Part shown: positions 1 through 64,000 of the stretch, piece by piece
Layout of the letters: the number at the start of each line of letters is the position of its first letter
Position numbering within the stretch: the stretch's first letter is position 1
Assembly: GCA_028534125.1 (NCBI GenBank)
Contig: CM052816.1
Location: 101,122,001 to 101,186,000, forward strand
Length of the DNA: 64,000 nucleotides
DNA from: Lama glama
Taxonomy: Eukaryota
Direction: 5' to 3'
Made by a program: the position numbers and the translations under genes
The notes under the pieces: model-generated
Databases searched by the model: none
The model's input: only the letters and a program-made list of their open reading frames with translations
What the model was told of the DNA's origin: nothing

Positions 1-1659
1 GTGGCACTGCTCACTGGGGTTGTGCTGGTCGTGGGCACAGCTCACGTTCTCCATCCAACCAGCGGGGTCCCCCCTCCCACCCCACTCGCCGGCCCCAGCC
101 CAGCCGCCGACCCACTGAGCCAGGAGGGGGGCCTCTCCTCCCCGGCGCTGGCCCTGAGCCCTCAGCTGGTGCCAGGAAGGAAGGAGGGGGCAGCCCCTGA
201 GCTCACAGGCTTAGAGGCACCCCGAGCTTAGCCACAGTGGTCACCTGAGACCAGGGGGACAGGAAGAAGCAGCCCTGGCTTTGAGGCCCACGGAGGCCGG
301 AAGGGGACATTTGGGGTAACCACTGCCACGGAGCCATGGCAAGGGGGCATGGGGGCGAGTTTAGGGCCCTCGTCTGCAGTCAGACGGCCAGACCCGGGAA
401 TCCCCCTCTGCCACCACCCTCGGCCCTGAGGCTCCTTCTCAGCCTCCCCCCGGTCGGCTGGGACAGCGCTTCACCTGCTCCGCGAGGCTGGAGAATCAGT
501 GAGCGGGTACGGGAAGGGCTTAGCAAGCATCCATCTCACTGGGGGGTGAGAAAGTGTTTAAAATAACACCACAATATGTTAGGAAATGACTATTGTAAGA
601 CATTCTAGGCTGGAGTCCCTCTCTCTGCTCTGTGGTCAGAGCAGCCGGGCGGGGGGCTCCGAGCACCTTGGTAACAGTCACATCCAGTGCAGGGAGCCCG
701 TGCAGACCCGGCTGCTCCGGGTATAGACGGGTGACTGCCCGACAGTTCCCGTATACGTTCACAGCTACTTTCCTCGGAGAAGTGAAACATGGGTCCTGCA
801 GTTCAGACTAACGAGCTATTTCCAGATCTCAGCCATGAGAGCAGAAGTTCACCAAATTTCAGATGTTAATTTGGAGGCATTTCAGGCGCCGTCTCAGTCC
901 AAGTCTAGAGCCCATCCTGTCAACAGAGTGCGATGCGGTAGCGCAGTGCAGGGCAAGTGTCACGGTGTGACGCATGTGATACAGCGTGGCACAGTGTCAT
1001 TACCCTGGCTCCGCGTTCCACAGTGTGACAAGATGCAGGCGGTGTGGCACCGTGCACAAGATGGGGCCCCCTGCAGCCCCTCCGCTGACACCTGCTGCTG
1101 GGACGCCGTCCTCCCATGTTCAGTCTGGGAGCAGCCCCAGCCAACCACCTGTGTGTCCTTGGACATAGAAGTCCCCTGCGTCCCCACTCGCACCCTGGCC
1201 TTTGTCAACACCTGCAGTCTCGTGGCCTCTGTTTGGCCTGGACACCTGAGCATTTCCACCTGCAAAGGCAAGAGCCCGGGGACCTGGAGCAGCACCTCAG
1301 GCTGCAGTTCCCGGTCACTGGAGGTGCCATGCTTGTGCGTGAAGGTGGCCCGCATCCTCCCTCCTGGGGTTCCTCCCGGGGCTGTGAGTTCTTTGGAGAG
1401 GCTGGGAGGATCTGCTGAAATTTCAGCCCCGGGGAAGGCAGGGGAGCCTGCGCAAGGGAAGGGGCCCTCTCTCCCCCACTGGGAGGCAGCGACGCCCCCC
1501 GGGGGCAGAGGCAGCTTCACCTCTCACCCTCCCGTTTGCCTGTCACTTCCTTCCCCGCTTCCGGCTCGGGCTGGAGCCTTCGGTGCAGGGCTGAGCGGCA
1601 GCGTGCGGGGCTCTCTGCCGCCTTCCCCGACCTGGAGGGGAAAGCGCTCCGTCTGTCAC

Positions 1660-2230
1660 TGAGCTCGCTGTAGGCTTGTCACTGACGGTTTCCATAGGGT
1701 TGAACCCTCCCTCTGTGCCCAGTTCGCTGAAACTGCCCGTCGGGGGTGTGCTGGATTCCCTCCGACTGTCCTTTAGTTTGCGTGATGTGCTGTCCTCCTG
1801 AAATACTGCTGGACTCAATTTTCTAAAATTTGCCAACAGTTTTCCTCCTGCGTGGGTGAGAAATGCTGCACTTAGTGTTTTTGTCTGTTCGTCTTTTACA
1901 CATAATGTCTTGGTTCGAATATCAAGGTGATGCTGGCTTCATGAACGAGCTGGGAAGTGTTCCCTCCTGTTCAGTCTCTGTGAGTTTGTATACGATCGGT
2001 ATTTCTAATAAACCTGCATTCCTTCCTCAAGTGTTTGGTTGAACTCGCCAGGGAACCCACCTGGGACGGAAGTTCCTCTTGGGAAGGTGTTTGGCTGTGG
2101 ACTCGATCCCTTTTCCATCTACGAGACTCTCTGGGCTGTGCGTCTTTTCCTGAGCGAACGTCACGGTCTGTCTTCCAGGGGCTTGTCTGTCGCATCCAGG
2201 CTGCCGCCTCTGCTGCCGCACACACGTCTC
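1660..2230 (-). mobile_element. Old LINE-1 ORF2 fragment
   Basis: Antisense L1 ORF2-like motifs: tatcaaggtgatgctggcttcatgaacgagctgggaagtgttccctcc and tgtttggttgaactcgccagggaacccacctggg. Confidence 0.75.
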
Positions 2231-4734
2231 CTTTCAGCGCCCACAGGCCCTGCAGACTCACGTGCGTCCCCGCGCCCGGGACCCAGGCAACAGGCTGCCT
2301 CTTTCAGCACCAGCCCGCCAGAGCCGGCTTTTCCTTTAACAGAAAAAGGAAGCGGCCAGGTGTTCAGAGCCCAAAGTTCCTGGGGTGTAGGTGTGCTCCT
2401 CCTGCCAGCACCGCGCTTCTCCCGCCGGGGCCCCGTCGTTGCACACACCTGGTCCCCCCGCCACCACGCAGGACTCCAGGCAGCCAGCTACCTCTGTCCC
2501 CCTCTGTCCTCAAACCGAGGCACCTTCCAGCTGAGTGGCCGACTCTTCCTGAAGACGAGGGGCGACTTCATGGCGGGAGCCGCAACCCAGGACCGGGGGG
2601 GTCAGCAGTCAGCCTCCCCCCACGGGAGCAAGCCGTGCGCTGGCGGCCGCCGCCCTGGCCCAGGTCTTGGCTGCCCGTTAGAGAAGCACTGTCCTGCCCT
2701 GCGAGAGCCCGGCCCCCGCCCGCCTCTGGCCGGGGTGGAGGGCCCAGAAGAACCGCTGAAGCCGGTCCGTCTGAGTCTCCACCTCCCCGGTAATGCTGCA
2801 CCCCCCACCCCATCTTCCGTAACCAGAGGCCCTTCAGTCCGTTTTCCAAATGGAAGCAGCCCTGCCTGGGCCTCCCCGTGGACACGCCACCGGGCTCCGC
2901 GAGCAGCCTTCCTGGGCGGGCCCTGCGGGTCAGGCGCGTCCACGGCAGCACCACGTCCCTCCCTCCCAGTTCCCGGGGCGGCCGTCAGAATTGGAGATGA
3001 GCAGCTTGATTGACTGAGCAATTTCTACTGTGAGACCCCCAACCACCCAGGCCTTCACAACTATATTCAGTAGAATTCCAGCCGTTCCACATGCCCCCCC
3101 AGTAACACGGCTGCCATCGAAGGCAGACACGGCCGCGCGCAGTCGTTTTCCATGCACCGCTTCCATCCTCAGGGCCATCCTGAAAACTGTGTTCCTCCCA
3201 CCACAAGTGTGGAAACAGAATCTCGCAGGAACTGCGTGAGCCGATTACAGGCACACAGGTGGTCGGTGAGGACTCAGGACCCGAACCCAGGCCCATCGTG
3301 TTCAGAAGACCCACCACCAGTGCATCTCCGTGTGTCCGGAGGGGCCTAGAAGTTCATACGGCAGACTCGCTGTCTGCGCCATGAAAGGTCAGAGTGGCTT
3401 GAGGCCTCTGTCAGAGCAGAAGGACTTGGCGGCGCGCAGGGCCTGTCGCCGGCGCAGTTCTCAGCCCCTCCCAAGGGGGAGGCTCCCGTTCCTGCCGCCT
3501 CTGGCTGGGACACCTCAGGGTCCTGTAGAAAACTCACTGGTGGGGCCAAGGAAGCCAGCAGAAAGTTTGACCGATTTGTGGAGTGATGTCGCCATACTGA
3601 AATGAACTGCTGGCATCTTTGGGGCAGATTCCAAAGAACCCGTGACTGGGGGCGCCTGCTATTCAATTCAGATCTTTCTTCCTTACACATAATGAATAAA
3701 ATCAGACCTTACAATGGAAGTGGGCCTGCCAGCCGAGAGGAGAGCCAGATGCTCCGGAAACCAGGCTGTGATTTACGGTTCACAGACAGCTGGGCGACCT
3801 TAACTCCCTGCTCCAGCGCTCAGCGTGGCCAGCGTCAGCATCTGCCTCAAACTTCATAAAATAAAGGTGCGAGAGAGGAGTCGGTTTGTGACCACACTTG
3901 TCAAGCACCCGGGTCATGCATCACGTGCTCATGCAGCCCTGTTGCCGAGTGAGGGGCATCTTCCCACAAGGGGCCTGTGCCACCGCTAGTCTCCCTGGAA
4001 GCAAGTGCCACGCACGGCCCCCGGCCCCAGACCTCACCCAGAGCACATGGCAGGCAGGGGTTGGCCCCCACCATGTTTATAAGGCAAAAGGCAACTGGTC
4101 CGCCGTGTACGGGACCCTGGGTGGCAGATGCAGTCTGAGGCCCCCCACGCTTTGCCCAAAGCATCTGACAGGCTGCAGTCAGCGGCCTTGTCCAAGCTCA
4201 CTGCGCCACTGGCCAGGGGACCAGGCCTCTCCGAGCAGAGGGTAGTTCATCTACAAAGGGGGCTGGTGGCCCCGGTCCTACAGTGACGTCGTCAGGAGGA
4301 AATGAAAGGAAAGCTGAAAGTGCCCGTGGTGGAGCTTTGCAGCGTCAGCTCTCGACAAGCAGGAAGTTCTTCTGTGACCCCATGTGGGCGCATGGCCGTG
4401 TCCAGGCCCCTCCGCCCCCAAGGCCCAGCCGGGGGCAGGTTCCAGCGCCCGGGGTCCGCATCCCTCTCCCAGGGTAGGTGCAGGAACTCTGCAGGGGTGG
4501 AGGCCAAAGGAGAGCAAAAACGGGCTGTTTTGGTCACAGTGGAGGCGGGGGGAGGGGGGCTCTGAACTACACAGGCAATTGGTGTGGACGGTGCTGCATG
4601 ACGTCTGGCTCTGCGTCTGTCACAGCTTAAAACTGAACCTGATACTCCCGGGAGGAGCCCCAAGACCTACTCAAGGATTCAGCATCTGCGGCTGTTATTT
4701 ATTTGGTGTTTCCCCTTCTGTCATTGACAAAAAT

Positions 4735-4935
4735 NNNNNNNNNNNNNNNNNNNNNNNNNNNNNNNNNNNNNNNNNNNNNNNNNNNNNNNNNNNNNNNNNN
4801 NNNNNNNNNNNNNNNNNNNNNNNNNNNNNNNNNNNNNNNNNNNNNNNNNNNNNNNNNNNNNNNNNNNNNNNNNNNNNNNNNNNNNNNNNNNNNNNNNNNN
4901 NNNNNNNNNNNNNNNNNNNNNNNNNNNNNNNNNNN
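4735..4935. other. Assembly gap (~200 N)
   Basis: Run of N. Confidence 0.99.
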
Positions 4936-6329
4936 CAGCTCCACTCCTCCCCCTCCTCCACCCAGAGCCCGAGGACAGTGTGGCTGAGACTTCGGGTGGG
5001 CACCTGCCAGCCTCGGGATCCCAGTTTGTCCCTCTGGCCACAGGTCCCCCAACTGGGCAAATACCCACTCCTGCTCTGCCCATGTCCCCACCACTAATGA
5101 CCCTCGAACGTGGGGGTCTGTATGAGCGGGTGAGGTACATGGCAGCGTAATTCGCTAAATCCCCCTCCTCCCTGGAGGCCTGGGCCCAGTGTGGCCTTCC
5201 CCCAATGGCCCAACCACGTGTTCTCACGTGGACCATGTCATCAAAGGCAAGGACCCGTCTCCAGGGTGCATGTCACCCTGCTGGGGCAGCAAAAGCCTGG
5301 GAGCCCCTCCGGGATCTGCTGTGCCAGCAAGAGGAAGACAGCCCATCCAGGCCGGGTCAGCGTGGGGACTCCTCGGCTCGCCACTCCTGCCTCCCGGCCA
5401 CAGACATGCCTGCTGCGTTGGCGTACGTGCTAAGTTGTTGCTGTGAACTGAACGGCGTCCCCCAGGGTCCCATGCCGCCCTGACCCCCGTGACCAGGGAG
5501 ACGAGAGGTCGTCAAGGTGAGGTGAGGGCACAGCATGGGCGCTGACCCGACAGAACTCGTGCCCTGGTGAGAAGAGACACCAGACTCCTTGCCGGGCGAG
5601 GGGACAGTGGGAAGGCAGCCGTCTGAGGAGGCCTCACCCGGAACCCAGCCCATGGTGCCCGGATCACAGACGTCCAGCATCCAGACTGCAGGAAGCACAT
5701 GTCTGTATTTCAGCCTCCAGGTCTGTGGTGCTGGTTTTGGCAGCTGAGCTAAGACAGCACGCAGCCGAGGGCGCTCCCAAGCCTGCCCCCAGCTCTGCCC
5801 TCGTCTCAGCTGGAGTCTTGAACCCTGGCCCCTGGCTCCTCGCCAAGAAGGCCAGCAAGAAACCCGGACGGGACGAGGCACGGACAGGGGCCCAGCTCGG
5901 GGCCATCCACGTGGGAGGAGGCCAGGTGGCGGTGTCCCCTCCACCAGAGCCACAGGACGCATGGAAGGCGGTGGCCATGTGCAGCTCCACGCAGAGCAGC
6001 GTGGAGGCCTCACCAGCCCTATGCCTCCGCGGCCGCCCCGCGTGTCGCCAAGTCCGCCGTGGTGAGTGCGGCGCCTTCATTGTGGACCCCTTTCTCCCTC
6101 AGACAGAAGGTCTCCGAAGCAGAAAGGGCCTCTGGCCTCGTCCTGGGATGTCCACCCCGCAGCCCCTGCTTGGAAACCCTCCAGCCCTTCAGCGAAAAGA
6201 CATTTTACAGGCAGAAATCACTCAGGGGCCAGGAAAACACAAGAGGGCCTGGATTCCTGGAGGGGGTGGGCAAAGAAAGAGAAAAGCAGACACTCCCCTG
6301 GCTTTGGGAGCTGAAAGTTCAAAACAGTT

Positions 6330-7170
6330 TTGCTTCGTCGCTAAGATTTAAGTACGTCCAGAAGAGCTCCTCCTCAGTGCCACCGATCCGAGGACGGGCA
6401 GGCTCGCTGTTGAAATTCACTGCCCCGGAGGGACGGAGGGACGGAGAGAGTCAGGGAGCCTCCTCTACATGAGTAATGGGGGGAGCAGGTGGCTGCTTTG
6501 TGTTGGTAAATTGCATTTCTCTTTTTCAGAAATTCCGCTGTCGCCACGTGGCCTGATGAGACCCGGGCACACGCGCCCCCCGCCACCGCCGCCCGGGGCC
6601 TCTGCCCTCCCGCCGCCTGCCCTGCGCCTGCCCGGGCGCCAGGAGCCCCGTCCACTTCCCTCTGAATTACCGTTGTAACGCGCTCGTTCCATTTACACAA
6701 AGCCTCGGCTTTGACACATGCAATTACTAAGAACACAGGGGCGGCATGATTGCTAAGGGCCCCAGAAAGAGAGTTTAATCAGAAGACGGGGGTCTCCCCC
6801 CGACTTACAATTTCACTGCTTGCTATCCCTTATGTTCGTCTGTGTTCAGATAATTAGATACACTAGTTCTTGCTTCCCGAGAGGCCAGAAAGGGCAAAAT
6901 TCCTATTCTTTTTACATTAAAAAGATTAAATTATAATACAGCAAATCTGTAACTTCGGGCAGAAATGACAAAGTCACACTACATTAATTCCAGTGCTTAC
7001 AAACCGCTACAAACAATCGGTGTGTCCTCCCCCTCCTGTAGGTGCCTGTGAATTAATTACCTCTCCAGTTTCAATGTCTTTCAAGCCAGCTTTCCACAGA
7101 CCACTCCGAAATCAAAAGAAACGGAGGTTTGATTTCCACTTGCCAAGTCTATTTGTTGGCACCGTTTAAC
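6330..7170. promoter_or_regulatory. Candidate conserved non-coding enhancer
   Basis: Non-repetitive AT-rich island in a GC-rich background with many TAAT/ATTA cores (gaattaattac, acattaattc, gcaattacta, gattaaatta) and ACAAAG/AACAAT sites. Confidence 0.5.
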
Positions 7171-10100
7171 CGTTTAAGCCCGTGTACACGTCCCGGGGAG
7201 CAGGGATGTTAACGGAGCACCCGCTCGCCCAGGCACCGTGCGAAGCCGCGCAGTGCACGGGACTGGTAGTTATGACCCGGAAGGGACAGACTTCCACCCG
7301 ACACTTCGCGGAAACCCCAGAGGAGAGCCGGCTGAGCACCCCGGTCAGCGGCTCTGAAAGGAGGAATCTTTCCAGGGCTCGAGCCTCACACGGGGCCTGT
7401 GGGGTGTCTGGGGACGGTTTCCAGCTCCACTTATTTGTCCAAAGGATGAGGAGTTGAGGCTCAGCCGAGTCGGGCCCCACGCCGAACACTGGGAGGCAGC
7501 TCTCAGCAAACAGGTGTGGTGGGGGCCCAGTGCCCCGCACGGGGCAGGGGTGCTCAGCGTGGTGACCCCCCACCTGGGTAAAGGTGGCCTTTCCCTGGGT
7601 CTGTATGTGGGGTCTCTATGGACAGGGCCAGACACTCCCCAGCCACATTCCTGAGCCCAAGGAATGTCATCTCCCGGGGCCACACGGCCAGAAGTTCACC
7701 CAATACAGGGCTGTGGTAGTGACCTGGGGCGGGGACACCAGAGAACATGTGGACACGCTGGGGGTAGGGGTGGGACCCCAGAGGCCGCTGCTCAGCCCTG
7801 GGGGTGGGGGGTGGGGGGGCTGGACACGGGAGGGTGGACGGGGTTGGGGGCTGCAGCCAGAGCACATCCTGAGCTGACCGCGCATGTGAGGCTGGAATGA
7901 GGATGGGGAGCTGAGCCCCCTTCGCCTCCCTCTGTCTCAGCCTCTGTCTCTCTCCCTCCCCCATCCCCGCCCGCTCCCTCCTCCATGATCCTGAGGCCCT
8001 GGGTAAGGAGCGAGCGGGGGTCCAGTCCTGCTCAGGAAGAGTGTCCTGTGGTCCTGTTACTATTGCTGGAGGGAGAGTGCCCCCCAGAGCCAGGGTGGCT
8101 GTGGGCAGGGCGGCCAGGGGCTGCAGAGGGAAGTGGGCCCTGGAGGGAGTGCGGGCAGTGCTGGGGGCGGGAAGGCGGGGCGGATACGAGCCCTTTCTGC
8201 CCCCAGCCCTGCGGGCAGGCAGCTAAACCCAGGTGTCAGGCCTCCGCTCCTCGGTGGGTTCTTCCGTGGGGAGAGAGCAGCAGGGGAGGGGACTCGAGTG
8301 ACACTTTGTGCGGCCCCTCCCACGTCCCCCCCCGCAGGGCACCTGCTGTGGTTCCCCAGGGGCTGGGAGCACCGTCCTGCACCTCAGCTCCCGCGGCCTC
8401 GCTGGTCCCAGGCGGCCTCTGGCCATTCCTCCTGCGTGGGCTCAGCCGTCTCGTGGGACCCGGCGCTGGGGAGGCCAGAGAAACCCGGCAGAACTCTCTT
8501 CTGTCATAAACGAACTTACTTGCTTAAAAACAATGTCCAGCTGGTGACCTGTCTATCGCTGTGTCAGTGGATCGGTGTGTCCCTCCATCCTTCCATGGGC
8601 CCGTCTGGGCACCTGCGTGGGGTCAGGCAGCACTGGCCCCTCCCTGACCTCCCTGACGTCCCAGACGCAAAGCCGCTGTGACTCCAGCTCCAGCTTCCTG
8701 GCGACCCGGGAATGCCGCGGCCTCCGTGCACAGCACCAGGGGGCACTGTGGTCACGGCCAGTCCTGCTGGAACCTGGGCCACACGGTCCTGGCTTAGGAG
8801 GCAGCCTCGGACGGCACGTGGATGGCCAGTACCAATGCTGCCCACTCTCTTGAGGGTCCCCTGGATTCAGCAAGGGCCTCAGCTCAATACAGAGCCTGCT
8901 GCAGTCACCCCATTCACAGGCCCCCCACCTCCCTCCCCGCCTCGGAAATGGCCTCCTGGAGTCCTGTCCACGGAAGTGGGGGCGGGAGCCGCGGAAAACC
9001 TGCGTCAACTTCTCCGAGCTCCTCCCTCCTACACAGTTGCACACACCTGTGAAAACACGCACACGTGTGCGCAGGCAGCTGCACAGGGCCCGAGACCCAC
9101 GCACGTGCTTGCCCGCGGACACGGCAGCCGGAGGTGCTCACGGACAGCCACACGTGACCCCAGGTGCAGCGTGTGCTTGCACACCGGCACACCAGGGCTG
9201 CACACGCTCCCTCACACCCTCACACGTACCCCAGGAGGACAGGGCTCTGGTGGGGGACCGAGGCTGTCAGGAGAGCCCCCGTCCTGTCCCCGGTCCCCAT
9301 GGTGCTGACCTGCTTTGGGGAAGCCTTTCCCTGGAGCCCGAGGGAGGAAGACAACTGCAGGGACCAGCGTTTCCCAGGGAGGCCAGCACGGATGCCGTCA
9401 CCAGGGAGGTTCTGGCTGCACTGGCGCTGGGGCGGGTACAAGCCAGGTATCAGGCAGGCGCAGTGTCTCACGCCAGCACCGTCGCTGTCCTAGCCGTGGA
9501 AGTGGCAGGAGCCTGCCTTTGTGGCCGGACGGCCAGCACGTGCGTGGAAAGCTCTGGAAGCCCAGCCCACGTTTACCCTCCCTGGTGACCCCGATCCTGC
9601 CCCACACCTTCTGACTCGTTACACTGAAGGTGGTCCCCACACACCCAGCAGGTCCCTGGACCTCGGTGATACTCAGCTCCCTGGGCCCCTGCCGACCGAC
9701 AAGACTTCTGGGGATGGGCCTGGGGACCTGCATGGAGCCTGGGAGCCTGGGTGGGGGCTCAGAGATGGGCCTGGTATGGGCCCCCCCTCTATTCTGGTGC
9801 TCCCTTGCCTCCACCCCTCTGAAGGATGGGCTCTGACCTCTGCCCACAGTCCCCAGCTGTGGGGGCAGGAAAGGCCCCAGGCCCCTGATCAGCGCCCCCA
9901 GCATGCCATCCCCCACTCCTGCCCTGGCCTCCCCTGCAGATTGGGGGCTTTGGGGGGCACCCCTCTCCTCTCGCCGGAGGCTGGGTCCTTGCATCCTCCC
10001 TCAAGGGCCTTACAAGCCTGTCCGGAAGGCGGCCGGCCTGCCCATGGCGTGCAGACAGTGGCCACCGCAGGTCACAGCCGCTGTGAGGATGGGCCTGGGC

Positions 10101-11989
10101 GGACCGGAGTGAATCACCCAAAACGCACCGCCCGGCATGAGGACGGCTGAGGGCTGAGGGCTGAGGGCAGTGGGGGGAGCAGCAGACCCCTCCGCCTGGA
10201 GGCGGGCCACAGTTTCCCTCGGGACGGGGCGCCCGCTTCTGGGGCCTGCAGGGAGGCCGCCTCGGCACCAGAGGCTCAGCTGTCCCACACTTTGCCTCCC
10301 CTCCTCCCTTTCTTGTCAATTCTTGAAATTTAGCCTCCTCGGTCAAAGAGCGTAAAATTCCCAAGCCTAGTCTTTGCTTTGGGTTTTTATCTTCTTTCTG
10401 TGAAGCCTCCCCTGTCCCCAGGAACATGAAACCAACATCAAATAAATGCGCATTATTTTCTCCTGTGAGTCCGTCTGTGGTCACAGACCCGGCAGAGAGC
10501 CCACGACGGCAGAGGACAGCCTTCCCCACTGCGGCCTTGAGAAGGGGTCTCCCTGTCGGCCGGGGCCGCAGGGCTGGGCTGGGCTGTCCCGTGGCCTGAG
10601 AGGACACTGGGGACCTCGGAGGAGAGAGCAGGAGCGTCCTGGGGGTGGGGCTGACCCCGGGGGGGCAGACGCCCCCCCAGGACCCCGAGGCAGCCGAGAC
10701 AGACCCGCCCCGCAGCCCCGGCCATCCCGGGCCCCGGCCTGTGCGCGTCCCACTGCTCGGGCGGCTGGGTCTGAGGCTGAGTCATCGCGCTCCCACTCAT
10801 GTGGGAAAGAGGATGAGCACCAGGTGTAGGGGGCCCCCGGGAGGGGAGGCGGGGGGAGAAGTCCCTGAAATGAACACCTGTTAGAAAAAAACCGTTTTAT
10901 TGCATTTTTTAAAAATTCAACAAGCGCTGCAGACACACGGCAAGCGGTGAGACACGCAGACAGCATTAGAGGCAGCGCCCGGCCCCTCCGGCTGGGGCAC
11001 CACCCGAACTGCTGAGTCCCACCTCAGCCTCCCCGGATCTGTGCGAACTCGCAGGGCACGCATCAGCAGGACGCCTCACATCCCCGCCCTGCCGGCCACG
11101 CCCCGACTCGCTCTTGCGCGATGTCCACAGGGCTCGGGGCATGTTCCAGGTGCCGCTGGTTGGGGGTCGGGGGGACAAACCAGGTCCACATGTGATGCAG
11201 CAGATCATGAGTCACGACACCGGGAGGTGAAGCCGAGGCCTCTGGAGGCAATGTGTGCTCTGATTTGCGTAATTTTGTTCAGAATTGTTGCGCAGCAGCA
11301 TTATTTAGAACGTTTGCCTCTTTCGTGGGGTCATCATTGGGTTTCGTTAAACGGGGTGAGCATCTTCTGGGGACGGGGTCTCTGGGGGGCGAGCCTCTCC
11401 TCCAACAAGGAGGGGGAGTGGGGACACGCACGCATCTCGTATCAGTTCAGGGGAAAGCAGAGCGTTCTAAGTGCGGTCCAGAAAACAGGTTAACGCTGTT
11501 AGGAAAGGATCCCTGTTGGTGCTGAGGGTGACCTGGGGTGGCGTCAAGGATGTATATAAACACCTATTTCTCATCTGATCCCAGGGAGACTCCTAAGCCT
11601 TGATTTGCAGAAGGTCACCTGTAGGTGAAGGAGAACAGGTAGGGAGAAGTGGGGCCCAGGGCGGGTCCTCTTCAAGGAGGACACGAGCCCCCCTGCACCC
11701 CCCACCCCGCGTGGGACTTGAGAGCAGCAGTGCACCGGCTGCAGGAGCCACACTCCCCGTGGGACCCATCCCCCGGCAGTGCTCTTAATTTTTATTCTTT
11801 TCTGTCCACTTTAAATACACTCTAAGTTCCCAAAGACTGCATGTATTGATTTTATGATGGGACAAGAGAAAGATACAGCAGGGCTCCCCTTCAGATCTTA
11901 GAGGAGTGATTCCGGCCCCAAGAGGCACCCCCTGAGGAGAGCAGAGATCCTGAGCAGGAGCCCAGCCCCAAGGCCACTCTCTCCCTCAC

Positions 11990-12900
11990 CCTGTGTCTAA
12001 AGAAACCCCCGACCCTGTTTCAAGCCCTGGGCCGCCGGCGGCCCCCTCCTCCCCATCCCCACTGTGGGGCCGCCTGCCTCTGTGGGCCTGTGCCCACCTG
12101 ACCCGCCCAGCACCTCGGGGTCCTGGGGCCTGTGGGCCCCCTGACCATCACCCGCTCTCTGCCCCAGGTGCCTGTCAGACTCCGGCCCGGCCCCCTCCTC
12201 CCGCAGCGGCCAGTCCCCAGCAGACACCTGCCCCCTCCGGGGCCTTCCCGGACCCGCCCGTGCCCGCCCCCCACTCCAGGACTGTTCAGCCGCCAACAGT
12301 CACGTGGTGACTTACTCTCACTCCGGTCATCCCAGGACTCTGAGGGCCTCTGCCCCCCCGCGGTGCTTCCCTGGGCAGAGGCTCGGCCCGGAGAGCGGGG
12401 CCCCAGCGGATCGGGCCGCACGCGGCTGGAACGCGGGAGACCCAGCCCGGCGAGCACAGGCTCGGGGACCCAGGGAGGACACAGCACCCACGGGGAGAAC
12501 GCGGCTCCCGCCCGCCCCGCCGCCCGCGGAGCCCCCAGCTTGCCGCCCGCGCTGGGCTCCTCTCGCCACACGGTGGCGCTGTGGGCTCAGGCGCCCAGGA
12601 ACCCGGGGGCTCGGGGACGTTTCTTCCGCAGAGACGGCCTCACGTCGCGGTCAGCGCACGGCAAGCCCGCAGCAGAGGAGAACGAGCAGCGGAGGACGGA
12701 GGGCGAGTCACAACCGCTGGAACCGTTGTAGACAGCCCCGCACCTCCCTGTAAAACCACCCGTAAACCACGCCTGAGACGTGCCCTTACTGGCCAGAGAC
12801 GCTCCAGCGCAGCGTCAGGGAAAACAGCAGGTCGCCGAGCAGAATGAGCCGCGTGGCCGCTCTGAGAGGTTTTGCTTTGAAACGCTTCTTTAATAGTGAG
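11990..12900. promoter_or_regulatory. Intergenic CpG-island-like region
   Basis: High GC and CpG density; GC boxes cccgccccgccgcccgc near 12507; E-box gtCACGTGg at 12301-12306. Confidence 0.55.
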
Positions 12901-13407
12901 CTGGTACCTGGCCGTGCTCTCTGGGCGAGGGTAAGAGGGAGGCCGTGCTCACGCTGTCACAGGCATGCACACGCACACTCTCCAGGGAGTCGCCTTAACA
13001 AAATCACTAAGGCCCCCGGGGTCCAGGCAGGCGTCCTCAGAGGAGCATCTTGTCCTGTCTTTGCAAGGTGGAGTGTTCCTAAGCGGCCCCCGGGGGCTCC
13101 CCATCCCGGGGGTCTTACTGGAAGCAACGTGTCTCTCCCCCAGGCTGGGAGGAGTCACCTGGGCTGCCCCAGATCCCCACACTCCCCGTCACCGAGGAGC
13201 AAGCCAGTTTATGAACTCAGGTCAGCTTTGCCCCAGGAGCCTGGCTTCCACCAGCCCCCCTGAGCTGAGCCCACCCACAGCGCTGGGTCAGAACCCGAAT
13301 TCCTGCGTGTCCCCTGCTGGCTTTGGGCCACATGCTCTCTGGGAGGCGCCCCGGGCTGGAGCACTCCAGCAGGTCCAGCTGGCAGAGCCCTCCCCTGGGG
13401 GCTCAGG

Positions 13408-13501
13408 CGGTAATGCTGTCATATATATGTGTATATATATATAAAACATTTTTATTGAGTTATAGTCATTTTACAATGTTGTGTTGGACGGTAATGCTGT
13501 C
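13408..13501 (-). mobile_element. Severely 5'-truncated young L1 insertion with 13-bp target-site duplication
   Basis: Perfect direct repeat cggtaatgctgtc (13408-13420 and 13489-13501) flanking a (TA)n tract plus tttttattgagttatagtcattttacaatgttgtgt, which resembles an antisense camelid L1 3' terminus with AATAAA. Confidence 0.8.
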
Positions 13502-14058
13502 TTGACCTGGGAGGTCTGAGGACAAGGTGCCAGGTGCTGTTCACCTGCTCCCCTGCAGCATCTGGAAGAGGTGCGAGTCCACGGCTGTCACAGAGCAAGA
13601 GCCAAGCAGGGACCCAGAAGCCATGGCGCCCCCTTTCTTGACCTTTCCACCTCGGAGCGCCTGCCCACAGGCTTGGACGAGTCAGGCTCCAGGCGTCAGG
13701 GGCCATTGGAGGCCGCACAGAAGGCTAGAGAACTGTCCTGGCTGGCTCGCATCTCTGATGGTCCTTCGTACATCCTTGGGGGGAGGGCGGCCCGGGGGAA
13801 GGGCTGGTGAGGCGCGTTCCCGGCAGGGCGTAGGGACAGTTACCTGCAGGGATGCAGAGGGAGAGGGGAGGCACCGCCCTCAGCCACCAGTGCAGGGGCC
13901 TGGGTTGAGCACTTGTGCGCACCTCAGTGACTCCTCTACAGGACACTCAGGCCATCTGGAAGCTTTCCCGAGGCCTGCCCGCCGCCACTGACCCTCGACC
14001 CCTGAGACCTGCCTCCCATGGCTCACTCGAAAGCCTCCTTGTCAGTTTCCTCACAATC

Positions 14059-14440
14059 TGTGTCATGGGTTGAACTGTGTCCATGTACATTCATGGTGGA
14101 AGTCCTACCTCCCAGCATCTATGAATATGGCCTTGTTGGAGATGGGGCCTCACAGAGGTAATCAAGTCAAGGTGGGGTCATGAGAGTGAGCACTGACCCA
14201 GCAGGACCCGTGTCCTCAGAGGAAGAATGACACGTGAACAGAAAGGCACAGGGAACAGTGATGGTGCGAAGACGCAGCGGGGAGACGGCCGTCCACATGC
14301 CCAGGAGAGAGGCCTGGAGCAGAGGGGACCAGCCTCCAACACCTGACCTTGGACTTCCAGCCTCCAGAACCGGGAGTCCACAGACATCCAGGGTTTCAGG
14401 CACCCGTCTGAGGCAGTTGGTTACGGCCACCACGCACACT
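14059..14440 (+). mobile_element. ERVL-MaLR solo LTR (MLT1B/C-like)
   Basis: tgtcatgggttgaactgtgtcc ... gaggtaatcaagtcaaggtggggtcat ... ccttggacttccagcctccagaac, typical MLT1 blocks. Confidence 0.85.
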
Positions 14441-15029
14441 GATCACCTCTGACAGGTGCCCTCGGGTGGGCGCCCGGCCGGTGCTAACAGGTGCTCACGC
14501 TTCTGCTGCCAAGGGCAGGGGCCAGGTGCCCAGACCTGTGTTTCTGGAGGGAAACCACAGGTGGAGCCCAAACCCTGCCGCTGGCCACCTGGACCTGTCA
14601 CTGTGGCCTCCCAGGTCCAACAGCTGGTGAAATGGGAGCCGGGCAGACAGGGGAGCCTGGAGGAGCACGCCCCACTCCAGCCAAGAAGGAGGGGCACCTG
14701 GGCTGGCCTGAGGTCACCGCTGGCCTGAGACCATCATAGCAGACTGGGGGCCGAGCTGGAGGCAGGAGCTCCTCCCAGGCAGGTCCGCAGGCAGGGGAAG
14801 TGGCCCAGGCAAAGGGGACGGGGACGGGGGACAGGCCGGTGGGCTTGAAGAAGCAGCCCACGCAGGCAGGAGTGGGTGGCGCTGGCAGGCCAGGGGCCGG
14901 TTCCCAGGCACGCCCGGCCTGTCGGTTCTAGTTAACCACGCAGGGCGGCTCTGGCCTTGACGCGAACTTCCGGGTGTGTCTTGTGGCCTCCCGGCCAGTT
15001 TCCCCAAATGGTTCGTTTCTCTAGAGTCA

Positions 15030-15355
15030 GGATCTCCCCAAGCAGAAAGCAGAACTCTTTCCTAACAGATTTAAGAACCATGAAAAGAAGATGAAAACGT
15101 CCATGAAAGACGACTACATTTAACCACGTCCGAGTGATCAGAACAGTGTGGGGGACAGAAGGAAGGAAAACCAAACGAGAGACTGAGACAGGACCACGCT
15201 GGGCGCGCTGGAGGGGTGATGTCTGTTTTCTTAAGCTCCTACAAGTCAACGAGGAAAAGACGAAAGCTCAGGGGAAAGTGTGAACACGTACCTCCAAGGC
15301 AGGAAAAGCAAGTGGCCCAAAGCATGTGACACGTTGCTGGACTTCGCGGTCAGGC
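15030..15355 (+). mobile_element. Degraded L1 ORF2 3' fragment
   Basis: A-rich sense strand with agctcctacaagtcaacgaggaaaagac and aagtggcccaaagcatgtgacacgttgct. Confidence 0.55.
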
Positions 15356-16899
15356 GGGCACACACGAGGGGGCATCTCCAGGGACGGCGGGGCCCGGAAC
15401 ATGAGCCCTCGCTGCAGCTGCCGCTTCCCTGGGGATGAGGTGGGCATGTCTGTGGTTGGAGGCCCCGCAGCCCAACGGAGAGAGCCCCCGACTGTGCCCA
15501 CAGCCTCTCTGAAGCCCCTCTTAGCCCCCATCATGCCCCACTCCTGCAACCGCGCAGGACGCACGTGACCCAGGCAGAGCCCCTCCGGTGGGAAAGGTCT
15601 GGAACTTTCTCTGAAAAGGGAGCTGGGGCTGCCCGTAGAGGGAGGGACCTGCTGGTATTCATGCATCTTGGGGCCTGTGGGCGGGGCGCACTGGGACGCT
15701 CAGGAGCTGCCCAGGCACAAACACCTATGCAGGTACAGGAACCCGGCCTCCAAGAAGGTCCAGAGGCAGAGGAGGACTTCACCTCGGTGGCCGCAGCCCA
15801 AGGCGTGGCGCCGGCCTCAGTGCTGCTTGGCCGCTGAGGCACGGGCCCAACCTCGGCCCGACCTCCCGAGCGTCCTGCTTCCCTGGGACCTTCTCACACC
15901 ACCCCCTGCAGAGTCTCCTGCTGAAACGTCGGGACAGGCCACTGGTCTGGGACGATGTGCTGAGAGGCCGCCCCGAGGTCACAAGGCTGAGGGAGAAGGC
16001 CCCCAAAGAGCCTCTCTGGGGCCCCGGGGCAGAGCGGGACCGCCATCCTCTTCACCCCGTAAGTTAGGGCCTGCCCGCATCCCGTTTTTCAGTCTTCCCA
16101 CCGGCAGCATCAGACTCCTACGAGGAGCTGCGGGAGGCGCCCCAGAGGCCCGTGGCCGGGCGAGGAGGCAGGCGTCCTGCAGGACAGCCACGTGCCAGGC
16201 CTTAGCCGGGGCAGGGGGACCACGCTGCAGTAATGGCAAGGGTCCCTGTCTCACCACGTCACTGCTGGGCACAGGCCAGGGGCCAGGGGCCTCCCCACCC
16301 AACCCCGGAGCCTGTGGCCTCCAGGTCACAGAGCAGAGGCAGGAGATGAAGGTGGCGCTCCAGGAGCCTTGTGTCCCAGGTCACGCAGAACTGCTGACAC
16401 AGTCCTCTCCTCCCCGCGGCAGGCCTGGCAGGTGTGTGAGCACAGACAGTCCCGGCCGAGGGGCCTGGACCAGCCTGGGAGTAAGGCCGCAGGTGGCGGA
16501 AACTGCTTCCCTGAGAGGGCAGGGGACTTGGGGACCGGCCTGGTTGGGGACTTCAGAGGAGGCCAAGGGGTACTGAATGTCCTGGGCGCTGGTGGACGTG
16601 GGTGGGGAGTGGAGGCCCAGTGAGCTCCCTCCACCAGAGCACCTGCCTGCTCGTGGGGCGATTTGCACCTCACTCCTGCTCACCTCACCACAGCCTTGGC
16701 GGCCCTGCCCTTTGCTCTGCGGGTGAGGACGTGACCCTGCACGGCCAGTTCCTCCCAGAGCCCGGACCTGAGGCAGGTCCATCCCGGCCATTTGCGGCGT
16801 GGGCTCCCTGTCGTCCAAGAAACAGATTTAGAAGTGGCCGCTGAACCGTGTGAAGAGGGAGTGTGTCTGCAGGGCCCCTGGGGAAGCGGGGCATGGAGA

Positions 16900-17311
16900 T
16901 GAGTCCGCGTCCTGAGGTTCATTGTGAGGAACTGACCCACGTGATTACGGAGCTGGCTAGTCCCAGGCTCAGCGGGCAGCATGCTGGAGGCCGGGGGAGC
17001 TGCTGGAGTGAGCACCAGCCCGAAGGCCACCAGCTGAGACCTGGGAAGGCCTGAAGTTTCAGTTCAAGTCCAAAGGCTGCAAAAGACCAACGCCCCAGCT
17101 CAGACCGTCAAGGAGGGGTGTGCCTCCTACTTTCTGTCCTCTTTAGGCCTTCAACTGATCGGATGAGGCCCACCACACTGGGGAGGGCCGTCTGCTTCTC
17201 CGTCCACTGATTCAAACACTCATCATATCCAGACACACCCAGAAGTGCGTTTGGCCAGGCGGCTGGGCACCCCAGGGCCCAGCCAAGTTGGCACATAAAA
17301 TCTGCCAACAC
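16900..17311 (-). mobile_element. ERVL LTR (MLT2-like)
   Basis: ggccttcaactgatcggatgaggcccaccacactggggagggc ... cccagccaagttggcacataaaatctgccaacaca, the MLT2 terminus in antisense. Confidence 0.85.
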
Positions 17312-17692
17312 AGGGGGCTTCTCTTCCCTCTTCCAGTGCAGATTTCTAAATGGTTTTTATGAAAAAACACCTCTCAACTAACAGAGGAATTGTCCTCCTA
17401 AACAGGGTCTTTCATGACTCTGGGGTGACTGCGACGAAGAGACCGTGTCCCCGCTCCGTGCTGAATAGCAGTCTCCACTCCCTCACGAAACGCGAACACC
17501 GAGCAGAAAGCCTGGGGGTTACTGGTGGTGCCGCTGGGCACCCTCCCCGAGGCGGGCGGCGGGTCAGGAGGGCGGCGGGGGCCACCACGAGGTGTGGGGC
17601 CGGGAGGAGGTGGGTCTCAACTCGCCTACACACCCGCCTCTTGGTTGAATCAGCTGTTTGTTGTGAAAAATAACCTCCCTAAGAAATTCTTC

Positions 17693-18122
17693 TGTGAAAT
17701 AAAACTTGGATTTTTGTGGCAAGACGTGAAAAATTTAAACACAGAAAAAATTTCTCTGTCCCTTTCGGCCTCCCCTCCCCACCCTGCACATCGCGAGTCT
17801 GTGTCTCACATGGACACACGCCACGAGGTCCAGCGTTCTCCCGGCACCAGCAGGGCCACTCCTTCGCGGGTAACACTCCGCCCTGATGTTGGGAGGGGCT
17901 GCGACGCCCCCCCGCTGCACTTGCAGACCTGCGCTGTGCAGACGGTCTACGCCATTTGACGCCCAGCCCTCCATCCAAAGCCTGGATGGCTGTGCATTGA
18001 CCTCGCGACGGCACAGCAGTTCCTGGAGCTTCCTGAGCGGCGGTTCCCAGGCGAGAATCCTCAATCTGACTGGAGTAAAACTCTCAGTTTCTCTCCTAAG
18101 TGGACCGATTCTTCCTCTTACG
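17693..18122 (+). mobile_element. ERV1-like solo LTR, copy A
   Basis: Begins TGTGAAATAAAA..gcaagacgtgaaaaatttaaacac..ctctgtccctttcggcctcccc and ends aatcctcaatctgactggagtaaaactctc...; aligns at both ends with copies at 33102-33512 and 36966-37401; 4-bp flanks cttc/cttg. Confidence 0.8.
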
Positions 18123-18189
18123 CTTGCCTTGACCATTTCCTACCATTTTCATGGCTGTTCTGCTAGAAGAGATTGTATTTGTTCTTCTG

Positions 18190-19135
18190 GTGCCATTTAT
18201 TTAGTAAATAAAGAAAGTAAAATTATATAAGGACAACGAAGTCTAATAGAAATGTCCACAATCAGCATTTACTGTCATTATACAAGACAACTCAGCTGCA
18301 GTGCATCAGTCAAAGGGGCAGAAAACCTGGGCCAGGCCGCGGAAGCTGCCCGGCTGAGAGCTGGTCAGGTGGGGCCGTCCGCGGCCCGGGCCCCGTCTCT
18401 CTCCCCGTCCTCTCCCACGAGCCGCCTTGAAAGTCTGTTCTGAACAGAAGACACTGAGTCTGGCTTCCAGGGATGAACGACTAAAGGTCAGACGCTGCAC
18501 GAAAACGGGGCTGCAGGAGGCAGAACCCTCTCCAAGACGTTCAGCCAAAGCGTGTTTTGTGCCAGCAAAACCCTGAACAGGACGGTGCGGCAAGAGCCAG
18601 CTGGTCACAAAACCCAAGCGGCCAGCACGCGGGGGGTCCAAACACAAGGAGGTAGGCAAACAAACGTAAGGAGGAGCCGAGCTGCTGGTCGCGGCAGGGA
18701 TGGGCAACCCCCCCCCACTGCCTCCCGGGGTCACCGAAGGGCCTCGAGGATCAGGAACGCTGACTGTGAGCCCCTCAACCACTGAAACTCCAGAGACAGG
18801 GGACCAGAGGACAGGGTGTGGGCCTCAAACTACAAAGCCGCATGGCAACGCCTCAGGCTGACCTCAGTGGGTGGCCACTCAGTGTGGGAGTCAGCTCCTC
18901 GGTCCTTGCAGAGAGGACACGCGGGGCGGAGGGCGTAGCTTGGGGATAGAGCACGCGCTTAGCATGCACGAGGTCCCGTGTTCAATCCCCAGCACCTCCA
19001 TTACATAAAATCTCCAAAGAGGGACATGCAGGCGGCCAGCAGCCCTGTGGGAAGGTGATCCACATCGCTGACCGTCAGGGAAATGCAAAAGAAAACCACA
19101 GTGACAGTCACCTCAGCCCGTCAGAACGGCTGAAG
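18190..19135 (+). mobile_element. Fragmented old L1 ORF2 remnants, interrupted by a SINE
   Basis: catcgctgaccgtcagggaaatgcaaaagaaaaccacagtgac...cacctcagcccgtcagaacggct matches the L1 ORF2 C-terminal region. Confidence 0.55.
18923..19015 (+). mobile_element. tRNA-derived SINE (camelid Vic-1-like)
   Basis: gggcgtagcttggggatagagcacgcgcttagcatgcacgaggtcccgtgttcaatccccagcacctcca with degenerate A/B boxes; degenerate TSD agaggacacgc / agggacatgc. Confidence 0.88.
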
Positions 19136-20061
19136 TCTGGGCTCTTGGGCGTCTTCCCTCTGACCTGCTCCGCCCCCGGGCCACGTCTGCCATGTCACCT
19201 TCTGGGATCCCCCTCCTCTGCTCACCACGGACCCAGGATGAGGGTGGTCGGGCTGCCGGGCTTAGAGCTGCGTCCAGCAGGCAAGCGTCAGTCAGCGCCG
19301 GCAGAGCGTCCGACGGTCAGGACTGAGGATGCGCTTCTTTTCATAAATTCGCATAACAGCCTCTGGGGCATGAGGACTATCACCTCGGATTTGCACACTG
19401 AGGTTTGTCTGAAATGCTTGGAGCCCTTTACGGGCTTCTCACAAAGGAAGGGGTTCTGCTTCAGGACACACAGGGACCATCTCTGGAGAAGTCTTGCCAA
19501 GAAGGTCTATGGGGAGAGCTGAGACAGCAGGACGGGGGCCCGACGGCCATCAGTCCAGACCGGCCTGAGGTCCCAGAACCGGGGGAGGGGGTTTAAACAC
19601 CAGGAGGGCCAGGGAGGGGGTACGAGCGCGGACAGCCTGGCTGAGCCCCTGCGGGGGTGGAGAGGGCAGGGCAGGGCTGGGCACCCTGCCGAGGCTCCAT
19701 TTCCCTTACAGCTTAAAGCACAGGTCCTCCCCGCCCCCCGCCCCGCGACTCTGACCGTAACACGTCAGCGAAAATTCTGAAAGAATTTGAAACAGCAGAT
19801 GCCACACTCCTGTGCCCTAACCCTGCGTACTCTGCCCCTTTCTTTGTTCTGGAATAGTTTTGCAGCTCCGTGGGCGTGGAAAACCGACAGCAATGCAGAC
19901 AGGCGTGTCTGGGGAGGGCGCACCTGGTAGCTGGATACTGGCCGGGTTTTCCTCTTGTGATGAATCCCGGCATTCCTGACTGAATTCTCCCTTGAACCAG
20001 CCTTTAACACCTTAAGGTTTTTAAACTCTACACGGTTTAAAACCCATGTCTTTAAAAGAAA

Positions 20062-20401
20062 TTAATTGAAGTGCAGTTGATTTGCAATGTCAGCTTCAGG
20101 CGCAAGCAAAGTGGTTCAGTTACACATAGACTCACGTGTGTATTTTTCGGGTTCTTTCCCATTATGTGTCGTTACAAGGTGTTGGGTGCAGTTCCCCGCG
20201 CTGCACAGCAGGCCCCTGTTGTTTATCTGTTTTATACACAGTAGTGTGTGTCTGCTAATCCCAAACTCCTAACCTAACCCTCCCCGCCCTCTCCCCTGTG
20301 GTGACCATAGCTTGTTTCCTATGGCTGTGGGCCTGTTTCTGGTTTGTAAATAGAAGTTATATCTTTCTTTTTAGATTCCACATGTAAGTGATATCGTATG
20401 A
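20062..20401 (-). mobile_element. L1 3' UTR fragment (artiodactyl-type)
   Basis: ttgaagtgcagttgatttgcaatgt ... ctaatcccaaactcctaa ... ttttagattccacatgtaagtgatatc; homologous to 56101-56348 and 42369-42690. Confidence 0.9.
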
Positions 20402-21799
20402 AATTTGCCTTTTTAAATATCCTTTAAATGATTCTTTAAACGTATCTTTTAACATGCCCTTTACTGCACACAGTTCTGGACAAATTAGAACCAAGACGAG
20501 GCAGTGACAGCCTGCCAAGCCCCTGACAAAGGCGGGGTTGAAGGAAGAAGCCTAGAGGGGTGAGAACCTGGGCTTCCGAACGTCGGACGCGGCAGCCAAG
20601 CCCTGCCTGGTTAACCATACCTGTGCTGACCCAGCAGCCCCCCAGGAGCGGGGTCTGGGGCTCCACTTCCCGAGAAGACCCCCCACCCAGAGCAGACAGC
20701 GCGGAGCCGAGGTGGGTGTCCTTTCCCATCCCACCTGCCGGCCACGCCCCTCCCGGCCCCCCCGGAGGGAGCCCCATCCCCGGGGCCCCATCCCCCGGAG
20801 CCTGGCACGGGGGACGTTCCCTGCGGACGTGAGAGTTGCCCCCCTAACCCCCAGCAGTGGAGGGGAGAGGAGGACAGACGGACACTTGGGGGTGGGGACT
20901 CGCCTAACTGTCCGACTGAGAGTGGGGAGGCCACTGCGTTCGGTGGGCGGGGCCAGGCTCTGCTAACCGCTGCCCAGGATGCAGGTTTGGTCCCTCAAGA
21001 TCCGCTGGGAGCCAGTCTCACGCAGGAAGGCCCAGGCCTAGGTCTTGCTCGGGTGGAACGCCCTTTGGTCTGCCTCCTCGGTGGGGGCAAGACTCACAAT
21101 GACAGAAGCCGGGGGTAGCTAACAGGGACTTGGTCCCCCAAGGCCGACATGTGTGCCTGGGACCCTCCGCTTCCTGCAGGGACGCTGCCCAGGTCGGGGT
21201 GGGGACCACACCGGACGTGGAAGACGCGCCGGCACAGGCACGACACCAGTGCAGCCGCCTGTCCTTCTCCTAATGGTCAAGGCACGGCCGGACGAGTCGG
21301 GGGCCTGCAGGGCCGGTCCCCCATCAGCTGCGCTGAACAGCCGCAAGGAGCTTAGCCTCTCTGGGACTGGTCCTCAGAGCCCGGACTCCTGCCAGGCAGA
21401 AGGGACATGCCCACGCTCCCCGCCCTCCCGAGGGCCTGCAGGAGAGCTCAGTGCCAGGGGAGGCATGTGAGCCCAGCCCAGTGCCCACCTAGCATCCTCC
21501 CGCCTCTTCCCCAAGAGGGGCCCTTGAAGTCCCCTGTCACGTGCAGGGGACCGGCTCCCACTTGGAGCCAAACCTGGGCGTGGTCCGTCCCCACAGTCAG
21601 GCACACGACCTCGGCAGCCCATCTGACACGGCCAACCCCACAGGGCATGGGGCTCCAGGCAGCTTCCTTAGCGGGAAGGCCGCTCAGACTGAATCCGCAG
21701 CAGGCCAGCTACGCGGGACAGGGCGGGAGCGCTGGGCGCTGAGTGCCCTGGACACACAGGCTCTGGCTGCCGAAGAACTCCGAGTCTTCAGGTTGTTGC

Positions 21800-22103
21800 A
21801 AGTCCATTCGGACCGCTACCACAAAGCGCCACAGAGGTTCTGGGGGCTGGAGGTCCAAGGTCAGGGTGCCAAACTGGCTGTCTGGGGCCCTCTCCTGAGA
21901 TGAGGACTTCCGGCTGGGTCCTCACATGGCAGAAAGGTCATGGGCGCTCCGTGAGCCTCTCTTGTGTGACTAGTCCCATCCTTAGGGCCCCACCCACACG
22001 ACCCCCTCACCTCCCAAAGGCTCTGCCTCCAGACACCGTCACTCTGGGCCCCAGGTTTCAAAAATGAGTTTTGAAGGGACACAAGCAGTCAGAGTCACCA
22101 GCA
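21800..22103 (-). mobile_element. ERVL-MaLR LTR (MLT1A-like)
   Basis: ttctgggggctggaggtccaaggtcagggtgcc ... tcctcacatggcagaa ... cacctcccaaaggc ... tttgaagggacacaa. Confidence 0.8.
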
Positions 22104-22369
22104 GTGGAAGAAAGGCCAGGTCCCCGAGGGCCCCAGCCCCCCAGCCCGGCACTTTCCCACCAGGGAGCTGGCCTCTGGGCAGACGCGGGCCCACGGCTGC
22201 AGAGGGTGGGGGTGAGGAGAAACAGGGGCCCTCCACTGAGCCGGCTGGGGAGCCAGAGGGACTTCTGTCGGGGCTGGAAGCTCCCCGCCCTCCTCTGCTG
22301 ACGCGCCGGGCTTGCCGCCCTCGGTCCCGGCCTCCCAGAGCCCCGCGGCCCCGAGCCCTCCAAGCAGCT

Positions 22370-22800
22370 TCCTTATTTCCCTCCCTTTGTTTCTCTCATT
22401 CACTTTGGATGTTTCCTCCTGGCCTGTTTTCCAGTTCAGAATTCTCTTTTCAGCTACATTTAAATTCTTGTTAAACCCACTCATGCAGCTTTTAAATCTT
22501 GCTTATTAACTGTTCTTTTTAGTTTTTGAATTTCCTTGTTGGGATTTTTAATTCTCTGCTGAAATTCCTAAGTAGTCTTTTGGTCTTTTCATCCTGAACA
22601 AGGCCGTGAAGGTCATTCTGAGAAACGCCTGTGGGAAGCCCTGTGCCTGGAGCACTCGTGCTGATGCTCCACGGTGTCGCTTCTCCTGCTCACACACGCT
22701 GCCGCCTCTCCGTGCGGCCCTGGCTGCTTCTTTATTTTCTGCCTGACGTACTGTTTGCAGTGATTTGGGAGGAAGATTTGAGACCAGGACGGCGTCGTGC
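22370..22800 (-). mobile_element. Ancient L1 (L1ME-like) 5'/ORF1 fragment
   Basis: T-rich tract ttccagttcagaattctcttttcagct...ttgttaaacccactcat typical of antisense L1M 5' regions. Confidence 0.55.
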
Positions 22801-24520
22801 TCCTCCAGAGAAAATGTGAGCCTGAAGGTCCAGCAGCTGGCATCTGACGTGATTCGGCTTTGTCCCCACTCACGGCATCCCCGGAGCGACATCGCGGGTG
22901 TGGAGGCTCGGGGCTGCAGGCGGCTCTTCCCGACACTTCGCCGCGGCACACCGACTGCTGCGGGCCCGCAGACGTCAGGTCAGTAGCAAGGCCCCGTGCT
23001 GTCACGCACTGGCGTGAGAAGGCATGTTGGGGACGGCTTAGGTGCACCTGGTGCCTGGCGTGCTGGCGTCACATGGACTGGCCCACTCTCCGTGGTGGGG
23101 CAGCCGCGTTTGGGGGTATCCATGCACCAGAGCGCCAGGCGGAAGTGAGGAAAGCGGGGGGGGGTTCTTGCCCTAAGAAAGGAGCAACCTTGTGGCCAAC
23201 CCGCCCTCCGCACAGGGAGAGAACGCTTCTCTGGGGGAGGTGGGGGCCAGCCCCTGTTGAGCCCACTTGGCTCCACAGTGTTTGACACAGTGTGTGACCC
23301 CGTGTGCCACCAGCCTAATTAAAGACCCTCAGCCCTTGCCTGGGCGAACTCTCCAGGCTTCGTGGACACTTTGGGGGCTGGCAGCTCCCCCTTGCCCGCC
23401 CAGGCTGGTGAGCACTGGGTGGAGGGCCCACCAACAGGGCAAGCCGAGCTTTCCTCACCCGTAAAACCGTCAGAGCCGTCCAGCCTCCGAAGCGTCCCCT
23501 CGTGCCGATGAAGAACTGTCCCTGAGGTGGCACCTGCATGGCCCTCGCAGGGTTCATGCCAGCAGCTGGGACGTCCCGTGAAGGGTCTCCTGAGACACGG
23601 CCACCCCCCTTGACTACAGAGGCAGACTGTCGTTCGTAAAACTGCCTCTGCTTCAAAGGCCCCAAGAGTTTACACACTCTAATTCCTTATTCTTTCTTCT
23701 GATCTTTTTTAGAGGTAATCAGAAGAGCCCACTAGGTTTACAAAGACAGGTGCCCCTTGGAGAAGTACAGAGAATCCAACACAGAGAACCTGTAGGCCGT
23801 CTCAGTGACCGACCGCGACCGCGCGACGAAACGCAGGCAGTGGACCACCCCCCGACCACACTTAGTGCCGGTTAAACTTCACAGACGTCTTAAATGCTTC
23901 GTAAACAGCTTATGTAGCGCTTTTCCCGTGGTCTTGTACATATGGTAATGATTAAGTGAGTGCAAGTAACCGAGAAAATGGGCAGATAATTTAGAAAATG
24001 ATTTGCTACCGTATCAGTTCTTGCTAAAAGGCAATGTTTCTCCTCCCTTCTTTTGAGATGGTCCTGACTTTGCTCGGCCCACCATGCGCTGTGCAGTCAC
24101 ACGGAGCTCTCAGCTGCCCGAGGAGTCAAGGACGCCCCAGCACTGGGGAGAGGGGGTTCTGCCCTGTCCTCCACCCAGCCTGCAGTCCCTGCCCCCCAGA
24201 CAGCTTCACAAAGAAGCCACGTGGCCAGAACTGATTCCTCACTGTCCCCGGAGAGGCCTGAGGACTGTGGCCCACCAGCCCCACACCCTATTCTGCTGGG
24301 CACCGAGGAGGTGAGGTTTCAGGCACGTGTTCAGCCGCCCCCCCATCCCGCCCCGCCTCACTCCTGTCTTCCCAGCTCCTTCCCCCAGGCCCCACCCTGG
24401 CGACTCTTCAGTCCATCCCAACCCCAACTCGCCACCCCTATGGCTGCTTCACCGTTCAGCCTCCTCCCCTGCCCCTGCCAGGAAGGCCCACTGGGGCATT
24501 TGAGGTTCCAGGGCAGCTGT

Positions 24521-24903
24521 GCCAGGACGCCTGTGCAGGACGGTGCCCACATGGCTGGGGCCAGGACAGCTGTGCAGGATGGTGGTCAGGGCAGGGGCCA
24601 GGACACCTGTGCAGGACGGTGCCCACGTGGCTAGGGCCAGGACACCTGTGCAGGACGGTGCCCACGTGGCTGGGGCCAGGACACTTGTGCAGGATGGTGC
24701 CCATGTGGCTGGGGCCAGGACAGCTGTACAGGACGGTGCCCACATGGCTGGGGCCAGGACAGCTTTGCAGGATGGTGGCCAGGGCAGGGGCCAGGACACC
24801 TGTGCAGGACGGTGCCCACATGGCTGGGGCCAGGATGCCTGTGCAGGATGGTGCCCACGTGGCTGGGGCCAGGACAGCTGTACAGGATGGTGGCCAGGGC
24901 AGG
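24521..24903. repeat. Minisatellite (VNTR), 10 units of 39-bp (A) and 37-bp (B) variants
   Basis: A = gccaggacacctgtgcaggacggtgcccacgtggctggg; B = gccaggacagctgtgcaggatggtggccagggcaggg; order A-B-A-A-A-A-B-A-A-B. Confidence 0.95.
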
Positions 24904-26274
24904 AGCCTGGGACACCCAGTCACAGCGACCTGAGGCTGCAGGGTCGTGTTCACACCGGTTTCAAGGGTCAGCCCTACCCGTGTGGGGTGATTTCAGGGCC
25001 TGAATATGGGGCGAGGATATTACAGGTGCCCCCCGAGGAGGATGCAGATCGTAGCTGTGGTTCCATTTTGTGGAGTTTGAACTCAGGCAGACTACCTTCG
25101 GTGATGGCGTTGCAGGAGCTCTGCCCCCACGGGTGGTGTTTCCCGGGGCGAGGGGGGCATCTGTGTCTGCCACTGTGTGACTGCAGGCCTGGGCTCTGTG
25201 GGTGGCTGCGCATCCACATGACATGAGATTGGAACACACAGCCTGGTAAACGTCATCACGGTGCCTGGAAGTCAAGGGCCGGGGCGCCAAGACAGGAACA
25301 CATGGACCTTTGGGCAGCATGAGGAGGGGTTCATTCGAGCCAGGGAGACTGGACACCAGGCTGTGAGCTCAGCCACCCTCTAGGCAAATGGCCTTTAGGG
25401 AGGCCACGTTGGGAGGCCCTGAGACCACCCAGAGGGAGCGAGGGGCTGGCCAGCCGCCAGCTGCTCCACATTCTGACACCCCATCTTGCAGCTCAGCCAA
25501 CACCCGACCCCACCCAAGACCCTTCCAGGAAAACCCAGAACCTTCTGGAATTCCAGACCCAAAATCCACAAGCGCCAAGATAGGTTGTTAAAGCCCCAGG
25601 TCTAACACGACTGACACGGCTGAGTGAAACCCAAGTGCATTCATGGCGTCTTCTGTTGTGAGAAGCATCATGAGGCTGCTCTGGATCCAGTCAGGGCCCA
25701 GCGAGGCCGTCCCTACAGCTCAGAGGGGAAGAACGCCTCCCACACCTGTCAGACAGGTGTCGGCGGTGACGGAAATGAGCGGCCTGGGAGCCTCAGAAGC
25801 TGCCTGCAGACCCCCCGCTCTCAGTCGGGGGCTCCTGGCTCAGCCGTCTCACCCAAGATCAGTGCGCTCGGGAAGCAGCCCAGGTGCCCCGGCTGAGCCA
25901 GGACCCCGAGGGGCAGGCGGCAGGCACAGCCCGAGCTCACATCGAGGACAGGGACAGGGAGGGACAGGGACGGAAGTGAGACCGCAATGGGTCACGGGGA
26001 GGCGGGGCTCCTGAGCCCAGAGCAGAGGGTCAGAGGAGACCCGGGGACGGGCCTGGCCAGCGGGCGGTGGGGGTGGGGGACGGGCCGCAGCTCCCTGAAT
26101 TTGGCGTGTGGTTCTGAGGACCCCAGAGTGCTGCCCGCACGCCCATGTGTCGCTGCAGGTGAGGGCCCCAGGCTAAGTGAGCACAGGACCGTGGGGCTCA
26201 CCCTGCCTGGGGGGGCCGCTGGCTGTCCTGAGTGGTCACCTTCCTGGGGCTGGCAGGCTCCCTGCAGGAGGAGG

Positions 26275-26650
26275 GTCTGAGTGTTCAAGGGTGGCCACAG
26301 CAAGTCGCCACACCTGCTGTCTCCAAACAACAGAAACGTGTCACCCCCCAGATCTGGAGGCCGAAGTCCAACGTGGCGGTCCCCTCCCTCCAGAGGCCTG
26401 GAAAGACACTCCTGCCTCTTCCTGCTGGTGGCCCGTCACTCCAGCCCCGGCCTCCATCTTCACGTGCCCCCGCCCCCCACTCAGTGCGTCTCTAATCCCC
26501 TCTGCCTCTCTCCCAGGGACACCGGGGACGCCTGTAGGCCAACCCCTTCATCCAGGATAATCTCCTCAACCAGGATCTGTAACTTGATCACATCTGCTGA
26601 ACCATATTTCTCCTTCTGGAAGGTCACATTCACAGGTGCCGGGGACCAGG
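26275..26650 (-). mobile_element. ERVL-MaLR LTR (MLT1C/D-like)
   Basis: aaacaacagaaac...tctggaggccgaagtccaa ... atccaggataatctc ... aacttgatcacatctgc ... aaggtcacattcacaggtgccgggg. Confidence 0.82.
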
Positions 26651-28299
26651 ATCTGCCCCAGAGCCACGGGGAGGACGCCGGCTGGTCTGATGGGAGGCTG
26701 GAGAGCAATGTTCAGGAAGTGGGCACCAGGGGGAGGCAGACCAGGTGCAGGCATCCTGCACGGGCCACCGGACCCAGGGAGCCGCCCGTGACCTGACCGC
26801 CCTCCCTGGAACGGACTCTGCTCCGCACTGGACTCTCGGCGTGTGTGGTGGGCTGAGGGGCCTGATGCCTGGAACCTTCATGATGGGAGGCCCAGGTGGG
26901 GCTCCCTGGCCACGTACAGGTGGAGCCCAGTCCTCAGACAACACCGCAGGGCACAGACTAGGGCTGTGGGGCAGGTGGCACAGCTCCCCTCAGTGGAGGG
27001 AGCAAAAGCCTGGGGCGTAGAGACACAGGGCGCTGGCTGCGGGCCGGCCCGCAGCGGGCAAGCGGCTGGCGAAGGAGAGCGTTTGGGGAGCTGACCTGCC
27101 ACCACCAGGTCTTTTCTTGAGGGGGGGAAGGAAAGGGTCTGTGACAGAGCCAGGTGTCCAGCAACGTGCGTCCCTCCTTGCTCCCTGTAAGAGAGTCCTG
27201 GACTCTGAGCTGGGACGCCGCTTCCAGGAAAGGTTCATTTCCCAGCTTCCCTGCAACTGCATGGCCGCGTGGCCGGGCCACGGCTCATGAGCGGAGGGCA
27301 GGCTGTGCGCCCCCAGCCAGTGGCGGGGGGACACCCTTCCTTCCCGTGGGCTGGCTCCGGAGGGACATGAGGGCCGGGGCTAGAAGCCCAAGTGGACCCA
27401 CGGAGTGGGGACAGCAGAGACACAGAACAAAGGGGGTGCGTCCCTGCCCGACCACGAGCCACCGCGGCAGCCACCGGGTTTTGTTTGTACGTCCCTGCTC
27501 CTTTCGGCTCCCTGGCCGCTGAGTCTGAGGCAGACTCGCTGCTGCAGGCTCGGCCCTCACCGCCCGTGGGAGACAAGACTTGTCAGCACTTTGAATTAAG
27601 GTTTTAAACGGCGATGCCACCCACCAGCCTGCAGGCGCCACCGCCCCCCCAACACACACTTTCCTCTGGTTTCCACGCCGTGTCCCACGTTGAGCCATCT
27701 GCGAGGAGCCCCTCAGGGCACAGCCAGGTGACCTCGGTCCAAAGGGCCGTGGTTAACTAGGCGACGGTGCTGGCCGGACGGGAGCCCTGACCTGGCCGGG
27801 TGCCTGTCCGGGCGAGGCCTGCGGTTGGCCGTGGTGGGCGGGGGTGATGGGCATTGGGTGCGCTTCATTTTGAAGGGCCACTGGTGTGTGGGCTGCTGTC
27901 TCTGAAGCAGTGCCCCGCTTGGGGTCAACAGGGGACCAGCTGGGGATGCTCTTCCGTCTGGGGCCGCTGCAAACCTGAGTCACAGCCACGTCTGTGTGGG
28001 GGCACGGGGCTCGGGGAAGGAGAGGAATGCTTCCAAGTAAGGAGATTCAACTGCTGTTTTTCAGGAACTCTGGGTGACTTGCGTTCTGAAGAAAATGAGG
28101 CTGTAGCTGCCTAAACTCCCAGAGGCCACCCTGGTTCGAGTGCTGCAGGGCTGAACCTCTGCCCTGTGCCCTCCCTGCTCCCCGTGGGGGCCGGAGGGGC
28201 CACGGGGTGGAATCACACTGTCCCACGGGTTGTGTAGAAGAAGGTGTTTGCTGGCCACAGCCTCATCAACCCGTCTGCCCTCGGCACGTGGGGAGCGTG

Positions 28300-28580
28300 T
28301 CCGAGCCAAGAGAAAACATTGATTCAGAGCTCAGCAAATAAGGCAATCAATTGAAACAGATTTACTTTCACGGAGAGCCCTTTGAAAGCACAGAGATTTA
28401 AAGTGACGGTTGGTTGCGAAATGCTTGCTTAGGTGATAAGAGTGCATTTAAGTGGAACTGTATTTATAGCATTGTCATGTTTTCAAGAAAAGTTTTGCGA
28501 TGTGTGACTGTCAAGTAGTACGTAATTTCATGCATTTGATGGCCAGGTCAGTATAACCAGAATTCAGATCAAAGCCAGCA
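28300..28580. promoter_or_regulatory. Candidate enhancer with clustered T-box/GATA/NKX2/MEF2/MEIS/TCF motifs
   Basis: AGGTGA 28431, GATAA 28435, TTAAGTGG 28448, GTATTTATAG 28460, TGTCA 28473, CCTTTGAA 28379, AGATCAAAG 28566, in a non-repetitive AT-rich island. Confidence 0.45.
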
Positions 28581-28789
28581 CACCCACAGCCCCACCGACC
28601 AGCTGTCGCCCGGCCCCATCGGAGACCCTGTCCCCACCCCGACACCACTGGGCGCTTTGCCCAGTTTTGGACTTGCTCTTGGCGGCGAACAGGACACAGG
28701 CTCCTGCCTGGCCTCTGACACGGAGCTCCTGAGATGCGGCTGAATTGGATGTCTTTGTGGTTTGTTTATCGTCCTCACTCATTGGGCTC

Positions 28790-29570
28790 TGCTGTGCTAA
28801 CCGGCCCCCATTTATCCATCCACTGCGTTATTAACAGACACTGGAATTGTGTCTAAGTTGGGGCTATAAGCATTCTGGTGAACGTTCGTGTCCATTGTTG
28901 TGCCAGGTTTGTGCCTAGGAGCTGACCCTGCATGTCACGGCATGCTCCAACCACCAGCTCCAGTTGCCTCACACCAGTGCCATCACTCAGTGTCTCTCTG
29001 TCTCCATTGTAGCCATCCTAGTGTGGAGCAGAAATTCTTGATTTTGGTGTAAGTGAAATGTCTCTGTGTGTTTTTTCTGGAGGCCCTATGTGTCCTGTTG
29101 GTCTGCTTTTCTTTCAAGGCTCCCACATTTTGCTACGTATTGTGTAACTTTAAAATTAGTCCCCTCTCCAGCAGTGATAATTCTCCAATTTTGTTCTTCT
29201 TCAAGACTATGGCTATTACTGACTGTTTGTATTTCAATATATTCTTTAGAAATGTTTTCTCAATGTCCACATATACACACAATCTGCTGAGATTTTGATC
29301 TGGATTGTAGTGAATCCATAAATCATCTTGGAGAGAAATTAACAGCTTTAAATATGATACATCCAATCCATGAACATTGTATATCTCCCTATTCTTTAAG
29401 CTTTAAATTTTTTTCTGAATAATGTTGTACAGATTTTTGTAAAAGATTGTGAGCATATTTGATTAGATTTTTTCTTGATTATCTGGGGGGTTTAGTGCAG
29501 CTCTAAACCTTTAAAAACTCTTTTCTAAGTATTATTGCTAATATATAGAAATACAACAGATTTTAAAATA
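28790..29570 (-). mobile_element. Old L1 ORF2/3' fragments
   Basis: T-rich; tttgttcttcttcaagactatggctatt, ctgagattttgatctggattgtagtgaatccata, ccaatccatgaacattgtatatctcc. Confidence 0.8.
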
Positions 29571-30130
29571 ATTCATAGACTTCATCTTTTACAACACTTT
29601 TAAGTTTACAGAAAAATTGAACAGAAAGCACAGAGAATTCTCATGCCCCTCCCCCTCCCCCCGCGGTTTTCTTATTATTAGCATCTTCCGTTAACGTGGT
29701 ACGTCTGTTACATTTGAGGAGCCAATGCCAATACACTGGGATTAACTAAGTTCCATAGTTCACACTGCAGTTGCTCTTGGTGTCGTTTATTCTGTGGGTT
29801 TAGACAAGTGTCTAATGATCTGTCCCCATTGCTACCATATCACACTCAGTGGTTTCACTGCCCTGAAACGCCCTGTGCTCCCTCTTCATCCCCCCACCCC
29901 AAAGCCCCAGCAACCACTGCTCTGTTCACTGTCTCCACAGTCTTGCCTTCTCCAAACTGTCTTGTCACTGGAATCACACATGCAGCCTTTTCAGATCAGC
30001 TTTCTTCACCTAGCAACATGAATATAAGGTCCCTCCATGTTTTTTCATGGCTTGATAACACATTTCTTTTAAGCACTGAATAATATTCCGTTGTCTGGTT
30101 GGATCACAGATCATTTATCTATTCACCTAC
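29571..30130 (-). mobile_element. L1MC1-like 3' end
   Basis: ttttaagtttacagaaaaattgaacagaaagcacagaga ... ttctgtgggtttagacaagtgtctaatga ... ttcactgccctgaaa ... tccctccatgttttttcatggcttgata. Confidence 0.85.
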
Positions 30131-30265
30131 AGGCAGGAATTCTTCCTGGAGACACATAGTTACTAATTTTTTTTTGCCATTTGTTCTTTAATGTGTTGAA
30201 ATTAGCCTGTGTTTCTTTAAAGAGAATCCCTAATTCAGACTCTTCAATTGTTAAAACCAGGTCCC

Positions 30266-30420
30266 GGGGAGGAGGAATGTAGCTCAGTGGTAAAATGTGT
30301 GCTTAGCAGGCACGAGGTCCAGGGTCCAATCCCCAGCACCTCCATTAAAATAAACAAATAAATAAATAAAATACCCTAATTCCCTCCCAAAAAAACCAAA
30401 ATTTTTAATAAAATGAAAAA
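30266..30420 (+). mobile_element. tRNA-derived SINE (camelid Vic-1-like) with A-rich tail and TSD
   Basis: tgtagctcagtggtaaaatgtgtgcttagcaggcacgaggtccagggtccaatccccagcacctcca, (TAAA)n tail; TSD aaaaccaggtcc (30253-30264) / aaacacaggtcc (30421-30432). Confidence 0.92.
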
Positions 30421-30689
30421 AAACACAGGTCCACAGTCATCTCCCAGTGTAAAGTTTTAGTGTCACTTATAACAATTATCAATCATACACAGCTGGCATG
30501 TTTGACTCATTCATTATCTCCTATAAACTCATTCAACAAATGTGGCTTTTTTTACTCCAAGCCGGGCACTATTCTCCATACAGTCCATGTCCCTGCCATC
30601 CCAGAATAAACATCTTGGTCAGCAAGAAAGACAGGAAGAAAGTGACCCTGGGCCAGGTGGGTGTGTCAGGTGCAGCCGTCAGCTGATTA

Positions 30690-30837
30690 GAAGAGGCCCG
30701 CCACACTGATCCTCTGCTTTACTGAGTCCAAGGAACCAAAGGCTAATCTCACCCAGACATGCCCAGAATCATGTTTGATCACATATCTGGCCACTGTGTG
30801 ATCCAGTTAGGTTGACCCATAAAATTAACCATCACAC
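30690..30837 (-). mobile_element. MLT2-like ERVL LTR fragment
   Basis: cccagaatcatgtttga ... ggttgacccataaaattaaccatcaca terminus. Confidence 0.75.
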
Positions 30838-31478
30838 CGAGTGGTATTGTCACAGGTAGTTCTGGCTTCTGTCTGGAGAAATGCTGTCGGGTGGGCAGGA
30901 CAAGAGGCTGGAGGTGCCTCCAGGGGCCACTGCGGAACCCCACGGGGATGGACCCACCTCGAGTGTCTGAGGCCCCAGACGGCCCTAGGGCCAGCTTCCT
31001 CTGTTGCACGGTGCCTCCCCTCCAGCTCCAACCTGATGTGGGGCTTCTGGGGGACTGATTTGGGGACCTCAACTTCCAGGCTCCTGTTGGCCCCTCCCTA
31101 CCCGGGCAGGGCCAGGCTTCTCCAGCATGGACCACCACCTGCCATCCCACCATCTCCCTCCCTGGGTTGGCAATGCTGAGTGTGTTGGTTAGAATCAGAC
31201 GACCCCCTCCCCTGGGCTGTCAGGAAGAGCAGCCGTGAACGTGTCCTGGAAAAGGAGAGTCTGGGGGTGCAGATGGCCCTGAGCCAGGTCCCCGTGGGGG
31301 TGGCCTGCTGGCAGCATCAGGGGCTCTGACACTTCGCGGAGAAAGCTCAGACCCTGGAGCAGCCAGCTACGTAGGACCTGTGTTTTCTCTTCTTCAGAAA
31401 CCAGTACTCTACTTCACAGCCCGGTGGCTCTACTGTTGAAGGAAACATTGTTCCGTTTTTACAGATCACAGTAGAGCA

Positions 31479-32021
31479 CAGCTGATTCTCAACATGGGGA
31501 GCTCTGTCTACAGAGATGCCCAAACCCTGAGTTAGCGAGACCTGAGCCTCTGCTCCCGGGCGGACCTGGGGCTGGCTTCCCGGGGGCCTCTGGTTACTTT
31601 TCCCTCAACTGATCAACACCCAGCCATGTGCTACGTGTGCGTCTGCTGAGGGACACCCTACTGAACGTGTGTGGAACCATCAGCCAAAGCACAGAACTCA
31701 GGCCCAACAAAGGCACAGACCCTCCTCCCTCAGCTTCAGGCGCAAGGCAGCCCTTCCACACCGGGCTTGGGGGCATTTTAAGCAGCCAAATCACCCAAAA
31801 AGCACAAAAATGCAAAAAGGTGTGGCTCTTCTAGACCTCAAGAAGGCCACCACATGTCAGAGTGGAGCTGAGACAAGAAGGCAGTGTCCCTGCTCAGACC
31901 TCGGTGGGGACCACATGTGGCAGGACCACACTGGCTCGTCCCCTGACGACCGGAGTCACAGACAGTCTTCGGCGAGTGAGTGGATTCAGAAGCACAGAAC
32001 CAGGTCGACAAGGACCGGCCG
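31479..32021 (-). mobile_element. MER82-like TcMar-Tigger DNA transposon
   Basis: Begins cagctgattctc (TIR-like); internal ttgggggcattttaagcagccaaatcacccaaaaagcacaaaaatgcaaaaa and gagctgagacaagaaggcag match the recalled MER82 consensus in antisense. Confidence 0.75.
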
Positions 32022-33101
32022 CAGCAGCCTGGCCTTTATCCCTCTCTCCGGCTAGACCATCCTGCACCCGGGATGGGGGACAAAGGTGGGCAGTGGGCCA
32101 CCGGGCAGGACCTGGAGCAGACACCTTCCAGGAGCCGCGTGGCAGGCAGAGGCGCACCTGTGGGAGCCAGCCCAGCACCTCGTGTCCCGCTGGCATTATG
32201 TAGTTGCCACCTGACAGTGAACCCCAAAGGGCCTTTTCAAGATAAAAATCTCACTCTGGCGTGCATGGCCCTGCCAGCGAGAGACCAGGGATGTGGAGCC
32301 GGGCAGACAGTGTGTTACCAGCTGTCCCAAAGACAGGTGGTGACGGTGCCATGAGTCCACACACTGCCCCGCCTCACTCGGGTGAGCAGCAGAAAGGAGA
32401 CACGTCTGGCCTGTGAGTGCTGGGGAAAGCCGTGCCTGCAATCCACCTGCAGAGTGACACTGCCACTGCAGCAAAATCCAGAGGGAAACACAGAGAGGCC
32501 TGAACAGGGCTATGCTGGGGACACCTGCTGCGGCAGGGCTGCCCCGCCTGCTGAGGAGACCCCTTCCTTCCTGAAGGAAGGCGACAGGCCTTCTGAGGTC
32601 GGTTCCAGGCATGACTGCTTTCTGGAGAATCTTCATTCTTCCACCACATGTTTAACCTTAACTCGCTAGAGATTGTCTCAATATCTTATCTTTGCCATCT
32701 ACATATTTTAGGGGAATTAAGGTCAAACTTGCCACTTTCTGTCCTCCTCTTAGGGGCTTCTTCAAAGGCTTAGACAGTCCAAGCCCCACTTTGATTTTAT
32801 GATTCACCTTATGGGGAAAGTTGGCTCAAGGAGTGTTTCTGAAAGAAACAAAGCAGAAGACCAGGGGACGGGCTGGCCACAGCCACCGCTGGGAACACGG
32901 CTGTGCCCCTTCACGCCGGCTCCAGCTGAGTTCCCAGCCCTCGTGAGGGCCTCTCCTGCGAGTCAGCCTCCCCCACCTGTGGACAGGTGGCACTCCCCAC
33001 CTGGCACTGCCTGCCGGGGCCCGGCAGGGTGATCTGTGCGGCGCCTTGCAGACCCGGCACTGTCTGTTGTGGCATCGCTGCTACTATTATGACCTTACAC
33101 A

Positions 33102-33512
33102 CGGTGACGAAAATTAACCAGTCCGTCTAAGAAAGAAATGGAAAATTTTATTTGAGCCAAACTGAGGATTATAAGCCAAGACGGCACGCCCCCCCTGGTA
33201 GCACTCAAAGCAGTTACGCAGGGTTTTGGGGACGCAGGGCTGTGCGTTAAATGACGCTTTTCTGACGGTTCACACAAACCAGCGCTGAGCGCCGCCGTGG
33301 CCCCTCACAGGTCAGGACGCAGCGCTGCCTTCCAGGAGCCGCCTTGCTGACGCCGGGAGACTCGCTCTGCGGCCGAGCCGGCGCTTCTGCCGCGCGGCCC
33401 CCGTCAGACGCAGACCCGCGCCGCGCGGTGGGGAGGGGGGCCGAAGGGCAGAGAAAAGTTTTCATGTTTAAATTTTTCTCATCTTGTTATAAAACATGAA
33501 TGTTATTTCACA
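33102..33512 (-). mobile_element. ERV1-like solo LTR, copy B
   Basis: aaattaac...gaaaattttatttgagccaaactgaggattataa at the left and gggcagagaaaagttttcatgtttaaatttttctcatcttgttataaaacatgaatgttatttcaca at the right are reverse complements of the ends of copies A and C. Confidence 0.82.
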
Positions 33513-36339
33513 TAAAGTCCCACTTAATATGACAGTGAAAGCGCAGCGCCCACCAGTATTTCGCACGCAGATGTGAAAGGCCGTAATCGAAAATGCTCAC
33601 ACGGTCAGGTGTACCAGAGTTTTCCAAACTGTAGTCTTTCAGAAAAATCAATCTTGTCTCAGAAGTCACTTCTCCAGGCCTTGGTGAACAGAATTTCCTA
33701 TTCACCTTCTGGGGCAGTAGAACTGTCGACCTGAGCTTTGAGGGGTGGCCCGCGGGCAGGCTTTGAGCACAGAGGGGTCACCGCTCGGCAGCGCCTGGCT
33801 TGGCAGAGGCAGGGGGAGGGGCTGGGTCAGCTCTGGGCCGCCCACCCCCACTTCCCTGTTCCGTTGGAGTAGAAGTGGCCAAGGGAAGCCCCACCCCCAG
33901 GAAGCAGGGGCTTTCCAGAAAGCCGGAGGGCAGAGAACCGGCTGGGTCCTCAGACCCACCCCCCTGGGCTTTGGGAACAAGACTGAGTCAGTGCCCCAGG
34001 GACAGAGTAGGTGTGATGACATTCCCTGTGACCGGTGACCTGTGACTTGTGACCCTGGACAAAGAACTGAAATGCTTAGACTCACTCCCAGGGGTCCCGC
34101 CTCCCAAGGAGGGAGGGAGGTGACAGCTGGAGTCTGAGCTCAGTGCTCCCCCTGCTCCAAGGGGCCTGGACGGATGGGAGAGTCGGGAGGGCGCCTGGGC
34201 GAAGGTGTCCACCTCTTGGCCAGGGCGCTGGTCTCCATGGGGGGAGACCCAGCTCAATGCTCCCATGCGGCCGGGGTCGCTCAGGGCAATCCCGGCCATT
34301 TGTCCGGCCCCCAGGTGGACAGCAGGGGCTGTGCACTCCAGCCGTTGATGCAGGTGTCCTCGTGGACCTGTGTCCTGGACGCTGCGCTGGGACCTGCAGG
34401 TCAAGCCTGGTGCCTGAAGCGGCAGGGAAGAAGCCTCAGATAGATGCCCAGGAACCAGGGAAACCGTCCCACCAGACAAGCCGGGAGCTGAAGAGCCCAC
34501 AGACGGAGAGATTCGTGGCCCAGATTTTCCTCAGTGTTCACTGCTGGGGAGAAGCGTCCGCTGCTGGACGGAGGGGCCTCAGCCGTGGGCGCCACAAGCC
34601 GGTCTGTGCTGCCCCCTCAGGTGCCTGGCCGCTGCCTCAGCCCCCACCACACTCAGGGCCCCCGCCTGCAGCTCAGCATGCGGCCTCCCCTCCTCTGCTG
34701 GGATCCACCCTGTTCATCCAAAGCCCCCTCACATGCAGCCCCACCCTGGCGCCCAGAGTCTCAGACGGGATTGTCCATCAGGCAGGGCAGGGGTCACTGG
34801 GGGCCCTAGGGCGTGGAGCCCTGGGGCGCCGCCCTCCCAGCAGAGCAGGTGAAGGCACACGCCCCCGCCCCGAGGGAAGGACTGAGGGGAGGGCCCTGCG
34901 CCCGGCCCGCACTGCACGGCCGCGCCCAGCCCTGGCCCTGCTCAGCGGCGCGCAGCCCGAGCTGCTGGTGCCAAGCCAGCCGACCCTGCGAAGGAGAACT
35001 TGCCGTTGCAGCACAGACGCTTGCGGGGGGGGGGCAGGATGCCGCCTCCCCCGGCAGCCTCACAGAACCTCTGGAGCTGAAAGGACACACGCGGAGGGCC
35101 CGGGGCCCATGGACCTTCCCCGACCGGACCACGGCGCCCCTCAAGGAGAGCCTGGGCTTAAAACGGGCTTCCGCCCAGGAAGGAGCTACAAACGCAGCGA
35201 TTCTGGGGACTTCGTCCAGAAATGACCTCATCTCCCCAGCAGACAGCATCACACCGCCTCCCAAATCTGAGGGTCCCAGGGGCCACCTTTCCCTGACAGC
35301 TCAGCGTGTTCCTGCAGGTGCAGAGGCCCAGCTTCGACAGCTGGATGTGGCTTCACGGACGCGTGCTGGCCTGGGTGTCACAAAGCTGCTGCACCTGAGG
35401 GCTTCCCAAGTGTCCCAGTGATGCGCCCCCAGGCCCCGGCCAGCCTGCGCATGCCCGCACCTGCTCTCACCTGGAAGCTGACCTGATGGCTCAAGGGCCC
35501 TGGTGCCCTCCCTCCAGTGGTCTCTGGAGGGGGTCAGCCACCGGCTGCCAGCCAGCACCTTGCTTGTCCCTAGCGGCCCCGGCCAAGGCCCACGACCCCT
35601 TCTGAGCAGGGCTGGGTGCTGTAGAAGTGAAGCTCTCGGCCACGCCGTCTCTGCCACATCAGCCCGACGCTGCAGGACCACAGCCACAGCCGATACGTGA
35701 ACAACGGGCAGGGCTGCTTTCTGCCAAAACCTCGTTCTGGTAAAGCAGACACTCGGCCCGAGGGCACAGAGGCCTGTCCCTGCCTTGGCCCCCTCACACC
35801 TGTGAAATGTGACCTGAGAGCAAAGCTCCCGCACAGGGTCCTGGCTGTGCACGGCCACCAGCCCCTGGGCCCTCACAGATGTGGGGGCAGGGGCGAGGCT
35901 GCCAACCGGCCTCGGGGGGCTGCAGCGGGGCCTCGGGGTCCAGTGGGCGTCCAGCAGACCAGGTGCAGGGCCCCGTCTGGGTGTTGGCTTCCGTGGCCTG
36001 CAGGCACTGCCACGTTGGGGTTCTCCCAGTGCCTGTGGCTTCGTCCACGGGAGGAGGCTGTTTCTGTAGAGCCCGCCCCCCAGGGGCCCAAGCCACCCCA
36101 ACAGAGCGTCGGGCTTGGCCCCTGCAGTGGGAACCGCTCTGACTGAGGGGCCCTCTGCACAGCCGGGGGAGGGCGGGGCTGTGGCTTCTCTGAGTGCCCG
36201 GGTGGGTGTGAAAGGTGGCCCCGGGCTCAGAGGGCAGGCGAGGGCGGTGGGATCCTGGGAAGCCAGGGAGGTCTGCACAGCAACTTGGCAAGCAGGCGGC
36301 AGCCCCCAGACACGTGGAAGGAAGGCCCGGTGTGCCCAG

Positions 36340-36680
36340 TGGCTCAGGGCTGAACCGTGTGTCCCAGCAGACCTGTCAGACTTCTCACACCCAGGACCTC
36401 GGGACGTGACCTTGTTCGGAGACAGGTCTTCACAAAGGTAATCGAGCTAAAATGAGGTCATTACGGTGGCCTAACCCAACAGGGCTGGTGTCCTTGTAAA
36501 AGGGGGCATTTGGATGCAAACAGGCACACCGAGGGGGACTCACGGGCCAAGGACACCAGTGACGGCCAGCACCTCCAGGAGCTGGAGAGGGGCCCGGAGT
36601 CTCAGGAGGAACACCTTCACTTCGGACCTCCTGCCTCCTGGTGCGTGGGCAGGCTCAGCCCGGGGTAGCCTTCTGGAAAC
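36340..36680 (+). mobile_element. ERVL-MaLR LTR (MLT1C-like)
   Basis: gggctgaaccgtgtgtccc ... gtgaccttgttcggagacaggtcttcacaaaggtaatcgagctaaaatgaggtcatta ... ctggtgtccttgtaaaaggggg. Confidence 0.82.
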
Positions 36681-36965
36681 CCACCTCCACCCGTGTGCGC
36701 CACCTGGGGCCTGCGAGTCTGAGGGGCCTTCCATAGGCTGCGGTTTGAGAGGGCACCTCCACACAGCAGGTCCCCCGTGTGCAGACAGAGTGACCCCGGC
36801 CCTCCCGCCCGGCTCTCTAGGGCAGTCGCCTGCCAGTAGCAGGTCAGAGTCAGACAAATATCCGGACAGAGCTTTACCTCTGAACGCAGGCCCCACAACG
36901 ATCAATCCTTTTCAACTTATGAAAGCAACTTACGCTGACGCGATAGAATCGAAGAGGCAGAGAAA

Positions 36966-37401
36966 TGTGAAGGAAAAGTCACATTTTATGGCAAGGCCCG
37001 AAAAATTTAGACATTAAAAAATGTCCTCTGCCCTCGGCCTCCTCTCCCCACTGCTGCACGAGGCATGGGCCAGGCGTCCCCATGAGCAGAAACACCTGCT
37101 CATCCAGAAAGGGCAACGTTCTCCCGGCACCAGCAAGACAGCCCCTCAAAGGACGGCATCCCGTCTTGCTCCTGGAAGGGGCTGCGATGACACAGATGTG
37201 GGTTGTGTAAACTGTCGGTAACGAAAACGTTGTTTAACGCCCAGTCCTCCGTCTCAAAAACCTGTGTAACTGTGCTTTGACCGCTAACGGGGGAACAGCT
37301 CTCCGAGCTTTCTGCTTCGATGTTCCTCATTTATAATCCTCAGTTTGGCTTGAATAAAATTTTCATTTTTCTTTGATTGACGAGTTAATTTACCATCGAC
37401 A
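36966..37401 (+). mobile_element. ERV1-like solo LTR, copy C
   Basis: TG...CA termini (tgtgaaggaaaag ... ttaatttaccatcgaca), AATAAA near the 3' end, 4-bp flanks gaaa/gaag. Confidence 0.85.
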
Positions 37402-38861
37402 GAAGCGACAGGGAGAAAGGTAAACGGCCCGGCCTTCCCGGACGTTTCCGTGTTCAGACTCTCGGGGTTGGGGGCACGCTGTCTGTGTCCTGTCATTTGC
37501 ATAGAATATCTTCTTAAGATTTTTCTGTATCATAAATGGTGGGCGGAAGTGTAATTCTGAGGGTTGCATGTGTTTGCAGGACTTCGGGTCCCTTCCCTGC
37601 GTTGAGCTCCCCAGCCCTTGCAGACCAGGTGCTGGGCCATCTCCCACACGTCTCCTCCCCTTGGCTTCCATCCCCGAGTCCATCCCCAAGTCCACCCCTC
37701 ACTTCTGTCCCCCCCTCTGAGGACATCCTCACTCCTCCAGCCTCACTGCCTGCGGAGATTTCTCCCTTGGGGCAGCCTTCCTCGAGCCGCCCCCTCCCCA
37801 GGTCACAGTCTGAGCTCGGAAGGTGCTCCATGTCCTGGAGTTGATGTGGGGGAGCCCGTGGGAAAGCAGGTTACACGCTGGAGCTTGGTCCAAGCGGCTG
37901 GGAAGACATGCAGGTGGGGGAGCCCGATGAGACGGCCACACCTACGCTAAGATCTGGAAGAAAAATGACAGCCCAGGCCCAGCCCCCTCTCCTCCGTGTG
38001 GATTCCTCACGGTCCTAAATCACCCAGACTTGACCGCATCCTTGCAGGGACAGGACGGGACCCCCAGATAAGTTCATTCCATTGAGAAAAGCACAGGCCA
38101 GGTCGCTGATTCACGCGGCCTCGCGAACAGCAGGTTGACTCGCTGACCCGGCTGTCCCACTGCAGCTCAGACCCCGAGGGTCCCGACGCGCAGCTCCCGC
38201 CTGCCTCCTGCTCCTGGAAAGCCCAGGCCAGCCCTGTGTTCCCCACAAGCAGAACCACAAACTGTCAACCGCGAGAAGAATGACAGGAAGGGCTGGGGCG
38301 TCACCTGGAGCAGGTAGAATTCCGTGGACAACCGGAGCCTGGCGCTGTTTGCAGAGGGAGGGGAGTGGGAGGTGGGGCCCGACAGATCCTTTTGCAGGAA
38401 ACACCTGAGAGCCTTTCTGGGAAGGAACCTCAGATCCCAGCGCTCAGTAAATATTAGCACAGCACGAAACACCCTCTGCGGCTCCGGAGGGGGAAGCGGA
38501 GCCCGAAAGTGGACAAGGTTCTGCCAGAGTCAGGGGGGCAGCAGGGTCGGGGGGGACCAGTCGTGGTGACCCTCCCTCCCTCCCAGCAGCAGTCGGTTGA
38601 GGGTTGGGACACACCCCCGGCCCAGCTGGAGACAGGCCCCTGGCCACGCTGGCCGGCTCCTGGGTGAGCTGGGCAGCCACACAGCTGGGGTCCTGAGACG
38701 CCGCTCCTCCGCCCCCTCCCTCAGTGTGTAATCGAAGCCATCAGATTCTGTTCAAAAGGCAAACAGAGGCAGCAGCACGCTTCCTGCGCACAGCGGGGCG
38801 GCCTGGCCGTCCAGACACAGACACGTAAAAGCAGCGCTCAGTCAAAAAAGAAACGTGGGGC

Positions 38862-38926
38862 GGGGGTGGGGGTAGAGCTCAGGGTGGGGCGCCTGCGTAG
38901 CGTGCGCGAGGTCCTGGGCTCAGTCC
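38862..38926 (+). mobile_element. GC-shifted tRNA-derived SINE head
   Basis: ggtagagctcagggtggggcgcctgcgtagcgtgcgcgaggtcctgggctcagtcc aligns to the SINEs at 18923 and 30266. Confidence 0.75.
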
Positions 38927-40809
38927 GGGTTCCCCCAAGACACTTTAGGACTAAGGACTCATTAGTTGGAGAACCCTTGTTTTAGCAGAAGAGGCAGTTT
39001 CCAAGTTAATCTGTCCTAAAACTGAAGCCTCACGCGCTACGTCCCAGAGAAAACTGCACGCACGGCGGTGCCGCGGCCTTGCGGTCAGAGGGCAGCAGTC
39101 ACCCAGGGTCAGTCGCAGCCACGGTGGCCTGAGCCTCGCGGGCGTCTGACCGGGCGCTGGGTGCTGCCCTCAGGGTGAGCCTTGGATGGGCATGTGTTCA
39201 GCCTTGCAAACTACAGTTCAAATACACAAAGGCATCGGGGCGGGGGGATCAGTCTCATCACTCCACAGAGGAAGGGCGCCCGGCCTCAACCAAGGATACG
39301 CGGTGACCGGGCCCTGGCCCACCTCCTGCCCCCGCCCTGCCTCACGTGCGGCTCTCAGCCTGCAGAATGTCTGTTGGGCGCGTGGGCCCTGCCTCACTCA
39401 CCTCCAGAATCTCCCATCCTTCCCCCTCCCCCGCATGGGTAAGCTCAAAACACACCCCGTCAGCTTCCAGAATGCCCACCTGATGTCTCTGCGCCCCCCT
39501 GGACCTCAGAGAGACGGGAAAGTGCACAAGTGACACCCCCGACACTTCGGCGGAGAGAGGGGAGGAGCTGAGGGGGAGACCCCACGGGGAGCCCACTGGG
39601 ATTGCAGGGTCTGCCTGGAGGGACGGAGTGCTCAGCCCCACCCGGCCCCTGGCTGACCGCCAGCTGCTAGTTCCACCCCGTGGGGCCAGGCCAGGCGTCG
39701 CTCTGGGGACCGGGCCGGGGCCCCAGAAGAGCCGCAGGAAGCGCTCCCTCTGCTCTTTCTGCTCCGCTGCTTCCTGAAGACGGGCCGGCCCAGCAGCTTC
39801 TGCCCCGCGACGCGGCGCCGTCGCCTCCTGGATCAGAACGTCAGGACAGCCAAGGACAGCCGCACGGCGGCCGGCAAGGTCCCCTGTCCTAAGGCCTGAG
39901 ACAGCAAGGCCCCGCCCTCGAGCCAGCCGCAGCCCACCCGGGCCTCAGCCCGGCGCGCCTCGGTTCCGCTGGCTTGGCCCTGGTGGCCTGCGGGCGCCTG
40001 TGACCGACGACCTCCGGCAGTCTCCCGTCCAGGTGGGGCTGGGGAGCTGAGGACATCTGTACCCCTCCCCGTGTCAGGTGAAGAGTGGTGACCAGAGCGG
40101 CCTCTTTGGCTGTGTCTCGGGGCCTCCAGGCCCCCCAGGGAGCATCCCTGGTTGTGGTTTCCCCTCTGGTGTTGGGGAGCCCCTCCCCCTGCCTTCCAGG
40201 CACCATCCAAACAGCTCAGGTGTCAAAGACCAAAAAAAAGAGACAGAGAGAGAACTGACTACGACAACAATTCCGGCAAAGTAGGCGCAAAGGAGGTTTT
40301 CCCAAAACCAGGCTTCTGGCTCTGAGTCTGTGGGGTCTGGAGAGGGCTGGCTCACGCCAGCGCCCACTCCCCAGAGGCGCACGCAGGTCAGCGCTCCTCG
40401 GGAAGGGGAGGGAAAGGAGGCCGTGAGGCCCCACAGCTGCTGGTGTCTCCAGGGAATCCACAGGACGGGGCTCACCCACTGGACCAGTCGGGCGCCCTCT
40501 GCCCCGCCCCCCAGCTGCTGACCCAGTTACAGAGCTTCCTCTCCAGGTCCATCTGTGAGTCCATCGCCGCATCCGTGGCAGGGGCGGGACCCTCCCTGTT
40601 CAAAGCTGTCAGGAGGGGAACAGAGGGCTGTTGTTGGGCTGAGTTTCCAGGGCTGAGCTGGCTTCACGCGCTGAGTGATCTTGCTCCATAGACCAAGGCC
40701 GCCTGGCCAGTGTCCACCGGGGGACAGAGGGATCTGTGTGTCGTGTTGGGTCAACATCACAGCACAGCCACGGCGGGAAAGTGGGCCGGCCGTTCCTGAA
40801 ACTCTGGCT

Positions 40810-41290
40810 GGTGTCAATGGGGTTTCTTTTTTTCTCCCAAGTCGCCAAAATGTCGGTCTGTGCAGAAAGCTCGCTGCCTGCCAGGGCCACTGCAATTCGA
40901 TTCAAAATAAAAATCCTATAGAACTGAAGCTGGGGTAAACGCTTTTTCTTACTCTCCCTCAACAAAGCTGAATGGAATAATTGAGATCAAATCCTCCCCT
41001 TCAAAAGCACAGTGGGCTGAGAACCGTCTGTGCCAAGTGTCGGCCTGAGATAATCCCCCGGCTGTCACTCTAAGCCCCATGAAAGGCCGTCACCCACAGA
41101 GGCGCTGACGCCACCAGAAGCACTCAGGACAAACGACATGTGAGTTCTCTTTAATTTTATTCTGAAGGTGAAAGGGCTTGGCCGCTGAGCCGCATTGAAT
41201 AGTAGACTCACGTAAATGCTGTTAGCAGTCAGCTTCTTGTTAGGACAACGCTCTTCCTCTCACATGTAAAAATAAAATCCAAAAACTCAG
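40810..41290. promoter_or_regulatory. Candidate conserved non-coding element
   Basis: Non-repetitive AT-richer island with AACAAAG, GAGATCAAA, TTCAAAAG, AGATAA, TGTCA and TAATT motifs. Confidence 0.4.
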
Positions 41291-42368
41291 ATTCAAACTA
41301 AACGTTCAAAAGCCCCGGTTTCATCATCCAATTTAAGCTCAATACGTACAATTGACATTCCTAACTCGGCACCTGTGGGGCTCTCAGCCTCGCACCACCC
41401 CCCCGGCTGCGGAAGCCCGTCCGCCTGCTCTTCTACACAGGACTCAGCTGCCACCGTGAGACCCTGCGGTCCCTCCGCCGGGCCGGTGCCCCACCACCGC
41501 CTTCGTCCCCACACAGCCACGCTGGGTTCATTCACCGTGGCCTCAACTTTCCAAACCACGCTTCATCGCTGTCCGTGTCTACTTGCCGAAATCTGCTCCG
41601 CGTCTCAGAAAGACCCCGAGGCCCATGCAAAGGGCTGCCTCGGCTTCCGCCTCACGCTCCACGCCCCTTCTTTGGTCTCCGCTGTTCCCATGCTCCTGAG
41701 GCTCTCAGGCTCTGCCTCGCGACCTCCGGGACCCGGGGCTGCATCTAGTCCGGGGCAATCAGTCCGCCTGCTCCACCCACGACTCTGCTGTCTCACCCAC
41801 CACTTCCCTCCTTGATAGACACCCAGCTTCTCACAACTGCAAGACATACTCCTCCTCCTCTGTGGGGTTTCTCCGGGGTGTGCTCCAAGGAGCGAGCTCC
41901 TGGGTCACAGGCGTGTGCATCTCCACTTCTGGTGTTTGCACACGGGCTCCCCAATGGGCTGCGCTCAGCCCGCGCTCCACAGCGGGCTGGCCTCCAGCTC
42001 CGGCCTCGGTGGGCCCTCGGGCTGGGGCGCAGGGGCGCATCTCCTGGGTACCAGCAGGCGCGAGCGTCTCTCTGACCCCGCTCGCCCACGAGCGTCCCCG
42101 TCTGGGGACTGCCTGTGTGCGCGTTCCCCGCAGTGCGGGTCCCTCTGCTTTCTCAGAGCCAAATAGAAGTCCTTATGTTATCAGAGGAGGCTAGTTTTTC
42201 TAACCACATTCACCATAACCATCTTTTTGCCCAGTTGTGGCTTTTATTTTCAGCCTGGTTTAAGGTGAGGCTTTTCCAGCGTAGTTTAAATGTCTCTCGT
42301 TGGCTTGTGCTTTTGCTGAACTTAGTAAGGAGTTCTCCTCTACCTCAAAGTCGTTAAGATAATCTCCA

Positions 42369-42690
42369 GAGAAAGACACACACGACAACACTTACACGCG
42401 GAATCTAAAAAAGCAACACGATCTTATCTATGAAACGGAGGTAGGCCCCCCCACACAGAACACGAACTTGCGGTCCCCAGAGGGGGAGGACGGGGAGGGT
42501 GAAGGAGGAGCCCGAGGTGAACAGACACACACACTGAGCGACGGCCAGGCCTGCCGCACAGCGAGGGAACTGCCTTCGGGGTCTTGCAATGGCCCAGAGT
42601 AAGGAAAGGTGTGACAGAGAGCACACGTGTGTGTAACTGAGCCACGTTGCTGGCGCACAACACTGCAAGTCAACTGTGCTTCAGCAAAAC
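42369..42690 (+). mobile_element. L1 3' UTR fragment, heavily GC-shifted
   Basis: gagaaagac...cacttacacgcggaatctaaaaaa ... gtaactgagccacgttgctg ... aagtcaactgtgcttcagcaaaa; collinear with 56101-56348. Confidence 0.85.
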
Positions 42691-42793
42691 ATTGTTCATA
42701 CGTCAAATAAAATAAAACTGTCAAAAAAGGCAATCTGCAGTTTTTACCTTTAAGGTTACACTTCCCACGTTGAGCCACGTATTCACTTGTGTC

Positions 42794-42885
42794 TTTTAAA
42801 ACTGTGGTAAAATGAACGTAATGTAAGATCTGCCGTTTTAGCCCTTTCTAAGTGTACAACCCAGCGGCATTTAGCCCATTCTCCC
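42794..42885 (-). mobile_element. L1MA/MB-like 3' terminal fragment
   Basis: tgtggtaaaatgaacgtaatgtaagatctgccgttttagccctttctaagtgtacaacccagcggcatt. Confidence 0.6.
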
Positions 42886-45800
42886 CCTGCGCCGCCTCAC
42901 AGGCTCTCTCCTCTCCCCACCAGACTCGTTCCTCCAAGAGACTGTGACTGTGACGGACCGTCCCCCGAGAGCCCTGGGACCAGATAATCGCACATCCCTG
43001 TCCTCGGGGGGCTGGCCCTCAGGACACCCGCGCATCCTCAGTGATCAGTGACAGGCAGCACCCGGGAGCCAGGAGGGCTGCGCTCTACCCCTCCAACCTG
43101 CCAGGTGACGAGTGAGGCCGGGCGCCACCACCTGGGGCGGCTCTGACTCTGACAGGACCCAGCTCGCCTGGAGGAGCTTCCGCTGAGAAAGGGTGCCTGG
43201 CGGCGAAAGTGAGCCGCGGTGGCTGTAGGTGAGGGCGCCTGCGGGCAGGTTTCTGTTTTTCTGGAGCAGGGATGAGACGCAGCTGGTGCCCCGGGTGGGC
43301 AGCAAGGCCACCATGCAATTGGTCAGGGGCCGGTCCACAAGAGGAGGATGAGTGCCGGCCGGCCTGGAGGTGTGGATGGTGTCCTGGCACCGGGAGGGGT
43401 GGCTTCGAGGACAGCCCCGCCCTGGGGTCCCAGGAGACAGGGGCCTCCATGGATACCCCAGCAGTATCTTCACACGCAGCTGGTGGGGCCACTGCGTGGC
43501 CACAGCTCCCCCTGGTTTGCCAACAGCGACAGTCTCCTCGGGATAGGCGTCCGTGACACATCTGGCCAGTGGAGGCAGAGTGTCCACCTGTGGTGAGGCC
43601 ACCCGGCTCAGAACATGCCCCAAATGGACGAGCAGTGTTGGGGACATCTCTGGACCGACTCGTGGTGCCGGGGAAGAGCCGTCTGGCCAGGCCAGCTGGG
43701 GACGGCTGGGGACCCCTGACTGAGCCGAGGCCGGACGCGCTCGCCGCCCTGTACTGCACCTCTCCCGCCAGCCCAGCCCCCCGGCCACATCCAGCCTGTC
43801 CCAAGTCACGTCACTCCAGTGAGTTCCGTCAGACCGTGGAGACAAAGCCATCAGGGAGACGTCCCCAGAGCCAGTGGCTGAGGCAGGCAGGCCCCTGTGG
43901 GGCCTGGAGAGGCCCATCCCAGGAAGAGGAACCATCCAGGGTCTCCCAGGGCCCCTGCAGCTCACCCTGCAGAGTCCGCACAGCGGCACGTGGGCAGAGC
44001 AGCCAAGGATTCGGGGAGCAGGTGGCCATTCCGGGCTGCGGACTGGAAAACGGGTCATGAGGCCTGGAGCCTGCTCAACTGTTGGCATTTTCTTTAAGAG
44101 AAAGGTGTAAAACCACGTAGCAGATAAAGGAGGACTGAGCGTTTGCTTAGGATGGAAAAGAAACGGCAAACTTGCAAACGCTTTAGGTCTGCAGCAACAG
44201 CCCAGAGCACGGGAGGGGCCGAGGTCTGGCCCTGCGCCCCCAAACCTGGGACCCTCCCCACCGCCGGCCTGCAGCCTGGACCCGGGAGCGCGGAGCCCAG
44301 CGCAGCCGGGCCACTCCCTGCGGGAGCCCTGCCCTGTGAACTCTGGCCCCCCTCAGCCCCACACCCCTCGGCCAGGGCCGCGTTTGGATTTTTCTCCTTG
44401 CGGTCACAGAGGTGGGGAGGTTGTGTGGCAGCCCACCGCCCAGAGCTGTGACCTCACCCGGGGAAGGGACAGCCCCACCCCCACTGCCTCCCTTCATCCC
44501 CGAGAACATTCCAGAAAGATCAGGGAAGCGGGGCCCCCGGAGCTGGAGGGTGGTTGCTCCTCAGGGCCCTGGGTGGGACGGCTGTCGTCTCTGTGGCTGG
44601 TGGGTGAGTGCTCCCTGCCCTCGTGCCGTCAGCCAGCCCCTCCCATGGACGCCAAGGCGACAGGCCTGCGTCTGGGGGACAGACACGGGCTGGAGGTCGG
44701 GGTCCCTGAGGCTGGCCCTGGGCTTGCCTGGCCCAGAGAGGAGGGACGAGGCCTTGCTTCCTGGAACCGAGGACTTTTGCTAGAGCCATTCTCCCTGCGA
44801 GAACAGTGAACACGGAGGCACGAGCCCTGGGACGCTGCAGGCGTCACTGAGGCTGGCAGTGGGGGTGAGGGGGGCGCTCGGGGGCCCTTAATGCCCCCCA
44901 CTGCCCATGCTCTGAGGCTCACCAGAGACCGCGGGGCCCCGGGTGCCGTCACTTCCGTTCTCCCACCGTGATCCCCCTGAACTTGGCCCCCCAGTGAGTA
45001 ACCTCTTGGCTCCAGCCAGCAGCCTGCAGGGTGACCCCTGCCCGCCACGGTCTTCCCCACCCCTTCCCACTGGGCTGCGTCCCCTCCACAAACACTGCCG
45101 ACGGCTCTGCCTCCTTCCACCCGCGTCCCTGAGCTGCGCTGACATCCAGGCGTCCCTTACGCGTCTGGTGGTCAGGAAACTAGTTGGCATTGAGGCTCTG
45201 AAAGGACCTCAGCCAAGGCAAGGCCTGGGGTCCCCAGCAGTGACAAACAACCGTTCAATGAGGTGACAACTGAGATCTGAGCCTGCGATGCCGTGGGGGG
45301 AGACGGCGGCGCCAACAGGCAAAGGGAACCCACACCACAGTCGCACTGGTCTTATTTTCCACTGACTCTCCCTGTTACAGGAAACTTCCTTTACTACTGA
45401 GGTTTTTTAAACAAGTTCTAAAGGATTAAGATAGAAAGATTAAATTGGAGCCTACGCACCAGCTGCACGCAGCACGTGGGGCTGACGGCGCAGGAGCGGG
45501 AGCCACAGGCGCGGCGTGGACGAGGGCGCGTGGCAGTCGGGTTTGCGGCAGATTTTACTGCGAGTTACTTCTTGAGGTGGAACGCGATTCTCAGGACAGA
45601 CAGCACTGCAGGACGCACCTTCTGAGGAATGTCTGCTCCAGTCGGTCCCTGTGCATCTTCGCGTCTGGACTCGGATGAGCTAGGGGAGGCGTGTCCAGCA
45701 GCCCTGCGGCCCCAAAGGCCCGAAACAGGCGAGGTGTCTGGTGCGGGATTCCGCCTCCCCGCCCAGCCACCTGCAGGGAGCCCTGGGCCGCAGGCGTCCT

Positions 45801-46741
45801 GACCGCCCCCTCCTAGCCCTAACCCCGAGACGTAACGGACTCCACAGCAGGACGAGTGAACGCCTGCTTTCCACTGTGGGGATTTAAATCCACTGGGCAC
45901 CTCCTTGGGTGCGGGGAGACCCATCGCATTTCCCGGTGTGCGTGCTACACGCAGAACCCATTTTCACATCTCATGCTTGTTCAGTACAACCGTGGCTGCA
46001 GAAATGACAGGGGGCGAGGTTGCAAGGGCCACACTGGGGCTCCTGCGTGGCTAACCGCTCAGAGGATCCGTCTCCTGTCACCACCCCACCTGCAGGAATT
46101 GCCTGTGGACGCTTAGCAACGTGGGAGGCATGTCGGCAACCCCGGGCAGCGCTGTGCCCCTGGGATGCCCCACACCCCGGGGAAGACATGCTGGATGCCA
46201 GGAATGAGGAAGTGACCCTAAACTGTTTTGTTGAAGACACTTTGTGAATCACAGTAACAGTTTAAAGCAACAAGCAGCGTTGTGGACACTTCATGAATTC
46301 ACCTCAAATATACTGTGTTGCCACACGCAGAATTCCCCAGGGTTTCTTTTTTAAAGGGGAAAAGTCAGTTTCCTTAGATCTTACTGCCCATCGACCTTTG
46401 ACGCTGGAGGCGGCTCCGCGCTCCCCCGCCCCCGCCCCCACCCCCGCTCACTTCCTCGGTGCCTGGACGAGTATGAGGCTGGACCGCTCGCTTGGTGGTT
46501 TCCTCTGCAAATCTCCTGACAATGATCAGAGAGGAAGCAGGGCCTGGAGGCAGCCACTCCCACGGACTCCAGTGAGCAGGGGGTGGAATTAGAATTCAGA
46601 ATTGGAACCAGCCACCTCCAGCCCCTGTTGACTAACTTTTCCCCAAAGCACAGCGTCCCGGTGACATCCAGGCATGTGCGTCAACAGCTTCAAGTAAGAG
46701 CACACATCACAGTTAGAGACAGGAGCCGTCTGGGATTTAAA

Positions 46742-46774
46742 ATAACAACAGCAACAACCACCACCACAACAACC
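46742..46774. repeat. Imperfect (ACA/ACC)n trinucleotide microsatellite
   Basis: ataacaacagcaacaaccaccaccacaacaacc. Confidence 0.7.
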
Positions 46775-49699
46775 GCAGAACATCAGCCCAGCTCGCCCCC
46801 GAGAGGCTGCGGTGTGGACGGGCCACCGGTCGTGAACCCTGAGCAGGTCCTGACCCAGGCTCAGGCCAGGCTTTACACGCCATGAGACAAGGGAAGGAAG
46901 CCCCCCGGCGTGCGCAGTGGGTGACAAGCAGCTGGACTCCGCGTGTTGGTGGGGAAGGTCGTTCGTGCTTTTCGCGCCGAAGCGGACAGTGGCCGTGTCT
47001 TAAGAGCTTTCTGCAAGCCCCGCTTTTGCTGAAGTTCGACACCAAGATGCTGCCTGCAGTAACCCTTGAGCCGGGCCGTCATATGAACCCCCTTTCACAG
47101 AGGAGAGAACCCAGGCTTGCGAGCGGAAACGAGCCGTCTGAAGGCCTGGCCCAGCCCGGCAGCCTGGCGGCCCCGGGGGGGCAGAGGCTCCTCTCCCAGC
47201 GCCCTGTCTGCACGCGGGCGCCGTCGTACACTGGGCTCACGTCGCTGTGCTCCCACGCTCGAGGTGCACGTCCGGAGTGCGTGCGTGCTAAACGGCGACA
47301 AACCCAAACTGTGAAGGTGAGGTCTGGGGGCCACGTCATCAGAGCAGGACCCGCGTGGCCAGATGTGAACGTGAAGGAAGTCCCCTGTCAGAGAAAGGGG
47401 TGAGGTGCCCAAGGCGGTCGGGACTCTGCTAAGTGCGCCGCGTTGGCAGTGCTTTCTCCCCGGTCATCTTGTCGGGAGCTGAAATCGCACCAGCTTTCCA
47501 AAAACCCCCACTTGCGGTGCCGGATCCAGCTCTCAAAGAACTGTGACTACCTCCCTAGCTTCCAAAAAGCAGCCGACGCTTTGCGCTTCCCGGCTGCAGC
47601 AAAGAGAAAGCTGTCCTGAGATCTCAGAGCCACGCCCTCGTCCGCCCCGAGTTCCCGCCTGTCCGTGCACAGGGCGGCGGCCCAGGAAGACGCGCCCCCC
47701 ACCCCAAGACTGCGAGGGCTCTGGAGCCCTGGCCGCGCCTGGCGCCCTTCCACACACCTCGCCTGCACTCACTGGAGACGCACACACCCTCCAGGCGGGC
47801 CCAGCTGACCCCTGCTTCACAGGCGAGGACGGGGCGCCGCGGACCCCCCAGGGGCATCGCAGAGCCCCGGCTCCTGAGCCTCAGCCCCTCACGTCACAGA
47901 AGGCAGCTGCGTGATTAGGAAGGACTAGGGGCTGGTGCTGGCTCGTCCCAGCCGGGGGTGTCACCGCTGGCTACCAGCGGGTTTCCAGGGCAACCCTTAA
48001 TTCTGAGCTGGGGGCAAGGGGGACCTCCAGGACCACTGCCAGGCAGCAACCTCGCCCTCACCAAAGGGACTGGCATCGCGGACACGTGGAAGTACTTCCT
48101 TTCCAGCTTGAAAAACACGAATGCAGAATAAGCAGGTTCCCTGGGGTTATCAGTGCATGCTCTAAGTGGAGACCGTTCAAAAAACACGATGAAGTGGAAG
48201 ATACGCTGCTTCAGGTCGGACTGAGCAAGCCTCCCGGCCGCGAGGCCGGCGCGCCCAGTTCCGCCTCGCGGTCCTTCCTCAAGCACCGGGGCTGCTCTCC
48301 TCTCCTGTTTCACCGGATACGCCCTCTTTATCGAGTCTTTAAGGTCAAGTGGCTTGTAAAAGACGTCTGACCCAACGTGAGTTCTCAGCCTTATCGACTT
48401 AAGGACTGAAAATGTGCACAAGGGTCCTGTCGCAACCGGTGCCCTGAAGCCGGGGCGTCAGGTGGTTCCCTGCACCTGCTCCCGGAGACCAAGCGCTTCC
48501 GCGCCGGGTATCATCCCTGTTTGCTGAAGCAAGAACCACTTGTACCGAGTGAAGCCCTGGGCGGCCACCGCCGGCGTCCATGCACGGAGGGGAGGGGCGT
48601 GAGGAGGGCAGGCGTGCGTGCAGCCGTGCGTGCGGGGCAGCTCTGCGCGAGGTACGGGCGTGCGTGCAGGCACAGGCTGCGAGCAGCGGACCCAGGGCTG
48701 CCCACGGCCCCACTGTACAGCTTGCCCATCCGCGCTGCCCCTCAGCTCCGGGCTGAGTGAGGGCTGCAACGCTGCCCTCGAGCGTAAGAGTCCTCGCCGA
48801 AGACCCGGTGCCCAGCAATCACATCCCAGTGGGAGGCAAGGGGGCGGGGGACTCACATCAACCCCACCCCCAGCCGACCCCGCTGGGCCTGGCTCTGGGC
48901 CTCACAAGACAGGCCTCCACTGGAGGGAGCGGTGTTCTCAGCTCCTCTCCCTGCTTTCCTCCTGGACCCCTTTCAGACCTTCTCAAATGCCCTCTCCTCC
49001 TCAGACACCTTCCTGACCTTCCAGCGGGAGTTACCGCTTCCTTCTTCCAGCTTCTGGGTCTTTCCAGCAGGTCCCTCCCCACACGCACCTGCTGGGCCCA
49101 CCTGTGACAGTGCAGGGTCCTCCCCCAGCTGGAGGCAGAACCCCATCCCCACCCCGAGCACCCTGGCCCTGGCCGCATGGAGGCTCGTCAGACCGCGAGC
49201 GGGAAGATCTGTGCCACTACGCCGTCTGGGAACGTGTGAGTTCTCCAAATGAGTCTCTTCTCTCTTTCTTTTCAGACAATGATATGATACAACCAAAATG
49301 TCCCCAGAGCTTAGAGCAAAGGTGACACTTTTGAGAAACGTCTCCTGGTGCCTTACAACGTTCTCGGGCTTTGCAATGAATAAAAAAGTCCCGGGCGTCA
49401 GAGCACTGAGGGCGGGGGGCCCTCCTGAAGGGACAGCGGGGGCTTTGGGGAGTGAAGCGGTGTGGGAAGGGGTGAGGGGGCCGGGCCAGGAGCCCTGCGG
49501 AAACTGAGGCGAGGATGGCTCGGGGCTGAGAGAGGAAGCAGGAGGCAGGGACGGCCAGAGGGACCTCAAAGGGCTCTGCAGTCTATCTCAATACACAGCG
49601 GCCAGTGCCGAAATCTAGTCTGACATCAAAGGATCAAAACCACATCTTCCCGAGCTTTGCTTTTTCAGTCCAAGCATCCCTAGTGGCCTGTTCTTTCAT

Positions 49700-50110
49700 C
49701 AGGACTAAGTTCACTTGCAAGTTGCAGAAAGATCCAAAGTGGCAACAACTTGAAGCTAGAAGCTCACTTCTTCCCAGTCATGAAGGCCAGTGGCAGCCCC
49801 AGGTTTGGGGGCACCGTCCACGCTCCACGAGGTCCGGAACCCAGGCTCCATCTCTCTGGTTGCTCTGGTAGCACGCCTTCCACTCCGAAAGTTGTTTCAC
49901 GGCCCAAGATGGATGCTGTAGCTCCAGCCATTACATTCACCTACCAGCCATTAGGAAAGCACCCTCTCCTTAAGGGTGCTTCCCAGAAGTCCCACAAATC
50001 TTGTGCTTGTGTCCCATCTGGCTCCAAACTGAGTCACATGAGTACAGCTAACTGGCAGGTAGGCTGGGAAATGCCATCTTTATCCCGGGTGACAATACTT
50101 CCTTCTGAGA
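49700..50110 (-). mobile_element. Old MaLR LTR (MLT1J/K-like)
   Basis: ccaagatggatgctgtagctccagccattacattcac ... ttcccagaagtccc ... gtcacatgagtacagctaactggcaggtaggctgggaaatg. Confidence 0.7.
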
Positions 50111-52649
50111 TGTACATGTTCTGTCACTAAGGAGGTGAGGAAGGATGTGGCCTGGCCTCTGTCCCCTCCTCATCATCGATCTCCTCCTTCAGGAACATAC
50201 CTTTCCTTTGAAAAGTGAGATTTTTCTTTGTAAATTTGTTGAAAATAATTCAACACACTATTTCTCAAAGTCAACTGGAATGAGTTACTGTGAGCAATTT
50301 TTTTCATAAGACAGCACAGTTTTGAGAATATGTTTTCATATGTGTGCTTTTGGGGGGACATTTTAGGAAGCAAAATTACATGCAAACACTTGCTCTGCAA
50401 ACCCAGCATGTGAAGGAGCTGTGCCTCTGAGTTTCCAAGTCGGTTTGGTTTGCCCAGAGGCCCCCTGAAATGAGCAGCGTCTCAGACTGTGCTCCCCGCC
50501 GAGGACCACCGTCTTCCTGCCAAGGAAGGTGGGACAGGTGACACTGCTAAGGGAGGCGCCGCCTGGATGATGAGACTTTAAATCCCCAGGGGCCCCTTAA
50601 ACCTGCGTCTCCAGGACAGTGGCGTGGATCGCTGGCACGCTGTCGGCGTCACACACTTGTGTGGTGAGGGTGACATTAAATGATCATCGAAAAGTAAATG
50701 AGTCAAAAATTACAAATAAAATATAAAATAATGTCAAGTCTCTGGGTCCTTACTTGACGTCAAACGTCTGTGTCTTTGAGGAAGACGGTTTTATCTGAAA
50801 TCCGAGTCCAAACTCTGTAAAACTAAGACCTCTGTCGAGAAGGCAGCCTGCAGCCGTGAGTGACCACAGGACACCGTCCGTCCTGACACACGAGCAGAGG
50901 GAAAAGCCCATGAGAGTCACGGCCGCAGCCTTCACAGTCCTGACTAGGATCTCGGCCACTGTTTCTTGTGTCTCAATTTTTCTGTCTGTAAAATGGCCCT
51001 ATATCGCCGGAGTGAGGAGGAGGGGAGGGAGGGAGGGAACAAGAGGCCTGGAGGGGAGGGGGAGCCTGGGGAAGGTGCCGTCAGGGGTGGATGAGGGAGC
51101 AGGCGTCACCCGCCAAGGCCAGGAAGGTGGCAGGAGACTCCCGGCCCCAGGAAGCCCAAGGAGAAAGGCTCTGAGGAGGGGCGAGGGCAGCAGCGAGATG
51201 CCCTTGAGCGTCCAGATGCTGACAGACAAGGACCCCGGCGCCACGCAGAGCCCAGGTGGCCACAGGAGGGAGAGGGGTCTGAGGGCACTGGGCTCAGGGC
51301 TTGTCCTGCTCCAGCTCTCGGGGGAGACGGGTGCTGTGGTGCCCACCATCCAGAGAAGGCCACCTTCTGCTGCCCTGGGCACACAACACTGCCACTTCTG
51401 GTCAGTTCTGGGCCCACGTGGGGTCGCCAGAGAAAAGCCTGTGCTGAGGGCACCAAACCGACCCAGGCTGGGAGAGACGTTGGCCGGGTCACCAGCTCCC
51501 GGGCAGCCGGCTCGGCAACGACGCCCCAAGGGCCAGGACGCTGGATGGAGCTGGACGCCTGCAACAGACACTTTCATGGCCAGTGCCCGGGCCTCTGCTG
51601 GCCTGGGGAGGAGGGAAGGCTCTGGAAGGCCCTCCAGCCAGAAGCCACGTTCACCCTCACTCAGACGGAGAAACAGGACTTCCACTGGGCGCTCGGGGAC
51701 ACTGAGGTGTCCGTGTCAGCTTTGTTTCAAGGAGCCATCAGTGTACATTCCTTAGTCTATACCACAGTGCTTCCCTGGGTTTCTGTATTGGGTGTGCACC
51801 TTGAAACCAAACTGACTGCAGAGGAAGTGACTCTCCTGTGCACAGGACCCACCCCGCAGGTGTGTGCACTGGCTTTTAGCTGGTTGACCTGCATCGATGT
51901 TGTGTTTCGACACGTTGAAGTCCCCAAATAGGCAATATTTTCTTCCTTTTGTCCAACCTGCAGCAGTGCTGAGTTGAATACGAAAGCACAGCAGGGAATA
52001 CTTCACGGTCTTAGAAACTCATTCGCCTGCACAGTCACCTCTGCCGCGTTGGCAGTTGTTCCCTGCACAGGGGTGGGGGTCCTGGGGCAGAACTCGGGCC
52101 CAGCGGCCCTGTCCCCCGGCTCGCCGGGAGCACTGCAGCTGGACGCCTCCCTCCCGGGGGCTCCCAGCAGATGCCTGCAGGTGCTCGATCGGCCAGGCTT
52201 GGGCAGTTTTGGAGAAGACGCTGAGGACTGGGACAGTCTGCAGCAAACTGGTTGCTTGGGCATCTTAAGGCCAGATGTGTATGGAAACTGCCCTAAAGGG
52301 CCTGTCGAGCAAACGTAATGAGGACGGTGGGGAACTTGCAGTGAGACAAAGCCTGAGGGCAAGAGGGGCTGCCGGCCCGCGGGCGAACTCGCTCCCCAGA
52401 GCTGGTGGAATCGTGAGGGTTCCTGAGCCGTCCTTTGCAGACTCACTAGGCTGCTTTTGGAAGAGGGCACCTTGGTTGAGCCGCTTCCACGGAGGTGGTA
52501 ACCCCCAGCCCGTGAGGAAGGGAGCCCTGAGCTCTGATCTCAACAGAGTGATGCCGTGGACAGAGGGGTCACGTGGAGCCGACACACACTGCCTTTTATC
52601 TTTAACATCTAGTCATGGATTTTGCCAAAATTGCCCAAGATTAGCTGGC

Positions 52650-52830
52650 TGCAGTGGGCTGGACGGTGTCCCCCCAAAAAAGACGTGCCCAAGTCCCGCT
52701 CCCCAGGACCTGCGGATGTGACCTTATTTGGAAACAGGTCTTTGCAGGTGAAACTAAGGTAAAAGCTCGAGGTGAGATCCTCCTGAGTCAGAGTGAGCCT
52801 TGCGTCCCTCTAGGAGGAAGAGAAGGGCGA
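52650..52830 (+). mobile_element. MLT1D-like LTR 5' fragment
   Basis: gtgggctggacggtgtcccccaaaaaagacgtgcccaagtcc ... atgtgaccttatttggaaacaggtctttgcag. Confidence 0.8.
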
Positions 52831-52849
52831 TTAAAGGCCCATGGGCACT

Positions 52850-55800
52850 ACGCTCTGATTATTAAAGAATCTGAATTTGAATTAAAAGGGCTCCAGAAAG
52901 ACAACGACACCAGCTGGCTTCATGGGAACCCCCACCAAACATCTGAGGAAGAGGTGATGCCGGCGCCACGCAAACTCGCCCAGAAACTCCGGAAGAGCTA
53001 AACAGCCCTTCCTAAAGGCCGGCGCTGTGCTGGCACCGAAGCCAGACGTGGACGCTGCAGGAGAGGACACTGCGCCTGCTCGAATACACAGGCACGTCAC
53101 CATTTAAAGTGTCTGCACACAGCCTCCAGCAGCGTAAGGAAAAGGATAACGCACTTTGCCCAAGTGGGAAACACAGGGCTGTCCACTGTCACCACTTCTG
53201 TCCAACAGTTCACGCAGGGTTCCAGCCAGTAAGAGAAGTAAAGGGATCCAAGTCAGAACATGAGAACGGGAGGAGTGAAATGCCTTTATTTGCAGAGAGC
53301 ACGGTCTCCTGCCTAGAAGACACGGAGCTCACGAGAGAGAACTCACAAGTGAGCCTAGTCAGTTCATGACATGAGATCTGCACGAGAAGTAAGGTGCCCT
53401 CCTCCACACGAGCAATGAACGATCAGAACGGACGTCTCACGTGTCCTGTGCAGCAGCACCAAAAACTCAACACGCTGTGGTGAACCCGACAGGAGGCGGT
53501 CGAGGTCTCCACTCCGAGAGCCGAGGGGAGCGAAGAAAATGTGAACAAGCTGCGACTCACGCACACCGACGGACCACAAGGCTCGATGTTGCTCAGGTGT
53601 CACTTCTCCCAAAGTGACCCGTAATCCCGAGCAACACAGTCCCACTCAGAATGACAGAAGGGTCTTCTGTGGAAAGTCACGGCTGGTTCTAAGATTCACG
53701 TGGAAAATGGAAAGGACCTGGGACAACTGGACTGACTTTCAAAAAGGAAAACCAGGCCTGAGGACCAGCACTGAGCAACCTCAAGACGTGTTGTGAGGCT
53801 CCCGCGATCAAGGCGGGGCGGGCTGGGCGCTGAAACGGATAAATAGATCAACGGGCGGACAGACCGCCCAGCAACAGAAGCACGTGCATGCGGTCAGCTG
53901 GCTCCTGACAAAGGTGCACGTGCAATTCCGCGGGGAAACGGTAGTGTTTACCATAAATGGTACGGAACCACAGATGCCACGTGCAAAAAATTTTTAAAAC
54001 CATATATATATTATATGTATATATGTATGTATATGTATAATATCATATAAAAATAGCTCAGGAAGGATTATATACTTAAATGTACAATATAAAATTATAA
54101 AAGTTTTTGAAGAGAATAGGTGAAAGTATTTGTGACCTTGAGTTAAGCAGGATTCTTTAGATATGACACTAAAAAGCAGGATTCATTTTTAAATGATAGC
54201 TTTAAAAACAATCACAAAAGACATAGCTAAAAACAAATATAATTCTATGTGCTCAAGTTGGGGCTCATCCAGAAAAACAAGGTTGGTTTAAGGTTGGAAC
54301 ATCAACCAATTTAATCCAACATATTAACTGAATGAAGGAGAAGAACTATAGGACAGAGCTTTGACAGAACGACAAGAACTCTCAGCAAACCGGGAACAGA
54401 AGGCAACGTCCCCCACTTTACTAAATGTGCCTCTGAAAATGCACAGCTAACGTCCAGACCGAAGTTTTCCCCTTAAATTGGTAACGAGGCACCACTCTGA
54501 TCAGCACTGGGTAGCGGGTGTCAGTCAGTGCAAGGAGATAACAGCCACGAAGGCACACGTGATGAGGAGGAAAAATAAAACCGTTTTCCTCCCCAGGTAG
54601 CGTGGCTGTGAGTGGGGAGAGTCCTAAGGAACCTACAAACATGCTACAGGATTAATGCATGAACTTAGCAAGGGCGAAGCACACACCGCAAACATAACGG
54701 AATTCAGCTGTGGTTCTGGACACTAGCAACAGACTCTGGAAACTGAAATAGAAACAATCTCGTTTACAACAGCATCAAAACAATACAATGAAGGGCAGCA
54801 TTAGACAAGCAGAGGTGAGACCTGCAGACGATAAGCAAGAGTGATGAAACGCTGCTGAGAAAATGAAAGACAACCTAGATCAACGCGATGCGCACCACAC
54901 TCGGGGACGGGCAACCGCGTTACCAAGAGGTTGATCTTCCCAAACCGACCAGCAGATTCAACACAATCTCATGAGAAATCCCAACAAGTGTTTCTGGGAT
55001 ACTAACAAATTCATTCTGAAGTTTATATGGGAAGCGAAAGGCTCCAGGTGGGTCAAAGCAGTTTTGGCAGAGGAACACTTGGAGGACTCACATTATCTAA
55101 TTTCAAGGCTTAACCTAAAGCGTCAGTAATCATGGCGGTGTGATACCAGCACGGGTGTCAGAATGCAGGGTCCAGAGACCGACCCACATGTGCATGTCAC
55201 AGAGCTGTCGAGGGAAGTCAATAGGGCGAGGATGTTCACACTGACAAACGGTGCCGGACATGCAGCCTCCATCCTCACTCCAGGCCCCCCCAAGCGTTAG
55301 CTTGAAATGGAATGCAGACCTGTAATGTGAAAGCTAAAACTATACAACTTCTGAAATCAGGAAATCTTTTTTGTTTTACTCATTATTTTTTACTGAAGTA
55401 CCGCTGATGTCCAATATTATACAAAGTACAGGTGTCCCATGCAGTAATTCACAGTTTTCAAAGGTTCTACCCCATTTACCGTTACTATAAAATACTGGCC
55501 GCAGTCCCCGTGCTGCACAATATATCCTTGGCTTATTTATTTTGTACATCGTGGCTTGTACCTCTTAACCCCCTACGCCTACACCGCCCCCCACAACTGG
55601 TAACCATCAGTTTGTTCTCTACCGTGAGACTGTTTACTTTTTGTTATAGTCACTAGCTGTGTTGCATTTTTTAGATTCTGCAAGTGCGTGATGTCACGCA
55701 GTATTGGTCTTTCTCCGTCTGACTTAGGAAATGAGAAAATCTTAATGACCTTGGTGTAGGTAAATACTTCCAAAACAGGATATAAAAAGCATGATTCATA

Positions 55801-55870
55801 AGAGAAATACATTGATAAACTGGACTTCATCAAAATTTAAAACATCCTTTTTGAAAGACGCTGTTGATAC
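52850..55870 (+). mobile_element. Fragmented L1 ORF2 remnants (several pieces), interrupted by an antisense L1 3' end at 55385-55726
   Basis: ccaaacatctgaggaagaggtgatgcc, ctggttctaagattcacgtggaaaatggaaagg, tttgtgaccttgagttaagcaggattcttagatatgacactaaaa, attgataaactggacttcatcaaaatttaaaac. Confidence 0.85.
55385..55726 (-). mobile_element. L1 3' UTR fragment nested in the older L1
   Basis: tttttactgaagtaccgctgatgtccaatattatac ... ctggtaaccatcagtttgttctcta ... tttttagattc ... tctttctccgtctgactta. Confidence 0.85.
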
Positions 55871-56100
55871 CTACCAGACCGTGCCACCACCAGTGACTGA
55901 AAACCACACCATCGATTGTTTTTCAGGATTCTGTGGTTCTCCTGGACGCTTGCTCTCTGCACGTGCTGGGGTCCGACACTCAGCTGCATCGTCCTGGGGC
56001 CGTGTCCCCCTGGGGCAGGAGCATCCTCCAGGGCCCCTCCTCCCCGCCGTCTAACGTGAGCCACAAACAATTAGAAAGAGTGACTTTAAAAAAATTCCTT

Positions 56101-56348
56101 GGGGGAAAGGTTGGGAGAGGGATCAAACAGGAGTTTGGGATTAACAGATACACACTACTCTACATAAAATAAATAGACAGCAAGGATCTGCTGTAGAGCA
56201 CAGGGAATAGTATTCCATTTCTTGTAATAACATACAATGGAAAAGAATCTGAAAAGAAAAACAATTATATATATGCATATGTATAACTGGATCTCTTTGC
56301 TGTACATCTGAATCTAACAGTATAAATCAACTACACTTCAATAAAAAA
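56101..56348 (+). mobile_element. L1 3' UTR end (near-consensus, AT-rich)
   Basis: ggagtttgggattaacagatacacactac ... aatggaaaagaatctgaaaa ... aaatcaactacacttcAATAAAaaa. Confidence 0.9.
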
Positions 56349-58559
56349 CTTTTAGATTTTTCAATAGATTCCTTTATTTTACCACCGCAAAATTACAACA
56401 CATCCAGGAATTAATCTGGTAAAATGTGAAATCTTTGTGTAGAAAAAAATTTCAAACACTATCAAAGAACTAAAAAGAAGACCTAAATAAATGAGAGAAT
56501 AACTATTGGTGAAAAAACAGTGCTTGAAATTGCAAAGCACCTGTGTGTTCGTATTGACTGCTCTTTTATTTTCTGTATTTCCTGACTCACTGACGTCTTG
56601 GGGCCTTGCTGCCGCTGGAGGGATGCTCTTAGGGTTACTCCTCCGGGAGCGCACCTTCCAGATGCAGACCAGCCAGTCCGGAGCCCACAGCCCAGCCCTC
56701 TCCTCTGTGGGGCACCCACATCGGGGCGCTGAGCCCTGCCTTCACCACTCCAGGCCAGGTCTAGACCACTGGGGACAGCCCTTGACTTCCCCACCCACTC
56801 AGGACCCTCAGCCTCAGCAGTGACTGTCTTCCTCTCCAGCTGTAGTCCCCAACCGACTCCCAGCCCATCCCTTCACCTGACCCAGGATCCTTCAGGACCG
56901 AGATGGGGCCACAACAGCGGTTTCAGCCTCCCCTGCAGGGCTGGCTCTTTGCCTTCACGCCCCAAGCCCCTCCCTAAAGAGCCCTCCTGGCTCCTAACCC
57001 CCTCCCCCATCCTCTATCACACAGCTTCCCAGAAAGAGGCTCTTAAATCTCCCCGTCCACACCACAGCTCACCACGGGCTGGTCTCAACTGCTGATCCCA
57101 CTGCTGAGTGGCCATTCCAGGTTTACCCTGGTCATCCTCCCAAGGAGGTAACTTCAGACTCACCCCCGACTCCCTGGCCCTGCTGTCCACGGACTCGCCC
57201 CTTCTGTGGTCCCTTCTGGGCCACGCTGTCCTGGATGCTTCCACCCTCCTGGGCCACTCAGGTCCCCAGGGCCCTGCGGTTTTGATGAGGTGAGTGTCCT
57301 TCAGTTTGCACCCTCCACCCAGCTTCCTCTCCCGCCGCACAGCCCGTCGCCCAGCCCACCAGCTCTCCCAGCTCGGCTGGCTCGTTTCTGTAGTCAGAGC
57401 AATTGGCAACTGAATGGCTGATGGCTTCGGAGACAAGGGAAATGGGGCCTACTGGAGCTCACCAGCAAATCCCCAGGCTTCTGGGTCATCGCGACACAGG
57501 GGAAGAGGCAGACGCTGCTCTGTTTGTCTGCAGGTGTGACAGCCAAGGTCCCGAGGAGAGGCAACCTGCCCAGGTCAAGCGTAAGGCTTTGAAGAAGTTT
57601 GGACCCTGCCCTGCTCTCTCCCTTCCACACTGACGGTGTGTGTAGGATGCCGCAGACGTCAGCAGGACCATGGCCTCCCTTTGGGTCCCCGGGCTCTCCT
57701 CTCTCCATCGAAACACAGAAGGGCCCTCGGCATGGCGATACTTCACCATGTCGTCCACGAGGGTGCAGGCTGGGTTCTCGGAGGGTCAACCACTCCTGAC
57801 CCACTACCCAGGCAGAACACAGGTGCCCCCCAGGAGCCCAGGGCCTTGGAGAGGTCAGGCAGGCAGCCCCAGAGCACTCCAGAAGAGCTGGGCTCCTCCC
57901 CGCGGTTCCAGGCGTCCACGTGTGACCTGACGGGGCTGCAGCTGTACGCCAGCCTCTCCTCACCCGCCGCCCATGCCAGCTCACGCCTTCCGTCTCCTGC
58001 CTGTCAGGGCCGCAGGGAGAGACGTGCAGAAATGTAGCTGTTCTCACTGCAAAAGGTTTGAGGTGAAGTTTTGAAATTTATAAATTTTGAAGAGGGAGCT
58101 ATTTTGCTTTTGCCCTGGTCAGTGCTGTGCCACAAATAGGGACCCCCAGCACCCCCCTTCACCCACAGGTGTTATTCCATGAACCAGAGTCCTTAGGGAA
58201 TGGGAACAATTCATCACCCGCTTCTCAGACCACTGGGTCCCAGTCTGCACGTGCCGGGGCCCACCATCCGAATGGACCCTGTGGCCCGAGAGGACCTGGA
58301 GAGTCCGGGATGAGGCCTGCCCTCAGGGGCTCCTAGAGCAGCTCACAGCCAGGACTGGCAGGACCACGGAGCAGCGCAGGGGAGCCCTTCTGAGGACAGG
58401 ACAGACGGAAGAAAAGCCGCGGGAGCTGGGTCTGGGGCGGGGACCCAGTGGAACCTCCTGCAGGCCTGTCACACGTGCGGCCTGGCTGGGGCCCGTTCCT
58501 CGTGTGCGTCGGGATTTGGGCAGCTGGGGCGGCCTAGCGCCAGGACTGCCGGGGGGCTC

Positions 58560-59900
58560 CTCACCCACACGCCATGGGAGCGCGTGCCCTCCTGGTCTTC
58601 TGTCCCCGTGTCGCTGACTCTCCCTTCCCCCCACGGCCCCGCCCCCGGGTCCGTACCCTGAGCGGCGGAAGGGGGCGACGTGGCGGGCCGCACTGCGCTG
58701 GGGGCCGGATCTCCCCTTCTCGGGGACCAGGCCCGCTGGCAAAGCCCAGTGGTCCGGCCACAGCAGGAGGCTCTCCGCCAGGGCCTCGGCGCCCCTGGGA
58801 ACGGGTCGGCCTTGGTCCCCGCGAGCTAACCCAGGCGCAGGGCGCGCGGCGGGGGAGCGCGGGGGGTACTGCCTCTCGGGGCCCTGGGGAGGCGGGGCTC
58901 ACGCGGAGCCCCTCCCGAGCCCGCCCCGCCCCGCCCACGTCATGCCGCTGCCCTTCCTGCGCCTGCGCGGCCGGGCTCCCGGCCCGCTCCTGCCGCCGCG
59001 CATCCTCTGCCCGCGCCCGGCTCCCCGCGCCCACCTCCGCGCCCCGCTCGGTCCCCAGCTCCGCACCCCGCTCCGCGCCTGGCCCCGCGCCCCGCGCCCC
59101 TCGCGGCGGGCGGCGCGGCCATGAGGCTGCGGGGACGCGATTCCCGCGCCGCCCCCGCCTCCAGCGCGGGGACCAGCGACGCGCGGCGGCTGGCGCCCCC
59201 GGGGCGGAACCCTTTCGTACACGAGCTGCGCCTCAGCGCCCTGCAGAAGGCCCAGGTGGGTGCCCGCCGTGTGCCCGACACGCCCCGGGCCCGGGGCTGC
59301 GCCGAGGGTCCGGGATGCGCGGCCGGAGGGGGCTGGGAAGGGGACCGCGGGCGCGGCCCAGCCTCGCGGCCCCGGGCCCCAGGACCCGCGATCGCCACAC
59401 TCCCCTGAGGCCCGCAACCCGCATCCTCGCCGCCCTCGCCCCATCCTCCGGTTCCCGCCGCCGGTGCCCCGAACCTGGCTCCGCATCCCCAGTCCCTAGG
59501 TCCCCGCACGCGGCCCTATCCCCCTTTCCCTGATCCCTGGATCCCTGGCCCCTGCACCCCGACCTCAGACCTGCACGCAGGTCGGCCGCGCCCCGCAGCC
59601 CTTGGTCCGGGCTCCCGTTCCCGCTGCGTTCCGGTCCCGCGCGGTACCGGAGCGGCTCCCCCGGATGTGACTTGGTCCCTTGGTGCGCTTGGTGTGTGGG
59701 GACCTCGCTGGTCACGTGAGTCATTGCCAGTGGCAGTGTGGTGCGGACTGTGCGGGGTGCCCTGCCGGTAACTGGCGGGAAGACGTCGGCCTCTGCGTTT
59801 GCGAGTTGTTCCCGGGGCCCGCGTGGGGCTGGGCTTGCGGCCCGACTCGGTCGTGCACAGCCTGGTCCCCCTGGGCAACAGCGTGCGGGCGCGTCTGCTC
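58560..59900 (+). promoter_or_regulatory. LPCAT1: LPCAT1 CpG-island promoter / first exon
   Basis: Very high GC and CpG density around exon 1; tandem GC boxes ccgccccgccccgccc (58921-58936); CACGTCA (58936-58942); NRF1-like TGCGCCTGCGC (58958-58968); no TATA box seen. Confidence 0.9.
59121..59255 (+). CDS. LPCAT1: LPCAT1 coding exon 1 (lysophosphatidylcholine acyltransferase 1)
   Basis: Translates to MRLRGRDSRAAPASSAGTSDARRLAPPGRNPFVHELRLSALQKAQ, closely matching the recalled human N-terminus (MRLRGCGPRAAPASSAGASDARLLAPPGRNPFVHELRLSALQKAQ). Start context gcggccATG; 135 nt ending in a phase-0 donor CAG|gtgggt; lies in a CpG island. Confidence 0.97.
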
Positions 59901-62237
59901 CCCACGTTTAGCCTGTTGAGGGGCCCGGCCCTGGCGGAGGGGTGGCCGCTGCAGGACTTGGGGTCCCCACGCTTGTGCCTTCCCTTCGCGTGGCTCCTGG
60001 CCTGGAGGGACGCTTCCCCGAGCCGGTGGGGCCTGCGAGCTGGCCTTGCGGACTCTGGTGGTGAGCTGGGTTTGCGCTTCTGTAAGTTGCTCTTCTGACT
60101 CCAAAACTGAACGTCGAAGCAGAGAAGTTTCCGGTCTGCAGCGTCTGTCCAGACGGTGGGGACTGTATCTCCGACTGTGACGGAACTCTTCTGGGGGGAG
60201 ATTGACGTGTTTTTTAATGTGTAAGGTCATTCATTTGAAACAATATTGGAGTGAGAAGTCTTGAACTCAGTCTAAAGCTGTCATTTTCCAGATGCCTGAC
60301 TTCCCCTCAGTGCCTTCTTTGGCGCGTTCAGCTGTTGTCGGTGGGAGAAGAAACAGGCAGCGAAGACTGAGGCGAGGGAAGAGCGGATAGGGTGGCGGAC
60401 CTCCTGGGACGCGAAAGGGCAGGGCTGTGCTCCGCTGGTCCCTGTGCGTGTCAGGAGCAGACACCAGCTCCACTCGCCCGTGTGGTCTGCCGGCACCTCG
60501 TCCACTGCCGGGTGCTCTGCCCGGCGTCCGCAGCCCCTTCCTCTGGGCTCCTGAGCAGGTGCGCCCTGTGATCCAGCGGGGCCTTCCTCCCACGGCTCTG
60601 CTGCTTAGAGCCCGCTGGGGTGAGTGCCTCCGGGCTGGGGCCCTGACCCCTCATCCCTGCCCGGGCCTGGCTGGTCACCCGGCCTCCCGCTGTTGTCCCC
60701 CCGTCTGGCCGCTCTCTCCTGGCCACTCTGCAGCTCCCTCGGGCCCGCGGTGAAACAGCACCTCTGAGAGGGGCCCCCTCCACCCTGATGGCCCCCCCTG
60801 AGCTCCCACCACGCCAGGAGCCTCTGGTCCTGCGGGTGCATGGGGGCCAGGTCTGTCCTGGCCAGGACTCTGTGCTCACTGCCCCCAGGGGAGAGGGGTC
60901 CACTGCAGAGAGTCAGCTGGTTGCTGAGAGAATAAACAAGGGGAGGGGACAGACGTCAGCTCCCTCGGGCGGGGTCACGGCGTTGTACGGTTTGGAGCAA
61001 CTCCTGTGGGCTGTTCTTGCCCGAGCGTCGCGAGAATGCAAGAGCGGACCGGGCGGGTGGGTGTCTTCCCCTCCAGCGAGGGAGGGACGCTTTGTGTGTG
61101 TGTGCCTTGTTGCAGCGTTTCAGGGGCCGTTTCAGAATCATCTTGGCATCTTTGTAACCAAGTCCTGCTCCTGTTCCGAGGCCTGCAGTGTGAGGCCAAG
61201 GGTGTGTAGCCTGAATTTACCCTCCACGTTCCAAGCCCCGCTCTGTGGAAACATTTTGCTTTTCACCAAAAACACTCTGCAAAGCGTTTCCCCTTTACGT
61301 ACTGCGTTATGGTAGAGTTTCCGCAGAGTGAACTGGCCAAGCCAAGCAAAGAAAGCTGCCTCCCCAAATCAGTAAGTAGATGGAACCTGCAACGTCTGAG
61401 ACCCCCCAGGGCGCTGAGCTGTGAGCGCAGATGGCCCAGCGAGTGTGCCTGTGTTACCTGCTGGCATTGGCTGTGGGGGAGGGGCTGCCCGTGCCTGGGG
61501 GTGAATGGCTGGTCCGTCCGTCTGTCACTTAACTGCACATTTGGTGAGGAGCTTAAGCATCTCTTTGGAGGGAGAACCACACGTTAAGATCAGAGCAACC
61601 GTGACTGGTAGAAACTTAGTGGCAGATCGCAGGGTGCTTTGTTGGTCTGGGAGTCACGCAGGGGTGTTACGTCACTCCGGCCTTTTGGTACTTCCCGTTG
61701 GAAGCCGTGGTCATGGGCACATCCCCACTTCAGCTCTGTCACTTCCCCGTTTCTGAATTCCCTGTAACCAGTGTCAGTGAGGATTTACTTCCTGGAAAGC
61801 AGCCTGGTTTCCCAGACACTTTGGAACCAAGTCCTTGGAGGCGAGGCCACTGTGTGCACCCCTCCCCCGGCCAGTCCGTAGGGAGGTTTACCAGGAGGGG
61901 TGACTCTAGGGACAGGCCTGTGCAGTGGCCTGCGTGGAGTGGGCGATGTCTTTCTCCGAGTTGTTATCCGAATGCCCGAGTTCTGATAAAAGGACAGCAG
62001 CAAGCACCCCAATGTCTCAGCCTGGGTCTGTGTTAGGGGTGGCGGCCCTGGAGCAGGGCTTCCAGGCTGCTCCCCGAGGGGGTGCCTGATGGTGGCACTG
62101 GTGCATCTGTGCCCAGAGGTCCTGGTGACTCCAGCGTCCTTGCCGCTGGGAGGCAGGGTTGGGGGGGCGCCGTGTCCCCTTACCCAGGTGAGGGGCGCAG
62201 GCCCAGGTGCTGTGCTGACCCCGCACCCCGGGCGGTG

Positions 62238-62737
62238 NNNNNNNNNNNNNNNNNNNNNNNNNNNNNNNNNNNNNNNNNNNNNNNNNNNNNNNNNNNNNNN
62301 NNNNNNNNNNNNNNNNNNNNNNNNNNNNNNNNNNNNNNNNNNNNNNNNNNNNNNNNNNNNNNNNNNNNNNNNNNNNNNNNNNNNNNNNNNNNNNNNNNNN
62401 NNNNNNNNNNNNNNNNNNNNNNNNNNNNNNNNNNNNNNNNNNNNNNNNNNNNNNNNNNNNNNNNNNNNNNNNNNNNNNNNNNNNNNNNNNNNNNNNNNNN
62501 NNNNNNNNNNNNNNNNNNNNNNNNNNNNNNNNNNNNNNNNNNNNNNNNNNNNNNNNNNNNNNNNNNNNNNNNNNNNNNNNNNNNNNNNNNNNNNNNNNNN
62601 NNNNNNNNNNNNNNNNNNNNNNNNNNNNNNNNNNNNNNNNNNNNNNNNNNNNNNNNNNNNNNNNNNNNNNNNNNNNNNNNNNNNNNNNNNNNNNNNNNNN
62701 NNNNNNNNNNNNNNNNNNNNNNNNNNNNNNNNNNNNN
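62238..62737. other. Assembly gap (500 N), probable scaffold join
   Basis: Exactly 500 N; LPCAT1 orientation switches across it. Confidence 0.99.
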
Positions 62738-63381
62738 CCCCACTGTCCCCCCTTTCCCTGGCTGTCCCCTTCCCTGGCTGTACCCACCAGCTGCCCCCCA
62801 CCCCCCGGCTGTCCCCAGGCAGCCCTAGTGCAGACCACACAGGCCCTACAGTGTACTTGTCACTTCCAGCCCCAAGCCCAGGCCACCAGCACCCAAAGGG
62901 CCTCCTCCCTAGGCCTTCTCCCAGTCCCCACTCTCTCCTCATCACCCTCCCTCCACCTCCTGCCTCCGTGGCAGCACCACTGCCTCTTGAACGTCAGCTC
63001 ACACGTTGGCACCTGGACCCCTGTGTGCCTCTTGCAGCCACGCAAGAGGTGGGTCCTGGGTTCCCCTGTCTTCTCTGGGGTCGAAATGTGATGGTGATCA
63101 CTGAGCTGACAGACAGGCGGGAAGAGACGTGCTCAGTTACCTTCCCGCCAGGGCTGAAGACAATTAAGTTAAGTCCCGGAATCCAGGAGTGTGAGAAAGG
63201 CCAGCCTCGTGCTGCAAGAGCTGAATTAGCCTCACGGGGCTGAACCGAGCTGCGGTCCAGCAGCAGCGGGCCACGTGCTCCGCGTCCACATTTGCTACAG
63301 TGATCGGCACGGCAGTCACTCGAGCGGGCCTGCGTTTTCCCGCAGGACAGGACAAATAAGACAGCACGGGGTCTGACTTAC

Positions 63382-63416
63382 GCTCCAGGTCCTTGCCACG
63401 TCCACGTGATGGTGTC
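63382..63416 (-). CDS. LPCAT1: LPCAT1 internal exon (35 nt, equivalent to human exon 7), inverted relative to exon 1
   Basis: Minus strand reads cacctttcttgcccccag|GACACCATCACGTGGACGTGGCAAGGACCTGGAGC|gtaagt = DTITWTWQGPG(A), identical to the recalled LPCAT1 segment ...YPNKL-DTITWTWQGPGA-LEILWL; canonical acceptor and donor. Confidence 0.93.
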
Positions 63417-64000
63417 CTGGGGGCAAGAAAGGTGCGGATGAATCTGGATTGGGAACCCCGCATGTGCCGCGTCCCTCCTCCTCCTGCAGGCGAGCCCGCC
63501 TCGCCCGGCCCTCCACTCAGCCCACCTCGGACCCCAGGGATGCTGGTCTCCCTCATCGCTCATGTCCACTCTGGGGCAGGACAGAAGGCGCATCTCACTG
63601 CCCCCGGGTCCCCCCAGACATGCTCACCTCTCTTCCCACAGCTGCAAGGTCACCAGTTCCAGCGTCCACCTAAGACCCAGTCCCGACCCTTTTCCCACTG
63701 TCCCCCTCCTTCCGGTATGCGTGGCACCTTCAGGCTACGGCACGGGCGCCCGCTTTGTGTGCCTGACTCTCAGACGTGCTCTGCAGGCCTTGCCCTGCCC
63801 GTCACCACCCCCCAGCCTCACGACGCTGTTGGCAGCCTCCTTCCAACTCCACACCCACCTGTGCCCCCAAAGGTCCCCCTGCCCAGACTCTCAGTCAGAG
63901 ACACTGGCAGGTCAGCCCCGGGCTCAGGAGGGGGTGGAAAGAGCACTGCTGGGCCACATCTCCCCCACCACGTGTGTGTCCAGGGCCCCGTGGGGGCATT

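What the first reader, a model, noticed from the sequence alone, without database searches (positions are those of the whole stretch)
59121..64000. LPCAT1 exon 1 (+) and an internal exon (-) face each other across a 500-N gap
Seen: exon 1 is on + at 59121-59255. An intact 35-nt exon encoding DTITWTWQGPGA with canonical splice sites is on - at 63382-63416, only ~4.1 kb away. No exon 2-6 sequence is recognisable between them, and an exactly 500-N gap sits at 62238-62737. Known: this peptide is mid-protein in LPCAT1, and fixed 500-N spacers are used by some Hi-C scaffolders, which often misorient small contigs. Inference: the contig right of the gap is flipped, so annotation would wrongly show LPCAT1 as broken. 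Less likely alternatives are a real intragenic inversion or an inverted partial duplicate, which would matter for a lung-surfactant and retinal gene.
Basis: partly seen in the sequence, partly recalled or inferred. Interest (0 to 1): 0.75.

Follow-up and report, generated by a model that had tools for sequence, protein, structure and literature searches.

The report
LPCAT1 split by scaffold join
The first exon of the lung-surfactant gene LPCAT1 and one of its middle exons do point at each other across an assembly gap, but this is most likely a piece of the assembly put in backwards, not a broken gene.

Summary
LPCAT1 exon 1 lies on + at 59121-59255 in a CpG island. It is 42/45 identical to the pig, warthog and whale models. 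A 35-nt exon with AG and GTAAGT borders lies on - at 63416-63382. It encodes residues 243-254 of the 534-aa models. An exactly 500-N run lies between them. tblastn with six LPCAT1 proteins finds no other LPCAT1 exon in the 64 kb.

The strand switch falls at a gap of the length that 3d-dna and SALSA2 insert by default, and Hi-C scaffolds are prone to local inversions (PMC9292758, PMC7672694). A Camelus ferus gene model chains DNA homologous to 57.2-60.6 kb (+) with LPCAT1 exons 2-14 on one strand. The mini-exon is intact, and no second copy lies in the window. I read it as a misoriented, possibly also misplaced, contig (about 0.78).

This is not proven. The scaffold beyond 64000 could not be read. 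A real inversion or an inverted duplicate stays possible at under 10% each. An earlier scan note places LPCAT1 exon 3 about 5.7 kb past the window end, strand unstated. Interest is low.

The parts
58001..60000 (.). CpG island around the LPCAT1 start (2-kb bin)
   Evidence: GC 0.72, CpG o/e 0.77, the highest in the window
59121..59255 (+). LPCAT1 coding exon 1 (45 codons), donor GTGGGT at 59256
   Evidence: Protein search hits LPCAT1-like dog P0002 (E 2.8e-9), armadillo P0003 and squirrel P0001. tblastn E about 5e-16. 42/45 identity to pig, warthog and whale models.
59256..62237 (+). Start of intron 1, left contig up to the gap; no LPCAT1 exon
   Evidence: Six-frame reading and tblastn. T>A skew of +0.12 to +0.30 in all four 600-nt windows.
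60511..60618 (+). Stretch homologous to a filler 'exon' of the Camelus ferus LPCAT1 model P0162 (residues 36-71); used as a co-linearity marker
   Evidence: tblastn 89% identity, E 2e-18. Further markers lie at 57235-57276 (14/14) and 57687-57770.
62238..62737 (.). Assembly gap, exactly 500 N (not read, not filled)
   Evidence: 500 Ns is the default of 3d-dna and SALSA2 (PMC9292758).
62750..62816 (.). Short C-rich tandem repeats at the very start of the right contig
   Evidence: Period 16 x 2.2 copies and period 18 x 1.9 copies
62738..64000 (-). Right contig (window part): LPCAT1 intron sequence in minus sense around the mini-exon
   Evidence: GC skew -0.19 and -0.24 on +, in the lowest 5% and 1% of 97 upstream windows. 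No similarity to the rest of the window. Held at 0.89-0.95 of sampled words by 14 rows (12 guessed DNA, 2 of unknown kind) of coded organisms A-E.
63382..63416 (-). 35-nt mid-gene LPCAT1 exon (residues 243-254 of the 534-aa models), AG acceptor, GTAAGT donor
   Evidence: (12/12, E 7e-4).

Best explanation
The two exons belong to one ordinary LPCAT1 gene. The contig that begins right of the 500-N join was inserted by the scaffolder in reverse orientation. In the simplest form it carries the exons from about exon 2 or 3 up to the mini-exon. In a variant, it is a small contig that was both flipped and put in the wrong slot. In the animal the gene would run exon 1 to last exon on one strand. Only the assembly, and any annotation built on it, shows it broken. 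Shown here: both exons, their strands, the gap, the lack of other LPCAT1 exons in the window, and the co-linear order in a related species' gene model. Inferred: the flip itself and the extent of the flipped piece.
For: 1. The strand switch coincides with an exactly 500-N run. That is the default spacer of 3d-dna and SALSA2, and that kind of scaffolding is known for inversions, above all of short contigs (PMC9292758; PMC7672694). The window also holds a 201-N run, which points to a second, separate layer of joins.
2. No breakpoint is visible in read sequence. The right contig starts in short C-rich tandem repeats, a usual place for an assembler to stop.
3. The mini-exon is intact: 12/12 residues, with AG and GTAAGT borders. 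The dog model P0002 leaves the family sequence right after ...RYPNKL, which is where the window's acceptor lies.
4. The Camelus ferus model P0162 chains, on one strand of one 444,607-base contig, stretches homologous to window 57235-57276, 57687-57770 and 60511-60618 (+) with LPCAT1 from exon 2 to the end. In that relative, the DNA left of our gap is upstream of the gene body and has the same sense.
5. Four of the five camelid models carry the mini-exon peptide in the normal place, after RYPNRL.
6. GC skew changes sign at the gap, which fits minus-sense transcription of the right piece over a long time.
7. Scan note s1-268351 puts LPCAT1 exon 3 about 5.7 kb past the window end. That is 6.3 kb from the mini-exon, which fits one flipped block holding exon 3 to the mini-exon.
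Against: Nothing read here spans the gap or shows the far end of the right contig. The strand of exon 3 beyond the window is unknown. If it is +, a simple flip of one large contig is wrong, and a small misplaced contig or a duplicate is needed. The C. ferus model comes from another genus and speaks for the ancestral order, not for this animal. T/A skew in the right piece is not reversed (+0.01 and +0.06), so the skew evidence is mixed. None of the 5 camelid LPCAT1 representatives carries exon 1, so no public camelid model seen here shows exon 1 joined to the rest.
Confidence: 0.78

Rival explanations
1. A real intragenic inversion in this animal or lineage. A block of LPCAT1 from inside intron 1 to the intron after the mini-exon is inverted in the genome, which breaks the canonical transcript.
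For: The arrangement as assembled is exactly what an inversion would give. None of the 5 public camelid LPCAT1 representatives includes exon 1. No read evidence against it could be gathered.
Against: The switch falls at a fixed-length scaffolder gap, not in read sequence. The mini-exon and its splice sites are intact. Reduced or lost LPCAT1 causes perinatal respiratory death and retinal degeneration in mice (review PMC4280512, passages), so a fixed break is unlikely. The C. ferus model shows the normal order. Four camelid models have the normal order from exon 2 or 3 to the last exon.
Confidence: 0.08
2. An inverted partial duplicate. A copy of the mini-exon with its flanks sits in intron 1 or 2, and the working copy lies further along on the + strand.
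For: If exon 3, noted 5.7 kb past the window end, is on +, the mini-exon lies upstream of it, as a stray copy would. Only 1.26 kb of the right contig is visible.
Against: The copy is perfect at protein level, with canonical splice sites. There is no second copy or related sequence in the window. An intact exon-sized decoy inside an intron of its own gene is rare. The strand switch at a scaffolder gap is explained more simply.
Confidence: 0.07
3. The right contig belongs to LPCAT1 but is a small piece that is both flipped and put in the wrong slot, while the main gene body runs on + from beyond 64000. This is a sub-form of the assembly-artefact reading; its share is already inside the 0.78 above.
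For: The same as for the best explanation. It becomes the required form if exon 3 at about 69.7 kb is on +.
Against: It needs two errors instead of one. By the settings described in PMC7672694, 3D-DNA ignores contigs under 15 kb, and this form needs a contig under about 7 kb.
Confidence: 0.15

Closest known systems
Local contig misorientation in Hi-C scaffolds (3D-DNA, SALSA2)
   Same: There is a fixed 500-N join, a strand switch exactly at the join, and no breakpoint in read sequence. The literature reports such errors at a few percent of contigs, more for short ones (PMC7672694, PMC9292758; passages read).
   Different: The scaffolder used for this assembly is not known to me. The length of the right contig and the contact map were not seen.
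LPCAT1 (AGPAT9/AYTL2) of other mammals: 14 exons, about 67 kb, 534 aa in human
   Same: Exon 1 and the mini-exon match the family. The human gene figures come from PMC12467284 (passages read). The roles in surfactant and retina come from PMC4280512 (passages read).
   Different: In the assembly the two exons are on opposite strands about 4.1 kb apart. The exons that should lie between them are not in the window.
Disease-type intragenic inversions such as the F8 intron-22 inversion (recalled, not looked up here)
   Same: The first exon or exons are separated from the rest of the gene and face it in the opposite sense.
   Different: Those arise by recombination between inverted repeats that can be seen in sequence. 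No inverted repeat or breakpoint is visible here, only a gap.

Membership tests
LPCAT1 gene | N-terminal exon with the conserved ...PPGRNPFVHELRLSALQKAQ peptide | tested here: met
   (E 1e-13 to 7.5e-9 to LPCAT1-like proteins), and (42/45 identity to five artiodactyl and whale models)
LPCAT1 gene | Mid-protein peptide after ...RYPN(K/R)L, on its own 35-nt exon | tested here: met
   12/12 by tblastn. An exact match occurs in 163 of the 200 proteins fetched. The boundary is supported by the read-through in dog P0002 and by the 30-residue skip in P0162.
LPCAT1 gene | Acyltransferase domain PF01553 and EF-hands | not testable with these tools
   The exons that encode them are not in the window. 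The precomputed Pfam labels belong to the database proteins, not to the window.
Scaffolding misorientation artefact | Strand or order break coincides with a scaffolder-inserted fixed-length gap | tested here: met
   500 N at 62238-62737 between a + exon and a - exon. 500 Ns is the default of 3d-dna and SALSA2.
Scaffolding misorientation artefact | Related or independent assemblies show the normal co-linear order | tested here: inconclusive
   The C. ferus model P0162 links left-flank homologues (+) with exons 2-14 on one strand. That is another genus, and it is a gene model rather than an alignment of assemblies.
Scaffolding misorientation artefact | Reads or contact map of the same animal support the opposite orientation | not testable with these tools
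No stretch may span the N run.
True inversion | Breakpoint junction present in read sequence, often with flanking inverted repeats | tested here: not met
   There is no junction in read letters. The flanks share nothing beyond chance. A breakpoint hidden in the gap cannot be excluded.
Inverted partial duplicate | A second copy of the exon in normal order elsewhere in the gene | not testable with these tools
   There is none in the window. The scaffold beyond 64000 cannot be read here.

The most novel reading that the evidence does not exclude
The inversion is real. In this camelid-like lineage or animal, the block from intron 1 to the mini-exon is inverted, exon 1 is cut off, and LPCAT1 is made from another start. 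That would fit the fact that none of the five public camelid LPCAT1 representatives seen here carries exon 1.
Probability: 0.06. Interest if true: 0.6.

Novelty: not a real feature. Interest (0 to 1): 0.1.

Why it matters
As an artefact it matters only in practice. Any annotation on this assembly will split or truncate LPCAT1, a gene needed for lung surfactant and photoreceptors. Comparative screens could then wrongly call it lost or rearranged in this species. It also marks this 500-N join as one to review in the contact map. If the arrangement were real, it would be a natural disruption of a gene whose reduction or loss kills newborn mice or blinds them, and that would be surprising.

Tried and rejected
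The protein atlas search with exon 1 gave no usable hit. The PDB sequence search with exon 1 gave only chance matches (E 1.1, dihydropyrimidinase-related protein 2), so no solved LPCAT1 chain was found that way.

tblastn for residues 72-141 of P0162 found nothing in the window. That stretch could not be used to place the right contig.

I searched the scan's notes for the strand of exon 3 and for the neighbour SLC6A3. They give positions only (5,740 and 72,490 letters past the window end), no strands.

The camelid 'isoform X1' models that might carry exon 1 did not appear among the 120 rows listed of 1015.

Friedman et al. 2010 (rd11) is not held, so its content is cited only through the review PMC4280512. 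Supplementary files were not consulted; they may hold scaffolding details of camelid assemblies.

Exon 1 was searched alone. The mini-exon (12 residues) is too short for the remote searches and was compared only by local tblastn with stored proteins.

I considered and rejected a chance ORF for the mini-exon. It matches 12/12 with E 7e-4 in 64 kb, and it has both splice signals and the exact boundary seen in other species' models.
Full report
WHAT IS THERE. On the + strand an ATG at 59121 opens a 45-codon exon that ends at 59255 before GTGGGT. It sits in the only strong CpG island of the window: 58001-60000 has GC 0.72 and CpG o/e 0.77. On the minus strand, 63416 down to 63382 is a 35-nt exon. 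A pyrimidine tract and AG precede it, and GTAAGT follows it. It encodes DTITWTWQGPG and the first two bases of an alanine codon. Between the two lies an N run of exactly 500 at 62238-62737. The window has one other N run, 201 long, at 4735-4935.

IDENTITY. I searched exon 1 by itself. To admit candidates of 106-336 aa, I gave the stop-free 192-codon frame around it and scored only the 45 exon residues. The hits were 'lysophosphatidylcholine acyltransferase 1-like' of dog (P0002, E 2.8e-9) and armadillo (P0003, E 7.5e-9), and an unnamed squirrel protein (P0001, E 9.9e-14). Three of the five candidates passed. Two further searches, with P0002 and then with alpaca P0120, brought 200 LPCAT1-family proteins into the session.

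tblastn of six of these proteins against the whole window gave two real hits. Exon 1 matched at E about 5e-16 to 9e-16 with 74-78% identity. The mini-exon matched 12/12 at E 7e-4 to 8e-4. Everything else I could see had E >= 0.016 and was low-complexity noise (the output was cut in the middle, so some rows for three of the six queries were not seen).

Exon 1 is 42/45 identical to the pig, warthog and three whale models. The mini-exon peptide occurs exactly in 163 of the 200 proteins and starts at residue 243 of the 534-aa hippo and warthog models. The exon borders fit other species' models. Dog P0002 runs into unrelated sequence right after ...RYPNKL. Camelus ferus P0162 lacks exactly the 30 residues from DTITW to VEIE, which is 90 nt, or 35 plus 55. 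The exon's ordinal number was not established.

THE GAP. The flanks share no overlap in either orientation (best match 13 nt, E 0.066), and the right piece resembles nothing else in the window. The gap lies in intron and the exons are on opposite strands, so reading frame across it is not at issue. Continuity could not be tested. The right contig begins in short C-rich tandem repeats (62750-62816), a common place for a contig to end.

Base skews differ on the two sides. The left piece has T>A by +0.12 to +0.30 in all four 600-nt windows. The right pieces have GC skew of -0.19 and -0.24 on +, which puts them in the lowest 5% and 1% of 97 upstream windows. Their T/A skew is not reversed. This fits long-standing minus-sense transcription of the right piece, but it is weak, and the rule behind it is recalled, not looked up.

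WHAT BEARS ON ARTEFACT VERSUS REAL.
[quoted passage not shown] Its local orientation error was 4.3% on human short-read contigs, and higher for shorter contigs (PMC7672694, passages).
- The C. ferus model P0162 (629 aa, from a contig of 444,607 bases) begins with filler exons. They map to the window's + strand at 57235-57276 (14/14), 57687-57770 and 60511-60618 (89%). The model then continues with LPCAT1 from exon 2 to the end. Its residues 72-141 are nowhere in the window. A gene model lies on one strand, so in that camel the DNA left of our gap is upstream of the gene body and has the same sense.
- Four of the five camelid representatives carry the mini-exon in its normal place. None of the five carries exon 1. 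Cluster members could not be seen, so that absence is weak.
- Human LPCAT1 has 14 exons over about 67 kb (PMC12467284, passages). Reduced or lost LPCAT1 gives perinatal respiratory death and retinal degeneration in mice (review PMC4280512, passages). A fixed break of the gene would therefore be unexpected.

NEIGHBOURHOOD FROM THE SCAN'S NOTES (unchecked leads). Note s1-268351 places a minisatellite at the LPCAT1 exon 3 donor 5,740 letters past the window end. Note s1-862781 places a site 'downstream of SLC6A3' 72,490 letters past it. Neither states a strand. Exon 3 at 6.3 kb from the mini-exon fits one flipped block holding exon 3 to the mini-exon. If exon 3 is on +, the right contig must instead be a small piece that is flipped and misplaced, or a duplicate.

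READS. Of the 24 rows listed, 20 hold at least part of the right piece. Fourteen rows hold 0.89-0.95 of its sampled words: 12 guessed to be DNA and 2 of unknown kind, from coded organisms A-E. Four RNA or RNA-like rows hold 0.25-0.27. The holders come from 12 studies, and all runs are kept as contigs. So the piece is real DNA of several close relatives, and part of it appears in RNA data. Nothing was laid, and I then worked beside the named places. The 4% or greater difference from C. ferus in the marker stretches, together with the many near-identical holders, suggests a camelid outside Camelus. I did not pursue this further.

VERDICT. The best reading is an assembly artefact at a scaffolder join (0.78). 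Within that, a simple flip of one contig is the likeliest form, and a flipped and misplaced small contig is the lesser form. A true inversion (0.08) and an inverted duplicate (0.07) are not excluded, because nothing read here spans the gap or shows the far end of the right contig. The finding is useful as a flag for assembly review and for anyone calling LPCAT1 broken in this species. It is not a biological novelty.

Noticed in passing
window 57235-57276, 57687-57770, 60511-60618 (+): The public Camelus ferus 'LPCAT1 isoform 1' model (P0162, 629 aa) starts with about 141 residues of non-LPCAT1 filler. Three pieces of that filler map to intergenic and intron-1 DNA of this window. The model skips the true exon 1 and also lacks the mini-exon and the next 55-nt exon.
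   Followed up: partly
public proteins P0104, P0114, P0120, P0123, P0162: None of the five camelid LPCAT1 cluster representatives returned carries the exon-1 peptide, while the pig, warthog, hippo, cattle and whale models do. This is most likely because the very GC-rich exon 1 is poorly assembled or not linked in camelid assemblies. Cluster members were not visible.
   Followed up: partly
window 4735-4935: A second N run is 201 long, a different convention from the 500-N run. Scan notes mention 100-N runs elsewhere in this genome. The assembly seems to carry several layers of joins.
   Followed up: no
window 62750-62816: The right contig begins in two short C-rich tandem repeats (periods 16 and 18, about two copies each).
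   Followed up: yes
window 62738-64000: Four RNA or RNA-like runs hold about a quarter of the sampled words of this mostly intronic piece. That is far more than the 35-nt exon can supply. It could be unspliced LPCAT1 RNA or another transcript.
   Followed up: no
window 1-58000: The 58 kb upstream of LPCAT1 is uniformly GC-rich (mostly 0.55-0.67) with CpG o/e around 0.4-0.65, and it holds no LPCAT1-like exon. I did not look for other genes there.
   Followed up: no
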